A stretch of 64,000 nt of DNA, taken from assembly GCA_036383735.1 (NCBI GenBank), contig DASVNS010000240.1:8520-72519 (forward strand). The letters run 5' to 3'. A model generated the notes under the pieces. The model did no database searches, had not been told where the DNA came from, and saw only the letters and a list, made by a program, of their open reading frames with translations. The position numbers were made by a program, and so were the translations under genes. Shown here one piece after another: positions 1-64,000 of the stretch (within the stretch, counting starts at the first letter, position 1; each line of letters begins with the position of its first letter). Source of the DNA: Phenylobacterium sp. (GTDB taxonomy: Bacteria; Pseudomonadota; Alphaproteobacteria; Caulobacterales; Caulobacteraceae).

Positions 1-24
1 AGCCGGGGTCTGAGGCAACGTCCC

Positions 25-1962
25 CTAGACCCGAGCCGCGGCCTGGGCACGGCGGCCCGCCGCCCAGAACCCGACCACGACCGCCGTCAGCGTCAGGAGC
101 TGGGCCACGAGCCCTTCCCAGGTCGGGAACACGCCGAGGACCTCGATGCGGGGCAGGGCGGCTAGGGGCCGCACGTCCAGCATCCCCGCCTCCTGCAGCC
201 CGGCCACGCCCTTGCCTGCGAGCACGATCGCGAGCACGGCGATGAGGATCGAGCTGTAGGAGAAGAATTGCGCGATGGGCAGGCGCTTGCTGTAGCTGAG
301 CAGCGCCCAGGCGATCACCGCCAGGCAGATCAAGGCCAGCGCGGCGCCCGACAGCATGGCCACCAGTCCCCCCTGGCTCCAGAGCGCGGCGTAGAAGAGG
401 ATGGTCTCAAAGACCTCCCGATAGACCACGATGAAGGCCAGGAGGAACAGGAACCAGGCCGAGCGCTTCGAAAGCGCCGCCGAGAGCTTGTCGCGGATGT
501 AGACCTGCCACGCGCCGGCCTGGGCCTTGCCGTGCATCCAGACGCCGACGGAGATCAGCACGACCGCTGAGACCAGCGAGCCCACCCCCTCGGTGAGTTC
601 ACGGCTCGCGCCACTGATGGAGATCAGGTAGGTGGCGGCCGCCCAGGTGAGGCCGCCACCGACCAAGGCCGCCACCCACCCGGCGTGGACGTACGGCAGC
701 ACGTCCTGCCGTTCGGCCTTGCGCAGGAAGGCGATCATCGCGATCACGATCAGCAGGGCCTCGACGCCTTCGCGCAGGAGGATGGTGAACGCCCCCAAGA
801 AGGTGGAGACGGCGCTGGCCTGCTCTGGCGCCAGCGCACGGGCGGATTCATCGAACAGGGCCTCGAGCCCACGGACACGCGCGGCCACCTCGGCGGGCGG
901 CGCGCCCCGGTTAAGGCTCGCCCGCAACTCGCCCATGGCGCCCTCGACCCTGGCCATCAGCGCGCCGTCGCGCGCCCGTAGCAGAGGCTCCACGGGCTCA
1001 AAACCGTCGAGATAGGCCGATAGGGCCAGCTCCTCGGCGCGCTTGCGCTCGCCGGCCTGGTAGGCGGCCAGGCTCTCGGCGAGTTTGCGGCGCGCCACCT
1101 CCAGTCCTCCGGGCGACGAGGTCTTGAGGGTTTCGGGGTGGCGCCGCAGATAGGCCATCAGCTGAGTCGCCTGCGGTTCGCCCACCGTGGCGGCCAGCGC
1201 GGCGGGGGTGGTCTGAGTCAGGACCTGCAGGTCGGGGACGCTGGCCCGCAGATCGGCGCGGCCGCGCCAGGCCTGCTCGCCGGCGCGTTGGGCGTCCGGC
1301 GAATAGGCGAGGCTCCCCACATAGAAGGCGAGCGCCCAGCGGTCCTCGGACGACAGATGGGCGAAGCTCGCCATCGCCGTGCCGTCGAGACCCTGACCGA
1401 TCACTTGGTACAGCCCGAAAAGGCTGCGCTCCTTGGCCCGAGCGATGTCGGTGAAGGCGATTGGCGGCGGGTCCAGCCTCTCGGCGCCGGGGCCGTCGCC
1501 GCGGCCGCTCACCCCATGACAGGAGGCGCATTGTTCGGCGTACAGCGCCGCGCCCCTCGTCAGGTCCGGCGCCTGACGTGGCGCAAGCGGCACGGGGTAG
1601 GTCTTCAGCAGGTCGCTCGCCAAGCTACGGGCCTGGAGCGCCACGGCGGCGGGATCCGCTCTGCGGTCCACTGCGACGGCGAGCGCGGCGGCTTCGGAGA
1701 GGAGCTGCGGCTTGGCTGAACTCGGCGGTAAGGCGGCGATCCGGCTGCGCACGGAGGCGGAGAACTCGCGCATCTCGGCGTACTCGGCGTCGCTGATGAT
1801 CCGACCGCCGGAGACTGCGCCCGCGTAGTCCACGGCGATGTAGTCGAGGAGGCGCCACGCCACTTCTGCTGAGGGACCCGCCTCCTGCGCTCTGGCGGTG
1901 AGGGGAAGTTGGGCGGCCATGACGAGGGCGACCGCAAGGAAGAGGCGAGCGAGCGCCGGCAT
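25..1962 (-). CDS. Cytochrome c/FTR1-family permease (PbrT/EfeU-like)
   Basis: CASCHG heme motif; FTR1 motifs LREGVE and YREVFE; ATG 1962 preferred over TTG 2001 because the -10 lies at 2004-2009. Confidence 0.9.
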   Translation of the reverse strand: MPALARLFLAVALVMAAQLPLTARAQEAGPSAEVAWRLLDYIAVDYAGAVSGGRIISDAEYAEMREFSASVRSRIAALPPSSAKPQLLSEAAALAVAVDRRADPAAVALQARSLASDLLKTYPVPLAPRQAPDLTRGAALYAEQCASCHGVSGRGDGPGAERLDPPPIAFTDIARAKERSLFGLYQVIGQGLDGTAMASFAHLSSEDRWALAFYVGSLAYSPDAQRAGEQAWRGRADLRASVPDLQVLTQTTPAALAATVGEPQATQLMAYLRRHPETLKTSSPGGLEVARRKLAESLAAYQAGERKRAEELALSAYLDGFEPVEPLLRARDGALMARVEGAMGELRASLNRGAPPAEVAARVRGLEALFDESARALAPEQASAVSTFLGAFTILLREGVEALLIVIAMIAFLRKAERQDVLPYVHAGWVAALVGGGLTWAAATYLISISGASRELTEGVGSLVSAVVLISVGVWMHGKAQAGAWQVYIRDKLSAALSKRSAWFLFLLAFIVVYREVFETILFYAALWSQGGLVAMLSGAALALICLAVIAWALLSYSKRLPIAQFFSYSSILIAVLAIVLAGKGVAGLQEAGMLDVRPLAALPRIEVLGVFPTWEGLVAQLLTLTAVVVGFWAAGRRAQAAARV

Positions 1963-2003
1963 TGAAGCGTCCTGAGTGCGAGTGAGAATACGTCTCAACA
2001 AGC

Positions 2004-2034
2004 AGAATACATGCTCAAGCCACTAGAGGATCAA
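2004..2034 (-). promoter_or_regulatory. MerR-type (CadR/PbrR-like) promoter/operator for the FTR1 gene
   Basis: TTGATC-19 bp (CTCTAGTGGCTTGAG dyad)-TATTCT. Confidence 0.8.
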
Positions 2035-2075
2035 GAGCTCCCCCTCCGAACATACGAAAAACGCGTCGCAACGGC

Positions 2076-2106
2076 TTGATCCTCTAGCCGCTAGAGCAAG
2101 TAGGGT
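2076..2106 (+). promoter_or_regulatory. MerR-type (CadR/PbrR-like) promoter/operator for the CDF operon
   Basis: TTGATC-19 bp with perfect dyad CTCTAG-CCG-CTAGAG-TAGGGT. Confidence 0.85.
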
Positions 2107-2128
2107 GGCGAGATCAGGAGGACTTCGC

Positions 2129-3001
2129 ATGTCGAGCACGACAGCGGCCGCCGAGACGCTCCGTTACCGGGTCACCGGCATGGACTGTTCGAGCTGTGCC
2201 GAGAAAATCCAATCCGCGGTCGCCAAGCTGCCCGGCGTGGAAGAGGCGCGGGTGTCCATCGCATCGTCGATGATGACCTTAAAGGTCGACGACGCGGCAA
2301 GACGGACGCCCGCGGTCGAAGCGACGGTGACGGAGCTCGGCTACCATCTCGACCGCGAAGGAAGTCCGGCTAAGGCCGACGACGATGAACTTCCGAAGGA
2401 CCTCAGCCACATCACGCCGGCCTATCGGCGGGCGCTATGGATCGTGGTGCTGATCAACGTCGGCTACGGTTTGGTGGAGATCGTCGCCGGCTTCGTCGCA
2501 CGCTCCCAGGCGCTGAAAGCCGACGCCCTCGACTTCATGGGCGACGGGCTGATCACGTTCTTGGGTCTGCTGGCGATCGGCTGGTCGCTCGTCTGGCGCG
2601 CGCGCTCGGCGCTGATCCAAGGTCTCTTCCTCGCGGCGCTCGGCGTCGGGGTGCTGCTGAACACGGCCTACCGCGTCCTCGTGCTGAACCAGCCGGAAGC
2701 CGAGCTCATGGGCGCGTTCGGTATGATCGCGCTCGTGGCCAACGTGGCCGCGGCGCTCGTCCTGATCCCGCACCGCGCCGGAGACGCCAATGTCCGCGCG
2801 GTCTGGCTCTTCTCGCGTAACGACGCCCTAGGCAACGTGGCGGTCGTGATCGCCGCCGGCTTGGTGTTCTGGACCAAGACCGCTTGGCCGGATCTCGTGG
2901 TGGCCGTGATTATTTCGGGGCTCTTCCTGCAGTCCGCCTGGTCGATCATTCGCGACGCCCGCACCGACCTGCGGGAGGCGCGGTCGCTGAGCCCCGCGTG
3001 A
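2129..3001 (+). CDS. HMA-domain + CDF cation (Cd/Zn/Co/Pb) efflux transporter
   Basis: N-terminal GMDCSSC; CDF motifs SQALKADALDF and SRNDALGN; AGGAGG SD before ATG 2129. Confidence 0.9.
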   Translation: MSSTTAAAETLRYRVTGMDCSSCAEKIQSAVAKLPGVEEARVSIASSMMTLKVDDAARRTPAVEATVTELGYHLDREGSPAKADDDELPKDLSHITPAYRRALWIVVLINVGYGLVEIVAGFVARSQALKADALDFMGDGLITFLGLLAIGWSLVWRARSALIQGLFLAALGVGVLLNTAYRVLVLNQPEAELMGAFGMIALVANVAAALVLIPHRAGDANVRAVWLFSRNDALGNVAVVIAAGLVFWTKTAWPDLVVAVIISGLFLQSAWSIIRDARTDLREARSLSPA

Positions 3002-3008
3002 ACGTCGG

Positions 3009-5285
3009 ATGAGACGGCTTCCGCCACCCTCGGCGCGTGGCGCGGCGCCAAACGGCCCGCCACCGATTTTGCCCGCCTTGCAGCAGGCGGTCGCGCATGC
3101 GAACGCCGGCCGATGGACCGAGGCCGAGCAATGCGCCCGAAGGGTGCTTGCGGCCAAGCCGTTGGACCCCTCAGCGCTGAATGTCCTCGGCACGGTCGCC
3201 ATGAACACAGGTCGCTCGGCCGAGGCGATCGGGTGGTTTCAACAGGCCGCGGGCGGCCAGGCGAAGAACCCGTTCATCCAATTCAATCTGGGCGAAGCCC
3301 ATCGCCGGCTGCAGGCCTATGAAATCGCGGCGAAGTTCTTCCAGCGCGCTGCGGCGCTGAAGATCGACTTTGCGGACGCTTACGCGTCGGCTGGCGACGC
3401 TTACCGTTTGATGGGGCAGGGGACGGATGCCGAGCGCTGCTACCGCGCCGCCTTGAAACGGGCGCCGGCAATGCTCGCCGCGCTTAACGGTCTGGGCCTC
3501 TTACGCCTGCAGCACGGCGACGCCGCCGCGGCTGCGGAGCGCTTCGAAGCCGGCTGCAAGGCGGCGCCGGCGGGCCATCCCCTGCGTCCGATCCTGCTCG
3601 CGAACCTCGGCCTGGCGCGCCTGCAACTCGGCTACGGCCCGGACGGGCTGGCCCTGCTCGCGCAGGCTGTGGAGGCCGGGCCCCAGGACGGCGACGCCTG
3701 GCGGCGCCTGGCCGGCGCGCTGCGCCACACCCGCGTGGCGCCCACGACAACCGGCTTCAGGGACATCCTGCTGCAGCTGTTCGACCGGCCTGACGTCAAC
3801 CCCCGCCACCTAGCGACCGCGGCCATCGCCGTGTTGCGGCAGGATCCAGAGATCGACCAGCTCCTGGAGACGATCGCCCAGGCCCCCGCCGACCTTGCGC
3901 ACACGCTGGAGCGCGAGGCGGCGACGGCCTCACGGCTGATCCAGGATCGCCTGTTCCGGGCCCTGCTCGCCTCCGCACCCGTACCGGACGTGGCCATCGA
4001 ACTGACGCTCGTCCGGCTGCGGACCGACCTACTGAACCTGACGGATGGCACGGCCGACGCTCTCGAAGAGGAGCTCGGCCTCGCGATCGCGCTGGCCCGA
4101 CAGGCGTTCCTCAACGAATACGTCCTGTTCGCCGCGCCGGCCGAGCAGGCCCGTGTGGCCGACCTGATCACGACCCTCGATCGTGAGGACATCGGAGGGC
4201 AGGCCGGCGACCTCACCAAGATCGCGATCGTCGCCGCCTATCGCCCGCTGGCCACAACGCCGCTCGCTGTGCGGCTCCAGGGCTCCGCCCTGCCGGCGCT
4301 CGCCGAACTCCTTCGCGAACAGCTCAGCGAACCGGCGGAGGAAGCCGAACTGCGCGCGCAGCTGCCGGTTCTCAAACCACCCACCGACATCATCTCGCGC
4401 GCTGTCCAGCAACAGTACGAGCAGAGCCCTTACCCTCGCTGGACCCGCTGCAGCCTCGGTGAGCCGTTGCCCTTCGGACGAGCGATTCAGAGCGCATTAC
4501 CTGACCTGTCGGCCGGAGAGATTCCAGATCTCGACCGCCCCCGCGTGCTGATCGCCGGCTGCGGCACGGGCCTCGAGACCATGCGTGTGGCGACCACCTA
4601 CCGCGGCGCCGCGATCCTGGCGATCGACCTCAGCGCGGCCAGTCTCGGCTACGCCATGCGCAAGGTTCGCGAATACGGGCTTGCCGAGGTGGAACACCTG
4701 CAGGCCGACATCCTGGACCTGCCCACGCTGGCGGAACGGTTTGACCTGATCGACAGCTTCGGCGTGCTGCATCACATGGCCAACCCGGCGCAGGGCCTCG
4801 AGGTCCTTGCCGGGCTCCTGCGGCCAGAGGGGTTTCTCTTCGTCGGCCTCTACAGCGAAATCGGCCGACGCGCGGTCGTCCAGGCGCGCGCCCACATCGC
4901 CCGCGGAGGTTACCGAGACGATCCGGATGGCATTCGCGCGCTGCGGCGTTCCTTGATGCTCGACGGCGCGCCGCCGGCGCTGGACGGCGTGATGAGCCCC
5001 GCATCGGACTTCTGGACCCTTTCGGACTGTCGCGACCTCCTATTCCACGTGAACGAGCATCGCTTCACCCTTCCGCAGATCGGCGAGATGCTTAGCGCCG
5101 CCGGTCTTGAGTTCCTGGGCGTGCAATTTGGCCACGCCGCCGACCGCACGCGTTACGTCGCGCAGAACACCGGCTCCGGCGCGCTGCGCGATCTTGCGCG
5201 ACTGCACCGCCACGAACTCGAGCATCCAGAGATCTTCGGGGACACCTACCGGCTCTGGGCCCGCCCAAGGAGGCCGTCCACGTGA
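3009..5285 (+). CDS. TPR-repeat class I SAM-dependent methyltransferase
   Basis: N-terminal TPR repeats; QYEQSPYPRW, VLIAGCGTG, GVLHH, RDLLFHVNEH motifs. Confidence 0.85.
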   Translation: MRRLPPPSARGAAPNGPPPILPALQQAVAHANAGRWTEAEQCARRVLAAKPLDPSALNVLGTVAMNTGRSAEAIGWFQQAAGGQAKNPFIQFNLGEAHRRLQAYEIAAKFFQRAAALKIDFADAYASAGDAYRLMGQGTDAERCYRAALKRAPAMLAALNGLGLLRLQHGDAAAAAERFEAGCKAAPAGHPLRPILLANLGLARLQLGYGPDGLALLAQAVEAGPQDGDAWRRLAGALRHTRVAPTTTGFRDILLQLFDRPDVNPRHLATAAIAVLRQDPEIDQLLETIAQAPADLAHTLEREAATASRLIQDRLFRALLASAPVPDVAIELTLVRLRTDLLNLTDGTADALEEELGLAIALARQAFLNEYVLFAAPAEQARVADLITTLDREDIGGQAGDLTKIAIVAAYRPLATTPLAVRLQGSALPALAELLREQLSEPAEEAELRAQLPVLKPPTDIISRAVQQQYEQSPYPRWTRCSLGEPLPFGRAIQSALPDLSAGEIPDLDRPRVLIAGCGTGLETMRVATTYRGAAILAIDLSAASLGYAMRKVREYGLAEVEHLQADILDLPTLAERFDLIDSFGVLHHMANPAQGLEVLAGLLRPEGFLFVGLYSEIGRRAVVQARAHIARGGYRDDPDGIRALRRSLMLDGAPPALDGVMSPASDFWTLSDCRDLLFHVNEHRFTLPQIGEMLSAAGLEFLGVQFGHAADRTRYVAQNTGSGALRDLARLHRHELEHPEIFGDTYRLWARPRRPST

Positions 5286-5860
5286 CCCAGCCAGTCTCGC
5301 CGCCGCATGTCGATCTTCCGAAGGAGCAACGGGCCGTCGTGCGGCAAGCGCTCCTGGCCTTCGCCGTCTGCGGACCGACCCTGGTGCTCGCGAGCCTCGG
5401 CCTCCCGAGGATCTTCACGTTCCCGGAGGGGCTGGCGGAGCGTCTCGCCTTCGCGCATAGGGCCGACCTCGTGATCGCGCTTTGGGTCGTGCTGGGCGTG
5501 CGGATGGTCGCCAAGGTGCGGTTCAGGTCTGCCGAGGACAACGCCGGTTCGGCCTACAGCCGGCCGAGTGCCCGCCTGGCGGTGCCGAAGGCCTTCCTGC
5601 AGAACACCCTCGAACAGGGGTTCATCACAAGCGTCGCCATCCTCGCCCTCGCCACCGTCGGCGGCGAAGCGGCGCTTGCCTATATTGTCGCGACCGTCGT
5701 CCTCTTCAGCCTCGGGCGCGCGACCTTCCTGCGCGGCTATCCGCACGGGGCCGGCGGTCGCGCCTTCGGCATCGCCACGACGGCGCTTCCAGCGATCGGC
5801 GCCTATGGCTGGGTCCTCGTAGATATGGCGTCCGACGTGGCCGGCCTGGCCGCGGGCTGA
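5282..5860 (+). CDS. MAPEG-family membrane protein
   Basis: 4 hydrophobic segments; FLQNTLEQ and GRATFLRGY...RAFG motifs; GTGA overlap with the upstream gene. Confidence 0.8.
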   Translation: MTQPVSPPHVDLPKEQRAVVRQALLAFAVCGPTLVLASLGLPRIFTFPEGLAERLAFAHRADLVIALWVVLGVRMVAKVRFRSAEDNAGSAYSRPSARLAVPKAFLQNTLEQGFITSVAILALATVGGEAALAYIVATVVLFSLGRATFLRGYPHGAGGRAFGIATTALPAIGAYGWVLVDMASDVAGLAAG

Positions 5861-5882
5861 GCGACTGCCCCAACCCGCAGGG

Positions 5883-7244
5883 TCAGTCCGCAAGCGGGAT
5901 GACCTCGCGAAACTTGCCGCCACGGCCCTGCTCCGGCGGCTCGCCCCCGCGCTCGAGCGCCACCTGTTCGAGCCCATGCTCGGCAAACACCTTGCGCAGG
6001 CCTGCTTCGGCCTCGCGCCAGATGGCGTCCCCATTCGCCGTCGGCGCGATTTGCAGGCGTATTTCAACTTTTTCCGGCGCGGTTTGCGCGATCTGGAAGA
6101 GCGTGACCCCGCGGACCGCTTCGATCGGTTGACTGAGCGCCAGCGGAGGAACCCTGACCTCGCCGCGCGGTGTGCGGAAGGTGAGAACGTCGGCCGACCG
6201 CCCGCGTACGCGGATCGCGGGCAGGGGGTTGCCGCATGGGCACGGGTCGGGCCGTTGAAGCACGCTATCTCCAAGATCGTAGCGCAGGATCGGCTGCACG
6301 CGGTTGGCGAGATTGCTGATCAGGACCGTGTGCGATTGCTCGCCCGGAGCCACCGGCCGATAGTCAGCGTCAACCGGCTCGAACGCTACCCAGTCGGCGT
6401 TCACGTGCAGCCAGCCTTCGCCGCACATGGCGCTCATGAACATGCATTCCGAGGCGGCGTAGCTGTTGCCCACCTTGGCGTCGAACAGCCGCGCAATTCG
6501 GCCGTATTCAGCCTGCGGCAGGCCCTCTGCAGAAAGAGCCAGCAGCACGGGATGGATGGCGAGCCGGCCGGCCTCCTGCTCGTTAGCGAGCATCGCGGCT
6601 ATGCTGGCATAGGGCGCAAGCATCGCCGGCTGGAAGCGATTCAGACGATCGACCAGTTCAGTCATCGGCATGTGCGCCGAAAGCACCTCGAGGCGTTTTC
6701 CCTGCCGTTTCTTGAGGCGTGCGGCGGCGACGGCCGAGGCGAAATGGCCACCCGTCGCCATGACCATCGCAGTCCGCCCGCGGCGCGCGATGATCTTGAG
6801 GATATCGCCCGCACTGAGCCAGCCACCGATCCAGCGGAGCATCATGGCGGTCACGACCGCCATCGTGCGATCGTCGGCCAGGAATATCCCGCGCCGGCCG
6901 GTCGTGCCCGAGGTGGTGTAGAGCGTGTATTTTTCCAGGAACCGCTCACCGAGCCGAGCCGGATCGTCGACAACGGCCTCCGTGGCTTCGAGCGTCACGG
7001 CGCGGTCGGTGCACCAGTCGTCGAAGCGCTCCATGAGCATCTTCTTGTCGATGACGGGCAGGGCGACCGGGTCTTCGATGCGGTCCGGAAGGTCGCGGTA
7101 GAGCTCGCGGTAGTAGGGCGAATGATCGCGCGCAAACGCGACCATGTCGGCGAGACGGGCGCGCTGGCGGCGCTCAATGCCCACCCGGGCGCCTTTGGCC
7201 GCTCTCCGCGTATCGAACAGTATGCTTAGGATGTTCTCAGACAT
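5883..7244 (-). CDS. Phenylacetate-CoA ligase/CapK-like adenylate-forming enzyme
   Basis: SPYYRELY, TTSGTTG P-loop, YAASE, LRYDLGD, GRSAD motifs. Confidence 0.85.
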   Translation of the reverse strand: MSENILSILFDTRRAAKGARVGIERRQRARLADMVAFARDHSPYYRELYRDLPDRIEDPVALPVIDKKMLMERFDDWCTDRAVTLEATEAVVDDPARLGERFLEKYTLYTTSGTTGRRGIFLADDRTMAVVTAMMLRWIGGWLSAGDILKIIARRGRTAMVMATGGHFASAVAAARLKKRQGKRLEVLSAHMPMTELVDRLNRFQPAMLAPYASIAAMLANEQEAGRLAIHPVLLALSAEGLPQAEYGRIARLFDAKVGNSYAASECMFMSAMCGEGWLHVNADWVAFEPVDADYRPVAPGEQSHTVLISNLANRVQPILRYDLGDSVLQRPDPCPCGNPLPAIRVRGRSADVLTFRTPRGEVRVPPLALSQPIEAVRGVTLFQIAQTAPEKVEIRLQIAPTANGDAIWREAEAGLRKVFAEHGLEQVALERGGEPPEQGRGGKFREVIPLAD

Positions 7245-7269
7245 CAGGGTCGGCCTCCGATGGCCGGGA

Positions 7270-7300
7270 AGCCTACGGCCTCAAGCCGCTAGAGGATCAA
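7270..7300 (-). promoter_or_regulatory. Third CadR/PbrR-like promoter/operator, driving the ligase
   Basis: TTGATC-CTCTAGCGGCTTGAGGCCG(19)-TAGGCT, near-identical to 2004-2034. Confidence 0.8.
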
Positions 7301-7490
7301 GCCGCCTGTCGCGCGCGCGTCACAACACGGCCAACGACCGTGGCGAGGAGCCCGGGCCTCCGACGCGGCCGGATCGATCCGCGCCTGCCCAGGGTATAGC
7401 GCCTCAACAAAAAAAGCTGCAGATGTTCCTTGCTATAAGTTATTGAAATCACTCGCTAATTTCCGATAAGATACATTAGACGCGTCACGC

Positions 7491-8318
7491 CTAGCACCTC
7501 CGAAGCGAGGCCAGAAACTCGCCGATCGCTGGCGCGAAAGCATCCGCAAAATCCTCTGCCGTGCGGATCTCGTCAGAAATGCCGAGCGCCGCCAGTCGGC
7601 CGCTCGGCAGAAGCCTGGAGAGGTGTTCCGCGACGGCGGCCGGATGTCGATTGTCCATGCCAGGGAAAATCAGCGTCGGCGCTTCGATCGCCGCCAGCTC
7701 CTCGATGTGCCTGAAGGCCCGATCATACCCGATGGCCGCAGCCGCGGCGAGGCTGGCGGCGTCCGATCGTGGGATGGCGTCTCGCACCATCGTCCCGATG
7801 ACCGGCGCCAAGTCCGGAAGGATCGGGGCCCAGCCCGCGTCGATCCCGCGCTCGCGGACGCGGGCGGCGAACTCATCCATGAATACGATTTCGGCCGCTT
7901 TGGCGTCGTCGTCCTCGATGTCCTCCACACTCATGAGGATCAAAGCGCCAATCCGATCGGGATGCGCCAGCGCCGCCCGCAGTGCAATGGTTCCGCCGAG
8001 GCCCGCCCCGCCGATGGCCGCCCGCTCGACGCCTATGTGGTCCAGCAGCGCGATCAGATCGCTGGCGTATTGCGACCAGGTGTGGCGTGAGGCGTCTGGG
8101 CAGACCGAGCGTCCATAACCGCGACTGTCCGGAAGCCATATCGTCTGACGATGGGATAGGCGTCCGGCGAGCGGGAGTAGGCTTTCGTGATCGGGACCTC
8201 CCCCGTGCAGCAACACCACAGGCAGGTCGGAACCGCGGTCCATTGCGCCGCAGGCTTGGGTCTTGGCGCAGAACAGCGGCCACCCGTCCGCGCCGCCATA
8301 AGTGAATGTGTCAATCAA
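7491..8318 (-). CDS. Alpha/beta hydrolase fold protein (nucleophile Ser apparently replaced by Gly)
   Basis: VLLHGGG, PDSRGYGRS, GGAGLGG elbow, PTLIFPGMD. Confidence 0.8.
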   Translation of the reverse strand: MIDTFTYGGADGWPLFCAKTQACGAMDRGSDLPVVLLHGGGPDHESLLPLAGRLSHRQTIWLPDSRGYGRSVCPDASRHTWSQYASDLIALLDHIGVERAAIGGAGLGGTIALRAALAHPDRIGALILMSVEDIEDDDAKAAEIVFMDEFAARVRERGIDAGWAPILPDLAPVIGTMVRDAIPRSDAASLAAAAAIGYDRAFRHIEELAAIEAPTLIFPGMDNRHPAAVAEHLSRLLPSGRLAALGISDEIRTAEDFADAFAPAIGEFLASLRRC

Positions 8319-8911
8319 AACTGACCGGCTCCTGGCTGAACCTGAAGTCCTAAGCCGGACAACGTCATTCTGACGAGCCGATGGACCGCAGCTTCCGACC
8401 GCAAGGCGCTCGCGGCCGACAGCGCGTGAAGACAGTAGATCGCCTGCTCGTCAGGCGCGACATCGTGCCGGAGGTCTCCGGCCGCCTCCACTTCGGCAAG
8501 CAGGTCTTTGACGAGGTCGCGAAGGCGATCCTGCGCCCGGGTCACGTGCTCCCCCCGATGCAGCCGCGAGACGAGTTCCGCGCCATGCTGACCGCGGTTG
8601 TAGGCGATCATCGCATAGGCCTGGAGGACGGCGCTGAGCCGCCCACGCGCGTCCCCCGCACCATTCCGAAGCGCAACGAGCTGCTCGAGATGGCCCGTCA
8701 CATGGCGCTCGTGCCAGGCGGCCAGGATCGCCTCCACATCGGGATAGTACTTGTAGAGCGTGGCGCGTCCGATGCCGGCGTGGCTGGCGATCTGCGCCAT
8801 CGTCACGGACGGTAGCCCGCGTTCACGGACCAACTCCCAAGTGGTCTCCAAAATCGCCTCGCGCACCGCGCGGCGATGCGCCTCGATCGTCTCGCTCCAG
8901 AGCTTGGGCAT
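8315..8911 (-). CDS. TetR/AcrR-family regulator
   Basis: HTH VTMAQIASHAGIGRATLYKYY. Confidence 0.92.
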   Translation of the reverse strand: MPKLWSETIEAHRRAVREAILETTWELVRERGLPSVTMAQIASHAGIGRATLYKYYPDVEAILAAWHERHVTGHLEQLVALRNGAGDARGRLSAVLQAYAMIAYNRGQHGAELVSRLHRGEHVTRAQDRLRDLVKDLLAEVEAAGDLRHDVAPDEQAIYCLHALSAASALRSEAAVHRLVRMTLSGLGLQVQPGAGQF

Positions 8912-8936
8912 CTCCGGAGCTTAAGGCGACGGCCTG

Positions 8937-8976
8937 ATCGAGACAAAGCGATTCGACAGAGACACTTTGTCTCGAT
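8937..8976. promoter_or_regulatory. Probable TetR operator
   Basis: Perfect 12-bp inverted repeat ATCGAGACAAAG-N16-CTTTGTCTCGAT between divergent genes. Confidence 0.7.
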
Positions 8977-9006
8977 AAATTGACCGAAGCACACAGGAGC
9001 TAGCTC

Positions 9007-9180
9007 ATGAGCGAGCCACCTCGCTACCCCGGTGCGCCTGGCTGGGTCAGGACGCTCGGAATCGGCGGCCTAGTGTTGGCCCTCCTCGTCGCCGTTGCTC
9101 TGCTGGCAGGCCATGGCGCCGGTCGCCATTTCGGAATTGCAGATCCGGAGCCCCGTGCCGCCCGCGAGGTCGGCCCCTGA
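9007..9180 (+). CDS. 57-aa single-TM protein (PGWVR...GHGAGRH), not in the ORF track
   Basis: AGGAG SD; one hydrophobic helix; TGATG coupling to the next gene. Confidence 0.7.
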   Translation: MSEPPRYPGAPGWVRTLGIGGLVLALLVAVALLAGHGAGRHFGIADPEPRAAREVGP

Positions 9181-9833
9181 TGGCCATGACCCGAGGCGTC
9201 CGCAAGTTCGCGCTGTTCGCGCATGTCGGCGCGTCCGTCGGGGTTCTGGGCGCGGTTCTAGGATTCCTGGTGCTCGCCGTCATCGGCCTGACCAGCCAGA
9301 ATGATCAACTCGTCCGCGCCGCCTATGTCGCGAACGGCTTCACCGCCAATCTCGTCATCGTCCCGATGATGGCCGCCGCCCTCCTCACCGGCCTGGTCTC
9401 GGCGTTAGGCACCAGGTGGGGCCTGTTCCGCTACTATTGGGTTCTTGTGAAACTCCTGATCACCGCCCTCGCCGCCCTCGTCCTGCTGATGCAGTTGAGG
9501 GGCATCGACTATGTGGCGAACGTCGCCGCGGCGCGGACGCTGGAGAGCGATTTCCGGGGGTTGCGCGCATCATTTGTGGTGCATTCGGCCGGAGGCCTCC
9601 TGGTCCTGCTCCTGCCCCTGCTGCTGTCGATCTACAAGCCGCCAGGCATGACCCGGCATGGGTGGCGCAAACAGCAACACCGTCCAGCCTGGTCAGCCCG
9701 TCCATCCACCTGCCGAAGTCTCCTTCCAACCGCCGCGCGAAGGGGCGGCATCCAAAACCGCCGAACTATGAGGGGGAGGCGCCGAGCGGTGCGTATGCTT
9801 CAACGAGACCGTCATCTCAGGGAAGACCAATGA
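9180..9833 (+). CDS. DUF2269-like membrane protein (C-terminal ~50 aa probably read-through)
   Basis: HVGASVG, LGTRWGLFRYYWVLVK, YKPPGMT motifs. Confidence 0.7.
   Translation: MAMTRGVRKFALFAHVGASVGVLGAVLGFLVLAVIGLTSQNDQLVRAAYVANGFTANLVIVPMMAAALLTGLVSALGTRWGLFRYYWVLVKLLITALAALVLLMQLRGIDYVANVAAARTLESDFRGLRASFVVHSAGGLLVLLLPLLLSIYKPPGMTRHGWRKQQHRPAWSARPSTCRSLLPTAARRGGIQNRRTMRGRRRAVRMLQRDRHLREDQ
9770..9796 (+). promoter_or_regulatory. ECF (CnrH-like) promoter for copCD
   Basis: GAGGG-N17-CGTAT. Confidence 0.7.
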
Positions 9834-10204
9834 TCAATCGCGCTCGCATGTCCATCATGGCCGCCGTCGGCGTCGGGGCCATGCTCGTCGCCACCCAAGC
9901 GTTCGCCCACGCCCATCTCGTCAGGTCGACGCCGGCCGACAACGCCACCCTGGCGGCCGCGCCGAAGACCATCACGCTCACCTTCAACGAAAAGCTCGTG
10001 CCAGCTTTCTCGAAGTTCGAGCTCACCATGCCGGAGCATGGCGGCATGAAGGTGCCGGTGAAGACGAGCGTCTCCAAGGACGGCAAGAGCATCACCGGCA
10101 CGCCCCAGAGCGCGCTGACGAAGGGCGCCTACAAGATCGTGTGGTCCGCGGCCTCGGCCGACGGCCACAAGATGAACGGCGAAGTGGCCTTCAAGGTCGG
10201 CTGA
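9830..10204 (+). CDS. copC: Periplasmic copper-binding protein CopC
   Basis: Signal peptide then HAHLVRSTPA; C-terminal SADGHKMNG. Confidence 0.93.
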   Translation: MINRARMSIMAAVGVGAMLVATQAFAHAHLVRSTPADNATLAAAPKTITLTFNEKLVPAFSKFELTMPEHGGMKVPVKTSVSKDGKSITGTPQSALTKGAYKIVWSAASADGHKMNGEVAFKVG

Positions 10205-10205
10205 C

Positions 10206-11135
10206 GTGCTCGAGCCTGCGGTCGTCACCCTCAGGCTGATGCAGTATGCGGGAGCGATGGTCCTCATGGGATCATCGCTCTTCTTCATCTATGCCCTCCC
10301 CTCAACCGGCGCCGGCTCCGCTGCGGAGGCGCCCTGGGCCCGCAGGCTCCTGGCGAGCGCAGGCGCTCTGCTGGCGCTCGCGACGCTGCTGTGGATCGCC
10401 GCCCAGGCCAGCGTGCTGGCCGGATCGATCGTGGAAGACCTCAAGCCCGAGACCCTCGGCGCCGTGGTGACGAGCATGGACCTCGGCAAGGCGGGGATTC
10501 TCCGGGCGGGCGTCGCCATCCTAGCCACGATCCTGGCTGCTATGTTGAGGCCGGCGCGCGCCAGCTGGATCGTCGCCGCCGCGCTCGGGACCGTCGCGAC
10601 CGCGACCTTCGCCTGGATGGGTCATGGCGCGGCGACCGAAGGCCCGCGCGGCCTGGTCCACCTAGCCGCCGACATCCTTCACAGCTGGGCTGGCGCCGTC
10701 TGGATCGGCGCGCTCGTAGCCTTCGCGCTGATCCTGCGCACCCGCAGCCCCACGCCGGCGGGCCTGGTCGCCCTGCACCGAGCCCTGCACGGTTTTTCCG
10801 GCGTGGGCACGCTGCTGGTGGCGGTCCTGGTGGCGAGCGGGCTCGTCAACAGCTGGTTCCTGGTCGGACTCGACCGGATCTCCGGCCTGTGGACCACGCC
10901 GTACGGGCGGCTCCTGAGCCTGAAATTGCTTCTGTTCGTGGCTATGCTCGGCTTGGCGGCCGCCAACCGCTTCCGGCTGACGCCCGCCCTAGCCCGCGGC
11001 CTGGACGAGTCGTCCCAGCAAGCCACAGCGCTCGTGGATCTGCGCCGCAGCATTGCGCTGGAGGCCGCCGCCGCGCTCGGCGTCATCGGGCTCGTGGCCT
11101 GGTTCGGCACGCTCGCGCCGCCGGCGGCCATGTGA
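10206..11135 (+). CDS. copD: Inner-membrane copper protein CopD
   Basis: WMGHGAA, HSWAGAVWIG, TTPYGRLL..K, AANRFRLTP; follows copC. Confidence 0.92.
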   Translation: MLEPAVVTLRLMQYAGAMVLMGSSLFFIYALPSTGAGSAAEAPWARRLLASAGALLALATLLWIAAQASVLAGSIVEDLKPETLGAVVTSMDLGKAGILRAGVAILATILAAMLRPARASWIVAAALGTVATATFAWMGHGAATEGPRGLVHLAADILHSWAGAVWIGALVAFALILRTRSPTPAGLVALHRALHGFSGVGTLLVAVLVASGLVNSWFLVGLDRISGLWTTPYGRLLSLKLLLFVAMLGLAAANRFRLTPALARGLDESSQQATALVDLRRSIALEAAAALGVIGLVAWFGTLAPPAAM

Positions 11136-11205
11136 AGTCATGACGCACCGCCTCGACACGCGAAATCGGGTGACAACGCTCGCTGTGGCGCTAGGCTCAC
11201 GGACG

Positions 11206-11586
11206 ATGCGCTTCCTGCTCGCCCTTCTGGCCGTGATCGGCCTCCTGGCCAGCCCGGCGTCCGCCGCGGCGGCCCAGGCGGTCTGCCAGGGTCATGGCGA
11301 GGCGATGATGAGCATGGCCATGCCGGACATGCCGGGGATGGACCACGCCGACGGCGCGGCCGACCCCTGCTGCGACCCCGCCAAGGACAAGGCCCCTTCC
11401 AAGCACGACGAGATGAGCTGCCTTCTCGCCTGCATGGCCATGTGCGGTGTGACGGCTGCGCTCCCCAACGCCCCACCTGTCAGCCTCTTGAAGCCTGACC
11501 ATGGCGCGCCCACGCCCGGGCGGATGGCGTCCTTGACGCCCCACGACCCTAGCCGCCTCGAACGACCTCCCAGACCGATCGCCTGA
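11206..11586 (+). CDS. CopL/DUF2946-like Cys-rich exported leader protein
   Basis: Signal peptide, Met-rich stretch, CC and CxxxCxxxC, C-terminal RLERPPR. Confidence 0.75.
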   Translation: MRFLLALLAVIGLLASPASAAAAQAVCQGHGEAMMSMAMPDMPGMDHADGAADPCCDPAKDKAPSKHDEMSCLLACMAMCGVTAALPNAPPVSLLKPDHGAPTPGRMASLTPHDPSRLERPPRPIA

Positions 11587-11680
11587 AGCCTGCGCTGCTC
11601 GCCTGCGAGCGGCGCACCGCGTGCAGAACACGGCCGGAGTCCCTCCGGCCATGATGATCGCTTCAATCGGGAGAGTTCCC

Positions 11681-11941
11681 ATGACCTATCGTATTTCCCT
11701 GACCGCTGCGGCCCTGGCCCTCGGCCTCGCCGCGGCCGCGACCGCCGCCTCCGCCCAGCCTTACGGCAAGGGCGGCAACTACAGCATGGCGCCGGTCCAA
11801 AGGCCGCCAGCGGCCCAAGCCGCCCCCACGCGGGACTGCGGCTGTCCGATGATGAAGGGCGACCAGGCCATGCGCGAGCAGTGCATGACCATGATGCGGG
11901 AGAACGTCCCGCCGGCGCCCAAGGGCGGCTCCGCCGGCTGA
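11681..11941 (+). CDS. Small secreted Cys/Met-rich protein
   Basis: GGAG SD; signal peptide; CGCPMM...CMTMM. Confidence 0.7.
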   Translation: MTYRISLTAAALALGLAAAATAASAQPYGKGGNYSMAPVQRPPAAQAAPTRDCGCPMMKGDQAMREQCMTMMRENVPPAPKGGSAG

Positions 11942-12060
11942 TCGCGATCGCCCCGCGCGCCCGGATCCCCTTGGGCGCGCGGTTTGCGAGGGCGCCGGCG
12001 GCCGGTCACCCGACCGTCGGCGCTTACGCGTCACCCGTGTTCTCTCAAGAGGAGACTCTC

Positions 12061-13287
12061 ATGCGGCCTCTTTGGCTGATGCTGGGCGCAGCGTTCTTGT
12101 CGAGCGCCGCCCAGGCCGCCCCCCTCACCTACTCAGCGGCGCTGCAGCGCGCCGCCGACGCCCCCACGCTCCAAGCCAAGGCGGCTGAGGTCACAGCCGC
12201 CCGCGCCGCAGCCGGGGCCGCAGGTCGCCTGCCGGATCCGAAGCTTCGGTTCGGCCTCGACAACTTTCCCGTCTCGGGGCCGCCGGCCTGGCGGTTCGGA
12301 CCGGAAAGCATGACCATGGCCACGGTCGGCGTGATGCAGGACATCCCCAACGGCGCGAAGCGGCGCGCCGAGCGGGAGCGGGCGGCCGCCGACATCGGCG
12401 CAGCCGAGTCCGGGCAGGCGGTCGAAACCCGCAACGTCCGCCTCGCCGCGGCGCTGGCCTGGGTCGACCTCTATTACGCCCAGCGCAAGCTTGCGGCCCT
12501 GGAGGAGATTTCTGCCGCCCTGAGGCCGCTGCGCGACACCGCGCCGGCGCAGGTGGCGGCCGGCTCGAGCCGACCGGCCGCTGCCTTGGAAGCGGACGAA
12601 CTCACGGCGGCGCTCGGCGACAGACGCGCCGAACTGCTGGCGGCTGCGGCCAAGGCGCGGGCGGAACTGTCGCGCTGGACCGGAGAGCCTGAGCCCGAGG
12701 CGACAGGGGCTTCGCCGCCGCAGGAGGTGGACGCACCGGTGCTGCGCGCCGCCCTCGACCAGCACCCGGCGCTGCTCGCCTATGACGCGACGGGCCGTCA
12801 GGCCGCGGCCGATCTGGCGGCGGCGCGAGCGGACAAGCGGCCCGACTGGAGCTGGGAGCTCGCCTACCACCGGCGTGATCCGATGTGGGGGGATATGGTC
12901 TCACTGGGCGGGACCGTCAGCCTGCCGATCTTCCCGGGCCGGCGGCAGGACCCGAAGATCGCCGCCAAGGCCGCCAGCGCCGGTCGCGTAAGCGCCGAGC
13001 GCGAGGCCATGCGGCGGCAGCTGCGCGCCCAGCTTGACGCGGACCTGGCCGACCACGCCATGCACCACGACCGAATGATCCGCGCCAAGGAAACGCTCGT
13101 GCCCCTCGCCCGACGCAAGGCGGATCTGGAGACGGCCAGTTATGCGGCCGGCAGCGCCAGCCTCTCCGACGTGCTCCAGGCCTTCCTGGGCCTGGCGGAA
13201 GCCCGCGTCGGCGCGCTGGACCGAGAAGGCGACGTCGTCCGCGAGGCGGCGCGCATCAACCTCAGCTACGGAGTCGGCGAGCCATGA
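12061..13287 (+). CDS. cusC: TolC-family outer-membrane factor (CusC-like)
   Basis: AGRLPDPKL, VMQDIPN motifs; first gene of the RND triad; GAGGAG SD. Confidence 0.85.
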   Translation: MRPLWLMLGAAFLSSAAQAAPLTYSAALQRAADAPTLQAKAAEVTAARAAAGAAGRLPDPKLRFGLDNFPVSGPPAWRFGPESMTMATVGVMQDIPNGAKRRAERERAAADIGAAESGQAVETRNVRLAAALAWVDLYYAQRKLAALEEISAALRPLRDTAPAQVAAGSSRPAAALEADELTAALGDRRAELLAAAAKARAELSRWTGEPEPEATGASPPQEVDAPVLRAALDQHPALLAYDATGRQAAADLAAARADKRPDWSWELAYHRRDPMWGDMVSLGGTVSLPIFPGRRQDPKIAAKAASAGRVSAEREAMRRQLRAQLDADLADHAMHHDRMIRAKETLVPLARRKADLETASYAAGSASLSDVLQAFLGLAEARVGALDREGDVVREAARINLSYGVGEP

Positions 13288-14759
13288 GCGCCCTCAATCT
13301 CACCCGCGTTCAGCTGGCGGCCGGAGCCGCGGCCGTGGCGCTGATCGGCGCCCTCGGCGGCTATGGTTTGGCGCAGCTGCGCCAGCCCGCGCCGGCCGCG
13401 GGCGCACGCCCGGAGGCCGGGCGCCAGGTCCTCTACTGGTACGATCCGATGGTTCCGGGGCAGCGCTTCGACAAACCCGGGAAGTCGCCGTTCATGGATA
13501 TGCAGCTGGTCCCGAAATATGCCGGCGAAGGTCCCGGCGAGGCCGGAGTTCAGGTGGATCCGGCCCGGGTCCAGAACCTGGGCGTTCGCCTCGCGAGCGT
13601 TGCGCGTGGAACCTTGCCGAGTGGCGTGACCGCAACCGGCGTCATCGACTTCAATGAACGCGACGTGGCCATCGTCCAGGCCAAGGCCGCGGGCTTCGTC
13701 CAGCGCGTGTACGGCCGCGCGCCCGGCGACGTCGTCGGCGCAGGCGCCCCTTTGGCGAACGTACTGATCCCCGAATGGGCCGGCGCGCAGGGCGAATACC
13801 TGGCGGTGCGTCGCTCGGGCGATGCCGCCCTGATCCAGGCCGCGCGCCAGCGGCTACAGCTCCTGGGCATGTCGGCCGCCCTCATCAGCGCCGTGGAACG
13901 CAGCGGTGAAGTGCGAAATGTCGTCACCGTCTCGACCCCGACCGGCGGGGTCATCAAGACCCTGGCGGTGCGAAGCGGCATGACCGTCTCGGCCGGCGAA
14001 ACGCTGGCGGAGGTCAACGGCCTCGGCCGGGTCTGGCTGAATGCAGCGGTCCCGGAGGCCATGGCCGGCCAGGTCCGCCTCGGCGAGGCTGTCACGGCAA
14101 CGCTCGCCGCTTATCCGGGGCAAACCTTCAACGGCCGGGTCACCGCGATCCTGCCGCAGGCGCAGGCGGAGAGCCGCACGCTCACCGCACGTGTCGAGCT
14201 GCCGAACCCCGGCGGACGCCTCAGGCCCGGCATGTTCGCTTCGGTCCAGTTCGGCGGTCTGGCGCAACCGGCGCTGCTCGTGCCTTCGGAGGCGGTGATC
14301 CGCACGGGCAAGCGGACGCTGGTCATGTTGGCCCGCCCCGGCGGCCGCTACGAGCCTGCCGAAATCCGCGTCGGGCGAGAGGCGGGCGGACGCACCGAGG
14401 TGCTCGCTGGTCTTTCCGACGGCGAGAAGGTGGTGGCCTCCAGCCAATTCCTGCTCGACAGCGAAGCGAGCCTTTCTGGCGTCCAGGCGCGACCTGTCAC
14501 AACGGCCACGCCGCCCAAATCCCAGGCGGCGGCGCTCTACGACAGCGTCGGGCGGATCGAGCAGATCTCGCCGACCAGCGTGACCCTTTCCCATCAGTCG
14601 GTGCCGGCCATCGGCTGGCCGGCCATGACCATGACCTTCAAACTGGCCGCTCCGCCGCTCGTCCAAGGCCTGAAGGTCGGTGACCAAGTGGCCTTCAGCT
14701 TCGAGCAGGCCGCGAGCGGTCCAACCGTCCGGCGGATGAGCAAGGCGGTCGCCCGATGA
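13284..14759 (+). CDS. cusB: CusB membrane fusion protein with C-terminal CusF domain
   Basis: [15 protein letters not shown]; LRPGMF; C-terminal [16 protein letters not shown]. Confidence 0.92.
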
Positions 14760-17700
14760 TCGCCGCCGTCATCCGCGCCTCGGTGCGCGGCCGGTTTTTG
14801 GTCCTCTTGGCGGCCCTGGCCCTCCTGGTCGCCGGCGGGCTCGCGCTGCGTTCCACGCCCGTGGACGCTCTGCCGGACCTTTCCGACGTCCAGGTGGTGA
14901 TCCGCACGACCTATGCCGGCCAGGCGCCGCAGATCGTGGAGAACCAGGTCACCTATCCCCTGACCACCACCATGCTCTCGGTGCCGGGCGCCAAGACCGT
15001 GCGCGGCTATTCCTTCTTCGGGGACAGCTTCGTTTACGTGATCTTCGAGGACGGCACCGACCTCTATTGGGCCCGCTCGCGGGTGCTGGAGTACCTGAAC
15101 CAGGTGCAAAGCCGGCTTCCAGCCTCCGCCAAACCCTCGCTGGGACCGGACGCCACAGGCGTCGGCTGGATCTACGAATACGCCCTGGTGGACCGCAGCG
15201 GGCGCCACGACCTCTCACAGCTACGCGGCTTGCAGGACTGGTTCCTGCGCTACGAGCTGAAGACCGTGCCGGGCGTCGCCGAAGTCGCCAGCATCGGCGG
15301 CATGGTGCGCCAGTACCAGGTGGTGCTCGATCCCGCCAAGCTCGCCGGCTACGGCGTCACCCACAGCCAAGCGGTGGAAGCCATCCGGCGCGCTAACCAG
15401 GAGGCCGGCGGCTCCGTGCTGGAGATGGGCGAGGCCGAGTACATGGTCCGCGCCTCGGGCTATCTCAAAACGCTCGACGACTTCCGGGCCATACCCCTGC
15501 GCACCGCGGCCGGGGGCGTTCCGGTGCGGCTGGGCGACCTCGCGACCATCCAGCTCGGGCCGGAGATGCGCCGCGGAATCGCCGAGCTGAACGGCCAGGG
15601 CGAGGTCGCGGGCGGCGTGGTGATCCTGCGCTCCGGCAAGAACGCCCGCGCCACCCTGGCGGGGGTGAAGGACAAAATCGAAGAGCTGAAGCGCAGCCTG
15701 CCGGCCGGGGTGGAGGTGATCACCACCTACGACCGCTCCCAGCTCATCGACCGCGCGATCGCCAACCTTAGCCAGAAACTGCTGGAGGAGTTCGTCGTTG
15801 TCGGCATCGTCTGCGCGCTGTTCCTCTGGCACGCCCGCTCGGCCCTCGTGGCGATCCTTACCCTCCCCCTTGGGGTGCTGTTCGCCCTGCTAGTGATGCG
15901 AGTGCAGGGGGTGAACGCCAACATCATGTCGCTGGGCGGCATCGCCATCGCCATCGGCGCCATGGTCGACGCCGCCGTGGTGATGATCGAGAACGCCCAC
16001 AAGCGTTTGGAACGCTGGGAGCACGACCACCCCGGCGAAGAGCTCAAGGGCGAGCCCCGCTGGCGGGTGATCACCGACGCGGCGGCCGAGGTCGGACCCG
16101 CCCTCTTCCTCAGCCTGGTGATCATCACCTTGTCCTTCGTGCCGGTGTTCGCCCTCCAGGCGCAGGAGGGGCGGCTGTTCTCCCCGCTCGCCTTCACCAA
16201 GAGCTACGCGATGGCGGGCGCGGCGATCCTCTCGGTGACGCTCGTGCCGGTGCTGATGGGCTACCTGATCCGCGGCCGCATTCCGGCCGAGGACGCCAAT
16301 CCGGTGAACCGCTGGCTGACCCACATCTATCGGCCCGCCATCGACTGGGTGCTGCGCAAGCCCAAGACCGTCCTGGTCGTGGCCCTGCTGGCCTTCGCCA
16401 CCACCGCTTGGCCGCTCAGCCGCCTCGGCGGCGAATTCATCCCGCCGATGGACGAGGGCGATCTGCTCTACATGCCCTCGGCCCTGCCGGGGATGTCGGC
16501 GGCCAAAGCCTCGGAGCTGCTGCAGCAGACCGATCGGCTGATCAAGACGGTGCCCGAGGTGAAGAGCGTGTTCGGCAAGGCGGGCCGGGCCGAGACCGCC
16601 ACCGACCCCGCGCCGCTGGAGATGTTCGAGACGACCATCCAGCTCAAGCCGCGAAGCGAATGGCGGCCTGGTATGACCCCGGAGAAGCTGACCGAGGAAC
16701 TCGACCGGGTGGTGAAGGTCCCCGGCCTCGCCAACGTCTGGGTGCCGCCGATCCGCAATCGCATCGACATGCTGGCCACCGGCATCAAGAGTCCGATCGG
16801 GGTGAAGGTCTCGGGAACCGATCTCGCCCAGCTCGATCGCGTCGCCGCCCAAGTCGAGGCGGTCGCGAAGAAGACGCCGGGCGTCAGCTCGGCCCTGGCG
16901 GAACGGCTGACCGGCGGCCGCTATGTCGATGTGAACATCGATCGCGCCGCCGCCGCCCGCTTCGGGCTGAACACCATGGACGTTCAGGAAATCGTTTCCG
17001 GCGCCGTAGGCGGCGAGAACATCGGCGAGACGGTCGAAGGGGTCGCCCGATACCCGATCAATGTCCGCTATCCCCGTGAGCTGCGCGACAGCCTGGAAGG
17101 CCTGCGCTCGCTCCCCATCCTCACGCCCGCCGGCCAGCAGATCACGCTCGGGACCGTCGCCGCGATCGAGATCGTCGACGGCCCGCCGATGCTCAAGACC
17201 GAGAACGCCCGGCCCTCGACCTGGGTCTATGTGGACGTCCGCGGCCGCGACCTGAGCTCCGTGGTCACCGACTTGCAGCGAACCGTCGCCCAGGAGGTGA
17301 AGCTGCCGGCCGGCGTCTCCATCGCCTACTCCGGCCAGTTCGAGTACCTGCAGCGGGCCGCCGAGCGCCTGAAGCTGGTGGTTCCGGCCACGCTCGCGAT
17401 CATCTTCCTGCTGCTCTACGCGACGTTCCGCCGATGGGATGAGGCGGCCCTGATCATGGGGACCCTGCCCTTTGCGCTCACCGGCGGCATCTGGGCGCTG
17501 TACCTGCTGGGCTACCACCAGTCGGTCGCCACCGGGGTCGGCTTCATTGCGCTCGCCGGCGTATCGGCGGAATTCGGCGTGGTGATGCTGATCTATCTGA
17601 AATCCGCCCTCGCGGAGCGCGGGCCGAATCCTAGCAAGGCCGAGCTGATGGATGCTGTCCGCGAGGGCGCCCTGCTCCGGGTTCGACCCAAGGCGATGAC

Positions 17701-17914
17701 CGTCGCGGTGATCCTGGCTGGCCTTGCGCCCATCCTCATCGGCCACGGCGCCGGATCGGAGGTCATGAGCCGCATCGCCGCCCCGATGATCGGCGGCATG
17801 CTGACCGCGCCGCTGCTCTCCATGCTGGTCATTCCGGCCGGCTATCTACTGCTCCGGCGCCGATGGCCGGATCGCGTTCGCCCCACCGCTTCAACTGAAG
17901 GAGACACCCCATGA
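14756..17914 (+). CDS. cusA: CusA heavy-metal RND permease
   Basis: [40 protein letters not shown]. Confidence 0.97.
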
Positions 17915-18294
17915 AGCGCATTACCACGACTCTCGCCGCCGTTGGCCTCGCCGGACTCCTGGCTGCGTGCAACCCGAAGCCGGCCGAAACCGCGGCGGCC
18001 CCCGAGGCCGCGCCGCCCACGCCCGCGGCGGCGCCCGCCAAGGACGAGATGGCGGGCATGAACATGGCCGGCGACGCCAAGATGGCCAAAGGCACGGGCA
18101 CCGTCACGGCGGTCAGCGCCGACAAGATCACTATCGACCACGGCCCCATCCCCGAGGCGAACTGGCCTGCCATGACGATGGGATTCAAGGCTGCGCCTGA
18201 GATCGCCAAACAGGTGAAGGCCGGCGACAAGGTGGCCTTCGACCTGAAGCTGGAAGGCGGCGCCGGCGAGGTCACCGCGATCCGCAAGCAGTAG
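17911..18294 (+). CDS. cusF: CusF-like copper chaperone (lipoprotein)
   Basis: LAAC lipobox; [16 protein letters not shown]. Confidence 0.9.
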
Positions 18295-18353
18295 CCGGAC
18301 GCAAGCAGGAGGGCGCGCACTCCGTCGCGCCCTCACCCGGTCGCGCGCCCGCC

Positions 18354-18803
18354 TCAGCCGTGGCGCGCGAACACCCGCGTCTTGCCGCCCGGCAGCAGAA
18401 GCAGCGTCTGGTAGTGCTCCTTGCGCCCGTCGGGCATCTCCATGCCGGGCGATCCCATGGGCATGCCCGGGACGGTGATTCCCAGCGCCTTCGGCCGCTC
18501 CCTCAGGAGCCGACCGATGTCAGCGGGCGGGACGTGTCCCACGGTCACGTAGCCGCCGATCGTGGCCAGATGGCAGGAGGAGAGCTCGAACGGAACGCCG
18601 TGGCGCTTGCCGATCGGCGTGACGTCTTCGACGACAATCACCTTCGGCCGGTAGCCCGCCCGGGTCATGATCGTGATCCAGCCCCTGCAGCATCCGCACG
18701 AGGCGGTCTTGTAGACGGTCAGGGGCGGCGGAGCGGCCGCCCTAGCCTGCGGCGCCGCCAGGGCGGCGGCAGCGGCGGCTAGCAGTTCACGGCGAAGCAT
18801 CAT
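18354..18803 (-). CDS. copG: DUF411/CopG-like protein
   Basis: Tat-like RR signal; CGCC..W, SCH, GHVP, PGMPMGSPGME. Confidence 0.88.
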   Translation of the reverse strand: MMLRRELLAAAAAALAAPQARAAAPPPLTVYKTASCGCCRGWITIMTRAGYRPKVIVVEDVTPIGKRHGVPFELSSCHLATIGGYVTVGHVPPADIGRLLRERPKALGITVPGMPMGSPGMEMPDGRKEHYQTLLLLPGGKTRVFARHG

Positions 18804-18824
18804 CGAACATCAGCTCCCATGGGG

Positions 18825-19070
18825 TCAGCGCCGCCCGCCGCAACAGGACGCCGTGGCGGCCGGCACGGCTTCCTCAGCCTCCACAGGAGTGTAGCCGGCC
18901 TCCCGAATGGCGTCGCGCACCGCCGAGCCGGCTGCGGACGTCGCGACCTCCAGCGACTTGCTCTGCAGGTCAATGCCGACCTGGGCCGCCGGATCGACGC
19001 CCTTCACCGCCGCGGTGATCGCCTGCACGCAGTGGCCGCAGCTCATGTCGTCGACTTGGTAGCGAAGCAT
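18825..19070 (-). CDS. copZ: CopZ-like HMA chaperone with C-terminal CCGG tail
   Basis: MSCGHC; GGAGG SD before ATG 19070. Confidence 0.88.
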   Translation of the reverse strand: MLRYQVDDMSCGHCVQAITAAVKGVDPAAQVGIDLQSKSLEVATSAAGSAVRDAIREAGYTPVEAEEAVPAATASCCGGRR

Positions 19071-19101
19071 GGGAACCTCCTCGGTCAAAGCCTCGCCGGA
19101 A

Positions 19102-19132
19102 CAGATGGGGTTTCCCACGATGGGAAGGTCAA
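19102..19132 (-). promoter_or_regulatory. CueR promoter for copZ-copG
   Basis: TTGACC-TTCCCATCGTGGGAAACCC(19)-CATCTG. Confidence 0.85.
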
Positions 19133-19145
19133 GACCCAGGCGGCC

Positions 19146-19643
19146 CTAAAGTCTTTCAAGGATCGCCTTCATCTGCCCTATTTCCCGAGTCTGCGACTCG
19201 ATGATTCCGTCTGGCCCGAAGCAGAGTGCACGCAGCTCCGGATCCTTGAGCGAGGCTTCCTTGCACATCAGCAGGGCGCCGGAATGGTGCGGAATCATCG
19301 ACCGCACGAACTGGCGATCGCCGACCAGGCCTTGCGCCCGGATGCCGATCAGCGAGAGCACGAAGATGGCGACGAAGGCGACGTGCAAGACGACGTTCAG
19401 CTTGGTGTTCATGTACATAGCTTTCATCGTCAGCAACATGACGATGGCCATCGGCGCCCACATCACGAGCGCCATGTAGAAGAAGTTGATGTTTTGGATG
19501 AACTCGCCCCAGCCGAAGATCATCGCGAACATCGCAAAATACATAATCGCCAGGCTCAGAGCCAAGTTGACGGCCAGCATCACATAGTGCTGCCGCCCCT
19601 CCGTCGCGCTCGCGCTGGACTCGTCGTGGTGGGCATTTTTCAC
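19146..19643 (-). CDS. Membrane-anchored DUF305 protein
   Basis: 3 TM then MIPHHSGALLMC and IIESQTREI. Confidence 0.85.
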   Translation of the reverse strand: MKNAHHDESSASATEGRQHYVMLAVNLALSLAIMYFAMFAMIFGWGEFIQNINFFYMALVMWAPMAIVMLLTMKAMYMNTKLNVVLHVAFVAIFVLSLIGIRAQGLVGDRQFVRSMIPHHSGALLMCKEASLKDPELRALCFGPDGIIESQTREIGQMKAILERL

Positions 19644-19781
19644 GTCAACCTCCTGAGAGATGTCGCCCCCACGACTGCAATCCCTGCTTCAGCGTCCGCG
19701 ACATTAGCGGATGCCTGAGCTCAGATCTGATCGAGCTAGGCGCCGCACGGAGACGTCCCCCGTCGCCCTCGTCTCGACAAC

Positions 19782-20879
19782 TTAAAACCATGCACGCAGG
19801 CCCACGATGAACCGCGTGCTCCTCACGTCTTCCCCGTGGGCGCGCACGAAGTCCGCGGTGTCCCCGAACGCGCGCTCGTAGGAGACGCCGATGTAAGGGG
19901 CGAACTCCCGGCGGATCTCGTAGCGGAGCCGCAGGCCGAGCTCAGCTTTCGACAGGCCAGAGCCGATCTCGCTATCCGGGATGTCCTGGGCCGCGAACTC
20001 GAGTTCCGCCCGCGGCTGCAGGATGAGCCGCTGCGTCAGCCGGAAATCGTAGCTGCCCTCGAGTCGGGCCAGCACATCGCCCTTCTCGGACAGGAACAGC
20101 GACCCCTCGGCCTCGAACCAGTAGGGGAACATCGCGTCGACGGCGAGCGTAGCGTAGGCGCGCGACCGCGGCTCCAGGTCGTAGCGGATGCCGGCCTGCA
20201 CGTCGGTGTATCGGGCGACGGCGCGGGAATAGAGGAGCTGCACCTCGGCCGCCTCGACGCCTTCGCGCGATTGGCCCTCGCCCTCGGTCTTGAAGGCGAA
20301 CCGGTTGATGTCGCCGCCGTACCAGCCCTCGACCTCCCAGCTGTAGCGGTCGCCTTTCGGCGCCCACTCGAGCAGGTCCGCCTGGAGCTTCGAGGCGCGC
20401 GAGCCCCCGTGCTCGCGGGCGATGATCCCACGGGCTCGCTGCATTTGTCCGGGCTCAAACACCCGATCGGCGACATTGTCGGTGATCACGGCCGGCGCTG
20501 GCGCACTTCCGACCGGCAGATCCGCTCCGGTCTGTCCGCCATCCGTCGGCCCCATAGCATGGCCCGCATGCGGGTCGGCAGGGGTCGGCATGGCGTGTCC
20601 GGCGTGCGGATCGGCAGGCGTTGCCGGCTGGGCAGGCATCGCATGCCCAGCGTGGGGATCCGCGGGGGCCGCTGGCTTTTCGGCGGGCCGCGGGGGGCTC
20701 GCGGCGGGCGGCTTAGCCGGCATGGCGTGGCCCGCATGCGGATCCGCCGGCGCTTTCGGCGCGGCGGGAGCAGCTCGCTGCGCCGGCATTGTGTGACCGG
20801 CATGCGGATCGGCCGCCTGGGCGGCGGCCGCCGTCGCGGAACCAGCCAGCGCCAGCGCCAGGAGGGAGGTTCGGATCAT
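19782..20879 (-). CDS. copB: Outer-membrane copper resistance protein CopB/PcoB
   Basis: Five ADPHAGHxM repeats; [18 protein letters not shown]; terminal WF. Confidence 0.95.
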
Positions 20880-22768
20880 GCCGCCGCTCCTTGGACCGGG
20901 CGCACCTTGAAGACCTGAAACATGCCGGCGTGCATGTGGTAGAGCATGTGGCAGTGGAAGGCCCAGTCGCCGCCTTCGGCGGTGAAGTCGAACGTCACCT
21001 TCCCGCCCGGGGCCACATTGACCGTGTGCTTGCGCGGCAGATGGCCGACGGGTCCGTGCACCAGCTCGAAGAAGTGTCCGTGCAGGTGGATCGGGTGGGT
21101 CATCATCGAGTCGTTGATCAGGGTGACGCGCACCCGCTCGCCAGCGCGGAAGGAATAGGCCGGCGGGTTCTCGCTGAACTTCCAGCCGTCGAAGCCCCAG
21201 ATGAACCGCTCCATGTTGCCGGTCAGATGGATGTCCAACGCCCGATCCGGCGACCTCGGATCGGGGTTCGGCTCCAGGGCGACCAGATCCTTGTAGACCA
21301 GGACGCGGTGCCCCACGCTTTCGAGCCCAAGGCCGGGATCGCCGGTGCGATCCATCGGCATGGGCGCGATCATCTGCACGCCCGGGCCCTTCTTGATCTG
21401 AGGGGCCTTCGACCAGTCCAGCATGTTCATCTTCATGCCGCCCATGTCGCCCATCACGTCCGAGCCGCGCTGGCGCGGCGGGGCCATGCCGGGCGGCGGC
21501 GTGCTGGACGCCATGCCGGCCATCGCGCCGTGATCCATGCCCGGCATGCTGGAGGGGTCCATGCCAGGCATCTGGGAATGGTCCATCCCCGTCATGGTCG
21601 AGTGATCCATCCCGGCCATGGCGCCGTGGCCGCCATGGGCCGACATGTCCATGCCCATATCCTTCATCGTCAGGAGCGGCCGCTCACGCAGCGGAGGCAC
21701 GGGCGCGCTCATCCCAGCGCGGGGCGCGAGAGTCGCCCGCCCCATGCCGGAGCGGTCGATCGACTCCGAGACGATCGTATAGGCCCGATCCTCGGTCGGC
21801 TGGACGATCACGTCGTAGGTCTCGGCATTGCCGATCTGAAACTCTTCCACCTCGACGGGGCGGACGTTCTGGCCGTCGGCGGCCACCACGGTGAGCTTGA
21901 GACCCGGAATGCGGACGTTGAAGATCATCTGCGCCGCGGTGTTGATGAACCGCAGACGCACCCGCTCCCCCGGCGTGAAGAGCCCGGTCCAATTGTCCTT
22001 CGGCCCGTGGCCGTTGACGAGGAAGGTCAACACCGCGCCGGTGACGTCGGAGATGTCCGTCGGATCCATGAGCATCTTGGCCCACTCCATCCGCTCGGCC
22101 AGGGTCTGATCCTTGCCGGCCAGCAGGCCGGCGATCGTCTGGCGCTGATAGTTGAACACCCCACCCTGCTGCTTCAGCCGCCGGAAGATCAGGTGGGGGT
22201 GCATCTCGCTGTGGTCGGCCAGCACGATGACGTGCTCGCGGTCGTAGGCCACCGGATCGGGCTTGGCCGGCTCGATGACGATGGGCGCGTAGTGCCCCTC
22301 GGCTTCCTGCAGGTCGGAGTGGCTGTGGTACCAATAGGTGCCCGACTGGATGATCGGGAACTCGTAGACGAAGGTCTCGCCGGGCGGGATTCCGGGAAAG
22401 CTGACCCCCGGAACGCCGTCCATCTGGAACGGAACGAGGAGGCCATGCCAGTGGATCGACGTATCCTCGTCGAGCGTGTTGGTGACGGCGATACGGACCC
22501 GCTGACCTTCCTTCAGGCGAATGAGCGGGCCAGGCACGGTGCCGTTGATGGTCACCGCATGGCGGCGCTTGCCGTCGATGGTGATCGGCGTGTGGCCGAT
22601 CGTCAGCTTGATGTCCTCGCCGGAAAGGGTGGGCAGGGTGGAAGGCACGCCAGGAGACGCGCTCATCGCCCAGCTCGGCAGGAGCGAGCTGATCGCCGCC
22701 CCGCCCCCAAGGATGGCCGCCCCCTTGATCAGGGCGCGGCGGTCAAGGACAGGTCTTGGCCTGGACAT
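20876..22768 (-). CDS. copA: Periplasmic multicopper oxidase CopA/PcoA
   Basis: Tat signal; [24 protein letters not shown]; Met/His-rich insert. Confidence 0.97.
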
Positions 22769-22798
22769 TCAAAATCCTACGATCGAACAATCGGCAAG

Positions 22799-22829
22799 GT
22801 GATGGGGCTTCCCACGGTGGGAAGGTCAA
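22799..22829 (-). promoter_or_regulatory. CueR promoter for copAB
   Basis: TTGACC-TTCCCACCGTGGGAAGCCC(19)-CATCAC. Confidence 0.85.
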
Positions 22830-22888
22830 GCGCCCACCCCACACAAGCTCTACGCAACCGGCGCCGCCCGCCCCTGAACTTCCGAAAC

Positions 22889-23461
22889 TTAAATCGCCGA
22901 GCGGTCGAGAAGCTCCGCGAGCTGCTGACGCGCCCGATAGACGCGCGTCTCGATCGTCTTGACCGTCACGCCCAGGAGTGAGGCGGCTTCCTGCTGGGTG
23001 AGCTCGTCGAAATAGGTCAGGAGCAACGGCTCCTTGAGCTTGAGGGGCAGGCGGTCGATGGCCTTCTGGATGACGGCCCGACGCTGAGCCGAGAGGATGG
23101 ATTCCTCGCCGCCCGGCGCCGGGTCCGGCTGCGCCTGCGCCTCCGGCGATTGCTCGTCCTTCTCGCCGAGGATGAGGCGGCGCACGGCTAGGCGGCGGGC
23201 GCGGTCACGGCACTTGTTGAGCGCGATCGCCCGGAGCCACACAGGGAAGGCGCGGCGGCCATCGAACCGCGCGAGCGCTTTCCACGCCGCCACGAAGGTC
23301 TCCTGCACGACGTCGACAGCCGCGTCGGGCTCGCCGACATAGCGGCGCACGAAGCCGTAAAGGGACGGCTGATGCCGCCGCAAGAGGGTGGTGAACGCCC
23401 GATCCTCCCCGTCCCGCGCGCGCAGGACGAGTTCGGCGTCCGAGTCGTCCCCGACCGTCAC
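22889..23461 (-). CDS. ECF sigma factor (CnrH-like)
   Basis: DVVQETFVAAW, WLRAIALNKCRD, region 4 KTIETRVYRAR. Confidence 0.92.
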   Translation of the reverse strand: MTVGDDSDAELVLRARDGEDRAFTTLLRRHQPSLYGFVRRYVGEPDAAVDVVQETFVAAWKALARFDGRRAFPVWLRAIALNKCRDRARRLAVRRLILGEKDEQSPEAQAQPDPAPGGEESILSAQRRAVIQKAIDRLPLKLKEPLLLTYFDELTQQEAASLLGVTVKTIETRVYRARQQLAELLDRSAI

Positions 23462-23898
23462 GGCGCCTGTTCGGTGAGGGCCTCGGCGACGCGTTTATCG
23501 AACTGCGCGGCCTGTTCGGGCGTCAACACGGTGCGCATCGCCAGGACGTGCAGGATGGTTTCGTTTTGAAGGGCCCCCATGGCGTCGTGGAAACGGTCGA
23601 CCGCGGCCTTCACTTCGGGCGAATACTCATGACGCAGCTGAATGGCGCGAGCGAGCTCGGCGTTGGCGGCGCGCAGCTCGGCCTCCCGGGCCCGGCGGCG
23701 CACGGCGAAGTCTTGTTCGAGCACGTCCAGCCGCTTCCGTTGCTCGGCCGACAGCTTCAGCTTGTCATGGACAAACTCATGCAGCGACGGTTCGTGACGT
23801 TGCTCATAGATGTAGCGCGCGCCGATCCACGTCCCCCCCACGGCGGCGATGACCGTCAGCAGCAGGGTCAGGATGAATCCCCGGCTGAAGACGTTCAT
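23458..23898 (-). CDS. Periplasmic heavy-metal sensor (CnrX-like)
   Basis: TM anchor; LHEFVH, LQNETILHVLAMR.VLTPEQ. Confidence 0.85.
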   Translation of the reverse strand: MNVFSRGFILTLLLTVIAAVGGTWIGARYIYEQRHEPSLHEFVHDKLKLSAEQRKRLDVLEQDFAVRRRAREAELRAANAELARAIQLRHEYSPEVKAAVDRFHDAMGALQNETILHVLAMRTVLTPEQAAQFDKRVAEALTEQAP

Positions 23899-24191
23899 CC
23901 GTCGTGATCCAGCAGCGTCGACGGCGCCAGCTCCGCCTTGATCGAGAACGCCGACACTTCCTGCGTCTGAGCCGCCACGGCGGTCGCGGTCGCGCCGCCG
24001 CTGGCCACGCCCAAGCCCAGCGCGCCGACAATCGCTGCGGCTCGAGCCGCATAGAGCGTCGGGGCGGCCGCCCGCGCCTGGCGGACACGCTCGATGCCTT
24101 GCCAAATCCCGGCCTCCAGCCGCTGCTGATAGGCGGCGGGCATTGGCTCGGATCGAAGGCCCTTCAGTTCTTCATCAAGTCTGTCGTTCAT
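23895..24191 (-). CDS. Putative anti-sigma factor (CnrY-like)
   Basis: Short single-TM protein, first in the anti-sigma/sensor/sigma operon; ends LAPSTLL. Confidence 0.7.
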   Translation of the reverse strand: MNDRLDEELKGLRSEPMPAAYQQRLEAGIWQGIERVRQARAAAPTLYAARAAAIVGALGLGVASGGATATAVAAQTQEVSAFSIKAELAPSTLLDHDG

Positions 24192-24221
24192 CGCAACACC
24201 CCGACCATGTTCCACGAATCT

Positions 24222-24279
24222 ATACGCGGGCGCTGATGAGCGCCCCTCAATTGAGGGCCGGCCCCCCGGCCCTGCGTAT
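24222..24279. promoter_or_regulatory. Back-to-back ECF promoters
   Basis: GAGGG-N17-CGTAT on - (24248-24222) and + (24253-24279), sharing the palindrome CCCTCAATTGAGGG. Confidence 0.75.
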
Positions 24280-24312
24280 TCCCCATAGGCTTGGGGAAAC
24301 GGGGGCGCAGAT

Positions 24313-25485
24313 ATGGTTCGACGCGACAGGGAGGTCCGCGAGGCTGGACGCCCGTTCCCAGCCGATCTCCCGGCCCTGACCAGCGTTCGCTTCTTCCTCG
24401 CCTTGGGCGTGGTGCTCTTCCACTACCAGCTGCAATGGCCGTGGAACGCCATGGCGGACACCGGCTTCCTGGACCGCGCGCGCCTGGGCGTGGACGCCTT
24501 CTTCATCCTCTCGGGCTTTGTGCTGACGCACGCCTACCGCGATGCGATCGCAGGCCACCGGTTGAACTACAGGCGATTCCTGGTCGCCCGGTTCGCCCGG
24601 GTCTATCCGGCTCACTTGGCCGTGCTCGTCTTCGTGGTCGCCATGGTCACGGCGGCGAGCCTGATGGGCGCGCAGTTCGACCGCAATCTCTACAACCCTG
24701 TCGGCCTCATCACGACGCTTCTCCTCGTGCACGCGTGGCTTCCCGAGGTGATCAAGGCCGACTGGAATGGCCCCTCCTGGTCGCTGTCGGCGGAGTGGTT
24801 CGCCTACCTGGCCTTCCCCGCCTTTGCCTGGGTCGGCCTGAAGCTGCGGGACCGGCCGGTGCTGCTCTTGGCGCTGACCGCTCTCCTCTTCTTGGCTCTG
24901 GACCTGGTCTACCAAGCCGCCTTCGGCGATGTCGTCGTGCACGCTGAAGCGAGCATGGGCATCCTGCGGATCATCCCGGAGTTTCTTTACGGGGTGGCCC
25001 TCTACCGCTTGGGAGAACGGCTGCTGCCGACTCGGCGCACCGCCGTGCTGTTCGCCTGGGCGGCGACGATTCTTCTCGTCGTGCTGATGCATCTGAAGGC
25101 TGACGACCGCTGGGTGGTCGCCGCGGCTGGCCCGCTCATGCTGGCCCTGGCGCTCCTATCCAAGGTGCAGGCGGAAGGCTTCCTCAAGGCGCGCTGGCCC
25201 CGACTTGGCGGCGAAGCCTCTTACGCGCTTTATCTCGTCCATATGCCGATCCTCATCGCCTGGAAGGGCGTCTGGTCCGCCGTCCAGGGGCGCGACAGCC
25301 ATTATGTGCTCGCCTGGTGGGAGGTCGCGGCCCTTCTCGCCCTTTCGCTCTTGGCCGCCGTCGCCCTTCACCTCCTGTTCGAAGGCCCGGCGCGCGCCTG
25401 GATTCGACGCCGGGCGGATCGTCTTTGGCCGGACCCCGCGGCGCGCGGCCAGATGCGGCCCGGCTCCCAGCCGCCGGACGTTTAG
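24313..25485 (+). CDS. Acyltransferase-3 family membrane O-acyltransferase
   Basis: LTSVRFFLALGVVLFH, GVDAFFILSGFV, RFARVYP, WSLSAEW, GEASYALYLVH. Confidence 0.92.
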   Translation: MVRRDREVREAGRPFPADLPALTSVRFFLALGVVLFHYQLQWPWNAMADTGFLDRARLGVDAFFILSGFVLTHAYRDAIAGHRLNYRRFLVARFARVYPAHLAVLVFVVAMVTAASLMGAQFDRNLYNPVGLITTLLLVHAWLPEVIKADWNGPSWSLSAEWFAYLAFPAFAWVGLKLRDRPVLLLALTALLFLALDLVYQAAFGDVVVHAEASMGILRIIPEFLYGVALYRLGERLLPTRRTAVLFAWAATILLVVLMHLKADDRWVVAAAGPLMLALALLSKVQAEGFLKARWPRLGGEASYALYLVHMPILIAWKGVWSAVQGRDSHYVLAWWEVAALLALSLLAAVALHLLFEGPARAWIRRRADRLWPDPAARGQMRPGSQPPDV

Positions 25486-25598
25486 CCAGGGCGGTCCAGG
25501 CACCTCTGGCGGGTCGCGTCTCTCAGGTGTTCGCCGAGAGTCTCTGAACCAGTGGGCCGACCCCGGAGTTTTAACCGCGCGGCCGGAGGTCACCGGAC

Positions 25599-25742
25599 AT
25601 GATGAACTGCATGGCCATGATGGGCGGCCCGATAGGCGGTGTCATGATGGTCGCCGGCGGCGTGCTTTGGCTGCTGCTCGTGGCGCTCACCGTCCTGGGC
25701 ATCGCCGCCCTGGTGCGATACCTGCGCAGGCCCCCCGCTTGA
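25599..25742 (+). CDS. 47-aa Met-rich single-TM protein, not in the ORF track
   Basis: GGAGGT SD; MMNCMAMMGG..LGIAALVRYL. Confidence 0.7.
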   Translation: MMNCMAMMGGPIGGVMMVAGGVLWLLLVALTVLGIAALVRYLRRPPA

Positions 25743-25965
25743 GTGCCGGTCACGCTGAGCGCGGCCGCTCTAGCCATCGGGGAGAAGCGGTCGTCACCTG
25801 GCGGAACGCTGCCGCGTGATCGGCGTCGATCGGGAGGCCCGCCTCATCGGCTGGCGGAGGCCGAATGCAGGCGAAGGAGCTCGGAATACGCCGAACGGAG
25901 TTCGGGCGGCTGCCCGAGGCGAGGACGCGGAGCGGCGTTCACCGCCGCTCCGCCTCCGTGGTTCC

Positions 25966-26118
25966 TCAGCGACGGGGCTCGACTTGCGGAGCCGACAGTC
26001 CCGTTGTGAACTTCGAGTTGCCCGCCTTCCAAGCTGGGCTCGCGCTCGGATAACTTGAGCAGGCCATAAGACCGAGGCTCACGAGAGCGGCGGTCAACAA
26101 ATTCAGGGTCGTCTTCAT
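25966..26118 (-). CDS. 50-aa lipoprotein, not in the ORF track
   Basis: AGAGGA SD; MKTTLNLLTAALVSLGLMA-C lipobox. Confidence 0.6.
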   Translation of the reverse strand: MKTTLNLLTAALVSLGLMACSSYPSASPAWKAGNSKFTTGLSAPQVEPRR

Positions 26119-26208
26119 GGTTCGCTTCCTCTGATCCAGGCCGCGACACGGCTCGCGCCGCTCGCGGCGGCAGGCTCTGCGGCGGACCTGTGTCCGCCGG
26201 GGCTTGGA

Positions 26209-26511
26209 TCAGAGGGGAATGGGCGGTCGCAGCGGGGGGATAAGTCTCATGCCGCGAAGCCTGTGCGTCGGCGGGGCAAGCCACTGGTCTTCCAAAGCAG
26301 CGCCGTCGAGGCCGAGCACGGGGGTCGCGAGCAGCGCCGCCCCATTTGGGCAGTGGCAGGGAGAGGGCGGACCCAGGAGGTCACAGCTTCCCACATGGCA
26401 GGGGCAGTCGGCTGCATCAGGGGGACAGGGACACACCGCGCCGCTGGCCTGGAGGGGGGCGGCCACCGCCAGGGCGATCATCGCGGCCAACAGAATGCCG
26501 AGACGCCTCAT
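26209..26511 (-). CDS. Second CopL/DUF2946-like Cys-rich leader protein
   Basis: Signal peptide; CPC, CPCH, CHC; ends PPLRPPIPL; TGGTATAAT 6 nt before the ATG (leaderless). Confidence 0.7.
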   Translation of the reverse strand: MRRLGILLAAMIALAVAAPLQASGAVCPCPPDAADCPCHVGSCDLLGPPSPCHCPNGAALLATPVLGLDGAALEDQWLAPPTHRLRGMRLIPPLRPPIPL

Positions 26512-26564
26512 CCCTTCATTATACCACCAAGTGCGGGCGCAAGCGCGCCGCCTGTCGCATGCGC

Positions 26565-26942
26565 TTAGGGCTTCGGGGTGCGTCCGCCATGCTTGTCGAG
26601 CCAGGCCTGTAGCTCGGCGATCTCCTTGCGCTGCATCTCCACCGTCTTCTGCGCCATCTTCTTCGCCTCGGCGTCGTCGCCATGCTTCAGCACTGCCTCC
26701 GACATCGTGATTGCGCCCCTGTGGTGCTCGATCATCTTGAGCGCCCAGGCCCGATCAGGATCGGCGTCGTTGGCGGACATCATCTTCTGATGCATGTCCT
26801 GCATGCCCTTCATGTAGTCCTGCATGGCCATCTGGCCGTGCTGCATGCCGGCGTGGCCCTTCGGTTGGGCGCCGCTCTGCTGAGCGAGAGCCGGCGCGGC
26901 GAGCAGAGCGACCGCGGCCGTAAGAATGGCGATCGTTTTCAT
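26565..26942 (-). CDS. Secreted DUF305/CopM-like copper-binding protein
   Basis: Signal peptide; Met-rich; MIEHHRGAITMS, QRKEI. Confidence 0.88.
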   Translation of the reverse strand: MKTIAILTAAVALLAAPALAQQSGAQPKGHAGMQHGQMAMQDYMKGMQDMHQKMMSANDADPDRAWALKMIEHHRGAITMSEAVLKHGDDAEAKKMAQKTVEMQRKEIAELQAWLDKHGGRTPKP

Positions 26943-26960
26943 CTGGGGGTCCTTTTGCGA

Positions 26961-27362
26961 TCAGTGGAACGTCTGGAGGGCGGCCTGACAGGCCTGTTCG
27001 CACCGCCGACACGATTCGGCGCACACGCGGCAGTGCTCATGCATGCTGGCGTGACGCTCGCACTCCTCGCCGCAGAGGCGGCAAGCCTCTTCGCATGCGC
27101 GCAGCACGCTCTGGATGATCGGCTCGTTCGAGCCGGTGCGGCGCGAGGCGATGTGGCCCGCGGCCGAGCATAGGTCGGCGCAATCGAGGTTCAGGCGGAT
27201 GCACTGGGTCAGTTGCGCGACCGTCCCTTCGCCCAGACAGGCGTCGGCGCATGACGTGCAGCTCTGAGCGCAGTCGAAGCATTCCTCGATGCAGCGGATC
27301 AGGCTGTCATTGGTGTTTCCACGCACCTGGGGGTGCGTACGGATCATTTCCTGGGCGTGCAT
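26961..27362 (-). CDS. Four-helix-bundle copper storage protein (Csp3/DUF326)
   Basis: Many CxxC/CxxxC motifs (CIEECFDCAQSCTSCADAC, HCRVCAESCRRC); no signal peptide. Confidence 0.93.
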   Translation of the reverse strand: MHAQEMIRTHPQVRGNTNDSLIRCIEECFDCAQSCTSCADACLGEGTVAQLTQCIRLNLDCADLCSAAGHIASRRTGSNEPIIQSVLRACEEACRLCGEECERHASMHEHCRVCAESCRRCEQACQAALQTFH

Positions 27363-27395
27363 AGCCGTCCTCCATATGCGGGTGGATGGCCGCTG

Positions 27396-27420
27396 AACCC
27401 CTCCCCGAAGCGCCGGTTCC
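27396..27420 (-). promoter_or_regulatory. Possible EcfG/SigT general-stress promoter for csp3-DUF305
   Basis: GGAAC-N16-GGTT. Confidence 0.45.
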
Positions 27421-27553
27421 GGGTCGGGAAATAATCCGCAAAATATCCGCGGCGGATGAGGGATCGATCGCCTCAGTGCGTATTCAACACTGCTGCGCTT
27501 GATCTGGCGTCATACCCTATGAAGCGCCCCCTCTGCTTGCTCCGCCTCGGCGC

Positions 27554-27584
27554 TTGACCTTCCCACTGTTGGAACCTGCACTGT
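27554..27584 (+). promoter_or_regulatory. CueR promoter for the first ATPase
   Basis: TTGACC-TTCCCACTGTTGGAACCTG(19)-CACTGT. Confidence 0.8.
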
Positions 27585-27689
27585 CGGCGGCGACGCAAAC
27601 GGGACCCCGTCCGCCTTGCCGGACGTTCCGGTCGCGAAGCCGACTAGTCACCTTGATGTACGGCGGAGCCGCCGACGGGAGCTGTCCGC

Positions 27690-30071
27690 ATGCCCGAACA
27701 TTCGCAGACCCACGCTCATGCGGGAGGTGGCCCCGGCCACCATCATGATCGCCAGCCGGCGCACGCAGCTCCCATCCCCGCCGACAAGGTGAAGGACCCG
27801 GTCTGCGGCATGGTGGTCGACCCGGCCGCCACGCCGCACAAGATCAGCTTCGAAGGGCGGGAATACTTCTTCTGCTCCGAGGGCTGCGCCGCAAAGTTCC
27901 AGAAGGAGCCGAACCGGTATACGGCGAGCGCCCCGGTTCCGCACCCGCAGGCGCCGGCGGGGACGATCTACACCTGTCCCATGCACCCCCAGATCCGTCA
28001 GGTCGGGCCCGGTGCCTGCCCGATCTGCGGGATGGCCTTGGAGCCAGAGGTGGCGACCGCAGAGAGCGGCCCGAGCCCAGAGCTGACCGACATGACGCGC
28101 CGTTTCTGGGTTGGCCTGGTCCTCGCCCTGCCCGTGGTCGCCCTGGAGATGGGCGGCCATCTCACCGGCTTGACGATGCGGCTCGGCGGACAGACCTCCG
28201 CCTGGATCCAGCTCGCGCTGGCGACGCCGGTCGTGCTCTGGTCGGGCTGGCCGTTCTTCGAGCGCGGCGCCCGGTCGCTCGCGACCCGCAGCCTCAACAT
28301 GTTCACCCTGATCGCCATGGGCGTCGGCGTGGCCTGGCTCTACAGCGTCGTGGCCACCTTGCTCCCCCAGATCTTTCCAGCGGCCTTCCGTCGCGCGGAC
28401 GGTTCGGTTCCAATCTACTTCGAAGCGGCCGCCGTCATCACGGTCCTTGTGCTGCTGGGCCAGGTCCTGGAACTCCGCGCGAGAGAGCGGACCTCCGGCG
28501 CCATCAAAGCCCTGCTGGACCTCGCCCCGAAGACGGCGCGCCGCGTCACTTCGGACGGGACCGACGAGGAGGTCACCCTCGACCTCATCCTGGTCGGGGA
28601 TCGGCTGCGGGTGCGGCCCGGCGAAAAGGTGCCCGTCGATGGGGAGGTGCTCGAGGGGCGTGTGTCCATCGACGAATCCATGGTCACGGGCGAGTCCATG
28701 CCGGTCACCAAGGAGCCTGGCGCGAAGGTGGTCGGCGGCGCGATCAACAAGACCGGCTCCTTCGTCATGCGGGCGGAGAAGATCGGCGCGGACACGCTTC
28801 TCTCACAGATCGTCCAGATGGTGGCGCAGGCCCAGCGAAGCCGAGCGCCGATCCAGCGCATGGCCGATCAGGTGTCGGGCTGGTTCGTGCCCGCGGTCAT
28901 CGCCGTGGCGGCCATCGCCTTCGTCGTCTGGGCGCTCATCGGCCCTGATCCGCGGCTCGCCTTCGCGCTGGTGACGGCGGTCTCGGTCCTGATCATCGCC
29001 TGTCCGTGCGCGCTGGGCCTGGCCACGCCGATTTCCATCATGGTCGGCGTGGGGCGTGGCGCGCAGGCCGGCGTGCTAATCAAGAACGCCGAGGCGCTGG
29101 AGCGCTTCGAGAAGATCGACACCCTCGTGATCGACAAGACCGGCACCCTGACCGAAGGCCGGCCGGCGGTGACCGCGATCAAGCCGGCGCCGGGCCACGA
29201 CGAGGCCGAGGTGCTGCGGCTGGCCGCCAGTCTGGAGCGCGCCAGCGAACACCCGCTTGCGGACGCGATTGTCCGGGCAGCGGCGGACCGCCGGCTGACG
29301 CTGTCCCAGCCGTCCGAGTTCGACTCCCCCGTCGGCAAGGGCGTGCTCGGCCTGGTCGAGGGGCGCCGTCTGGCCATCGGATCGGGCAAGTTCCTCAAGG
29401 AGCAGGGCGTCGAGACCTCGGCGCTCGACGCGGAGGCCGATGCGCTGCGGGTCGACGGGGCCACGGCCATCTTCATGGCCGTGGATGGCCACGCCGCGGC
29501 GGTCTTCGCCATCGCAGACCCGATCAAGGCCACGACGCCGTCGGCCGTTCAGAGCCTGAAAGCGGAGGGGGTGCGCCTTGTCATGATGACCGGCGACAAC
29601 CGCACGACGGCACAGGCTGTGGCCCGCAAGCTCGGCATCGACGAGGTCGAAGCCGAAGTGCTCCCGCAGGACAAGGCGGCGGTCGTGGACAAATTCACGC
29701 GGGAGGGCCGCAAGGTCGCCATGGCCGGGGACGGCGTCAACGACGCGCCGGCGCTCGCGGCCGCCGAGGTTGGGATCGCCATGGGGGCCGGGGCCGACGT
29801 GGCCATCGAGAGCGCCGGCGTGACCCTTCTGAAGGGCGACCTGGAAGGGATCGTCAGGGCGCGGCGGCTCTCGCGCGCGGTGATGCGCAACATCCGCGAG
29901 AACCTGTTCTTCGCGTTCGCCTACAACGTCGCCGGCATCCCGGTCGCCGCTGGGGTGCTCTACCCGCTGACGGGCTGGCTCTTGTCTCCGGCGATCGCCG
30001 CCGCGGCCATGGCCCTGTCGAGCGTGAGCGTCGTAGGCAACGCCCTGCGGCTTCGCGGGGTGCGTCTCTAG
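27690..30071 (+). CDS. Cu(I)/Ag(I) P1B-type ATPase with His-rich, YHS and HMBD N-terminus
   Basis: KDPVCGM, YTCPMHP, TGE, CPC, DKTGT, GDGVND, YN/MALSS. Confidence 0.96.
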
Positions 30072-30220
30072 AAGCAACCCCGTTGCGCCAGCCGCGTCCG
30101 GCGCGCCTGGTCGCGTTCTGTACGCAGCGTTCAGGCGGGGTTCAGGCCACAGGCTGAAGCTGGTGGCGAGGGGGTGACTGCGGGCGCCGCTCGGCCCGCC
30201 ACAACGAACCGGAGATCCGG

Positions 30221-30556
30221 ATGAAGAAGCTCCTCCTCGCAGCCGCCGTGCTGGCCCTGTCGGCCCCCGCGGCTGCGGCGTTCGCGGACGACGACGATCA
30301 CCGCTGGCGCAGCCACCGCAGCGACCATCGGGAACACCGCCAATACCATCGCGACGTGAACGGGGATCACCGCGAGGCGCACCGCGACGGCTTCTATAGC
30401 CGCCGCGAGCACCGCGAGTATCATCGCGACAATCGGGCCGATCATCGTGACTTCCACGACGAACACCCGGGCACCCGACACGATCACCGCCAAAGCTATC
30501 GCAGCTACGACTACGCCCCCAGCTATGGCTACGGTGGATCGTATCGACGCTGGTAG
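30221..30556 (+). CDS. Secreted His/Arg/Asp-rich protein
   Basis: GGAG SD; signal peptide AFA-DD; repeated HxxxH units. Confidence 0.8.
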   Translation: MKKLLLAAAVLALSAPAAAAFADDDDHRWRSHRSDHREHRQYHRDVNGDHREAHRDGFYSRREHREYHRDNRADHRDFHDEHPGTRHDHRQSYRSYDYAPSYGYGGSYRRW

Positions 30557-30804
30557 GCTGTCCCCCGCGCGCGGGACATGCCCGGCCAGCCTGCTTCTCC
30601 ACCGCGTTGAGCGCCTCGGCAACCCCGCCCCGTCCTGACGCGGCCCCTCAGGCGCACAGCGGCGGTCCCACCGGCGCCAGACCGCCGGCCTCCGGCCGCG
30701 ATCATTACGGAGGCGCCGCCGTTCGCAACCTGCACCAAGCTCTGGGCTGCGGTGCTCTGAGTTTCGCGTCCTAGGGCTTCCACCCTTCGCTGTTTGCGTT
30801 CGTC

Positions 30805-30913
30805 GAGGGGCGCGCCCCTCGACGCGCGTATCCCAAGACAAGATCGATCGAAGACTCGGCCGGCGGCGGTGATTTCGCGTGCTTGACCTTCCCATCATGG
30901 GAAACTCTATCTG
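30805..30913 (+). promoter_or_regulatory. Tandem ECF and CueR promoters for the second ATPase-cueR operon
   Basis: GAGGG-N17-CGTAT (30805-30831); TTGACC-TTCCCATCATGGGAAACTC-TATCTG (30883-30913). Confidence 0.8.
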
Positions 30914-30942
30914 GTCTGGGCGTCGTCGTTGAGGAGCCGTCA

Positions 30943-33449
<2,507 letters not shown>

Positions 33450-33453
<4 letters not shown>

Positions 33454-33884
33454 ACATTGGTCAGGCGTCGAAGGCGTCCGGCGTGACCACCAAAATGATC
33501 CGCTACTACGACGAGATCGACTTGGTGCGGCCGGCGAGCCGGACGGGCTCGAACTACCGCGAATACGATCATCGCCAGATCAACGAGCTGCGCTTCATCA
33601 AGCGCGCCCGCAGCCTGGGCTTCTCGATGGAGGAGATCACTCAGCTCCTGTCGCTTTGGCGAGACCGGGCTCGTCCGAGCCGCGAAGTGAAGGCGATCGC
33701 CGACAGGCACGTGGCGGACCTCGACGCCCGCATCGCCGAGATGCAGGCGATGGCCGACACCCTGCGGCACCTTTCACACTGCTGCGCCGGCGACGATCGG
33801 CCGGAGTGCCCGATCCTCGCAGATCTGATGGACGGCAAGGAGCCATCGGAGCCTGTTGGACGGCGGCGCTCCTTCAATCACTAG
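33450..33884 (+). CDS. cueR: Cu(I)-responsive MerR regulator CueR
   Basis: [13 protein letters not shown]; [12 protein letters not shown]. Confidence 0.95.
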
Positions 33885-33938
33885 CCCTGCAATATCCGTC
33901 CGGCATCAGCGACGGCTCCGAATGGATCTTCTGAGAGG

Positions 33939-34451
33939 CTATCGCCGCCAGCCCGTCGTGAAGTCGAGGGTCCGCAGCAGGGCAAAAGTGTTGCAGCTCG
34001 ACGTCCCGAGCGCACGACAGACATCGGGAATCTTACGGTTCGCCCGCTGGCGGTTCGGGCTCGAGGTCTCGTTGCTGACCACGCAGCGCTCTTGAGGCGC
34101 CCGCAGCGCATAGGCGATCAGGAAGGGGTCGCGACCGACGCGCTCCAATTCGACGTCGTTCAAGTCGGAGGCATATCCATCATCGATGACCCGCTGGACG
34201 TCCTCGGGTGCGATCACCTCGTCGAGCACGACGGCGCGCCTCACTTCAACCCGCTGCAGCCAGCCGTAGAGAAGATCCTTCTCCGCGTCGCCCGTCCCGT
34301 CTCGCACCTCCTCGAAGATCTCGAGCGGCATGCAGATCCGCTCCTGCTCGGCCTGGTGCAGCAGCCAGTCCCAGAACTCCGGCACCCGATTGATCGGGTA
34401 ATAGTTGTTGTGGGCGGTGATCAGGACGTTGGCGTCGAGCAGGTAGAGCAC
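33939..34451 (-). CDS. DUF4411/PIN-like protein
   Basis: YLLDANVLI, YYP...FWDWL, DPFLIAYA, KIPDVC. Confidence 0.85.
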   Translation of the reverse strand: MLYLLDANVLITAHNNYYPINRVPEFWDWLLHQAEQERICMPLEIFEEVRDGTGDAEKDLLYGWLQRVEVRRAVVLDEVIAPEDVQRVIDDGYASDLNDVELERVGRDPFLIAYALRAPQERCVVSNETSSPNRQRANRKIPDVCRALGTSSCNTFALLRTLDFTTGWRR

Positions 34452-35635
34452 TAGCTGGCGCCCCCGGCGACCAACGGCTCCACGTTGCGCGGGCGGACGC
34501 CAAGGATCTTGCCGGCCTTGGTCGGCGTGAGCGTGCCTTCATCCAAGGTCCGACGGACGAGTTGCAGGAGCGCGCCGCCCAGCTTGTGCCGACGAACCAC
34601 ATAGTAATTGGGGCCGCCCTCCGCGGCACGTTCCCGCTGCCGCCGTTCGTCGCGATCCCTCAGATATTCCTCTCGGAAGGCTCCGCTAACCGTTCGCCAG
34701 CGCTCCTCGGTCAGGGCTCCCGTCAGGCGAAGCCGGTACGCCACAAGGGCCCGGCTGATGTGGCGCCCCGTCGAGAACTCGGTGATCCGCTGCTGAACGG
34801 CCGCGAGGTCGACATTGCTGACATCAAGCCCGGCGAGCTCCTCGGCCGGGAGCAGCAAGGCGCTGGCCACGTCATTGCAGAAGCGCTCCATCCGCGCCTC
34901 CATCGACCCGCCGCTGATGCCGGTCTGCCCCAGCACCACATGCGCAAGCTCGTGCAGCAGCGTGAAGGCCCAAGCCGACTTGGCGTCCTGGTCGTTGACC
35001 ACCACGAAGGATGCGATCTCGTCGGCGAGGGCGAAGCCCCGGAAGGCCTCCACGTCGATTGCACTATGGTGCGAGCCGAGGTTGCCGATGAGCAGAACGA
35101 AAACCCCGGCGGCCTCGGCCTGGCGCCGCAGATAATTGAACGCGAGCTCGGTCGTTCGCTGCGCACGGAATTCGGCCAGGTTGAAGCCTATCGCCTCCTG
35201 CACCGCGCGCGCGACGCCGGCGACGCCGTCGCTCAAGGTCCGCGATCCGACGAAGCCGAGCGGGGAGGCGTCCTCGTCCTCCAGCAGCGCACGCACCACG
35301 CCCTGGCGGGCGCGAATATCTCGCACCAGCGCATCCACCGCGCCAGCGGCGTCGGCGCGCTGGTCGTCCGGAAGCGTTCGGAAGTCCTCACCGCGATCGG
35401 CCTTCGGCGGCGGCTTGGCCAGATAGAAGGTGATTAGCGGCCGTCGGTAGACCTGCGCCATCTTCAGCAGGGTGGGCCGGCTGACCTCCCCTTCCCCCGC
35501 TTCCAATGCGGCGAGTCGCTGCGCACCGGCGCCCTGGCGCGTGTCCCGCAGCCCGACCTTCTGTGCAGCCTCCGGCAGCGCGAGACCGGCGGTCTCACGC
35601 GCCCAGGTCAGAATGGCCGGGTTCACGTGGGTCAT
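34451..35635 (-). CDS. XRE-HTH + ImmA/IrrE (M78) metallopeptidase
   Basis: NPAILTWARE HTH; FTLLHELAH; ERFCNDVASALLLP. Confidence 0.9.
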   Translation of the reverse strand: MTHVNPAILTWARETAGLALPEAAQKVGLRDTRQGAGAQRLAALEAGEGEVSRPTLLKMAQVYRRPLITFYLAKPPPKADRGEDFRTLPDDQRADAAGAVDALVRDIRARQGVVRALLEDEDASPLGFVGSRTLSDGVAGVARAVQEAIGFNLAEFRAQRTTELAFNYLRRQAEAAGVFVLLIGNLGSHHSAIDVEAFRGFALADEIASFVVVNDQDAKSAWAFTLLHELAHVVLGQTGISGGSMEARMERFCNDVASALLLPAEELAGLDVSNVDLAAVQQRITEFSTGRHISRALVAYRLRLTGALTEERWRTVSGAFREEYLRDRDERRQRERAAEGGPNYYVVRRHKLGGALLQLVRRTLDEGTLTPTKAGKILGVRPRNVEPLVAGGAS

Positions 35636-35690
35636 GGCGTATCCATGCCCCGAATTGGTTGATGGGGCGAGAAGCTCCTCCAGCTGAAGC

Positions 35691-36275
35691 CTAGCATGGC
35701 GCGGCCTCGGCGCCGTCGGCCTCGTCCCTGGCCAGCCGTCGATAAAGGGTCGCCCGCCCGCACCCGATCAACTTCGCAGCCGACGGCACGCTTAGCGAGC
35801 CGCTGCGCAGCAAGGGGCCATAGTGGGCCCACTGGTCGTCGCTGATCTTGGCGGGACGACCAAACCTTACTCCCCTCGCCTGGGCCGCCACCCGCCCCGC
35901 GCCCGTCCGCTGCAGGATCAAGCTCCGCTCGAACTCGGCAATGCCGGCGAACACGGTGAGCACCATCTTGCCCGCTGCCGAGGTCGTGTCGGCCCACGGC
36001 TCAGCCAAGGAGCGCAGACCCGCGCTGCGCTCGGCGATCTCTTCCGCCAACGTCAACAGATCCCGCGTCGAGCGCGCCAGCCGGTCCAGGCGCGAGACGA
36101 CGATGACATCGCCCTCCCGCAGGTGCTCCAGGAGGCGATCGAGCTCCGCGCGGGCCCGCTTCGCCCCCGACACCTTCTCTTCGAAGATCTTCCTGCAGCC
36201 AGCTTCCCTCAACGCCGCGCGCTGCAGCGCGAGGTCCTGGTCATCGGTCGAAACGCGGGCGTAACCGAGCAGCAT
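35691..36275 (-). CDS. Serine resolvase
   Basis: GYARVSTDDQ, RLDRLARS, FGRP, C-terminal HTH. Confidence 0.95.
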   Translation of the reverse strand: MLLGYARVSTDDQDLALQRAALREAGCRKIFEEKVSGAKRARAELDRLLEHLREGDVIVVSRLDRLARSTRDLLTLAEEIAERSAGLRSLAEPWADTTSAAGKMVLTVFAGIAEFERSLILQRTGAGRVAAQARGVRFGRPAKISDDQWAHYGPLLRSGSLSVPSAAKLIGCGRATLYRRLARDEADGAEAAPC

Positions 36276-36283
36276 GCCGAAGA

Positions 36284-36398
36284 GTCTCAAAACCCGTCTC
36301 GATAGTCAACGCTTTCGAGACCGACTTTTGAGACAGGCCGCGTTGCGGAGAACCGTGCATTCACGCCGCGTCCCGAAACTTAGGAGTTTCGGGACGCG
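36284..36398. promoter_or_regulatory. res site
   Basis: Nested IRs GTCTCAAAA/TTTTGAGAC and GTCTCGA/TCGAGAC plus the palindrome CGCGTCCCGAAACT-N4-AGTTTCGGGACGCG, upstream of the resolvase. Confidence 0.75.
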
Positions 36399-36432
36399 GA
36401 GCCGGACCGGATGGGACTCCACAGCGGCGATA

Positions 36433-36447
36433 GTTCTCGTTATGTTC
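36433..36447 (+). promoter_or_regulatory. Alphaproteobacterial LexA box
   Basis: GTTC-TCGTTAT-GTTC. Confidence 0.75.
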
Positions 36448-36465
36448 GCCCGCAGGAGCCCCCTC

Positions 36466-36834
36466 ATGACGACTGAGCACACGACCCTCGCCGGCGTGCC
36501 ATTTCTCGCCCTCTATCACCACGACGGACGATTCCTCCGACTTCCCGGTCTCTTCGCGTTCGCGCGCTGGAAGGGCGGCGGCCGCTACCAGGTCCTGCAT
36601 CTGGAGCTCGCCGAGGACATAGCGTGGGCTGCCGGACCCGGGCATCCGCGCTGGGGCTGGGCGCTGCAGGCGCGTATGGACACCCTCCTCATTCACCTGC
36701 TCGGAGCCGCACATGCGTTGCCCGAGCCCGGGCAGAGCGTCGAAGCGGACTGGCACCCTGACGCGTGCGTGGCCCTTGGTGCGGACGAGGACGCCCTGGC
36801 GGCGGTCACCCTACTCGTGACGGCGCAAGCATGA
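36466..36834 (+). CDS. Hypothetical protein (degenerate GIY-YIG-like pattern)
   Basis: AGGAG SD; PGLFAFAR...VLHLELAEDI..H.RW. Confidence 0.55.
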   Translation: MTTEHTTLAGVPFLALYHHDGRFLRLPGLFAFARWKGGGRYQVLHLELAEDIAWAAGPGHPRWGWALQARMDTLLIHLLGAAHALPEPGQSVEADWHPDACVALGADEDALAAVTLLVTAQA

Positions 36835-37091
36835 GGCCCCTCATCTACAAGGTGGAGCGGGCCCGCAGCCTGCCCGACGCCGGCAGGCACACCCTCTATT
36901 TCATGATCCGCTCGGGTAGCCGTAGCCGCCCGCATAAATTCTTCCGGCCCGGCGAGATCCCAGAGTTCGACGGCGATGTCGCCTGGTTCGAGATCGAACG
37001 GAAGGGCGGCGCCTGGACGTTCCTGCGCCAAGTGGAGCCCGCCCCTAGGCGGTGCTTGCGCCGCCGGTCGGCCACAGGCCATTCTTGTGCG
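36831..37091 (+). CDS. Small hypothetical domain, in frame with SRAP and lacking its own stop
   Basis: ATGA coupling; PEFDGDVAWFEIER..WTFLRQV. Confidence 0.45.
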
Positions 37092-37754
37092 ATGTGTGGC
37101 CGTTTCGACACTTCTCACCTCACCTGGGCGGAGATCCACGACCAGCTCGCGGGGTTCGCGACAGTCGCCACGCCACCGCTGAATCTGGAACCCAGCGGTG
37201 ACGTGCGACCGACGACCGCCCAGCTCACGGCGCGAATTGGAAGCGATGGTTGGGCGCTCGAAAAGATGCGCTGGGGCCTGGTCCCGTCGTTCTGGAACGG
37301 CAAGCCCCTGAAGGACACGGCCAAAGGGGCGAAAGACGGCTTCAAGCTGACGACCTTCAACTGCAAGGTGGAGAATTTCGCGCCGGCCGCAAAGCGCTCC
37401 GCCACCTTCGCGCAGCCCTTTCAGGCGCGCCGCTGCCTCGTGCCGGCGAGCGCCTGGTATGAGTGGACCGGACCCGAGGGCGCGAAGGCCAAGCATTGCT
37501 TCGCCCGCGCCGACGGCAAGCCGATCTGGTTCGCCGGCCTATGGAACCGTTGTGAGACGACCGACGCCGGCGAGGTCGCCAGCTTCACAATCCTGACCGG
37601 CCCATCGGCCGGATGGTTGGGCGACTACCATGACCGCGCGCCCGTCATCCTCGAGCCGCCGGAATGGGGGCGCTGGCTCGATCCGACGCAGTCCAGCGCC
37701 GAACTCTTCGCCATGGTCCGACCGGAGCGGTTCGAGATCCGGGCGGCAGCCTAA
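37092..37754 (+). CDS. SRAP/YedK abasic-site protection protein
   Basis: MCGRF start, RWGLVP, RRCLVPASAWYEW, HDRAPVIL. Confidence 0.92.
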   Translation: MCGRFDTSHLTWAEIHDQLAGFATVATPPLNLEPSGDVRPTTAQLTARIGSDGWALEKMRWGLVPSFWNGKPLKDTAKGAKDGFKLTTFNCKVENFAPAAKRSATFAQPFQARRCLVPASAWYEWTGPEGAKAKHCFARADGKPIWFAGLWNRCETTDAGEVASFTILTGPSAGWLGDYHDRAPVILEPPEWGRWLDPTQSSAELFAMVRPERFEIRAAA

Positions 37755-37768
37755 GCCCGGGCTGCGTG

Positions 37769-37798
37769 GCCGACGGCGCGAAGCGCCGGCATTTTTTT
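37769..37798 (+). terminator. Intrinsic terminator
   Basis: CGGCGC-GAA-GCGCCG hairpin followed by T7. Confidence 0.6.
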
Positions 37799-37887
37799 CG
37801 GATGGCGAGGGCTGCGCCCTCGCCCCGCAAGGGCCCAGTGCCTCGCTGCGCTGCGGCCGCGCCGCCTCCCTTGCGGGGCTCACCCGC

Positions 37888-38463
37888 TCATTGGCGCGGG
37901 CCTAGTCCCTTTGCAGGACTGGCCTGCAAAGTCGGCCGTAGCGAATTTCCGCGCCAGAGAGGCGCGTCTTGTGCGTGAGCGCCGGCGCGGAGCGCCGCGG
38001 CGCGATCTTGGGCGGGACGATAATGGCCGTGCGAGAAGGCGGGCCAGTCGAGCGCCCAGCCGGCGCCCACCATGATCTCGGCGATGTCGCGGCCCCAGGG
38101 GTCGAGGCAACGAGCCACCAAGCGATCGTGCGACGGCGGCCCTGCTTGGCGGCACGTGAGGGGATGATCGCCGACGGCGGCGGCCAGGTAGCGCGTCGCC
38201 ACAGGGCCGTTCGGCGTCGAGGCCTCCGGCGCATCGACGCCCCAAAGCCTGATCTTGTCCTTGCCGATCCAGAAGGTGTCACCGTCGACCACGCGCGAGA
38301 CGGATCCGACAACGGGGCGGAAGGTCGGAAGCGGCGGGGCCTGCTCCCGCAGCCCGCCGACGACCTGCGGACCGCCCAGCGCGAGGGCGATCGCGGCGAA
38401 CGCAAGGAACAGACCTGTGTTGAGGGTCAGGCGCGGACGCCGGAATCGTAGGAACCGGATCAT
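37888..38463 (-). CDS. Thermonuclease (SNase-like) family protein
   Basis: N-terminal TM; VVDGDT, IRLWGVDAPE, MVGAGWA. Confidence 0.88.
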   Translation of the reverse strand: MIRFLRFRRPRLTLNTGLFLAFAAIALALGGPQVVGGLREQAPPLPTFRPVVGSVSRVVDGDTFWIGKDKIRLWGVDAPEASTPNGPVATRYLAAAVGDHPLTCRQAGPPSHDRLVARCLDPWGRDIAEIMVGAGWALDWPAFSHGHYRPAQDRAAALRAGAHAQDAPLWRGNSLRPTLQASPAKGLGPRQ

Positions 38464-38779
38464 CGGGCCAGCGCCCCTCCATTCGGGGTCGATGCAGCCC
38501 ACCGTCGGTTCCTGGGATTCTCGGCCGAAAACGCGAGGCTTTCCTCGGAAAGCCCCTTGCGGCGGTGGGGGCGGCCTCGCCGGTTTTCCAGTTCGAAGAC
38601 CATAGGAACCAGCGGACTCAAGAATAACTTGTCGGGCGTAGCCCGACGCCGATTGGGGGATGCCGGGTGGGAGGGCGCGTTAGCGCCCGGGGCGTAGCCG
38701 CGAAGCGGCGAAGCGAGCCGGCGGGGGCGAAGCCCCCAAGAGGCGGTGTCTTGGGTGTGGTTTGGGCTTGGCGCGCCGT

Positions 38780-39327
38780 TAGAAGAGACTCTGTTATAGA
38801 TTAAGGTTAAGGCGTTAAGGGCTGTGGATAAGCTAACTAAGCTTTGGAATTTCACGGATTTTCGGCGCGGTCGGTTCCTAATACCCCGCCATTCGGTTCC
38901 TGTTACCACGAATGACGGTTCCGAATACACCGTGAGTTGCGGTTCCTGATCCCCCGTGCAGTGCGGTTCCCGATACCCCGAGGGGCCGGGTTCCTGAAAC
39001 CCCGAGCCCTGCGGTTCCTGAAACCCCGAGGGAGCAGCCGGCCAACCGGCAGGTCGAACGGTTCCTGATACCCCGACAATCGGCCGCCTGGCGGGCCAGC
39101 CGCCCGGTTCCTGAAACCCCGACACGCCAGCAGCGGCAGGCAATGTCGGATTTCTAAATCTATCCGCCACTGGATTCGCATCTCAGCATCGAATCGAGCT
39201 CTTCTACTCGACTCAGGCTCAAGGGCTGGTTCCTGAAACCCCGAGTGGCTGGAGCAGGATTCGCCGAATCGGCGCGAATCGGCGTCCATTGGGCGACTCC
39301 GCCCCAGCGCCGGGTTCCTGAAACACC
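38780..39327 (+). repeat. oriV: AT-rich segment plus 11 iterons (consensus GGTTCCTGAWACCCCG)
   Basis: Copies at 38872, 38894, 38916, 38940, 38964, 38988, 39012, 39059, 39105, 39227, 39312; 22-24 bp periodicity; next to rep. Confidence 0.9.
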
Positions 39328-39389
39328 GAGTCGCCGCACCGCCGGCCGGGTCCGCGCAGGGGAGCTGGTGAACATCGCTCTCCAAGCCC

Positions 39390-40415
39390 CTAGGTCGGCA
39401 TGATCGCCCGCTTGTCGCTGCAAGCGCCCGCGAACTCAGAGGGGGCGTGGCCGTTCTCGATCCAGGCGGACCAGGCCTGGTCAAATTCGCGGGGGTCGCG
39501 CGCGGCGTCGATCCAGGCGGCCCGTCCATCTTCCCTGTGGCGCTGGCCAGCATCGCCGGCCCGGCGCTCTTTGCTCTCCTCGGCGACAAACGCGCGGTCG
39601 ATGAAGAGCACCGCAGGGCTCCCGTCCTGCGTCTTCATCTCCTTCATCGCGTAGCGAGGTAGCTGGTCGGACCGACACATCTCGCGCAGGCGGAAGGTGA
39701 ACTTCTTGAACGGCGACTCGCTGCCGGTCTTGGTGTGCAGCGTCTCCATCTTGCACACCCAGCCTTTCGGCTGACTGCCGGCGTGCTTGCGAGCGACGCG
39801 GTAAATGGCGCGCTCGATGCCGCCGGTCAGCAGGAAATACTCCCGGTCGAGGGTCAGCACCTGCCCGCCCATGATGCCTTCGAGCAGCCAGTCGGGCACG
39901 CGCAACGTGAGCGACTTCAGCTGCTCCGGATCCTCCGGTCCTTCGCCGTCGCCCTCGATGTCGCCCAGGTAGTGGAAGGCGATGTAGCGGCGTTTGCCGG
40001 CGCGGATGTTGGTCTCGACTTCCGTGGTGCGCAGGCGGCGGATCGCCTTCATGAGTTCCACATAGTCCTGCCCGCCGGTGCTGCGCGCGATCCCACGAAG
40101 CAGCTCGTAGGGCGTCGTATGGATGATCGGCCGGACCTCGTTCTTCCCGGCGTCCTTCTGGGCCATGATCCGCGAGATGCACCAGATGAGGATGTCGGCG
40201 TCCCAGATCGTCGCCATGCCGTGGGTCGGGTTGGCGTTCACCTTGATCCAGAGCTTCCCGTCCGGGCTCTCGTAGTGGATCGACTTGTTGCGCTTGCGCT
40301 TCGAAATCGAGAAGAACGGGCGCTCCATCATCTCCGCGCTGTCCTTGGGCGCGTAGTCGACCAGATCGGAGATGAAAAAATCCCGGATGGGATGCGGGTC
40401 TGTGCGGGCGCTCAT
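39390..40415 (-). CDS. repA: Plasmid replication initiator (RPA family)
   Basis: KD..EMMERPFFSISK, GMATIWDADILI, YFLLTGGIERAIY..ARKH. Confidence 0.92.
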   Translation of the reverse strand: MSARTDPHPIRDFFISDLVDYAPKDSAEMMERPFFSISKRKRNKSIHYESPDGKLWIKVNANPTHGMATIWDADILIWCISRIMAQKDAGKNEVRPIIHTTPYELLRGIARSTGGQDYVELMKAIRRLRTTEVETNIRAGKRRYIAFHYLGDIEGDGEGPEDPEQLKSLTLRVPDWLLEGIMGGQVLTLDREYFLLTGGIERAIYRVARKHAGSQPKGWVCKMETLHTKTGSESPFKKFTFRLREMCRSDQLPRYAMKEMKTQDGSPAVLFIDRAFVAEESKERRAGDAGQRHREDGRAAWIDAARDPREFDQAWSAWIENGHAPSEFAGACSDKRAIMPT

Positions 40416-40636
40416 CGCTCACCCATTGGCGCCTTTCCCGCCGCCTTTAGGACCTGGTCGAGGCCTTCGCCGACGAGCGCCTGGACGGTGACGCCGCGCT
40501 CGACGGCCAGCAGCTTTACGGCGCGGGCCAATTCCGGTGAGAAGTAGCCGGCGATCATGGTCTTGCCCGCGCGGGCCCGCCCGGGCGGCGGCCCACGTTC
40601 GCTGATGCGCGGGGCGGCTTGGGGGGCGCGGCTCAT
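40412..40636 (-). CDS. Ribbon-helix-helix protein coupled to rep
   Basis: KTMIAGYFSPELARAVKLLAVE..TVQALVGEGL; ATGA overlap. Confidence 0.8.
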   Translation of the reverse strand: MSRAPQAAPRISERGPPPGRARAGKTMIAGYFSPELARAVKLLAVERGVTVQALVGEGLDQVLKAAGKAPMGER

Positions 40637-40659
40637 AGGGGTTCTCCGTGCGCAGGTTG

Positions 40660-40689
40660 GTGGACGTGTGGACACCTCCACGCGTCCAC
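40660..40689. promoter_or_regulatory. Probable RHH operator
   Basis: 13-bp IR GTGGACGTGTGGA-CACC-TCCACGCGTCCAC, 1 mismatch. Confidence 0.6.
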
Positions 40690-41080
40690 GATGACCCAAA
40701 GCTATGAGTCGGTCGAGGGCCCGCAGCCGAATTCGTGTTGCCGCGATGTTCCAATCCAAGACTCCGGCCAAAAACACAATGGCTCCGCTTGCCTTCGAAT
40801 TCGGTGCGCCGCAGGGTTGCACCAGGCTTTCCGCCGACTCCCCAAAAAATAGCACTTGATCAGCGAATCGCGGCCGGTCTACTGTCGGATTTACCTGGAA
40901 ATACGACATTTTCCGGGCAAGTACCGGTTTAGGGCGCGCGGCTGGCGCTGCGCGGCGAATGATGACGCTCGCGTCGAGATTGCAGTGCAGTAGGAGCGTC
41001 GCGCGTTCCAAAGCCTTGTCGGGCAAGGGCCCACGCCCTGCGACTGGAGCGCTCACTCATGTGACGAGGAGCGCCGGCTG

Positions 41081-41719
41081 ATGGTCTTGGAGCTCACCGC
41101 AGTCCTGGCGCTCGCCCAGCGGTGTGCTCCGTCCGTAGCCCCGGAGACGATGCTGACCATCGTTCAGGTGGAGAGCCATTATAACCCGCTTGCCATCAAC
41201 GTGAATGGCGCGGCCGACCCGGCGCCAGCGCGCACGACCCAAGAAGCGATCCGCACGGCTGAGGCGCTGATCGGCCAGGGCCGCAGCGTCGATCTCGGCC
41301 TCGGGCAGATCAACAGCAAAAATCTCGGTTGGCTCGGCATGAGCGTCGCCGACGCGTTCGACGCGTGCCGCAACCTCGCCGGCGCGGCCAGGGTCCTCGA
41401 GGCCGCCTATCTCAGCGCGGCCCGCCTGGCCCCTCAGCAGCAGGCGCTTCGCATGGCCTTCTCGGCCTACAACACCGGAGACCATCGCCGCGGCTTCGCC
41501 AACGGCTACGTCGCCAAGGTCGAGGCCGCCGCGAGCCGGGTCGTACCAGCCCTCGGGGGCGTCGACCCCGCCCCTCCTTCCGCGCCGACGCCTGCGCAGC
41601 TCGCCCAGGAGATCGCCACAGAGAACCTGTCCGGGCAAGCGCCTTTGGCCGAGGAACCGCCCCCTTGGGACGTGTTCGCGCGCACCAAGGCCTCGCCCGT
41701 ACTCGTGTTCGGAAGGTGA
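41081..41719 (+). CDS. virB1: VirB1 lytic transglycosylase
   Basis: CAPSVAP..VES, SVDLGLGQINS, SAYNTG...GYV. Confidence 0.93.
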   Translation: MVLELTAVLALAQRCAPSVAPETMLTIVQVESHYNPLAINVNGAADPAPARTTQEAIRTAEALIGQGRSVDLGLGQINSKNLGWLGMSVADAFDACRNLAGAARVLEAAYLSAARLAPQQQALRMAFSAYNTGDHRRGFANGYVAKVEAAASRVVPALGGVDPAPPSAPTPAQLAQEIATENLSGQAPLAEEPPPWDVFARTKASPVLVFGR

Positions 41720-41808
41720 GCGAGATGATCGCCTTCTATGACGTCAAACGTGACCACGGCCGCCGACGCGACATATGCTGGACCCCTTGTGAGCATGGGG
41801 TGTGGCGT

Positions 41809-42108
41809 ATGCCCGAGGCGACGATCCGGGAGCGAATGCTGACGAGTCTGCGGCCAAGAAGCGGCAGGATCGTTGGCGTGCGGATCGTCGAGGCGATCGA
41901 CAGTACATGGACAATGTACGTCACGTTGAGCTGGAAGAGCGGAGAATATCTCGTCTCCGTCTACGGCTCTACGAAACCGAAGCGGTACAAACACTTAGCC
42001 GCCGCGGTCGCCCATTGTCGGGATGCGTACAAATACTACGGCCCGATAATTCTCGAAACTGAGAAGCAGGAGCCTCCCCCCCATGATGAGCTCACAAGCC
42101 ATCACTAG
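41809..42108 (+). CDS. KorA-like repressor candidate (alternative start 41725)
   Basis: Sits between virB1 and virB2 as korA does in IncN/IncW systems; small basic protein. Confidence 0.5.
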   Translation: MPEATIRERMLTSLRPRSGRIVGVRIVEAIDSTWTMYVTLSWKSGEYLVSVYGSTKPKRYKHLAAAVAHCRDAYKYYGPIILETEKQEPPPHDELTSHH

Positions 42109-42418
42109 TCAGGCGCCGGTCGCGCAGATAACGACCGCGCGCCGGGTCGGCGCAATCGCGTTCGCCACGATCGTCTTCACCCTCGGCCTGGCCGAACCGG
42201 CCCTCGCCCAGAACGTCGAAGGGCTCCTTCAAAACGTCCTGGACCTCCTCACCGGCAATACGGCCCGGCTGCTCGCCGTCATCGCCGTCGTGCTCCTGGG
42301 GATCGCCTGCATGTTCGGCCTTTTCGACTGGCGCCGCATCGCCATCGTCGTCGTCGGGATCGTCGTGGTGTTTGGCGCCGCGGAGATCGTCAACCTGCTG
42401 ACGGGCGGCGCGGCCTAA
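42083..42418 (+). CDS. virB2: VirB2 pilin
   Basis: EPALAQ cleavage site; two hydrophobic helices; FGA. Confidence 0.92.
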   Translation: MMSSQAITSQAPVAQITTARRVGAIAFATIVFTLGLAEPALAQNVEGLLQNVLDLLTGNTARLLAVIAVVLLGIACMFGLFDWRRIAIVVVGIVVVFGAAEIVNLLTGGAA

Positions 42419-42482
42419 CGGCCCGCCGTCCCGCCGCGCGGCTCCGGGGGGCTGGCGTGCGGCGGGTGGAGATCCCCCCGTC

Positions 42483-42821
42483 ATGGACGACGACGAACGC
42501 ATCACCGAAGACACCTTGTTCCTGGCCTGCACGCGGCCGGCCATGGTCCTGGGCGTCCCTGTCGAAGCGATGGCGATGAACGTCATCGTCACCGGCTTCA
42601 TCTACCTGGTCGGACACAGCCTGCTCTACTTGAGCGTCGGCGTGGCGCTGCACTTCATCTTCCGCGCCATCGTCAAGCACGACCACAACGCCTTCCGGGT
42701 GCTGTTCATGTGGTTGGAGACGAAGGGCCGGGCCCGCAACCGCGGCTGGTGGGGCGGCAGTTCCCCTTCGCCCCTGAAGGTGCTGCGCCACTACAACAAG
42801 AAGGACTTCCCGAATGGGTAA
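42483..42821 (+). CDS. virB3: VirB3
   Basis: LFLACTRPAMVLGVP. Confidence 0.93.
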   Translation: MDDDERITEDTLFLACTRPAMVLGVPVEAMAMNVIVTGFIYLVGHSLLYLSVGVALHFIFRAIVKHDHNAFRVLFMWLETKGRARNRGWWGGSSPSPLKVLRHYNKKDFPNG

Positions 42822-45219
42822 GGCTGCGGCCCTCCGTGTCGCCCCGACGGCGCGCGCGCCTACCGGTGTCCTGAAGCGCGAGACCGAGCTGGGGAACAAC
42901 CTCCCCTACGCCCGGCACGTCTCGGACCACGTCGTCGCGCTCGACAGCCGGGCCTTGATGATCTGCTTCAAGCTCGATGGCGCGTCCTTTGAGACCGCCG
43001 ACGTACGCGACATCAACGACTGGCACGCCAAGCTCAACAACGCTTGGCGCAATCTGGCCGACGAACGCCTGGCGATCTGGACTCACATCGTGCGCCGTGA
43101 GGATCGCGGCTATCCCGAGGGCAAGTTCCGCTCCGACTTCGCCCGCGGCCTTGACGCCGAGTACCGCAAGCGGGTCACCGGGACGCGGCTCTTCACCAAC
43201 GACCTCTATGTCACCCTTGTGCTGCACCCCGGCCGCGATGCGGCCGAACGCGCCGCGGCCTTCTTCAGTCGCCTGCGGGTCCGCAACAAGGCGGGCCTCG
43301 AGGTGGACGAGGATGCGATCCGCACCCTCGAAGACAAGGGGCGGGACCTCCTTCAATACCTCTCACGGTATGGCGTGCGGCCGCTGGGCCTCTACGAGCA
43401 CAACGGCCTCTGGTTCTCCGAGCCCATGGAGCTGCTGCACCTGGTGCTCACCGGACGCCCGCAGCGTATGCCGCTCGTCCGCGGCCATCTGGGCCACGCG
43501 CTCTACACCTGCCGGGTGATCTTCGGCCGCGAGGCGCTGGAGATCCGCGAGCCGGGCGAGGAGAAGTTCGCCGGCATCTTTGGCGTCAAGGAATACCCCG
43601 CGGCCACCCGGCCCGGGCTCTGGGATGGGCTTCTGCGCGCCAAGTACCCGTTCGTTGCGACCCAGTCGTTCGCCTTCCTGTCGAAGGCCTCGGCGCGCGC
43701 GATCATGGAGCGCAAGCAGAACCAGCTCATCAAAGCCAACGACCGGGCGCACTCCCAGGTCGACGGCCTCAACGACGCCATAGACGATCTGGTGAGCAAC
43801 CGCTTCGTCATGGGCGAGCATCAGTTCTCTATGCTGGTCTACGGCGCCAGCACCAAGGAGCTGGCCGACAACATGTCGGCCGCGCGCGCCACCCTGGCGG
43901 ACTCCGGCCTCGTCGTGGCGCGGGAGGACCTGGCGTTGGAAGCGGCCTTCTGGGCCCAGTTCCCCGGCAACTTCGCCAAACGCAGCCGTCCGGCGGCGAT
44001 CAACTCCCGCAATTTCGCGGCGCTGTCGCCGTTTCACACCTATCCGTCCGGCCGACCGAGCGGGAACCATTGGGGCCCGGCGGTCGCGCTCCTGCGCACT
44101 TCGGCCCTCTCGCCGTTCTACTTCAACTTCCACGCCGGCGACCTCGGCCACACCTTCATCTGCGGCCCGTCCGGGTCGGGCAAGACCGTCGTCCAGAACT
44201 TCATGCTCGCCCAGCTCGAGAAGTTCGGCGTGCAGCAGGTCTTCATCGACAAGGACCGTGGCGCCGAGATTTTCATCCGTGCGTCCGGCGGCGCCTACCT
44301 GACCCTGAAGAATGGCGTGCCCACGGGCTTCGCCCCGTTCAAGGCGCTGGAATACAACCCCGCCAACCTCGTTTTCCTCTCGCAGCTGGTCCGCAAGCTC
44401 GTGACCCCGCACGATCGGCCGTTGAGCGTGCAGGAGGAACGGCTGATCGCCGACGGCATCGCCGCCCTGCAGCCCATGGAGCCCCGCCAAAGGTCGCTGC
44501 TCGCGTTGCGTCAGCTCCTCGGCCAGCGCGACGCCGAAGGGATCGGGGCCCGGCTGGAGAAATGGACCCGGGCCGGCGCTCTCGGCTGGGTCCTCGACAA
44601 TGACGCCGACCAGGTTTCGCTCGATGGCCGCCTGCTCGGGTTCGACATGACGGACTTCCTGGACAACGCCGAGGTCCGCACGCCGATCATGATGTACCTC
44701 GTCCACCGGCTCGAAGCCCTGGTGGATGGGCGTCGCCTCGTGGTCGACATCGACGAGTTCTGGAAGGCGCTGGGCGACGAGAGCTTCCGCGGTCTCGCCC
44801 AGGATGGGCTCAAGACCTACCGGAAGAAGAACGCCTTCATGGTGTTCGGCACACAAAGCCCGGCCGATGTCCTCCGCTCTGAGATCTCGCACACGATCTT
44901 GGAGCAATGCCCCACCAAGATCTTCCTGCCGAACCCCTATGGCCAGGCCCGCGACTACGTCGACGGCTTTGGCCTCACCCGTGAAGAATTCCGGCTGATC
45001 CGCGAGGAGCTTTCGCCGGAGTCGCGGATGTTCCTCGTCAAGCAGGGACACAACTCCGTGGTCGTGGAGCTGAACCTCAACGGCCTCGAGGACGAGCTGG
45101 CGGTCCTGTCCGGCCGGGCGGAGACCGTCGAGCTGCTGGACCGCATGCGAGCCCAGCATGGCGACGACCCGGCCGTTTGGGGGCCGATCTTCCACCAAGA
45201 GCGACGGAGAATCCTATGA
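42814..45219 (+). CDS. virB4: VirB4 ATPase
   Basis: GHTFICGPSGSGKT, DKDRG, DEFW, RKKN, TQSP. Confidence 0.96.
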   Translation: MGKAAALRVAPTARAPTGVLKRETELGNNLPYARHVSDHVVALDSRALMICFKLDGASFETADVRDINDWHAKLNNAWRNLADERLAIWTHIVRREDRGYPEGKFRSDFARGLDAEYRKRVTGTRLFTNDLYVTLVLHPGRDAAERAAAFFSRLRVRNKAGLEVDEDAIRTLEDKGRDLLQYLSRYGVRPLGLYEHNGLWFSEPMELLHLVLTGRPQRMPLVRGHLGHALYTCRVIFGREALEIREPGEEKFAGIFGVKEYPAATRPGLWDGLLRAKYPFVATQSFAFLSKASARAIMERKQNQLIKANDRAHSQVDGLNDAIDDLVSNRFVMGEHQFSMLVYGASTKELADNMSAARATLADSGLVVAREDLALEAAFWAQFPGNFAKRSRPAAINSRNFAALSPFHTYPSGRPSGNHWGPAVALLRTSALSPFYFNFHAGDLGHTFICGPSGSGKTVVQNFMLAQLEKFGVQQVFIDKDRGAEIFIRASGGAYLTLKNGVPTGFAPFKALEYNPANLVFLSQLVRKLVTPHDRPLSVQEERLIADGIAALQPMEPRQRSLLALRQLLGQRDAEGIGARLEKWTRAGALGWVLDNDADQVSLDGRLLGFDMTDFLDNAEVRTPIMMYLVHRLEALVDGRRLVVDIDEFWKALGDESFRGLAQDGLKTYRKKNAFMVFGTQSPADVLRSEISHTILEQCPTKIFLPNPYGQARDYVDGFGLTREEFRLIREELSPESRMFLVKQGHNSVVVELNLNGLEDELAVLSGRAETVELLDRMRAQHGDDPAVWGPIFHQERRRIL

Positions 45220-45965
45220 GAACGCGACTCCTCGGGGCGGCGGCGGCCGCCTTGATGCTGGCGGCCGCGGCGCCGGCCTCGGCGCAAATGACCGTGACTG
45301 ACCCCGGCGCCTACGTCCGGATGCTGCGACAGCTCAATGAGGCGAGAGCCCAACTGCAGGAGCTTCAGACGCAGGTTCAGCAAGGAACCGAGCTGATCTC
45401 CCAAGGCCAGCGGCTCTACGACGATTTCAACAAGCTGACCAACGTGAACAGCCTCGCCGGCGTCCTGAACAATCCAGCGCTGCGGCGTTACCTGCCCGCA
45501 GAAGTGCAGGACACCTCTCGCCTGCTCAATGGCACGCTGTCGGACCTCGGCTCGATCGGCACCCGCGCCTCGTCCATCCGCGACGCCAACCGCCTCTTCA
45601 CGCCGGTCACGTCCGGGCTCTCGACGGTCGAACAATATTACCAGGACTCCCTCGTGAAATCCGGCGACCGCGCCGCACGAGACATCGCCTTGGGCGAGAG
45701 CGCCTACCGCACCGCCGCCCAGCGGCAAGCCGGCCTCGACGAGCTCCGGATGGCCCTGAGCAATGCCAGGACCGCGAAGGAGGTCATGGACCTTCAGGCG
45801 CGGATCGACGCCGAACAGGCGCTGATCGCGAACGACCAGATGCAGCTCCAAGGCCTCGCGATGATGCAGGACGCCGAGCGCCGGCTGGCGGAGCAGCGCG
45901 ACCGTGAGGCGCGGGCCGCCATGTATCGTCAAACGATGGACGACTACCGGGCGGGCTTCCAATGA
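45216..45965 (+). CDS. virB5: VirB5
   Basis: Signal peptide; VTDP; KEVMDLQARI. Confidence 0.9.
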   Translation: MRTRLLGAAAAALMLAAAAPASAQMTVTDPGAYVRMLRQLNEARAQLQELQTQVQQGTELISQGQRLYDDFNKLTNVNSLAGVLNNPALRRYLPAEVQDTSRLLNGTLSDLGSIGTRASSIRDANRLFTPVTSGLSTVEQYYQDSLVKSGDRAARDIALGESAYRTAAQRQAGLDELRMALSNARTAKEVMDLQARIDAEQALIANDQMQLQGLAMMQDAERRLAEQRDREARAAMYRQTMDDYRAGFQ

Positions 45966-46192
45966 GAGCAGCCGGCGCCCCGCTCATACTTCCGCTGCTG
46001 GTTGGCCTCGCCGCATGCCAGCCGGAGCCGCGCTCAGCCTCCTATTTCGAGGCGCATCCGCAAGAGCGAGTCGAGGTGGTCGCGGACTGTCGCATCGGCA
46101 CCCACCGTGGCGAGGAGTGCAAGAACGCTCAATTCGCCGCCGAGAAGGCCGCCCGCACCAAAACTATGAACGACTACAGGAGCGGCTTTTAG
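45962..46192 (+). CDS. EexN-like entry-exclusion lipoprotein
   Basis: LAAC lipobox; RSASYFEAH..C......ECKNA; between virB5 and virB6. Confidence 0.85.
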   Translation: MRAAGAPLILPLLVGLAACQPEPRSASYFEAHPQERVEVVADCRIGTHRGEECKNAQFAAEKAARTKTMNDYRSGF

Positions 46193-46204
46193 CCGCCGAG
46201 CGCC

Positions 46205-47164
46205 ATGCCAGCATCCATCTTTCAGCCAGCCTACGACTATGTGGACTCGCGGCTGACGGCGGTCCTGACGGACGGCCTGGGCAACGTGATTGCGCAAGTA
46301 GCCGGTCCGCTGCGCGTGGCGCTCATCCTGTACATCGTGCTCTGGGCGTACTCGGTGCTCGCAGGACGGATCACCGAGCCGGTGATGGATGGCGTACTCA
46401 GGCTCGTGAAGCTCTGTTTCATCTACGCCGTAGCAACAACCGTCGCCTACAATACTTACGTCACTGATCCGCTATTCAACGACCTCCCTAACTGGCTTGC
46501 CGAAGCGATTAGCGGAAGTGGCGCGCCGAGCGTCGGAGCTGCCTTCGACACTTTTTTCAATCGTGGCGGTTACCTCGCGACGAAGATCTTCAACAGCGCC
46601 ACTCTGACGGACCCCGGGCCTTATGTTACCGGCGCCGTTGTCTGGGTCGTCACCGCGCTTACGGCTGCACTTGGCTTCGGCATTGTCATGCTGGCGAAGG
46701 TCGCGCTCGCGGTCCTGGTGGCGCTCGGACCGATCTTCATCGCGTGCCTCGTATTTGAAGCATCGCGCATGTTCTTCTACGGCTGGCTGAAGCAAGGCGT
46801 GAACTACCTGATCCTGTTCGCGCTGATCATCACCGTTTTCCAAATCATCCTTGCCTTGGTCGAAGGCCAGTGGGGAAACATTGACGGCCAGGCAGATCCC
46901 AATGCAGCCGGGCTGCTCTTCATCGCCTTGTGCCTGTTGGGCGCGATCTTCTTCCTCCAGACCCCCAATATCGCCGCGGGCATCGCGGGAGGCGCAGCGG
47001 CCGGCGTCGGTGATTTCGCGAACGCTGCGCGGGGCGCGCTAGGCGGTCAGCCCGGGCAACCTGCTTCTGCCGGGGGCGGTCGGAGCCCGCGGGGCGCAGG
47101 CGGCGGGTCAGTGAATCCGACGCGCCAGACCACGGCCAGCCGCAACGGCCACCCTCGCCGATGA
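46205..47164 (+). CDS. virB6: VirB6
   Basis: Polytopic; LGPIFIACLVF..FYGWL; IAAGIAGG. Confidence 0.92.
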   Translation: MPASIFQPAYDYVDSRLTAVLTDGLGNVIAQVAGPLRVALILYIVLWAYSVLAGRITEPVMDGVLRLVKLCFIYAVATTVAYNTYVTDPLFNDLPNWLAEAISGSGAPSVGAAFDTFFNRGGYLATKIFNSATLTDPGPYVTGAVVWVVTALTAALGFGIVMLAKVALAVLVALGPIFIACLVFEASRMFFYGWLKQGVNYLILFALIITVFQIILALVEGQWGNIDGQADPNAAGLLFIALCLLGAIFFLQTPNIAAGIAGGAAAGVGDFANAARGALGGQPGQPASAGGGRSPRGAGGGSVNPTRQTTASRNGHPRR

Positions 47165-47195
47165 CACTTTCCCTCGCCCCTCAGGAGACCACCAC

Positions 47196-47552
47196 GTGTT
47201 GCGTACACTGACCCTGACGGCCTGCGCGTTCACGCTGGTGGCCTGCTCGACCACCAGCACGTCCAAGCCCAAGTCTTGCGACGGCCACAGCCGCCGGCCC
47301 GTCAACGTCTATGGCTCGATCCTCCCTGGCTCGCCGGTGCCGGCGACCACGGCGCCCGTCCCGGCCCCGCCCACACCCGGCCCGAACGGCAAGCCCGCGA
47401 AGCCGGCAAAGAACACGGCAGCGCCGCCCAAGGTGCCCGGCGTGGTTCCTAAAACCCCGACAAGTGGATCGGCTCGGCCGGAAGCGAAACCGCGGCGAGT
47501 TTCGGCGCTGCCGCAAGCCTTCCCGAGCTGCGCACAGGAGGGCCGCGGATGA
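47196..47552 (+). CDS. virB7: VirB7-like lipoprotein with Pro-rich extension
   Basis: LVAC lipobox; CDGHSRRPVN; position. Confidence 0.65.
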   Translation: MLRTLTLTACAFTLVACSTTSTSKPKSCDGHSRRPVNVYGSILPGSPVPATTAPVPAPPTPGPNGKPAKPAKNTAAPPKVPGVVPKTPTSGSARPEAKPRRVSALPQAFPSCAQEGRG

Positions 47553-48229
47553 CCGGCGTCCCTGCAGACGATCTCAAAGGCTATTTCGAAGAAGCCCGGC
47601 GCTGGGACCAGGACAGGATCCAAGCTGCGAATCGCTCAAAGAAGCTGGCCTGGACCATAGCTGCCGTCGCCAGCGCGCTTGCGGTCGCGTCGATCGGCGC
47701 CGTGGCGGCGCTCGCGCCCCTGAAGACGGTCGAACCTTTTGTGGTGCGCGTGAACCAGACGACCGGCGCTGTCGACGTCATGACCGGTCTGAAAGGCTCG
47801 CGCGACGTCACCTACAACGAGGCGGTCAGCAAATACTTCCTCGGGCAGTATGTGCGAGCCCGGGAGGGTTACCTGCCGCCGGCCGCGGAGGAGAACTTCA
47901 GGTTCGTCTCGATCATGTCGACGCCCGACGAGCAACAGCGTTGGGCCGACGCCTACCGGTCGACTAACCCGACGAGCCCGCAGGCCACCCTCGGCGCTGA
48001 TGGCGTCGCCACAGTGGCGATCCGCAACATCACCTTCATCAACCCCAAGGTGGCCAACGTCCGGTTCACGAGGACGGTACGCAAGGCCCAGGAGGTCCAG
48101 ACCAGCGATTGGATCGCCACGCTGACCTTCACCTACACTCAGGCCCCCATGCTGGAATCGGACCGACTGCGCAATCCGCTCGGCTTCCAAATCCAGAACT
48201 ACCGGGCCGATCCGGAGATCTCCCAATGA
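47549..48229 (+). CDS. virB8: VirB8
   Basis: PLKTVEPFVVRV, YVRAREGY, NPLGFQ. Confidence 0.95.
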   Translation: MTGVPADDLKGYFEEARRWDQDRIQAANRSKKLAWTIAAVASALAVASIGAVAALAPLKTVEPFVVRVNQTTGAVDVMTGLKGSRDVTYNEAVSKYFLGQYVRAREGYLPPAAEENFRFVSIMSTPDEQQRWADAYRSTNPTSPQATLGADGVATVAIRNITFINPKVANVRFTRTVRKAQEVQTSDWIATLTFTYTQAPMLESDRLRNPLGFQIQNYRADPEISQ

Positions 48230-49080
48230 TGCGGAAGCTGCTCGCCGCCGCCGCTTGCGCGGCGCTGACCACGGCCGCCACGCCAGCGGCCGCCGTCGAT
48301 GTCCCAAAGCCCGGCAAGGCGGACCCTCGGGTGAAGGAGGTCGACTATGACCCCAACCAGGTCGTCCGCGTCGTCGGGACGTTTCGCACGGCCACCCAGA
48401 TCATCTTGGGGCCGGGCGAGGAGATCCAGCATGTCGCGCTGGGCGACACCGTCTCGTGGGAGGTCGCGGCCGAGACCAACATTCTGTTCATCAAGCCACG
48501 CGAGAAGGGCACCCCCACCAATTTGATCGTGACGACCCGCCGCGGCGCGGAGCTGCGGAACTACACCTTCGAGCTCGGCATCCGCTCAGGCGCGATCACC
48601 GCCAACTCGCCTGACACCTACTTCCAGGTTCGTTTCCGCTATCCGCAGGACGAGCGCGCCGCCGCCGCCCAGGTTCTCGCCCGTCAGGCGGGCATGATTG
48701 AGAAAGCCCGAACCGGCCTGATGCTCGATCACGCCGTTGTCGAGGGTCCGCGGAACCTCAACTACACGATCCAGGGCTCATCGCGGCTGCAGCCGTCCGA
48801 AGTCTCCGACAACGGCCAGTTCACGGTGCTGAGGTTCCCGTCAAATCAGGAGCTCCCGGGCTTCTTCACCGTCAATCCGGACGGCTCCGAGAGCCAGGTC
48901 CCCTTCGATGTGCGCGATGAGTTCGTGGTGATCCACACCGTGGCGCCCAAGGTCGTCCTCCGCCGCGGCCGGGAAGTCCTCTGCATCTTCAACGAGGCTG
49001 TTCGGCCCTACGGCGTGAACCACGGGACCTACACCGCCTCGCCGTCCGTCGAACGCACAACCCGCAACCCGGGGCAATAG
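48226..49080 (+). CDS. virB9: VirB9
   Basis: DPRVKEVDY, NILFIKP, TNLIVTT, DNGQFT. Confidence 0.95.
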   Translation: MMRKLLAAAACAALTTAATPAAAVDVPKPGKADPRVKEVDYDPNQVVRVVGTFRTATQIILGPGEEIQHVALGDTVSWEVAAETNILFIKPREKGTPTNLIVTTRRGAELRNYTFELGIRSGAITANSPDTYFQVRFRYPQDERAAAAQVLARQAGMIEKARTGLMLDHAVVEGPRNLNYTIQGSSRLQPSEVSDNGQFTVLRFPSNQELPGFFTVNPDGSESQVPFDVRDEFVVIHTVAPKVVLRRGREVLCIFNEAVRPYGVNHGTYTASPSVERTTRNPGQ

Positions 49081-49084
49081 AGCC

Positions 49085-50341
49085 ATGAGCGACACCCACG
49101 ATCCCGGCGCGTCACGCCGGTCCGAAGACGATATCCGCAGCGACGCCGGCGCAGACGATCCGTTCAAGCGCCGCCGGGCCCAGGACGAATCGAATGTACC
49201 GCCCGAGTACCGCGAGCCCGAGCGCGCCGCTGGCGTTCCGGGTGAGCGCGGCATCACCCCGGTCGCCGGCCGCTTCAGCTCCAACCAAGCTAAAATGGCC
49301 GGCATCGCGGCGATGGTCGGCGGCGCCTCTCTCCTCCTGTTCCTCACCTGGGATCGGGGGGATGCCCAGAACAAGGATGAGCCGAAGGAGCCGGCGCGGC
49401 AGGTCGTGAGCTACGACCAGGTCGCGAAGACGCCGCCCCCGCCCCTTCCGCCGGCTCCCACGGCCGGAGGCGTCGCGCCCGGCGTGGATCCTCTGACGGG
49501 CCAGCCGCTGGCCCCTGGTCAGGTCGTGCCGGCCCCCGGTCCCTATGCCGGCGGGCCCGCCGGAGGGGCGACTGGCCAGGCGCGGGAGAGCCTGGCCGAT
49601 CTCTCCCGCCGCGCGCCGGTGATGGCGTTCAGCGCCTCAGGCGCCGGTCGGCCGACCAGCGCCTATGGCGCGCCGACGCTCGCCAGCATGGCGCAGGGTG
49701 AAGCCCCACCTCGCACACCGACGGAGCTGGAGAACCTACGCCGCGGATCGGCCATCAACACGGCTCGCGCCAAGGTCCTCGGCGATCGCAGCTACATGAT
49801 CCTGGCGGGCACGCAAATCCCGTGCGTCTTGCAGACGGCGATGGACTCTTCGCTCCCGGGCTACACGACCTGCATCATCCCGCGTGACGTGTTCTCGGAT
49901 AACGGCCGCGTCGTGCTGCTGGAGAAGGGCACGAAGGTCCTCGGCGAATATCGCGGGGGCATGCAGCGAGGTCAGCGCCGGCTTTTCGTCCTCTGGACGC
50001 GGGCCGTAACGCCTCGAGGCGTGGCGATCGACCTGGCCTCCCCCGCCGCCGACTCGCTGGGCCGCTCGGGCTTCGGCGGCGACCTCGACAATCGCTTCTT
50101 CGAACGGTTCGGCGGCGCGATCCTTCTCTCCCTCGTCGACGATGGGGTCTACATCGCGGCCCAGGGCGACCGGCGGGAGTTCCAGAACACCGTGCGCGTC
50201 CCCTCCGACGTGGCCGGCGTCGCCCTCCAGAACTCGATCAACCTGCCGCCCATCCTGCGGAAGAACCAGGGCGAGGACGTGGGGATCATGGTCGCCCAGG
50301 ACTTTGACTTCTCCGACGTCTACGGGGTCAGCGCACGATGA
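49085..50341 (+). CDS. virB10: VirB10
   Basis: GTQIPCVLQT, DSLGRSG, FFERFGGAIL, VAQDFDFS. Confidence 0.95.
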   Translation: MSDTHDPGASRRSEDDIRSDAGADDPFKRRRAQDESNVPPEYREPERAAGVPGERGITPVAGRFSSNQAKMAGIAAMVGGASLLLFLTWDRGDAQNKDEPKEPARQVVSYDQVAKTPPPPLPPAPTAGGVAPGVDPLTGQPLAPGQVVPAPGPYAGGPAGGATGQARESLADLSRRAPVMAFSASGAGRPTSAYGAPTLASMAQGEAPPRTPTELENLRRGSAINTARAKVLGDRSYMILAGTQIPCVLQTAMDSSLPGYTTCIIPRDVFSDNGRVVLLEKGTKVLGEYRGGMQRGQRRLFVLWTRAVTPRGVAIDLASPAADSLGRSGFGGDLDNRFFERFGGAILLSLVDDGVYIAAQGDRREFQNTVRVPSDVAGVALQNSINLPPILRKNQGEDVGIMVAQDFDFSDVYGVSAR

Positions 50342-51345
50342 ACGCGGACAGCTCCGTCCTCGTCCACTACCTGCAGCCGATCCAGCGCCTGCTGGAGCCA
50401 GCGGACGTCACGGAGCTCGTCATCAACCGGCCTGGCGAGGTCGGCGTGGAGGGCCCTGGCGGCTGGCGCTGGCACGAACTGCCGGACCTCACCCCGGCAT
50501 GGCTCGCCACCCTCGCCAATGCCGCGGCCGCCTTCACGCGCCAGGACGTCAATGCCGAGATGCCGATCTGCTCGACGGTCCTCCCGCAAGGGGAGCGCTG
50601 TCAGATCGTGCTTCCGCCGGCCGTCCCGGCCGACAGCGTCTCGATCACCATCCGCAAGCCGTCCAGCGTCACCTTCGGCATGGACGACTTCACCCGCGCC
50701 GGACTCTTCGAGGCGGCCAAGGCCGCCACCGACGAGCTGGACGAGACCGAAGGCGAGCTGCTGCGGCTGCGGGACGCCCGGACCTGGCCGGCCTTCTTCG
50801 AGCTGGCCGTGCGCGCAAGAAAGAACATCCTGATCAGTGGCGCCACCGGATCGGGCAAGACCACCTTCAGCAAGGGCCTCATCCAGCTTATCCCCGACCA
50901 TGAGCGCCTGCTGACGATCGAAGACACCCGTGAGCTGACGGTGCCTCATCGCAACGTCGTCCACCTCATCTATTCGAAGGATCAGCAAGGGCTCGCGAAG
51001 GTCGGGCCCAAGCAGCTCCTCGAAAGCGCGCTGCGGATGCGGCCTGACCGGATCTTGCTGCAGGAGCTGCGAGACGGAACCGCCTTTTTCTATCTTCGCA
51101 ACGTGAACTCGGGCCATCCCGGCTCGATCACTACGGTTCACGCCGATTCCGCTTCCCTCGCCTTCGAGCAACTAACCCTCCTCGTGAAGGAATCCGAGGG
51201 CGGCCGCGACTTGGGCCGCGAAGACATTCGCAGCCTCCTCCACCTGCTCGTCGATGTCGTCGTGCAGATGAAGAAGGTCGAAGGCCGCTTCCGGATGACG
51301 GAGCTCTACTATGACCCGGTTCGCAAGCGCCACGCCGGCCGGTAA
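50338..51345 (+). CDS. virB11: VirB11 ATPase
   Basis: GATGSGKTT, IEDTRE, LRMRPDRI, GHPGSITTVHA. Confidence 0.96.
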   Translation: MNADSSVLVHYLQPIQRLLEPADVTELVINRPGEVGVEGPGGWRWHELPDLTPAWLATLANAAAAFTRQDVNAEMPICSTVLPQGERCQIVLPPAVPADSVSITIRKPSSVTFGMDDFTRAGLFEAAKAATDELDETEGELLRLRDARTWPAFFELAVRARKNILISGATGSGKTTFSKGLIQLIPDHERLLTIEDTRELTVPHRNVVHLIYSKDQQGLAKVGPKQLLESALRMRPDRILLQELRDGTAFFYLRNVNSGHPGSITTVHADSASLAFEQLTLLVKESEGGRDLGREDIRSLLHLLVDVVVQMKKVEGRFRMTELYYDPVRKRHAGR

Positions 51346-53266
51346 GGCCGGCATCATCGCAGCCGTCGCCGCCCTCCTCGTCGTCCTTTGGGCGATGTTG
51401 ACGATGGTCGGCACGCTCGCCGGGATTGGCCGGCTCGGCGCCAACGTGGACTTTGTGGCCGTCCCAGGATGGCTGTGGACCTATCGCGGCCATCCCCAGG
51501 TGCAGCTTTGGTTCAAGGTCGCCGCCCTCGGCTCCAGCGTGCTCATCCTGGCGCTGAGCGTCCTGGCGGTCCTTCGGATTCGCCGGCCGCTCCACGGGGC
51601 CGCTCGCTGGGCGAGCGAAGGGGAAATCCTCCGCGAGGGCCTGCGCGCCAAGAAGGGGATCATCCTCGGCCGCAAAGGGTCGGGCTACCTGACGTTCGGC
51701 GGCGCAGAGCATGTGATGCTCTATGCGCCGACGCGCACCGGCAAGGGCGTCGGGGTCGTCATTCCGAACCTCCTCAACTGGCCCGACTCCGTCGTGGTCC
51801 TCGACATCAAGAAGGAGAACTGGGCGGCCAGCGCCGGCTTCCGGGCCGCGCACGGCCAGAAGGTCGTCATGTTCGATCCCCTCGACCCGGAGGGCCGGAC
51901 CGCGCGGTACAACCCCTTGGGCTGGATCGATCGACGCAACGGCGTCGAGGTCCTGGACGAGCTGCAGAAGCTCGCGACCATGCTGTTTCCGGCGCCGGAC
52001 AGGACCGACCCCTTCTGGGCGGAGGCGGCGCGCACCGGCTTTCTCGGCGTCGGCGCCTACGTCGCCGAGACCCCCGACCTGCCCTTCACCATCGGCGAGA
52101 TCTACCGCCAACTCACCACGGGCAACCCAAAGGCCAAGTTCCCTGCCCTGATCGACGCCCGCGCCAAGGGCCCAGCCCCGCTCTCGCGCGGCTGCGTCAA
52201 CGCCCTGAACGACTTCTGCTCGGCGTCGGACAACACCTTCGCCGGGATCAGGCAGACTATCACCTCGCGCATGAACCTCTGGCTCAACCCGCGCGTGGAC
52301 GCCGCGACGAGCGCCAGCGACTTCGACCTGCGCGAGTTGCGCACCAGGCGCACCTCGATCTATCTGGGCGTCACCCCGGACAACATGGCCCGCGTGGCGC
52401 CCCTCTATAACCTCTTCTTCCAGCAGCTCGTGGACCTGAACACCCGCGAGCTGCCGGGCCGCGACCGCCATCCGCTACAGCTGCTGGTCCTGCTCGACGA
52501 GTTCGCCCGCCTCGGCCACGCCGCGGTCATCGCCAAGGGCTTCTCCTACGTGGCTGGCTATGGCCTGCGCCTCCTGCCCGTGATCCAGAGCCCGTCCCAG
52601 CTGCGGGCCGAATATGGACCGGACGTGGCCGACGAGATCATGACCAACTGCGGGGTCGAAGTGGTCTTCACCCCCAAGGAGCTGAAGGTCGCCCAGGACC
52701 TCTCCGAGCGCCTGGGCTACTACACCTATGAGGGTCGCTCGAAGAGCCGACCCACATTCGTCGGCTCCGGCAAGTGGACCACGACCGCCTCAGAACAGCG
52801 CCGCGCCCTCATGCTGCCCCAAGAGCTGCTGCAGATGAGCCGAGACGCGCTGATTGTCCTGCGCGGCGGCATCCCCCCGATCAAGGGGAATAAGCTCTAC
52901 TTCTTCAACAACGGTGATTTCACCAAGCGGGTCCTGCCGCCGCCCGTGGTCCCTGCGCTGCCGGACGTCGCCGGCCAGAGCCCGGGCCGCAGCGGCGAGG
53001 CCGATCGCCTCGACGTCATGGCGGCGGACCTGGCGGCGCTCACCCGCACGGTCGGCGAGATCCACGCGCGCATTGTTGAGCGGCCGCTCACCGAGGCCGA
53101 GGCCGCCGGCGACACCGAGCTCAGCATGGAGGCCATCTCTCTGGAGCTGGACTCCGTCGACCTGGACGACCTCCCCGCCAGAGCCACGGAGGAACAATCC
53201 CAGGAGTGGATCGACCGCTACATCAACTCGGGCCTGCTGCTCGAGACCGACGCTATCGAACGCTGA
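51311..53266 (+). CDS. virD4: VirD4 coupling protein
   Basis: HGAARWA, APTRTGKGVG, LLDEF, QSPSQL. Confidence 0.96.
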   Translation: MTRFASATPAGKAGIIAAVAALLVVLWAMLTMVGTLAGIGRLGANVDFVAVPGWLWTYRGHPQVQLWFKVAALGSSVLILALSVLAVLRIRRPLHGAARWASEGEILREGLRAKKGIILGRKGSGYLTFGGAEHVMLYAPTRTGKGVGVVIPNLLNWPDSVVVLDIKKENWAASAGFRAAHGQKVVMFDPLDPEGRTARYNPLGWIDRRNGVEVLDELQKLATMLFPAPDRTDPFWAEAARTGFLGVGAYVAETPDLPFTIGEIYRQLTTGNPKAKFPALIDARAKGPAPLSRGCVNALNDFCSASDNTFAGIRQTITSRMNLWLNPRVDAATSASDFDLRELRTRRTSIYLGVTPDNMARVAPLYNLFFQQLVDLNTRELPGRDRHPLQLLVLLDEFARLGHAAVIAKGFSYVAGYGLRLLPVIQSPSQLRAEYGPDVADEIMTNCGVEVVFTPKELKVAQDLSERLGYYTYEGRSKSRPTFVGSGKWTTTASEQRRALMLPQELLQMSRDALIVLRGGIPPIKGNKLYFFNNGDFTKRVLPPPVVPALPDVAGQSPGRSGEADRLDVMAADLAALTRTVGEIHARIVERPLTEAEAAGDTELSMEAISLELDSVDLDDLPARATEEQSQEWIDRYINSGLLLETDAIER

Positions 53267-53284
53267 CTGTAGAGGAGGCCGCCC

Positions 53285-54625
53285 ATGGCCGACGAAACCG
53301 ATACCGGCGCCGATGCGGCGCCGACCCCTCCCCCGCCCCAGACCGCTGCGGCGCGACAGCCTGAGCTGCGCAGGAGACCACAGGATGAAGACCGTGACCC
53401 GCCGGAAAACACCGTCTCGCCGGTGTTGGAACGCACGGCCGAACCCGTCGCCGGCGCAGCCGCCGAGCCGGCCCAGCGCCCTCCCGCTGCGAGGGCGGAG
53501 GCCTCCCCTCGGCCGGCCAATGAAAACCAGCCGGAGCGGTTCTCGGTCGAGCGGGGCGACGTCCCCGACGCCATCAAGCGCCGCTACTATTCGGAGGAGC
53601 CGCAGTTCGCGGCCGAGGTCCGCTTCTTCACGGATGCGAAGAGCGACCAGCCCGCCTTCCGCGATGCCGGCGGCAAGTTGACGGCGCGCGACAACACGCC
53701 CGACGTCGTCCGCGATCTTGTCGCAATCGCCGAGCACCGCGGCTGGAAGGCCATCGAGGTCCGCGGCGACGACGCCTTCCGGCGGGCTGTTTGGCTCGAA
53801 GCCCGCACCGCCGGCCTTGAGGTGCGCGGCCACAAGCCCACGGAACGCGACCTGCAGGAGCTGGCGCGTCACCAGGACGCCAGGGACGTCAATTCGATCG
53901 CGCCGGCCAAGGAACGGGCCCGGGCCGCGGAGGAGCCCCAGGACCGGGCAGGACCGGCGGCCGAAGCGCCCCCTCCGTCGGCCAAGCCGCCCCGCATCGA
54001 CTACGACAAGGGCGTCACAGGCAAGCTCCTGGAGAACGGGGAAAGCCCCTACAAGCACCGCCCCGGTCAGGAACTCACCCCCTTCGTGCGGGTCGAACAG
54101 AAGGACGGCCGCCAGGTCGAAGTCTGGGGCGTAGGCCTTCCCGCGGCCCTGCAGCGCTCAGGCGCTCAGGTCGGCGACGAGATCACGCTTCGCCGCGACG
54201 GCGTGGAACGCGTCTCCCGCGCGTTCGAGGTGCGCGACAAGGAGACCGGCGAGTTGAGCCTTCAGCAGCGCCAGGTGCCCCGCAACCGCTGGACCATCGA
54301 GGCTGAACGCTTCCGGGCCGCCACGCCGGCCGAAGCGGCCCGGGACCCGTCCCTGCGCGACGCCCAGAGCCGCCTGGCCGTTGTCGCCGCCGTGGTCAAG
54401 GACCGCCATCCGGATCCCGCGGTGCAGGAGCGGTTGATCGCCGGCGCCAAGGAGAAGATCGCCGGCCATATCGAGCACGGGGCCCGTTTCGCGCGCGCCC
54501 AGATCCGTGAGCCCGTCGCCGAGAAGGAGCGGCCCACCCCCGAACGCGCACCGGCGGCAGAAGCCGCGCCCGTTCCGCAGCCGGACGCCACAAAAGCCGG
54601 TCCCGAACGTACGCGGAGCCGTTGA
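53285..54625 (+). CDS. LPD7-domain protein
   Basis: AFRDAGGKL, IAEHRGWKAIEVRGDDAFRRAVWLEA; WGVGL motif; ends RTRSR. Confidence 0.8.
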   Translation: MADETDTGADAAPTPPPPQTAAARQPELRRRPQDEDRDPPENTVSPVLERTAEPVAGAAAEPAQRPPAARAEASPRPANENQPERFSVERGDVPDAIKRRYYSEEPQFAAEVRFFTDAKSDQPAFRDAGGKLTARDNTPDVVRDLVAIAEHRGWKAIEVRGDDAFRRAVWLEARTAGLEVRGHKPTERDLQELARHQDARDVNSIAPAKERARAAEEPQDRAGPAAEAPPPSAKPPRIDYDKGVTGKLLENGESPYKHRPGQELTPFVRVEQKDGRQVEVWGVGLPAALQRSGAQVGDEITLRRDGVERVSRAFEVRDKETGELSLQQRQVPRNRWTIEAERFRAATPAEAARDPSLRDAQSRLAVVAAVVKDRHPDPAVQERLIAGAKEKIAGHIEHGARFARAQIREPVAEKERPTPERAPAAEAAPVPQPDATKAGPERTRSR

Positions 54626-55074
54626 TGTCGCACCCCTCGCGGCCCGATGGGCCGACGGGCAAGTTTGTTCATACAAACACCCCTCAGCCGCAGCCCTTCG
54701 ATGTGGCCGTGGGACGCCGACTCCGCATGGCGCGTAAGGCCCGCAGCCTCAGCCAAGGCCAGCTCGCCCAAAGCCTCGGCCTGTCCAGCCACCAACAGGT
54801 CCAGAAGTACGAGCAGGGCGCGAACCGGATCTCCGCGTCGAGTCTGGCCAAGGCCGCCATCCGCCTCGGAGTGCCCATCGACTATTTCTTCGTCGACGTG
54901 GAGGGCATGCCCCTGCCGGCCAAGGGCGCAGGCGATCCGATCGCCGAGGAGTTGGCCGCGGATCCTCGCGCCATCGCCCTGCTTCAGGCTTGGCGCAGCC
55001 TTCCCGTCGCCAAGCGCAACTTCTTCGCCGATCTCATCCGATCCGCCGCACAGGAGCCTGGCGATGCCGAATGA
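54625..55074 (+). CDS. XRE-family HTH regulator
   Basis: DVAVGRRLR, QQVQKYEQGANRISAS; TGATG coupling. Confidence 0.9.
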   Translation: MSHPSRPDGPTGKFVHTNTPQPQPFDVAVGRRLRMARKARSLSQGQLAQSLGLSSHQQVQKYEQGANRISASSLAKAAIRLGVPIDYFFVDVEGMPLPAKGAGDPIAEELAADPRAIALLQAWRSLPVAKRNFFADLIRSAAQEPGDAE

Positions 55075-55555
55075 TCGCACCCTGGCCCCTCTGTTCCTCG
55101 GTCGCGGCGCGCGCTTCGTCGAGGCCGGCCGCTGGGCCCAGGCCCGCGGCCTCTCTGACGAGCTGGTCCTGTCGCAGATTTGCTGGGGCCTGGAGCTCGC
55201 GCTGAAGGCCTATCTCCTCGCCCACGGCTGCACCGACGATCACAACCGCCGAGCCCGCCGCCATGACCTGATCAAGGCCAGCTTCGCCGCCCAGCAGCTG
55301 GGCTTGGTCCTCGGCCGGCCCATGGAATGGCTGCTCGCCGACGTCGGCCCCTATGCGCGCCGGCACGCCATTCCCGAGGCCCTGGCGCGCCGCCCGGACC
55401 TTCTGGCCCGACACGACGCCCTGGAGCTGGCGGAGGACCTCGTCCGTCGCGTGCGCCGCAGTCTCATCGGCAATGATGCGCGCACAAACGCCCTCCCCCG
55501 CCCTGCTCTTCTACGTCGGCTAAGCGGCCATGCCGGGACAGCGGAATCGGCCTAG
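55064..55555 (+). CDS. HEPN-like protein
   Basis: GLELALKAYL...RHDL signature. Confidence 0.55.
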   Translation: MPNDRTLAPLFLGRGARFVEAGRWAQARGLSDELVLSQICWGLELALKAYLLAHGCTDDHNRRARRHDLIKASFAAQQLGLVLGRPMEWLLADVGPYARRHAIPEALARRPDLLARHDALELAEDLVRRVRRSLIGNDARTNALPRPALLRRLSGHAGTAESA

Positions 55556-55580
55556 CCTGCGATCGACTGCGGAGACACCC

Positions 55581-55832
55581 ATGGCCGACGCTGAGGACTT
55601 TCTGCCCGCCGGCTACACCCCGACCGAAGAGCTGATGGTCGAAAAGGCCGAGTGCTCCGAATGTGGCCTCAAGACCTTCGAGGATGTGCGGGCCTGGGCC
55701 GACGCCCACGTCCGGGCCACGGGACACCCGGTCGCCCTGACCTTCCTCTACGATGTCCGCGACGAACATTGGCTCGAGCGCTTGCCTTACGAGCGCCAGG
55801 CCGAAATCGAGAACCTTCGTCGCCGGCCCTAG
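55581..55832 (+). CDS. Small CxxC...HxxxxxH putative Zn-binding protein
   Basis: GGAG SD; CSECG...WADAHVRATGH. Confidence 0.6.
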   Translation: MADAEDFLPAGYTPTEELMVEKAECSECGLKTFEDVRAWADAHVRATGHPVALTFLYDVRDEHWLERLPYERQAEIENLRRRP

Positions 55833-55862
55833 GCGACCAAAGATGGGGAGGCGGATTCGCCC

Positions 55863-56714
55863 GTGAAGGCCGACGAATACCTTGAGGGCGTCTTCAAGGA
55901 AGCCTTCAAGCGTGAGCTTGAAGTCGACGAAAACGTCGCCCGCACTCTGCCCTTCTTCGCCGCCACCCTCGCGCTGGTCGTGACCCTCTATGGCTATGCG
56001 ACCACCAAGCTTCCGGCGCTCGAACTTGGTTTTCTGAGCCTTCTCCTCCACCTCCTCCTCATCACAGGCGCGGCCTCTTTGGCCGGCGTGGTCTACAGCC
56101 TCTTTCAGGCCGTCCGGGCGCGGGAATACCGAATCCCGCCAAAGGAAACCGAGCAGATCGCCTGGGCGGAAAGCCTGAAGAGCTTCTATGCCGAGCAGGG
56201 GATGAACCCGGCCGCCGCGGACGAGAAGGTCGCTTCGGATCTTCGCGCCCGCATGCTCGTCGAGTTCGCGGAAGGCGTTGAGCACAACCGAGCCGCCAAC
56301 GCGCCCAAGCTGAAGGCGCGAGCGCAGGGGTTCACCCTCCTGGTCGCCGCGTTAGGCATCGCTTTTCTGATGATCGCGATTATATTCACAACCGACCGCC
56401 TTGCACCGGACGGTCAACCGAGAGAGCCGCATGAGCAACCGCCCCGCCAAAAGCACGACGCCGCCGCCCCCGCGGCCGTCGGCGCAGCGCCAGCCGCCGC
56501 CGCCGCCCAAGCCGCAGGTGCTTCAGGTCGGCGTGAAGTTCCCGGGCGTGCCGGTGGCGAACACGGTCCACAAGTGAGCGACGCGAACAAGGCACCTCAG
56601 GGCGGCGGCCAACCCGCGCAGCAGCCTGCGCCGGCTTCCGCGCCTCCGCCCCCGCCGACACACCAGCTCCTGAAGAAAAGCGAAGACGGCGGCGGCCCGA
56701 TCAAGACCCGCTGA
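55863..56714 (+). CDS. 3-TM hypothetical membrane protein with low-complexity tail
   Basis: GGAGG SD; 2 TM, soluble loop, third TM. Confidence 0.7.
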   Translation: MKADEYLEGVFKEAFKRELEVDENVARTLPFFAATLALVVTLYGYATTKLPALELGFLSLLLHLLLITGAASLAGVVYSLFQAVRAREYRIPPKETEQIAWAESLKSFYAEQGMNPAAADEKVASDLRARMLVEFAEGVEHNRAANAPKLKARAQGFTLLVAALGIAFLMIAIIFTTDRLAPDGQPREPHEQPPRQKHDAAAPAAVGAAPAAAAAQAAGASGRREVPGRAGGEHGPQVSDANKAPQGGGQPAQQPAPASAPPPPPTHQLLKKSEDGGGPIKTR

Positions 56715-56759
56715 TCGCCGCACACCCGAGCCGCTTTGGCGGCTGTTTGTACGTCCAAA

Positions 56760-57827
56760 CTACCGGCTGCGACCTCGGCCCTTGTCAGGCCCGGGTCGGT
56801 CGGGCGTCGTCTCCGGCCCCTTGCGCGCCCTTTGCCGCTCAACCACCATCTGACGAGCCAGCGCCACCTTGCGGCTCACCGGCGGCGGCATGGATTTGAC
56901 GAACGCCTGCACGTCCTTCGCCAGCGCCTGGTCGCGCGGATCGCCCGAGGCCGCGAGCACCTTGGCGGCCGCCTGATAGGTCGCCCGCACCTCCGACTGC
57001 CGCCGACGCATCTGCTCGTCCCAGGGCCGAGGCTTCGCCCCGCCCCGCGCTAGCGCCTCGGCCTCCCGCCGCGCCTCCCGCAGGACGCGCGGCTCGTTCT
57101 GTCCGGTCCGCTCGAACCGCTCCCGCGCCTTCCGGACGGCCGTCCGCTCCGGCTTCTGGGTGATGCCGCGCACGCGACGCGGCGTCGCCTCGGCCTGGAT
57201 GCCCCGCCCCCGCAGCTCCCGGGCGAAGCGCTCGCGCCAGTCGGCCAGGTCCGCCTTGCGAGGGTTTAGCCGCTCGCCGTTCACCCCCAGCGCCCGCACG
57301 CTCAGATGGATGTGGGGCTGCTCGCCCTTGGCGTCCTGGTGAAAGGCGAACACATAAGGAAAGGTGTCGCCGAACTCCGCCCGGGCGAAGGCGCGGACCG
57401 CGTCCTTCATGCGGTCAGGGTCGGTCCCGACGGGCATGCTGAGCACGATGGACACCGACATGTTGCTGTTCGCGCGCCGGCGGCTATCCCCCTCCCCCAC
57501 CTCGCTCCAATCGTCAGCCAGCTCGCGCACGGCGCCGCGGCCATGGATCAGAGCTCCATCCGATTGCTCCAGGTCCAGCTCGCCCTTCCGCGAGATGTAT
57601 TCCAGATGCGCGGCCAGGTGCTCCCCGTCCTTCGTCCGGCCGGTGATCTTCACCATCACCTCGGGAGCTTTCTGGACCACGCGCGCGAGCCGCGCCCTGG
57701 CCTCCCCTCCCCGGCCGCCGCCCTTCGAGGGCGCGGCGATCACCGGCTCCTTGGGGACGATCTTCCGCCCGCCAGCCGGCGGCCGCCAAAGATTGTCGAA
57801 CCCGCGCACGGAGCGGAAGTCGCTCAC
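56760..57827 (-). CDS. virD2: VirD2-like MOBP relaxase
   Basis: PEVMVKITG, HLEYISRKG, IVLSMP, FAFHQD...PHIHL; GTGA coupling to mobC. Confidence 0.92.
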   Translation of the reverse strand: MSDFRSVRGFDNLWRPPAGGRKIVPKEPVIAAPSKGGGRGGEARARLARVVQKAPEVMVKITGRTKDGEHLAAHLEYISRKGELDLEQSDGALIHGRGAVRELADDWSEVGEGDSRRRANSNMSVSIVLSMPVGTDPDRMKDAVRAFARAEFGDTFPYVFAFHQDAKGEQPHIHLSVRALGVNGERLNPRKADLADWRERFARELRGRGIQAEATPRRVRGITQKPERTAVRKARERFERTGQNEPRVLREARREAEALARGGAKPRPWDEQMRRRQSEVRATYQAAAKVLAASGDPRDQALAKDVQAFVKSMPPPVSRKVALARQMVVERQRARKGPETTPDRPGPDKGRGRSR

Positions 57828-58336
57828 GCCTCGTCCTTCCAGTAGTCGAGGTTGCCGCGGAAGGCACCCTTCAGGCCGCGCACGTGGGCGCGGATCTCTT
57901 CGCGGAACGCCTCGAGCTGGGCGATCTCGGCGGAAAGTACGGTCCCTGGCATGACCGCCGTGTTCAGGGCGCGGGTGATCTGGTTGAGGTTCACCCCGAT
58001 CCGCCGCAGCTCCTCCTGCACGGCGTAGACGGCCAGTTCCTCGCGCCGGCCGAACTTCGGCCGGCCGTGCAGGCGTCGCCGTAGGACCGCGAGCGCCCAC
58101 TCGGTCCGCATCAACCCGTCGGCATCGGACGCCTTGTCGAGCGCCGCCTGGTCCTCGTCCTTCAGCCGGATCGTGAGCTTCGTCGACTGGCCTCGGGCCG
58201 CCGTCGGCGGCCTGGGCGCCTCCTGCCCTACAGCCTCAGCCACCAGCTCGCGAAGCCGCTTCGACCGGCCGCCGGAGGCGATCGCGTCGAATTTCGCGGC
58301 CAGCGCATCGGGGAGCTGGAAGGCGAATATGGCCAT
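57824..58336 (-). CDS. mobC: MobC relaxosome accessory protein
   Basis: RHH-like N-terminus; LRRIGVNLNQITRALN. Confidence 0.9.
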   Translation of the reverse strand: MAIFAFQLPDALAAKFDAIASGGRSKRLRELVAEAVGQEAPRPPTAARGQSTKLTIRLKDEDQAALDKASDADGLMRTEWALAVLRRRLHGRPKFGRREELAVYAVQEELRRIGVNLNQITRALNTAVMPGTVLSAEIAQLEAFREEIRAHVRGLKGAFRGNLDYWKDEA

Positions 58337-58600
58337 GAGCGCAGCGTAGTTTATAAAAATGCCGGCGCAAAGCCTATCCTGCCCTCACACCCCTAAAGAC
58401 TCCCCCCACACCAACACACCATCGCACGAGTCGCGCCGAGAGTCTGGCTTGGAGGGCACGTCGTTAAGCTTGGATTCTCTCCCCTGAGCGACCATAGGTT
58501 GCGAACTCCTCGCAAGTGCCCATGTTGAACAAGCGTCGCAGCAGCAGGGACCATGAGCTCGAAGCAAAGAACAGGCAGGGATAGGCTAAGGGGCGTCGCC
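58337..58600 (+). other. oriT with IncP-type nic site
   Basis: CCTATCCTGC at 58373-58382 matches the RP4-type nic, directly upstream of mobC. Confidence 0.8.
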
Positions 58601-58826
58601 CCTCGCGCGCGGGACGTGAAGTCTCCGCTTCGCTCCGACCGGCCGGGGGGTCTCCCCGACCTTCCTCCCTTCGGTCGTGCAGGCCGGGTGATCCCCCTCC
58701 CCCCGGCCGCGTCCCACTTGCTACCCCCAGCCTCGCCGGCGGGCAGGGGTGCAGGGCGGGGCCTGCACCCTGCCTTCCACGAAGGACCTTGCCATGACCG
58801 CAAGGGCCCAGCCGGAGACGAACGCC

Positions 58827-59180
58827 ATGCAGACTAGCGAGCTCGCCCGCCGCGCCCAGCTCACCACCCGCCAGGTGCGCCACTATGAACGCGAAGGCCT
58901 CATCGGGGGCCGCCGCGACGAGAACGGCCACCGCGACTATCCGCCGGAAACCGCATCGGTCGCCCGGCGCATCGGCCACCTGGTGGACCTCGGATTTACG
59001 ACGGGCGAGATCCGCACCTTCATCGACCGGATCTCACCACCCGCCGCTGGCGCAGCATCCCCCAAGGAGCTGCTGCATCGGCGCGAGCGGCTGGCCAGGA
59101 TCGACGCGACCATTGAGACCCTGCGCGCCACCCGGGCCGAGCTGATGGAGCTCTTGGTGAGCGACGTCCTGGACGCCTAG
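58827..59180 (+). CDS. MerR-family HTH protein without Cys ligands
   Basis: SELARR...RQVRHYEREGLI..RRDENGHRDY. Confidence 0.85.
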   Translation: MQTSELARRAQLTTRQVRHYEREGLIGGRRDENGHRDYPPETASVARRIGHLVDLGFTTGEIRTFIDRISPPAAGAASPKELLHRRERLARIDATIETLRATRAELMELLVSDVLDA

Positions 59181-59473
59181 ACGTCGAGATAGAGCCGCCG
59201 TCCGTCCGGCGTCAGCCACATGAGCAAGGTGTCGTACTTCCAGCTCAGCAGCGCGGCCAGGAACACGGCCACGCCGTTCACGACATAGGCCGCCACGGGG
59301 ACGTCCGGCTTTAGCAAATAGCCCACGACGAGAAATGCCGCGCCGACGAACATGTAGGCCCGCAGCGCGAACTTCACGAGCGGCCGGCAATGCAGCATGG
59401 CGAAAAAGACGACATACCGGACCGTCGTCACCGCCCCGCGAAGGATGGCCCCTCTGGCGCCGCGTGCGTCCAA
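59177..59473 (-). CDS. Small membrane protein at the end of the par operon
   Basis: 2-3 hydrophobic segments; abuts the parB stop. Confidence 0.6.
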   Translation of the reverse strand: MDARGARGAILRGAVTTVRYVVFFAMLHCRPLVKFALRAYMFVGAAFLVVGYLLKPDVPVAAYVVNGVAVFLAALLSWKYDTLLMWLTPDGRRLYLDV

Positions 59474-60457
59474 CTACTCGCTCCGGGACCTCACCAGCCG
59501 CACGTTCGCGACCGGCGTGGGCTCTAGGCTGCCCCCCTCCTCGTAGGCGATCAACACCGTCTCCGGATCCGGTCCGGCCTCCAACATGAGCCGCCCCATC
59601 CGCTTGCCGACCTTCACGTCAAAGCCCGCGAGCCGGCCGCCTCGCGGCCCCGCCGCGTCTGCAGCGTCGGCGGAAGTTTGTATGTCCAAACTCCCCTGCC
59701 CTCTGCGGCCTTTTCCAGCCTCCGCAGATGTCTCCACCGCCGCCGCAGGGGTTTTGCCCTCGGAGGCACCCTTCCCCGCCGCAGGCGAGGCCTTGGCGGC
59801 CTTCAGCTCGGCCGACAGGGTGCGGGCCTCGGCCGTGGTGATCTCCTCCCCCTTAGCCGACACGAGCGCGGCGGTCCGTTTCGCGTCGCGCTTCCAGGCG
59901 CCGGAGAGTTCATAGAGCGTCCGCACGCCAAGCTTCGGCGCGAGGTCCTGCAAAGGCTGCGGCATGTCCTTCACCGCCGCATACATGGAAACCTGGTCCT
60001 TCGGCCGCCCTAGCTTCTCGGCGATCTGGGCTTGGCTGAGGCCCAGGTCGAGGAGCCGTTGCACCGCTCCGGCCATCTCCGCCGTGTTCAGTCCTTCGCG
60101 CTGATCGTTCTCGATCACCTGGGCGGCGAGGATCTCGGCCTCGCTCGCGTCGCTCGTCGTGATGATCGCAGGGATTTTCTCCAGTCCCGCCAGCAGCGCA
60201 GCGCGATAGCGCCGCGCACCGTAGCGGATCATGTGCCCCCGTTCGTCCTTGGGCCGGACGGTGATGGGTTGGAGCAGGCTTTTCTCGCGGATCGACGCCG
60301 CCAGCGCTTCCAGCTCGCGCTTGTCGAAGGTCGTTCGCGGATTATTGGGGTCCTCGTAAATCTCCGCCAGAGGAATGTCCTTGAGGCGTGCGCCGTGCGG
60401 CTCTCCGCCTTCCTCGACAAGTCCGCCCACCAGGGCGGCGAAATTGGTCTCAGCCAT
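59474..60457 (-). CDS. parB: ParB/KorB-like partition protein
   Basis: NPRTTF, LLQPITVR, GARRYRA, ENDQRE, HTH. Confidence 0.93.
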   Translation of the reverse strand: MAETNFAALVGGLVEEGGEPHGARLKDIPLAEIYEDPNNPRTTFDKRELEALAASIREKSLLQPITVRPKDERGHMIRYGARRYRAALLAGLEKIPAIITTSDASEAEILAAQVIENDQREGLNTAEMAGAVQRLLDLGLSQAQIAEKLGRPKDQVSMYAAVKDMPQPLQDLAPKLGVRTLYELSGAWKRDAKRTAALVSAKGEEITTAEARTLSAELKAAKASPAAGKGASEGKTPAAAVETSAEAGKGRRGQGSLDIQTSADAADAAGPRGGRLAGFDVKVGKRMGRLMLEAGPDPETVLIAYEEGGSLEPTPVANVRLVRSRSE

Positions 60458-60467
60458 AGCGATCCTC

Positions 60468-61232
60468 TCAGGCGGCGATGGGGGCCGCCATGCGGTCCTT
60501 GATGGTGGCCAGCACGCCCCGGAGTTCCCGGGCCGCGTCCTGCGCCGCCGATTTCTTGATGGTCCAGACGGGCGTCTTGGTGCTCAGCGCCTCGGCGTAG
60601 CCCTGGCGCTGGGTGATGACGCCCTCGAACATGAGCGATGTGCCCCCCTGGCTGAGCAAGGTCTTCAGGTTCTCGCGCTGGCGCGGCGAGTTGCTGACGA
60701 GGCGGGAGGGCAGCAGGCCCAGGAAGCCGATGCGTCGGCCGCCGCGCGCTTGATCCTCGACGAGCTTCACCTGCTTGCGCAACGTGCCCACGCCCTGCAG
60801 CGAGTAGTCCTCAAGATCGATGGGGGAGATGACATAGTCCGTCACCAGCAGGGCCGCGAAGTTGCGCGCGCCCCAGGTCGGCGGCGTGTCGATCACGCAA
60901 AAGTCGAACTGATCCTTAAAGGCCACGAAACGCTTGGCCATCGCCGGGACGGCCGTGTTGATGTTCTGCTCGACGGAATGCAGCTTCTCGTCCGCGCGGA
61001 GCACGGTGATACCGGGCAGGCCCTCGATCTGCACGTCGGGACCGAAGAAGAGGGCGGAGCTCGAGCCCCCGTTGCGCTCGGCGGCGAGGGTGTAGGAGGC
61101 GTTGCCCTGCGGGTCGAGGTCGATGAACAGCACCCGCACCCCGCGCTCCTCGGCCAGGAACCAGGCCAGGTGCACAGCCAGCATGGTCTTGCCGACGCCG
61201 CCCTTCTGGTTGTTGACGACGATCGTCTTCAC
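60468..61232 (-). CDS. parA: ParA/IncC-like ATPase
   Basis: NQKGGVGKT, DLDPQGN, IDTPP; GTG start at 61232. Confidence 0.93.
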   Translation of the reverse strand: MKTIVVNNQKGGVGKTMLAVHLAWFLAEERGVRVLFIDLDPQGNASYTLAAERNGGSSSALFFGPDVQIEGLPGITVLRADEKLHSVEQNINTAVPAMAKRFVAFKDQFDFCVIDTPPTWGARNFAALLVTDYVISPIDLEDYSLQGVGTLRKQVKLVEDQARGGRRIGFLGLLPSRLVSNSPRQRENLKTLLSQGGTSLMFEGVITQRQGYAEALSTKTPVWTIKKSAAQDAARELRGVLATIKDRMAAPIAA

Positions 61233-61435
61233 GATCCTTTTCTCCTGCCCGAGTGCGCCGGCCTGCGATCCGACAGCTCGGCGTCGTCCACCTCGAAGCC
61301 GGCCGCCTTCAGCGCGCGAAGGACGATCACCCGCAAGGTCACACCCTCCTTGACCGCTTTGGCCCGAATCTCGTCGCGCAGCTGCGTCGGGACCTTCAAG
61401 CTCATCATGGTTTCGCCGCCGCCGTTCTCGTCCAA
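61229..61435 (-). CDS. RHH-like protein upstream of parA
   Basis: GAGGA SD + TTG; MSLKVPTQLRDEIRAKA...TLRVIVLRAL. Confidence 0.7.
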   Translation of the reverse strand: MDENGGGETMMSLKVPTQLRDEIRAKAVKEGVTLRVIVLRALKAAGFEVDDAELSDRRPAHSGRRKGS

Positions 61436-61521
61436 TTTCGTTCCTCGCTGAGCGCACGCGCCGCGGCCGACTCGGTCGGTCGCGGCGCGCCGATTCAGCA
61501 TACCCAGAACGTAATGATGTT

Positions 61522-61647
61522 TCAGCCGTCATCGCAGCGGCCCTCCTGATTTTGCCGCCACAGCAGCCATTCCCCTTCATTGCGGCGAGCCGGTTGGATC
61601 CGACCGATCAGGGCGAATGCGATGAAAACCAGTAAGGCGGCCCACAT
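61522..61647 (-). CDS. 41-aa hydrophobic peptide
   Basis: AAGGAG SD; MWAALLVFIAFALIG. Confidence 0.45.
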   Translation of the reverse strand: MWAALLVFIAFALIGRIQPARRNEGEWLLWRQNQEGRCDDG

Positions 61648-61863
61648 GGGAAAGACTCCTTTTGTGCGATGAGAATACATCATTATGTTTTCTGCGCGAG
61701 AGAATAATGATGTTTTTTCGGTCGTTGGGGGTGGCATTGGCCTGCGCGCTAGGGCGGCCGCGCGATCTGAGCTGGCGGCAGTTTGGACGTACAAACCGAG
61801 CGGGGGAGGGGGCGCCTGGAGGAGACGCCCCCGCCCGGCGCCGCGGGCGGGGGTCGCCGCCGA

Positions 61864-62229
61864 TCAGTCCTCCTCGCTGGGATTCTGCTCGGGACGGTCC
61901 AGCGACTTCAGCTCGTGACCGGGCATCGCGATGACCACCTTGGAGAAGAACCGGTCCACGCCCTCGTTATCGGTATAGCGGTCGTGGCGGATCTCGCCCT
62001 GGACGAACACCTTGGCGCCCTTTGCCAGGCCCTTCGAGGCCAGCCAGTTGACCGTCGCCTGGTTCCAGATCTCCACCTGGTGCCAGGTCGGGTAGTCCTT
62101 CCGCTCGCCGTTCTTCTTCGTGTAGCGGCTGGTGCAGACCCGCAGGGTGGCGACCTTCTTGCCGCCTTGGGTGCTGCGGATCTCCGGCTCTGCGCCCGTG
62201 AAACCGATCAGTTGGACTTGGTTCAGCAT
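61864..62229 (-). CDS. ssb: Single-stranded DNA-binding protein (short tail)
   Basis: MLNQVQLIG, TWHQVEIW, KGAKVFVQG. Confidence 0.93.
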   Translation of the reverse strand: MLNQVQLIGFTGAEPEIRSTQGGKKVATLRVCTSRYTKKNGERKDYPTWHQVEIWNQATVNWLASKGLAKGAKVFVQGEIRHDRYTDNEGVDRFFSKVVIAMPGHELKSLDRPEQNPSEED

Positions 62230-62280
62230 CGTCTTTCTCCGTCTTCCGCCCAGAGAGGCCCGGGCGGCTCGCGGTCCTTG

Positions 62281-62456
62281 CCGCGATCACGCGACCGGTC
62301 AGGTCGGGGCAAAGGGAGGGGATGAAGCCCGGGGCGGCTGGAAACCGGTCTGCAGCGGCGCAGCGCGAAGACCGGAGGGTCCGGCCGGCCCGCCTCGCCC
62401 GCGAGGTTGGCTTCAACATCGAGCGACCCGGCCTAGGTTCGTGGGATTGATCGCGG
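62281..62456 (+). repeat. Long hairpin element, copy 1 (ssDNA-promoter/ssi candidate)
   Basis: CCGCGATCA...TGATCGCGG outer stem; homologous to 63509-63689. Confidence 0.75.
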
Positions 62457-63258
62457 GGGACCGTCCGCCGCCCCTGCGCGCCGCTACGGAAGACGGTCGC
62501 CGATGCGCCCTGGCCGACGCTCCGGTCACGGGACTCAGCACGTCCGCATCCGCCGGCCGAGCTCCCGGCCCCACGGTCGAAGCCTGCTTTCCACTCCACA
62601 CGCCGAGGGGAGGGGCGACACCCGCCACGCCTGACACGCCGTAAGCATCTGGGACCACGCGAGAAGGCGATGCGCAGACCGATCACCTCTCGGACAGCGC
62701 CACGTTTGAACCGGGCTTGGCATAGCGCCTCATCCCGCACGCTGACCAGGCGCTGGCCGACGATCGCCAGGGATCACGCGATCCTCCCGCGCCACGATCG
62801 CACCGGGGACCGGGCCGCGGCCGGCATCGGCCGGCGGTGAACAGGCCGACGCCCTCCACGCCGTCCGGATGGGGCTCAAGCCGGATAGAGGCGCGAATGC
62901 GCCTTGGGCGCCATACCCACCTTATCGAAGTGGCAGTGGAAGCGCGGTACGCGAGGCCTACACCTGCCGGCCAACGACCACCCGTCGGCGCCTAGATGTG
63001 CGGTGTTCGGGTCGAGGAGGGACAAGAGCCCCGCTGGGGCCAATGCTGGCTGCAACAGGCGAACCAATGCGGCCAATTCCGTCGACCGCGACTGGGCCGC
63101 TCGAAGGAACTCACCTGCGGCGATGATTAGGCCGGCCCTCCGAGGCCCCCGGCGGCACGGATCGCCAACCCGACGACCGCACCCTGGCCGCCGCGCCCAC
63201 TTGGGCACGGCGGCCGCAATTGGTCGGACGGTCCCCCACCAGGACCGCCCCTGGGGTG

Positions 63259-63474
63259 TCAATGCACCGTTCGACGCGCGGCGATCAGCTGGGCGAAATG
63301 GGCAATGGCTGCGGTGTCCAGGCTGAAGGGAACCCGGGTCTTTTCCTCATGCTGGTCCAGCTCCTCGAGCACGGCCCAGGCGTCCCAGCACTCGGCGACC
63401 ACATACCAGTCGCCCACGTCGTAGAATTGGTGGGCGTGTTCCAGAACCGCCTGCGCCATCGTCATGCTCGCCAT
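63259..63474 (-). CDS. 71-aa acidic hypothetical leading-region protein
   Basis: GGAG SD; AVLEHAHQFY..GDWYVVAECWD. Confidence 0.7.
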   Translation of the reverse strand: MASMTMAQAVLEHAHQFYDVGDWYVVAECWDAWAVLEELDQHEEKTRVPFSLDTAAIAHFAQLIAARRTVH

Positions 63475-63508
63475 CTGAGGTCTCCGTTGCTCGACCGGCG
63501 GGCTCATC

Positions 63509-63689
63509 CCGCGATCATGCGACCGGTCGGGCCGGGGAGAGGGGCGGGCTCACGGTCGGCGGCGCTGGAAACCGGCCTGCACAGAGCGCAGCGGCGGAAG
63601 GCCGGAGGGTCCTGCGCTGACGCCTCGCCGCCGGCGAGGTCGCCTTGAGCCCGAACGGCCCCGGCTCAGGTTCGCCTTGAGAGATCGCG
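63509..63689 (+). repeat. Long hairpin element, copy 2
   Basis: CGCGATC...GATCGCG outer stem; shares ordered blocks with copy 1. Confidence 0.75.
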
Positions 63690-63813
63690 TTCAGCCCGCC
63701 CGGCCAGACCCGGAGAACTTGGCCAGCCGCCGAGGCCCCAGCGGCCGCCACCCGCCCTCGCGGCTTGCCGACAAAGAAGATGCGGCGACCTTGCGGCCGC
63801 CGCACCGGCGGGA

Positions 63814-63999
63814 TCAGGCCCTCGCCTTGACCGGGAACTGCCTCAGACCCCGCTCTGCCGCCTTCTGCGCCAGGTTCAACGCCGGCCCGAAGGGCTTCAG
63901 GTCGGCTGCCCGCTCAGGGTTGATCGAGTTGGCCAGGGTCAGGACACAGACCGGATCGAGTTCCAGCATCTCGTCGTTGGCCCGGAACGGGGCCGCCCG
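63814..63999 (-). CDS. 3' end of an unknown gene running in from beyond the window
   Basis: Open frame with typical codon usage ending TGA at 63814. Confidence 0.45.
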   Translation of the reverse strand, partial: RAAPFRANDEMLELDPVCVLTLANSINPERAADLKPFGPALNLAQKAAERGLRQFPVKARA

Positions 64000-64000
64000 G

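Follow-up and report, generated by a model that had tools for sequence, protein, structure and literature searches.

The gene of a PaaK-clade adenylate-forming ligase, found on a stretch of 64 kb of Phenylobacterium DNA (the window), is, as judged from its sequence context, very probably part of a metal regulon. We consider it probable that three operator sites of this window are MerR-type promoters of a single Zn/Cd/Pb export regulon borne on a conjugative element, of which the ligase would be an optional member. Its predicted substrate is a lipid-like carboxylic acid, adenylated to help maintain the cell envelope during metal stress. Because its relatives lie in zinc, cadmium and lead export clusters across many phyla and an operator stands in front of it, the ligase is likely to be an accessory enzyme of metal resistance that has been overlooked. 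Accounts of divalent-metal resistance deal almost wholly with efflux, sequestration and precipitation; a ligase that spends ATP and repeatedly has its own predicted metal-responsive promoter marks a metabolic step worth its cost under Zn/Cd/Pb stress. We found no published ligase of this kind in a metal operon; our coverage of subscription papers and bioRxiv supplements was incomplete, and absence from print is unproven. None is mentioned in the accessible parts of PMC5045206, PMC11580412, PMC2751784 and PMC11672702, or in PMC6975044 and 12 of the 17 supplements to it.

The consensus TTGATCCTCTAGNNNCTWGAG occurs three times in the window without mismatch, at 2014-2034 (-), 2076-2096 (+) and 7280-7300 (-), and no further match appears in the 64 kb at up to three mismatches. 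Shuffled sequences gave a mean of 0.05 matches, and 0 of 100 shuffles attained three. The three sites share the architecture TTGATC-CTCTAG-N3-CTWGAG-N4-(-10), with 19 bp between the -35 and -10 boxes in every case, inside the range of 19 to 20 bp used for MerR-type promoters; a generic promoter scan, which uses spacers of 16 to 18 bp, is blind to them. Both the three near-identical sites and their spacer had been proposed in a first-pass annotation of this DNA, and both are exact. Its CadR/PbrR-type assignment stands as regards a MerR site of this kind, but what the sites match is the motif published for Alphaproteobacteria as 'CadR-PbrR-like', not that of CadR/PbrR in the strict sense. The dyad, of CCTCTAG-N3-CTAGAG type and directly 3' of the -35 box, is the one found between the promoter boxes, with the same 19-bp spacer, in the S1/S2 rows compared from Korostelev et al. 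2016 (PMC5045206). In S2, 22 of 24 CCTCTAG occurrences fall outside the two CadR-PbrR rows, at least 21 of them on the CadR-PbrR-like sheet, where Brevundimonas and Rhodospirillum are among the organisms. That survey was restricted to sites beside a regulator or before known metal genes, and the word 'ligase' is absent from its main text. A CueR regulon was also considered for the three sites and rejected: the ACCTTCC-N7-GGAAGGT box is not matched, and the two CueR-type boxes of the window (TTGACC TTCCCA...TGGGAA, at 22829 on the minus strand and 30883 on the plus strand) are clearly unlike them, as the first-pass annotation had held.

Table 1. Predicted operator-promoters of the window and the genes around them
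Feature	Position	Strand	Description
Operator-promoter 1	2004..2034	-	TTGATC, CTCTAG-TGG-CTTGAG, 19-bp spacer, -10 TATTCT; faces pbrT-like gene
Operator-promoter 2	2076..2106	+	TTGATC, CTCTAG-CCG-CTAGAG, -10 TAGGGT; faces HMA-CDF / TPR-methyltransferase / MAPEG run
Operator-promoter 3	7270..7300	-	TTGATC, CTCTAG-CGG-CTTGAG, -10 TAGGCT; 25 nt 5' of ligase ATG
PbrT-like permease, cytochrome c + FTR1	25..1962	-	Domain matches; start codon inferred
HMA domain fused to short CDF exporter	2129..3001	+	Domain matches
TPR + class I SAM methyltransferase	3009..5285	+	7 bp 3' of CDF gene; identical gene order in loci L018 and L097
MAPEG-like membrane protein	5282..5860	+	Overlaps methyltransferase stop codon; just under Pfam cut-off
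PaaK-clade adenylate-forming ligase, 453 aa	5883..7244	-	P-loop 111-116, E266, D326, R349, K444; C274/H280/C335/C337

The permease, the HMA-CDF exporter and the ligase, all placed downstream of the sites in the first reading, were each identified. For the permease, ATG 1962 is the likely start, since transcription from promoter 1 is expected to begin at or downstream of TTG 2001. The HMA-CDF product presumably resembles CdfX. Its gene is likely co-transcribed with that of the methyltransferase, and site 2 probably drives both the latter and the MAPEG-like gene, a recurrent member of the regulon across the compared loci. Between the MAPEG and ligase genes, which converge, no terminator was detected. 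We rejected the possibility that the ligase is the tail of a tetR-hydrolase unit (7491-8911): homology with L018 and L097 stops at about 7484, and tblastn gave no match to the tetR or hydrolase gene in the compared ligase loci.

The question arises as to which regulator reads these sites. Within the window, as the first-pass annotation had remarked, there is no CadR-type gene: of its MerR genes, one encodes a CueR that passes the NCBIfam cut-off (33450-33884) and the other a MerR-like protein lacking the cysteine triad (58749-59180). It had advised a look to the left, and a candidate is indeed found on contig C30, probably the left-hand neighbour of the window's contig (C240), with about 58 codons of czcB predicted for the gap between the two. 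This gene (C30:9157-9600), with recognition helix KVPTIRFY, is divergent from a perfect operator site, and its three-cysteine product is the likely reader predicted for the three sites. Its residues C80, N84, C116 and C123 align with the three cysteines and conserved asparagine of CadR and PbrR, with one cysteine where the dimerisation helix begins and two in the metal-binding loop, a layout of divalent-metal MerR sensors; ligand roles of such residues are described in PMC11672702. TIGR02047 (CadR/PbrR) is its best match at 107.3 bits, under the curated cut-off of 151.45, and it lacks the His-rich second Cd site and C-terminal His tail of P. putida-type CadR, having only H55 and H75. Since the regulator falls below that cut-off and is without the His-rich site, Zn is predicted to be as likely an inducer of the ligase as Cd or Pb. 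Further operators of the genome precede lspA (G000:C240:6192) and a CDF gene (G000:C30:9756). As read from the sequences, dyad type tracks the recognition helix: K(V/I)PTIRF pairs with CTC(T/A)AG..CTWGAG in 24 of 24 readable regulators, and ETIRY with CTGTAG..CTACAG. An ETIR-type regulator is present in the genome as well, at C30:4855. This pairing (KVPT versus ETIR) would amount to two insulated metal-sensor channels in one genome.

In MerR systems, the metal-free dimer keeps an over-spaced promoter off, and metal binding untwists it. Here, the 19-bp-spaced promoters would be kept silent by the metal-free dimer, and metal bound at C80/C116/C123 would untwist the DNA and turn on pbrT, cdf-methyltransferase-MAPEG, lspA, cdf-czcCBA and the ligase together. 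The ligase would then make an acyl-AMP using ATP-Mg, and the acyl group would pass to CoA, or straight to an amine or hydroxyl.

The pbr regulon of Cupriavidus comprises PbrR and PbrT. The cad regulon of the same genus is CadR-cadA-cadC/LspA-cdfX (PMC11580412). Common to these Cupriavidus regulons and, as predicted, to that of the window is a three-cysteine MerR regulator that controls a permease of the PbrT type, a short CDF exporter and a lipoprotein signal peptidase. Their dyad differs from that of the window, however, and the window's regulon, in which no P1B-2 ATPase was found, adds enzymes: the ligase, the TPR-methyltransferase and MAPEG.

The ligase belongs to the PaaK structural clade of the ANL adenylate-forming superfamily by its fold and by motifs A3, A5 (Glu), A7 (Asp), A8 (Arg) and A10 (Lys). 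E266, R349 and K444 are invariant in all 56 aligned sequences and D326 in 55 of them. The predicted structure (pLDDT 88.6) has a Z-score of 28.9 to both PaaK1 and BT_0428; like PaaK1/2, BT_0428, HCL and NatL2/AjiA1/ClxA (Z 26 to 29), the modelled fold has an N-terminal helical microdomain beside the A3/A5/A7/A8/A10 motifs. It departs from these enzymes in its A5 motif (YA(A/S)xE instead of YGxxE), in its length of about 450 aa, in additional helices at 125-153, and in its context, which is metal efflux and not a catabolic or natural-product cluster. The earlier description as PaaK/CapK-like is thus correct for the PaaK-clade fold, but the protein forms a separate clade and is neither PaaK nor CapK itself. 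Phenylacetate-CoA ligase PaaK (NF041878, 32.5 against a cut-off of 700) and coenzyme F390 synthetase (22.2 against 458.7) were rejected, as was a backup of a housekeeping PaaK, the 89% complete genome having no paralogue. The names 'phenylacetate-CoA ligase' and 'F390 synthetase' carried by hundreds of auto-labelled clade members are probably wrong. The best NCBIfam match is TIGR02304 (F390-synthetase-related), at half its cut-off (124.5 bits against 251.9); in some neighbouring Atlas clusters, 13 to 14% of members carry CapK_C. Unlike TIGR02304 or CapK-like proteins, the ligase has no polysaccharide or F420 context.

Its homologues are found near metal genes. A metal marker lies within 7 kb of the ligase at 52 of 79 GTDB loci, against 4.1% across the own genome, at 56 of 58 metagenome loci having at least 5 kb of flank, and in 68 of 80 clusters dereplicated at 90% identity. 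The 27 GTDB homologues missing a core marker are mainly Bradyrhizobium and TetR-linked actinobacterial copies; the metal clade has an SH-aLRT of 80 in a quick IQ-TREE tree, labelled by hand from locus comparison and plasmid annotations. For distant homologues, the setting is a Zn/Cd/Pb/Co efflux cluster with a MerR or ArsR regulator; in 11 of the 80 clusters the regulator gene is within 200 bp of the ligase, which is often the first gene divergent from it. An Arthrobacter plasmid operon (arsR-ATPase-lspA-ccdA-cadD-ligase) is the same ligase-metal link under an unrelated regulator family; FB24 turns Pb/Zn/Cd-sensitive on plasmid loss (PMC2751784). Among 54 neighbouring ATPases, counted from the Arthrobacter ATPase query, 13 are P1B-2-like, 28 of (A/S)PC+HE type and 13 of no assigned motif class, and none has a Cu+ motif.

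Other recurrent neighbours are LspA (33 of 80 clusters), the fatty-acid alpha-hydroxylase CYP152 (14, of which 9 within 1.2 kb), ICMT-like proteins (14), Lgt/Lnt (10) and MAPEG (9), therefore indicating lipid or lipoprotein upkeep. No partner gene is obligatory across the clusters, and the window's own regulon has no CYP152, Lgt or Lnt; pocket residues also differ inside the metal clade (ATGGHFAS versus A.GTP.AT). Tentatively, the acid may be a fatty or alpha-hydroxy fatty acid, with which the ligase would join LspA, Lgt, Lnt, CYP152, ICMT-like proteins and MAPEG in mending lipids or lipoproteins. More speculatively, and with the balance against it, the Zn/Cd/Pb efflux regulons of about ten phyla could contain an unrecognised lipid-enzyme arm, in which the ligase, CYP152, ICMT-like methyltransferases, MAPEG and spare lipoprotein-maturation enzymes would chemically remodel envelope lipids or lipoproteins, and which might cap metal-binding carboxylates or thiols. 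If true, this would be heavy-metal resistance by covalent envelope modification, not by transport or sequestration.

Two other metal-induced activities are considered. The ligase may build a small-molecule chelator, as a CoA-independent amide/ester ligase like NatL2/AjiA1 whose product is finished by a neighbouring SAM methyltransferase: its closest solved relatives by profile are the ester- or amide-forming AjiA1, ClxA and NatL2, and a small class I methyltransferase occurs in 15 of 80 clusters, often as the adjacent gene. However, precursor-supply, carrier or export genes do not recur beside the ligase, which is often a single gene behind its own promoter, and its catalytic lysine is near the C-terminus, apparently with no obvious NatL2-type extension; in NatL2/AjiA1 this C-terminal element is domain-swapped and locks the closed form, and the ligase was modelled as a monomer. 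We regard the chelator as unlikely.

It seems improbable to us as well that the enzyme is a standard acyl- or aryl-CoA ligase, serving to shield the CoA/thiol pool or restore its balance, or to clear an organic acid that brings metal into the cell. In the model, the fold is tied between CoA ligases (BT_0428, PaaK1, HCL) and NatL2 at Z 27 to 29, and TetR regulators are beside outgroup homologues at 11 of 79 loci (including L017), therefore suggesting an ancestral organic-acid role. Yet identity to CoA ligases and NatL2, as to the clade at large, is 14 to 22%, and the ligase is below every NCBIfam cut-off. The aryl-stacking Gly237 of NatL2 (PMC7204872) is replaced by Ala in 41 of 56 aligned members. 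No paa catabolic cluster recurs among the neighbours, and nothing in the own genome, 89% complete, matches TIGR02155.

That the ligase is only a passenger of metal-resistance islands, with an operator copied as a relic or incidental and no role in metal tolerance, would agree with a patchy gene carried on mobile elements, with many close loci that are near-copies of one element, and with the existence of non-metal homologues. It is nevertheless very unlikely. The motif scan upstream of orthologues that the first-pass annotation had called for finds the operator directly 5' of the ligase in 16 of 16 GTDB relatives of at least 76% identity and in all 18 of the close metagenome relatives that could be tested, against 8 of 52 distant ones. 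It is thus kept in 34 of 34 testable close relatives, though loci of different operator types are only about 50% alike in their flanking DNA, and a chance relic was rejected on this count. Moreover, across about ten phyla and under two families of regulator the ligase occupies varied operon positions, and a dN/dS of 0.08 to 0.18 over six pairs points to purifying selection. Hardly credible, finally, is a protein whose main task is to soak up metal at the Cys3His site, with catalysis secondary: C274, H280, C335 and C337, spaced as in NatL2, do not vary in any of the 56 aligned sequences, but the catalytic residues are equally invariant, the equivalent site is structural in NatL2 (PMC7204872) and kept in non-metal homologues, and a single site in 453 residues could take up little metal.

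The adenylating ligase of the metal regulon is a rare, optional gene: among 401 genomes of the family just 3 hold a close copy, and a sample of 400 others from the class holds none. Environmental strains that carry it include Phenylobacterium zucineum, Xanthobacter autotrophicus and Arthrobacter FB24. Because the operator is found in 40 of 251 family genomes, yet only 1 of 30 sampled operator sites precedes a ligase, the enzyme appears dispensable for resistance. Fusions of the ligase to ICMT, a Na/Ca exchanger, TauD or an acyltransferase were seen in one sequence each. In the mosaic loci L030 and L031, promoter and coding region are of different lineage origin: the L031 coding region is, over most of its length, 85 to 96% identical to the CTGTAG group, and its operator is of the CTC type of the host family.

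A scan of the window with TTGATCCTCTAGNNNCTWGAG gives three perfect matches and no further one even when three mismatches are tolerated (shuffled mean 0.05). They lie precisely where the first-pass annotation had placed three metal-type operators, and are distinct in appearance from the CueR-type boxes of the window. The spacer is 19 bp long in all three, and every -10 box reads TA..T. With one mismatch allowed, the whole genome contains five sites, and the pattern is present in 40 of 251 family genomes, its reversed version in none of the 251. The regulon itself is real. The operator and its transport targets are known already, the CCTCTAG dyad being published as a CadR-PbrR-like motif (PMC5045206, supplements), and the lspA gene behind the fourth operator is the usual PbrC/CadC-type member. 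Metal-responsive switching would proceed through standard MerR untwisting of the promoter, an established mechanism (PMC5045206). The dedicated operator of the ligase, and the pairing of operator with regulator helix, are what this analysis adds. The ligase was not found as a regulon member in the literature searched, full-text papers included.

Features of the metal regulon and its surroundings (G000, genome of the window; C240 and C30, its contigs; L numbers, individual fetched loci)
Feature	Location	Strand	Remark
Operator 1	window 2004..2034	-	faces PbrT-like permease gene
Operator 2	window 2076..2106	+	
Operator 3	window 7270..7300	-	25 nt upstream of ligase ATG
Fourth operator (one mismatch)	G000:C240:6192-6763 (L008), ~2.3 kb left of window		before lspA signal peptidase II gene
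Fifth site	C30:9756		before short CDF gene
Ligase	window 5883..7244	-	
Ligase-MAPEG interval	window 5852-5883		22 bp
AT-rich segment	window 7400-7490		
MerR-like HTH protein	window 58749-59180		between relaxase and parB
Second MerR protein	G000:C30:4855-5295		ETIRY helix; best match MerR, below cut-off
CTGTAG-N3-CTACAG promoter	C30:4830		faces small membrane gene
Additional perfect dyad	G000:C30:9635-9653		no TTGA -35 box
DUF6639 gene	L021:5969-6763; also L023, L026, L029		own CTGTAG operator
CYP152 gene	L024:4459-5763; also L160, L164, L165, L183, L208, others		P450SPalpha-like

The window is a portion of a conjugative element (RepA, VirB/VirD4, relaxase, ParAB); its copper genes (copCD, cusCBA, copAB, two P-type ATPases, cueR) form a block of their own. 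Promoter 2 faces the HMA-CDF gene, and the TPR-methyltransferase and MAPEG-like genes come directly behind, with no gaps. The MAPEG-like gene converges with the ligase gene, and a terminator search between them found none; in relatives the interval is ~1.2 kb (L018) or 3.8 kb with an IS21 (L097), DUF302 gene included, which suggests that DNA was deleted here in this lineage. On the other side of the ligase, homology to relatives stops at ~7484, in the AT-rich segment, which is likely an insertion boundary; a tetR-alpha/beta-hydrolase pair of lower GC3 follows. The MerR-like HTH protein of the window has no metal-binding cysteines.

The first-pass annotation proposed searching for the regulator left of the window, and a three-Cys MerR gene is indeed found on C30. 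This 147-aa protein, encoded divergently from the fifth site, aligns C80/N84/C116/C123 with CadR and PbrR and lacks the His tail; CadR-PbrR is its top NCBIfam match, under cut-off. The N-terminal half of CzcB ends C30 and the C-terminal half starts C240, with ~58 codons between, and a P. zucineum plasmid has the same gene order (regulator, cdf, hypothetical, czcC, czcB, czcA), which together place the regulator probably ~12 kb left of the window, C30 and C240 being non-overlapping. The additional dyad just upstream of the regulator gene is likely an autoregulatory site. Among operator-picked family loci, 25 of 30 have such a regulator nearby, with K(V/I)PTIRF in all 24 readable helices, and ETIRY regulators pair with the CTGTAG..CTACAG dyad. 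Since the second MerR protein has a CTGTAG site of its own, the genome is predicted to hold two insulated three-Cys sensor systems. Regulators of this type go by the name ZntR in Brucella and Agrobacterium. S. meliloti zntA is induced by Zn, Cd and Pb (PMC4932525). Name and inducers together make 'Zn/Cd/Pb' a safer predicted range than the earlier label 'toxic metal'.

The motif scan upstream of ligase orthologues, also proposed earlier, found the operator promoter directly upstream in 16/16 GTDB loci at >=76% identity (n = 79). The remaining 63 have a direct operator in one case (L059), and three more before an ATPase gene upstream of the ligase. The independent metagenome set (80 loci, 10 of them lacking upstream sequence and left out of the counts) gave 18/18 close and 8/52 distant loci. 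Eleven of 80 clusters show the arrangement classic for MerR systems, with the regulator gene immediately next to the ligase and transcribed away from it. Phenylobacterium loci carry a CTC-type dyad, those of Xanthobacter, Reyranella, Chelativorans, Stappia and sphingomonads a CTG-type one; in L030 and L031, recombination swapped promoter and coding regions. Judged from sequence, the ligase is likely a genuine, optional and uncharacterised enzyme member of the regulon. The DUF6639 gene beside the ligase at several loci is predicted to be another uncharacterised member. At L124, L133 and L116-L121 (family), the operator heads a class I methyltransferase-like gene, an ICMT-like gene (both by eye) and lspA-MAPEG-regulator operons.

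Several results speak against a general role of the ligase. Close copies of it are rare (3/401 family genomes, 0/400 other class genomes sampled), and the ligase stands behind only 1 of 30 sampled operators at family loci. At least 2,949 proteins match its profile at E up to 1e-40. Homologues beyond Alphaproteobacteria (50-65%) lie within ATPase/CDF/Czc clusters, often under ArsR, in Chloroflexota, Acidobacteriota, Planctomycetota, Actinomycetota, Bacteroidota, Nitrospirota, Myxococcota, Verrucomicrobiota, Gemmatimonadota and Caldisericota. A metal marker is near the ligase in 52/79 GTDB loci and 64/80 metagenome loci (56/58 with enough flank), or, by cluster, in 68/80 at 90% and 24/32 at 70% identity, against a background of 4.1% that comes from our one, fragmented genome, related loci being non-independent. 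The neighbouring pumps are of divalent-metal types. Many P1B ATPases there (L033, L036, L043-L054, L070-L075, others) carry the pair (A/S)PC and HE(I/V/L/A)(S/A)E, the P1B-4 pair being SPC/HEGT, and are possibly a distinct subclade. The core marker is absent from 27 of the 79 GTDB homologues (Bradyrhizobium, TetR-linked Streptosporangiaceae, others), three of which (L082, L084, L088) have ArsR nearby. Archaeal and Bacillota plasmid homologues (~40%) are mixed: one adjoins a P-type ATPase, one lies in an arsR-methyltransferase-ccdA-lspA region, and the neighbourhood of a third contains no metal gene. On a quick tree, 54 of 56 metal-labelled rows and two unlabelled ones form one clade of weak support (SH-aLRT 80), and the label changes 4 times versus 24.9 when shuffled. 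Ligase dN/dS is 0.08-0.18, dS being saturated in the two most distant pairs.

The question arises as to what the enzyme does. Pfam returned no match for the ligase, and all NCBIfam matches were under cut-off. The predicted structure (pLDDT 88.6) falls in the PaaK structural clade (Z 26-29, 14-22% identity), with CoA ligases and NatL2/AjiA1 matching its fold equally well. Across 56 aligned sequences the catalytic residues and a Cys3His site hardly vary; the equivalent site of NatL2 holds an essential structural zinc, and in NatL2 the aryl ring stacks on Gly237-Ser238 (PMC7204872). This Gly is Ala in 41/56 aligned sequences and 112/120 top homologues, and is retained in most non-metal actinobacterial copies; the aligned pocket residue thus weakly disfavours a simple aryl acid substrate.

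Three roles are considered. Counted over 80 clusters, the recurrent neighbours without a transport function are LspA (33), small methyltransferase (15), ICMT-like (14), CYP152 fatty-acid alpha-hydroxylase (14, 9 of them within 1.2 kb of the ligase), CcdA (12), Lgt/Lnt (10) and MAPEG (9). Most have fatty acids, membrane lipids or the cysteines of lipoproteins as their targets, which suggests, tentatively, a lipid-like acid substrate and a role in envelope upkeep as the leading candidate. Chelator synthesis, and equally CoA or organic-acid handling, come behind it and are each rather unlikely. As no recurrent partner is obligatory, the ligase may also act alone. We found no literature on CYP152 in Zn/Cd efflux clusters, where it recurs, often adjoining the ligase. 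A lone ICMT-ligase fusion exists (P0020, 667 aa), and in several Chloroflexota and Rubrobacter loci the two genes lie side by side.

Follow-up and report, generated by a model that had tools for sequence, protein, structure and literature searches.

Candidate accessory enzymes in a predicted Cd/Zn/Pb regulon of a Phenylobacterium-like metal island

A 64,000-nucleotide stretch of DNA from Phenylobacterium sp. (the window) carries, in a Cd/Zn/Pb island, genes for a TPR-methyltransferase, a MAPEG-like membrane protein, and a PaaK-like adenylate-forming ligase. Because close relatives of each enzyme recur beside metal pumps, the three are likely to be separate helpers rather than one fixed pathway. 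With moderate confidence, we regard them as accessory enzymes that were recruited separately into a Cd/Zn/Pb (CadR/PbrR-type) regulon, each with its own job. A sequence-only reading of the locus had joined them into one detoxification module; the fixed three-gene chemistry is the weakest part of that proposal, and the ligase is the strongest target. The Phenylobacterium-like contig also bears plasmid replication and conjugation genes.

The locus occupies positions 2129..7244, and an ORF check of all four genes confirmed the coordinates and layout of the earlier reading. The first gene (2129..3001, plus strand) encodes a 290-aa protein with an HMA domain and a short CDF metal exporter (Pfam HMA 13-73, Cation_efflux 103-281), which scored 83.7 bits with the NCBIfam model TIGR01297 (cut-off 82.35). 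After a 7-bp gap (3002-3008) follows the gene for a 758-aa protein consisting of TPR, a helical linker, and a class I SAM methyltransferase that structurally belongs with Rv2067c/PKMT (3009..5285, plus strand). Its stop is overlapped through GTGA at 5282-5285 by the start of the gene for the MAPEG-like membrane protein (5282..5860, plus strand; 192 aa). This gene and that of the ligase (5883..7244, minus strand; 453 aa) converge with their stops 22 bp apart, and a terminator scan revealed no convincing terminator in between. The divergent context gene (25..1962, minus strand; Pfam FTR1, Cytochrom_C) encodes a cytochrome c plus FTR1 permease, which we take to be PbrT-like; its homologs are named "cytochrome c/FTR1 family iron permease" at NCBI. 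A signal peptidase II gene with a related operator lies nearby (contig 6248-6763). Artefactual ORFs were ruled out by the existence of orthologs and by dN/dS values, which were 0.17-0.26 for the TPR-methyltransferase. The junctions are conserved as well: in 12/12 adjacent orthologous loci, an in-frame ATG lies between -4 and +10 nt relative to the CDF stop, and RTGA at the methyltransferase stop was kept in 13/13. To judge from the sequence, the CDF, methyltransferase, and MAPEG-like genes are probably co-transcribed. Contigs of an RNA run partly covered the PbrT-like and CDF genes and left 3001-7200 uncovered, but neither strand nor level nor absence can be read from such contigs. Contigs of another sequencing run were nearly identical over 17-7477 and may stem from the source sample, hence they are not independent.

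Three predicted MerR-type promoter-operators precede the PbrT-like gene (2004..2034, minus strand; -10 TATTCT, dyad 5/8), the CDF operon (2076..2106, plus strand; -10 TAGGGT, dyad 7/8), and the ligase gene (7270..7300, minus strand; -10 TAGGCT, dyad 7/8). All share a -35 TTGATC and a 19-bp spacer, giving the common pattern TTGATC, 19 bp, TAnnnT. They were missed by a generic sigma-70 scan because it allows spacers of 16-18 bp only. MerR-family metal promoters have 19-20 bp spacers, and their dyad is centred a short, constant distance away from the -35 element, as set out in the accessible part of PMC5045206; the three sites show this geometry, with the register of the PAO1 cadA site. Each matches the CadR consensus CCTGTAGTTACTACAGG (PMC12301328) at 11 of 17 positions in a CCTCTAG variant, and CTGTAG-type sites are present at many ligase loci elsewhere. 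A strict rule found exactly three sites across the 2481 called genes of the genome, namely these three; it was derived from them, so within the genome only its specificity counts. Out of sample, 27 of 72 ligase loci (17 distinct sequences) and none of 228 unlabelled genes were positive. An operator-like site lay upstream of the CDF gene in all 20 related loci holding one. The co-regulation by a metal-sensor operator claimed earlier is borne out as a prediction, and the three promoters are probably metal-induced. A candidate regulator gene lies on another contig (C30:9157-9600), divergent from a CDF gene with the same dyad; its best NCBIfam match was CadR-PbrR (107.3 bits, cut-off 151.45).

As a fixed three-enzyme module, the locus did not hold up. 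Of 21 related loci, 19 had the CDF, TPR-methyltransferase, and MAPEG-like genes together, with purifying selection acting on them, and the CDF gene preceded that of the methyltransferase in 20. Caulobacter sp. FWC26 likewise carries these three genes, whereas in Arthrobacter sp. FB24 the ligase operon lacks both partner enzymes. The ligase gene was present at two of these loci, broken in one, and the window's type of methyltransferase at only two of 80 ligase loci. Broken or lost copies were those of the ligase at L041 and of MAPEG at L044. Among 250 genomes drawn from the family, MAPEG was found in 17, a close methyltransferase in three, a close ligase in one, and all three in one. Seven other genomes with a close methyltransferase (completeness 77-100%) had the ligase intact once, broken once, and not found five times. 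None of the partner genes (methyltransferase, MAPEG, ICMT-like, P450) was present at 16 of 44 long ligase loci, and no ligase lay within ~7 kb at eight metal-linked MAPEG loci. All three enzyme genes are patchily distributed and plasmid-borne. The sequence-only reading had named as part of its refutation that the genes never co-occur elsewhere; a check of gene neighbourhoods instead found each family recurring beside Cd/Zn/Pb transporters.

Some of these co-occurrences would also be expected from a single pathway with exchangeable parts. The ligase was accompanied by some methyltransferase and a MAPEG gene in 9/80 loci and by a methyltransferase and an ICMT-like gene in 6/80, MAPEG and ICMT-like genes never occurring together; among long loci with either, 12/15 also had a methyltransferase, although related islands are not independent. 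Small methyltransferases of at least three groups from other families occupy the same slot elsewhere. The commonest is found with the ligase both in Alphaproteobacteria-like loci and in Cytobacillus (E 7e-67), and no PDB entry was closely related to its profile (best E 1.9e-15). Membership of one family with the TPR enzyme was rejected, as only the SAM core is shared (23% over 142 columns). Adjacent, co-oriented pairs of small methyltransferase and ligase genes were seen on plasmids of Pseudonocardia, Rubrobacter marinus, Cytobacillus, and Metabacillus, and locus L153 keeps the window's order (operator, CDF, methyltransferase, MAPEG) with a small methyltransferase. At L027 and L041, two distinct ligase lineages (61% and ~83% identical to the window's) converge on the CDF-methyltransferase-MAPEG operon. 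In such a pathway, the ligase would adenylate an aryl acid, the methyltransferase would methylate the acid or its product, and the MAPEG or ICMT-like protein would conjugate or export it, yielding a chelator, a thiol conjugate, or an envelope modification. In keeping with this, the nearest structures of the ligase, AjiA1, ClxA, and NatL2, come from benzoxazole pathways, and NatL2 makes an aryl ester without CoA (accessible part of PMC7204872). We nevertheless consider this pathway unlikely: the methyltransferase of the window belongs to the protein-lysine type and is rare at ligase loci, partners are missing at many long loci and the ligase at the metal-linked MAPEG loci, and neighbours vary (16 kinds upstream and 23 downstream of the ligase). 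Moreover, neither the small methyltransferase family nor a P450 was found at E<=1e-8 in the window genome, which is 89% complete. A wider version is also improbable in our judgment: across phyla, the ligase, combined with two exchangeable partners (a methyltransferase and a membrane enzyme that handles thiols or methyl groups), would form an enzymatic arm of Cd/Zn/Pb regulons and yield a metal-binding or protective product, the methyl step having been taken over in Caulobacteraceae by the TPR protein-lysine methyltransferase. If true, the Caulobacteraceae case would be a first example of protein methylation as a built-in part of metal resistance in bacteria.

The TPR enzyme is predicted to be a protein-lysine methyltransferase. 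Its structure model (pLDDT 94) shows TPR and a class I methyltransferase fold with an inserted helical subdomain, which forms the substrate trough in Rv2067c/PKMT. Residues 468-758 aligned (VIA-align) with 8hkr (Rv2067c; Z 21.2, rmsd 3.8, 269 aligned) and 5doo (Z 19.9, rmsd 4.0, 261 aligned), and Rv2067c/PKMT structures (Z 18.7-21.2, 255-269 residues) were the only methyltransferases among the 50 matches listed. In phmmer, 8hkr was found at E 1.7e-22, the next match at 2.6e-11, and the alignment reached beyond the SAM core. Distant relatives occur near nusG-rplK, GT41 glycosyltransferases, and pilin genes. The earlier remark that this enzyme type has no known substrate applies to the clade but not to its nearest solved relatives, which methylate protein lysines.

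The same reading had also suggested methylation of a metal(loid) conjugate. Here, the TPR enzyme would act like ArsM on a Cd/Pb/As/Se-thiol conjugate supplied by the MAPEG-like protein, and indeed its SAM-binding motif is intact, its gene is coupled to that of a thiol-activating protein type, an NCBIfam model containing ArsM gave a weak match (25.6 bits, cut-off 510), and the distant homolog L051 adjoins a gene that, by its motifs, is presumably ArsM-like. ArsM, however, requires several (three or four) conserved catalytic cysteines. Only two cysteine columns were conserved across close and distant homologs; C518, in the GCG SAM motif, and C674 alone were kept in 23/23 close homologs, and none of the 23 has the three cysteine columns that are frequent in distant homologs. 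An identity as ArsM was rejected by cysteines, family score, and fold. Operators and pumps are moreover of the Cd/Zn/Pb type, and for these metals methylation by enzymes is not known as an established route. The protein-lysine methyltransferase match and the few conserved cysteines make metal(loid) methylation very improbable.

For the ligase, a Pfam search gave no match. The best NCBIfam match was F390 synthetase-related (124.5 bits, cut-off 251.9), with PaaK at 32.5 (cut-off 700) and F390 synthetase at 22.2 bits (cut-off 458.7). A true PaaK or F390 synthetase was rejected on these scores and because no paa genes are among the recurrent neighbours. ESM Atlas offered automatic PaaK/F390 names only. 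The P-loop (A3), A5, A7, A8, and A10 motifs and a Cys3His zinc site are intact (motifs as defined in the accessible part of PMC8388817, zinc site in that of PMC7204872), and T111-S112-G113, Y262/E266, G325-D326, G348-R349, K444, and C274/H280/C335/C337 are invariant across 52 sequences. Foldseek ranked BT_0428, AjiA1, NatL2, and PaaK1 highest (19-22% identity, E 4e-23 to 9e-20, TM 0.54-0.61). Some distant relatives lie next to acyl-CoA metabolism genes. In a class-wide draw of 400 genomes, the ligase was found in two at E<=1e-60, both distant.

The link between this ligase clade and Cd/Zn/Pb pumps is strong. A metal transporter lay beside the ligase in 64 of 80 loci, in 56 of the 61 with at least 4 kb of flank, and in 36 of the 39 clusters (90% identity) that were informative; with at least 8 kb of flank it was near the ligase in 43/44, compared with 36/2117 genes in the rest of the window genome. 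Both pump types tested passed the IB2_Cd cut-off. Recurrent neighbours included LspA (32/80), a CYP152-type peroxygenase (13/80), BacA, Lgt, Lnt, CcdA/Dsb, and PEMT-like proteins, which point to envelope, lipid, and thiol upkeep. A search of openly accessible literature, main texts only, found no paper on the link and no functional study; a passing mention of the ORF in print is likely, and a 2008 comparison of Arthrobacter plasmids reportedly may list it.

These data bear on a further explanation, namely that the genes are passengers captured into a mobile metal island and switched on by its promoters, with functions unrelated to metal resistance. The patchy, plasmid-borne distribution, the broken copies, and the unrelated gene settings of distant ligase and methyltransferase relatives would fit; so would three members of the ligase clade outside metal loci (L059, L137, L141), and purifying selection does not demonstrate a metal role. 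Yet a dedicated operator-promoter precedes the ligase in the 27 positive loci, including places without a neighbouring MerR gene, and the ligase sits under two unrelated sensor families in several phyla: MerR in Alphaproteobacteria-like loci, and ArsR/SmtB on plasmids of Rubrobacter, Mycolicibacterium, Arthrobacter, and Pseudonocardia. In a quick tree of 92 rows, from which matches shorter than 380 aa were omitted, the non-metal members fall within a mostly metal-linked clade of 83 rows (support 99). We judge the passenger explanation rather doubtful overall; it suits the ligase poorly and the TPR-methyltransferase better. No labelled metal transporter was found at 18 distant methyltransferase loci (27-38% identity), and the metal link of this enzyme hardly extends beyond one family, a pattern for which hitch-hiking can account.

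The MAPEG-like protein scored 22.6 bits with Pfam MAPEG, just below the cut-off of 23.4; 50/50 aligned relatives matched at E<=0.01, relative L073 reached 37.5 bits, and the Atlas feature score to MAPEG clusters was 0.96. Its profile had no match among PDB chains at E<=1. N108, E111, R146, Y153, and R160 are invariant, with N108, E111, Y153, and R160 present in 50/50 relatives; by motif spacing only, the five correspond (N-x-x-E, R-x6-Y-x6-R) to Asn55, Glu58, Arg90, Tyr97, and the thiolate-stabilising Arg104 of MGST2. By the same mapping, an invariant Ala104 takes the place of MGST2 Arg51, which binds the glycyl carboxylate of glutathione and whose replacement by Ala inactivates MGST2 (accessible part of PMC7979937). 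Glutathione use by the clade is therefore uncertain, although invariant R80 might stand in. A metal cluster was present at seven of the nine best-scoring MAPEG-like loci and one of 13 others, and the clade occurred in 7/400 genomes of the class-wide draw.

In the preferred reading of separately recruited helpers, a metal-loaded MerR-family sensor, probably the product of the CadR/PbrR-like gene on C30, would activate the three promoters with 19-bp spacers. The HMA-CDF protein would export metal. For the TPR enzyme, which is translationally coupled, lysine methylation is the likely activity, with the TPR arm holding the protein target. At the membrane, the MAPEG-like protein probably makes glutathione or a variant thiol reactive, so that electrophiles and peroxides arising from metal stress would be conjugated or reduced. 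The likely reaction of the ligase is adenylation of a small carboxylic acid, probably an aromatic one, and its transfer to CoA or another nucleophile. Induction, the three activities, their substrates, and any benefit under metal stress are inferred. Cd/Zn/Pb resistance as known consists mostly of efflux and sequestration; the ligase clade, which retains its own metal-sensor promoter in many lineages, the MAPEG-like clade, and the protein-methyltransferase-like enzyme are testable candidates for an enzymatic response. Database labels ("phenylacetate-CoA ligase," "F390 synthetase," "MAPEG family," and "hypothetical") hide the metal link.

Comparison with known systems places each component. Rv2067c (8HKR) and Rickettsia PKMT1 and PKMT2 (5DO0, 5DOO) share with the window enzyme the class I domain, inserted helical subdomain, and GxG SAM motif (Z 21.2, 18.9, and 19.9; 269, 255, and 261 residues; rmsd 3.5-4.0). 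The window enzyme is only 17-24% identical to them and differs by ~450 extra N-terminal residues with TPR and helical repeats and by its metal-regulated context in a non-pathogen; of the 407 residues of Rv2067c, the alignment reaches residue 306, where the window enzyme ends, and the C-terminal domain that completes the trough with the dimer has no counterpart (accessible part of PMC10739865). PaaK1/2, BT_0428, NatL2, AjiA1, and ClxA have the fold and the A3/A5/A7/A8/A10 motifs of the ligase, whose Cys-His-Cys-Cys zinc site is spaced like C248/H254/C308/C310 of NatL2 (accessible parts of PMC8388817 and PMC7204872); the ligase is 16-22% identical to them, falls below every NCBIfam cut-off, and lies in Cd/Zn/Pb operons instead of paa or benzoxazole clusters. 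With MGST2/LTC4 synthase-type MAPEG proteins, as far as described in the accessible part of PMC7979937, the window protein has the catalytic pattern in common, but it carries the invariant Ala at Arg51 and an N-terminal extension with an extra hydrophobic segment. Finally, the cad/znt/pbr determinants, such as cadR-cadA-cadC and cdfX of Cupriavidus metallidurans, resemble the locus in their MerR-type promoter geometry, a nearby signal peptidase II, a PbrT-like gene, and, in CdfX, a short CDF without C-terminal cytoplasmic domain. The window CDF is in contrast fused to an HMA domain, and its regulon adds the TPR-methyltransferase, the MAPEG-like protein, and the PaaK-like ligase, none of which is mentioned for those systems in the accessible part of PMC11580412.

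The four ORFs of the sequence-only reading were all present in the sequence: an HMA-CDF gene (2129–3001, +), a TPR-methyltransferase gene after a 7-bp gap (3009–5285, +), a MAPEG-like gene joined to it by a GTGA overlap (5282–5860, +), and a converging PaaK-like ligase gene (5883–7244, −). Neighborhood conservation was examined by a genome scan, which yielded 30 loci, 21 of them (from 19 records) 60–95% identical and hereafter called close. The CDF gene was located upstream of the methyltransferase gene in 20 of these 21, the remaining contig beginning inside the gene. Downstream, 19/21 had a MAPEG-like gene in the same orientation (frameshifted or partial in two of those); the other two loci contained a MAPEG remnant and an inverted, more distant MAPEG copy, respectively. 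The ligase was found in 2/21: the copy in locus L027 is intact (61% identity), that in L041 has an internal deletion, and both have an operator of their own. This tally may be too low because some close loci stop near the operon. Whole-genome searches of seven other genomes with a close methyltransferase returned one intact and one broken ligase and none in the remaining five. A Phenylobacterium zucineum plasmid carries the ligase 3.8 kb from the operon; Caulobacter sp. FWC26 has the operon with no ligase within 9 kb. Pairwise dN/dS against the window was 0.17–0.26 for the methyltransferase (13 loci; 0.08–0.16 for its catalytic part), 0.12–0.33 for MAPEG, and 0.13–0.29 for the ligase. In L027 (5226–6651) and L123, a ligase 61% identical to that of the window occupies the same convergent position with an almost identical promoter amid neighbors 86–95% identical, suggesting that its coding sequence was replaced.

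TTGATC, a 19-bp spacer with a dyad, and TAnnnT were common to three sites, located before the CDF gene, the ligase gene, and the PbrT-like gene (25–1962, −) divergent from the CDF gene. Such geometry is described as defining MerR-family metal promoters (PMC5045206), and each site agreed with the Pseudomonas aeruginosa CadR consensus (taken from PMC12301328) at 11/17 positions. The metal operator and the co-regulation of the ligase noted earlier are thereby retained as predicted regulation, metal induction of all three promoters being expected from sequence. A strict operator rule, derived from these three sites themselves, matched 3 of 2481 called genes in the genome, 27/72 ligase homolog loci, 15/47 P-type ATPases, and none of 228 unlabeled genes. 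The likely sensor is encoded on another contig of the genome (C30), divergent from a CDF gene carrying the same dyad; its top family was CadR-PbrR, with a score below the family cut-off.

The source genome (3.2 Mb, 89% complete) has Phenylobacterium as its nearest named matches, and the window occupies positions 8520–72519 of its longest contig. Metal genes on this contig include czc-type RND, CDF, lspA, copCD, cusCBA, multicopper oxidase, two P-type ATPases, and CueR. Beyond them, RepA, type IV secretion (VirB4-like), coupling protein, relaxase, and ParA genes (39390–62229) form a conjugative plasmid-like backbone. Because of these two gene sets, the operon and ligase are placed in a metal-resistance island, probably on a conjugative plasmid. 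Just upstream of the window (contig positions 5581–8415) are lspA, preceded by a fourth operator of related type; a gene for an AraC regulator, convergent with one for a fatty-acid hydroxylase; and a gene of SRPBCC type. This AraC-hydroxylase pair is found again next to the operon in L029 and L032–L034. A contig from sequencing run X4, possibly the window's own source sample, was nearly identical to window 17–7477, continued with 9923 extra letters, and rejoined at 7488; this alignment places an insertion site at 7477–7488, some 180 bp upstream of the ligase promoter.

Among 219 metagenome relatives of the ligase, selected on two peptide patterns irrespective of their neighbors, the best 80 (51–91% identity) were annotated: ORFs came from a simple caller and were clustered, and cluster representatives were compared with Pfam. 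A metal transporter was present in 64/80 loci, within 2 kb in 55. Where the flanks reached 8 kb or more, the figure was 43/44 loci. The corresponding figure for the rest of the source genome was 36/2117 genes; with its short contigs, this genome is an imperfect control. GC content ranged from 0.37 to 0.74. Eleven of 81 plasmid records were inspected: six had clear metal operons, one an untyped P-type ATPase, two ArsR plus a methyltransferase with no pump nearby, and two unrelated settings. Six distant ligases (31–37%) had none of these metal transporters nearby; one had MerT.

Partners in the 80 loci were LspA (32), a small methyltransferase (31), CYP152-type P450 (13), MAPEG (12), an ICMT-like protein (7), and the TPR enzyme (2). 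The last count, together with the 2/21 for the ligase, speaks against the fixed three-enzyme module originally proposed. Ligase, methyltransferase, and MAPEG or ICMT-like genes occurred together in 15/80 loci, and methyltransferase and ligase genes lie side by side in several phyla; for these reasons one pathway with exchangeable parts is still entertained, as a quite unlikely explanation. The simplest account, to which we give roughly an even chance, is that a Cd/Zn/Pb regulon would have repeatedly recruited accessory enzymes, because each enzyme family is metal-linked and has come and gone independently of the others, one slot is occupied by methyltransferases of different families, and the wider recruits concern envelope, lipid, and thiol upkeep.

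Several further genes recurred. The recurrent P450 of these Cd/Zn/Pb clusters is a CYP152-type fatty-acid peroxygenase (L099:12649–13776 and a further 12 ligase loci, as well as L029, L032–L034, L041, L157, L158, and L163); the one member tested matched fatty acid alpha-hydroxylase at E 2.7e-133. Metal islands also repeatedly carry, beside PbrT-like genes or the ligase, a gene resembling glutamine-dependent NAD synthetase (L029:2978–5023, L099:8561–10630, L115–L117, L123, and L158), which might stand in for a metal-sensitive enzyme. Near the ligase, 15/48 P-type ATPases have APC, not CPC, in the metal-binding helix (e.g. L076:8232–10361); the single one tested scored above the IB2_Cd cut-off. 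DUF6639, a small 65-aa protein, and an unannotated 351-aa protein recur in Cd/Zn/Pb operons (L069:4113–4880 and seven other ligase loci).

The MAPEG-like protein gave 24 genome matches, of which the neighborhoods of 22 were examined as a set. Metal clusters surrounded the gene in 7/9 best matches versus 1/13 others, and these eight loci contained neither the TPR enzyme nor the ligase. In L153 the order was operator-CDF-small methyltransferase-MAPEG. Four further plasmid regions inspected also contained metal clusters.

The methyltransferase family is large, and 2402 of 7993 candidates were scored. No labeled metal transporter was seen in 18 distant loci (L047, with no ORF called, was left out), where neighbors included nusG-rplK, GT41 glycosyltransferases, and pilins. 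Two plasmids speak against a strict split between close metal and distant non-metal settings: one from Hydrogenophaga, with a 36% homolog between P-type ATPase and czc genes, and one from Novosphingobium, with a TPR remnant within a metal cluster. That the enzymes are hitch-hiking passengers is unlikely, and less apt for the ligase than for the TPR enzyme. Direct methylation of metal, or of a metal(loid) conjugate as the sequence-only reading had allowed, is highly improbable, the cysteines required for ArsM-type chemistry not being conserved in TPR-methyltransferase homologs.

In several genomes from the same genus as the window, a distant relative of the methyltransferase (33–37%) lies between nusG and rplK, the gene for ribosomal protein L11 (L191:6324–9591; similar ORF patterns in L181, L182, L190, and L018). 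L11 is a known methylation target, so this insertion fits a protein substrate. In L048 and L050, distant TPR-methyltransferases adjoin TPR-GT41 (OGT/SPINDLY-like) glycosyltransferases, suggesting protein-modification clusters.

The operon and ligase observation is real, and the regulon type has already been described (PMC11580412). A search of open-access literature found no paper linking these enzymes to metal resistance. New are the PKMT-type assignment of the TPR-methyltransferase, the residue pattern of the MAPEG-like protein, the exchange of methyltransferases within one slot, and the counts against a fixed trio.

The ligase is PaaK-like in fold, adenylation motifs, and zinc site; its nearest structures by profile, AjiA1, ClxA, and NatL2, suggest an aryl acid substrate, yet are only about 20% identical. 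All 50 aligned relatives of the MAPEG-like protein matched Pfam MAPEG. By motif spacing, Asn108, Glu111, Arg146, Tyr153, and Arg160 correspond to MGST2 Asn55, Glu58, Arg90, Tyr97, and catalytic Arg104, whereas the position of Arg51 is an invariant Ala. The Arg51Ala exchange is reported to abolish MGST2 activity (PMC7979937). This makes thiol activation plausible but leaves it uncertain that glutathione is bound in the standard way. The methyltransferase model was confident (pLDDT 94). In sequence, its catalytic part was closest to Rv2067c and Rickettsia PKMT1/2 (E 1.7e-22; next match 2.6e-11), and this type also ranked first by Foldseek with the predicted structure. VIA-align, a re-examination of Foldseek's top 1000 only, gave Z 21.2 (rmsd 3.8, 269 aligned) for Rv2067c and Z 19.9 for PKMT2. 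As described in PMC10739865, Rv2067c methylates histone H3 Lys79 and has a trough similar to the one in PKMT1/2, the methyltransferases of OmpB lysines. Compared with these enzymes, which its catalytic part resembles by all three methods, the window enzyme adds a TPR arm; by analogy, protein is therefore its likeliest substrate.

Follow-up and report, generated by a model that had tools for sequence, protein, structure and literature searches.

The window, that is, the whole 64,000-nucleotide stretch of Phenylobacterium DNA that we analysed, contains near its right end two similar long hairpins, each lying just ahead of a gene of what appears to be the leading region of a conjugative element. 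The initial annotation proposed that they are promoters that work on the transferred single strand, with a structured non-coding RNA as the alternative. This raises the question of what these hairpins are, how widespread they are and whether their sequence fits such a role. Among the published cases that we found, single-strand promoters have so far been tested only in E. coli plasmids (F and IncI1), and the sequences of these appear unrelated to those described here. The hairpins are a candidate answer of alphaproteobacterial plasmids to the same problem, in hosts that are genetically tractable and harmless.

The two hairpins of the window

From left to right, the right end of the window encodes a coupling protein, a MOBP/VirD2-like relaxase, mobC, a MerR-type gene, a 98-aa ORF, parB, parA, a 90-aa ORF and ssb, followed by hairpin 1, a 71-aa ORF and hairpin 2 (Table 1). 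The two elements had been described as homologous on account of a series of shared, ordered blocks, and we found all of these blocks at the expected places on the + strand. The core motif, GCTGGAAACCGGYCTGCA, occurred exactly twice in the window when up to 3 mismatches were allowed (0.18 occurrences expected). The folding z-scores, calculated with DNA parameters, were -3.1 for hairpin 1 and -2.2 for hairpin 2. The genes that they precede start on the minus strand at 62229 (ssb) and 63474 (71-aa gene), 52 and 35 positions away as had been claimed, and the distal arms carry the promoter-like patterns that had been noticed, TTCAAC-N16-TAGGTT at 62412-62439 and TTGAGC-N16-CAGGTT at 63645-63672.

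The structure itself had to be amended on three points. Each element does form a long fold, but not the plain stem that had been drawn: the fold of the family, described below, branches into a side hairpin at a three-way junction, a feature absent from the fold calculated from hairpin 1 alone. The core had been correctly placed, but not its boundaries, since the stem runs about 8 bp further out, to roughly 62271-62464 and 63497-63700. Finally, the heptamers TGAAGCC and GGGCTCA, quoted as an example of compensatory change, do not correspond as quoted (they overlap in three columns only), although true compensatory swaps between the two copies are present there.

Table 1. Positions, in window numbering, of the two hairpins and of the genes and signals that surround them
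Feature	Position	Strand	Remarks
MOBP/VirD2-like relaxase	about 56760-57950	-	
mobC	57824-58336	-	
Candidate MOBP nick motif TATCCTGC of oriT	58375-58382	+	Just upstream of mobC; MOBP consensus
ssb, 121 aa	61864-62229	-	Pfam SSB, E 4e-21
Hairpin 1	62271-62464	+	Core 62281-62456 plus basal extension; upstream of ssb; predicted ssDNA promoter
Hairpin 1, head (almost invariant)	62340-62382	+	GGAAACCGG..CTGCA / GAAG..CCGGAGGGTCC
Hairpin 1, apical GCGCAGC mini-hairpin	62358-62364	+	
Hairpin 1, side hairpin CCTCGC/GCGAGG and two unpaired pyrimidines	62393-62408	+	Three-way junction, 3 bp ahead of the -35 TT
Hairpin 1, predicted -35 box TTCAAC	62412-62417	+	Preceding C and TT almost invariant in the family; third base covaries freely
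Hairpin 1, predicted -10 box TAGGTT	62434-62439	+	A 62435 unpaired; T 62439 opposite G
Gene for conserved acidic 71-aa protein	63259-63474	-	232 homologues; those named are Caulobacteraceae hypothetical proteins
Hairpin 2	63497-63700	+	Core 63509-63690 plus basal extension; upstream of 71-aa gene
Hairpin 2, GCGCAGC mini-hairpin	63586-63592	+	
Hairpin 2, side hairpin	63623-63639	+	
Hairpin 2, predicted -35 box TTGAGC	63645-63650	+	
Hairpin 2, predicted -10 box CAGGTT	63667-63672	+	

The 71-aa protein had no match in Pfam, NCBIfam or Atlas, and is a candidate establishment or anti-defence factor. Another small hairpin was observed in the ssb leader (window 62235-62262, minus strand), just ahead of the Shine-Dalgarno sequence; by eye, it appears to covary across copies.

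A family of hairpins in Caulobacteraceae elements

Conjugative plasmids and elements of Caulobacteraceae contain a conserved and covarying family of DNA elements, about 180-200 bases long, to which hairpins 1 and 2 belong. In all, we collected 151 full-length copies that differ from one another, almost all of them from Caulobacteraceae elements, and reduced them to 59 representatives at a redundancy cut-off of 88% identity; matches shorter than 140 nt and one degenerate copy (L093 7495) were dropped ahead of the counts.

Only 7 of 72,556 plasmid records matched the family, all 7 from Caulobacteraceae, and the five full-length copies among them each lie before ssb, 8-11 kb from a MobQ relaxase. 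BLAST of Caulobacteraceae genomes gave a match in 86 of 401, many of these matches being short and due to chance and only 2 candidates having been scored per genome; 54 genomes had a match at E <1e-6, and both tallies take in one unpublished genome (G393), which no other result depends on. A pattern scan of 185,579 species genomes yielded 116 loci, of which 110 were confirmed by profile, one of them only partially. By record title, almost all family loci belong to Caulobacterales or unranked Proteobacteria. Transfer or mis-binning may explain further full-length copies in assemblies that bear the titles Azospirillum, Zavarzinia, Beijerinckiaceae and Opitutales. With the covariance model, matches were found in 8 of 30 Caulobacteraceae genomes (one only partial) and in none of 120 genomes from other families of the order or 150 further genomes across the class. 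The pattern scan of viral contigs gave no family match.

One copy (L082 12994-13172) lies on a 3.5-Mb contig, so that the family is present in chromosomes as well, probably as part of an integrated element. The Phenylobacterium genome has a third copy, on contig C158, and no others. Because no overlap connects contigs C240 and C158 and the same genome has a second element, of the MOBQ type, this third copy is not assignable to the plasmid of the window.

We found no earlier description of the element in the largely open-access literature searched, on Frpo and leading regions, on ssDNA promoters in Caulobacter or on ssb hairpins in Caulobacter and Phenylobacterium. The word 'Alphaproteobacteria' is absent from the main text of PMC11541004 and PMC13478746. 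The family is real and apparently undescribed.

Fold, covariation and strand

The fold is strongly reflected in the alignment. When no structure was supplied, the 11 top MI-APC column pairs all fell on nested helices of the stem. For 60 named pairs in the 59 representatives, 88.9% of the cells were paired, as compared to 33-43% in slid controls, and a two-sided change was seen in 37 of the 60, so that the covariation among homologues named in the initial annotation as a check was indeed found. Covarying cells amounted to 404, against 151 in shuffles. This shuffle statistic ignores kinship, and switches were therefore also counted on the tree: 12 of 14 chosen pairs had switched independently 5-13 times, and the other two 1 and 2 times.

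Starting from the base, the fold comprises a 7-bp helix, an A/T-rich bulge on the distal arm, a short helix, an internal loop (one A versus four bases), an 8-9 bp helix, a template-side bulge, a 16-pair helix and the three-way junction, past which come a 13-pair arm, a purine-rich loop and the almost invariant head. At the junction, a side hairpin of 6 bp is accompanied by two pyrimidines that stay unpaired (T in 59/59, then C in 53 or T in 6). Three-way junctions with two unpaired bases are stable structures. A further basal helix differs by class, i.e. between copies that precede ssb and copies that precede the 71-aa gene: a complementary run of at least 5 with the copy's own flank was present in 51/59 copies, the corresponding figure across classes being 31%.

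The + strand folded better than its complement in 55/59 representatives, with DNA and RNA parameters alike. In agreement with this strand, mismatches on the + strand were more often G.T than A.C (166 vs 78, one invariant pair, later dropped from the consensus, having been removed from this count) and more often G.A than T.C (172 vs 27). The apex read GCGNAGC or GCGNNAGC in 43 of the 56 non-inverted representatives, with the triloops GCA in 32 and GAA in 9, while neither apex was found on the other strand (0/59). According to PMC13037366, mini-hairpins of the GCGNAGC type are far less stable as RNA than as DNA and bind SSB poorly, and this type is known at ssDNA priming sites and at N4 promoter sites. 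The invariant head and the junction probably form a binding or SSB-resistant scaffold.

Gene setting and predicted direction of transfer

We looked at the gene downstream of 96 copies in 69 sequences. It was ssb in 58 and the 71-aa gene in 34, i.e. 92 of the 96 could be labelled, and the leaders of the 4 others matched by eye. The genes start 47-58 nt (56 ssb genes) or 31-43 nt (34 71-aa genes) from the hairpin, whose strand is the template. Four divergent copies that were found by the covariance model alone also lie before ssb.

The direction of transfer was deduced from the nick motif. Eight octamers of the MOBP nick type are present in the window, and only TATCCTGC, at 58375-58382, adjoins mobC. 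It fits the MOBP nick consensus, (C/T)ATCCTG(C/T), and has CCTATCCTGCCC in common with the RP4 oligonucleotide described in PMC3772185. Since this octamer is on the + strand, the latter is predicted to be the transferred strand, running toward the hairpins. It also serves as template for ssb and the 71-aa gene, both of which are encoded on the minus strand. At window 58575-58589, the minus strand reads GCCTATCCCTGCC, which differs little from the nick region, having an additional C, and which faces the candidate oriT about 200 nt off.

The same arrangement was found elsewhere in the family. A relaxase gene was present in the locus of 53 copies; in 52 of these it is situated toward the 5' end of the hairpin strand, 3.7-14 kb away, and points away. 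In MOBQ oriTs, the strand that carries TAAnTGCGC is presumably the nicked one. With this consensus (PMC3832669), a nick motif was present on the hairpin strand in 17/28 MOBQ loci, as it was in 4/4 MOBP loci (21/32 in all), and on the opposite strand in 0/32; no nick motif was retrieved by the search in 11/28 MOBQ loci. Nick-motif strand and relaxase side thus agree with the proposed placement of the hairpins in the leading region.

The leading module is joined to a MOBP relaxase in 4 loci, including that of the window, and to a MOBQ relaxase in 28 others (L001-L005 among them), which suggests module exchange between transfer systems. The family goes with both types of relaxase, is a marker of leading regions and points to the 71-aa protein. 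At L055 14672, the hairpin of the 71-aa gene is duplicated together with its leader, and the duplicate heads a 487-aa ORF instead; the hairpin-leader cassette may be reused for driving other genes. Leading regions also contain genes annotated as GcrA-family regulators (L001 18278-18784, L004 16833-17372 and L005 16776-17315). GcrA is a sigma70 cofactor in Caulobacter (PMC4647560), and plasmids that carry such genes may retune host transcription upon entry.

Promoter-like bases on the distal arm

The distal arm reads C-T-T at the predicted -35 box, with C in 59/59, T in 57/59 and T in 59/59. Sigma32-type promoters of alphaproteobacteria likewise begin with CTT. Sixteen bases past the hexamer, position -11 is A in 50/59 and position -7 is T in 53/59. 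The distal arm retains these bases while the positions opposite vary. The first -35 T is kept while its partner is A in 35, G in 19 and C in 5 representatives; on the tree it changed 2 times and its partner 14 times, the values for -7T and its partner being 4 and 9. The -7T stands opposite G in 45/59 and is Watson-Crick paired in only 3, and the -11A is unpaired. The -11A and the -7T are the two bases that sigma70 flips out. Retention of the -7T is notable because this base is missing from over 60% of Caulobacter sigma70 promoters, as reported in PMC8407463.

A relaxed box pattern, TT-N4-N15..18-NAnnnT, which was set after the alignment had been inspected, matched the distal arm in 46/59 representatives, as compared to 7/59 anywhere on the coding strand and 0/59 opposite the proximal arm. 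When TA was required, the numbers were 25/59 for the distal arm and 0/59 for the coding strand. Against a promoter, two box positions are kept in only about half of the 58 labelled representatives or fewer: T stands at -12 in 31 (23/37 ssb and 8/21 71-aa copies), and G is the third base of the -35 box in 23 (7/37 ssb and 16/21 71-aa copies), although in E. coli the sigma70 motif TTG is conserved (PMC8407463). The most conserved part of the family is the head, 40-80 nt away from the boxes, and conservation at that distance is not accounted for by a plain promoter.

The covariation, the identity of folding strand, template strand and nick-motif strand, the position in the leading region and the occurrence of promoter-like bases on the distal arm only all argue for a promoter that works on ssDNA. 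On this sequence evidence, we consider it likely that the family is an alphaproteobacterial single-strand promoter, which would fold on the transferred strand and drive both ssb and the 71-aa gene up to the synthesis of the second strand. The boxes are imperfect, however, and the few copies that are inverted, described below, do not fit a pure transferred-strand model. Among 11 public sequencing runs, one is recorded as RNA, and it had just three short pieces; the four runs examined consisted of contigs, three of them probably from DNA, and have no bearing on expression.

In the window, nicking near 58380 would send the + strand into the recipient 5' end first, and hairpins 1 and 2 would arrive about 3.9 and 5.1 kb into transfer. 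The distal arm would then fold back and present a non-template -35 (C-TT) and -10 (Y-A-n-n-n-T) to the primary sigma factor of the host, the unpaired -11A and the G-opposed -7T imitating a partly opened promoter. RNA polymerase would start near 62284-62288 and copy the proximal arm into the leader and the gene. Because the coding strand lacks such boxes, formation of the duplex would switch the promoter off. The transcript may also prime second-strand synthesis, as has been reported for Frpo.

Alternative explanations

Alternatively, the main role of the hairpins could be that of an initiation or timing signal on the single strand that enters the cell, i.e. a primase or primosome site, or a roadblock that slows down the second strand, the promoter-like bases being secondary. 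The strand and DNA-fold evidence applies to this explanation as it does to a single-strand promoter. The head has an invariant CTG inside CTGCA, and the G4 origin has ...CCCTACTGCAAAGCC beside its annotated primer start. CTG plays a role in recognition by DnaG, but in the consensus stem of the family it is paired. Mini-hairpins are found at the G4 and ssiA priming sites (PMC13037366), ssp2 of F stalls second-strand synthesis (10.64898/2026.01.09.698686) and a toprim-domain gene is present in related leading regions. Priming needs no set distance from a start codon, however, yet all labelled copies lie 31-58 nt from one, with leaders that are class-specific, and it would be left unexplained why TT, A and T are conserved, at the spacing of a promoter, on one arm only. 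We consider such a signal improbable as the main function, while noting that it is compatible with a single-strand promoter and that the two are not exclusive.

The structured non-coding RNA of the initial annotation, which would be either an antisense, 6S-like promoter mimic made from the + strand or a cis-regulatory ssb leader, is disfavoured and in our opinion very unlikely. With its length of about 180 nt and its rod shape, the family does recall 6S RNA, and covariation is blind to the difference between RNA and DNA, RNA parameters also preferring the + strand in 55/59. The folding strand is antisense to the genes, though, which excludes a 5' leader, and its orientation follows the nick strand. 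A search of Rfam 15, which includes 6S, gave no family at gathering score and three weak matches only (E 0.7-6). A T-run was found in the 3' flank of only 1/59 copies, and the identity of this flank was 0.56, as compared to 0.72-0.75. The GNA triloop at the apex and the tolerance of G.A mismatches also fit DNA.

Lastly, we regard it as highly improbable that the hairpins act as duplex DNA, in the form of repeated control regions with promoter and operator (perhaps extruded as a cruciform) whose repression is lifted in the recipient, as in the case of Reg576 of p576 or CUP of pKM101: repeated conserved regions under repressors are known before establishment genes (PMC6294495; PMC8708921), the invariant head could be an operator and the inverted copies would need no extra assumptions, but an operator has no need for 60 covarying pairs across 180 nt, the coding strand has no TA-n-n-n-T box at promoter spacing (0/59), and a cruciform has no strand preference whereas the mismatch types favour one strand.

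Comparison with known systems

The likely assignment as a single-strand promoter calls for a comparison with the known ones, which form three classes in F and IncI1, with starts determined by 5' RACE in pESBL (as described in PMC12672017, PMC9849209, PMC11541004 and PMC13478746). Judged by sequence comparison, the hairpin family is not Frpo by descent, and its geometry resembles that of the GC-rich classes 2 and 3.

Class 3 (ssp3) precedes the DUF1281-methyltransferase operon of pESBL, ColIb-P9 and F (PMC12672017), the sites of F and ColIb-P9 having been assigned in this analysis from their position. It resembles the family in being a GC-rich fold-back on the transferred strand, with CTT at -35, a GCCCGG-type stem before the -10 and extra template-side spacer bases. 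The fold of F ssp3 also has a side hairpin and two unpaired bases, 3 bp ahead of the TT. Of the non-members in 93 kb, F ssp3 matched the covariance model best (22 bits, E 0.002, or E 0.0004 when F was searched by itself), far below the members, which scored 78-172 bits. The near-identical ssp3 copy of ColIb-P9 was top-ranked at 13.7 bits, which was not significant (E 0.12), and its fold did not display the junction. No profile-HMM homology of ssp3 to the family was detected in F 50-70 kb. Differences are that ssp3 has another head, a TT-to-TA distance that is one base shorter, and canonical TTG and TA.

Class 2 (ssp2), found before klcA/ardA in F and IncI1 (PMC12672017, PMC13478746), shares with the family a similar motif (CCCGGCTAAGAT vs CCCGGCCTAGGTT), a CCCGG stem, a paired -12T next to an unpaired -11A, and an 8-9 bp stem followed by a template-side spacer bulge. 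Its upper part is longer and different, and sequence homology of the family to the klcA/ardA hairpins is absent, the core geometry alone being alike: the covariance model had no ssp2 match in F or ColIb-P9, and the local-alignment z of the window hairpins was 0.3 and 1.0.

Class 1 (Frpo1 and Frpo2 of F, ssi1-3 of ColIb-P9) likewise consists of long leading-region hairpins upstream of ssb, on the template strand and in several copies (PMC9849209, PMC11541004). Its upper stem is A/T-rich, whereas the Caulobacteraceae family has a GC-rich head with a junction, and the host range differs as well. The search for homology to Frpo/ssi gave a best nhmmer E of 0.37 in F 50-70 kb and local-alignment z values of -1.5 to 1.5 for the window hairpins, and there was no covariance-model match to the class 1 sites of ColIb-P9. 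With respect to hosts, induction of the pESBL leading genes was reported to be much diminished in the alphaproteobacterial recipient Sinorhizobium (PMC12672017).

Outside these classes, EGeRS1, EGeRS2 and CUP are also repeated, conserved non-coding elements before establishment operons (PMC8708921, PMC6294495). EGeRS1 differs by its size (400-600 bp) and because the transferred strand is there the non-template strand, while it is the predicted template in the Caulobacteraceae family (PMC8708921). EGeRS2 and CUP differ in that they act via repressors on duplex DNA (PMC8708921, PMC6294495).

Inverted copies

Copies that are inverted with respect to the other leading genes accounted for 7 of 70 classifiable copies and 9 of 151 overall. 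Each of the seven precedes a second ssb that is convergent with a methyltransferase/helicase gene, and the template strand is in this case the non-transferred strand. The second ssb genes are intact, with a dN/dS of about 0.33 (value for the inverted set alone, without a comparison set). Eight of the nine copies group in a single clade (99/97) and the ninth shares 93% identity with the normal copy of its own plasmid, so that one or two events account for them. The stem is kept in these hairpins, and the A and T of the -10 are mostly kept; the GCGNAGC apex is missing in 8/9. The C158 copy of the Phenylobacterium genome belongs to this set.

The inverted copies may be passengers, or they may be active on the retained strand; in F donors, according to PMC9849209, this strand is single-stranded for a short time. 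A literature search for a donor-side case yielded only the F imaging paper and the p576 paper. The inverted copies pose the question of transcription from single strands in the donor. It appears rather unlikely, all elements taken together, that we are dealing with a new class of single-strand promoter, made for alphaproteobacterial RNA polymerase, in which a three-way DNA junction is combined with an invariant head that binds protein, and which serves one ssb in the recipient, from the transferred strand, and an inverted, intact second ssb in the donor, from the retained strand during transfer.

Natural variation in the family marks the bases and joints that carry weight, namely the TT, the -11A, the -7T, the junction and the head, and this makes base-by-base testing feasible.

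A second, unrelated family of conserved hairpins, of about 115 nt, was observed on the same strand past the end of the window (L007 about 7290-7405, corresponding to about 64770-64885 in window numbering). No clear -10 box was visible in it by eye. It lies directly before a DUF2493 gene in 32/32 cases, has the GCGNAGC apex in 29/32 and displays visible compensatory changes, and is possibly another single-strand signal.
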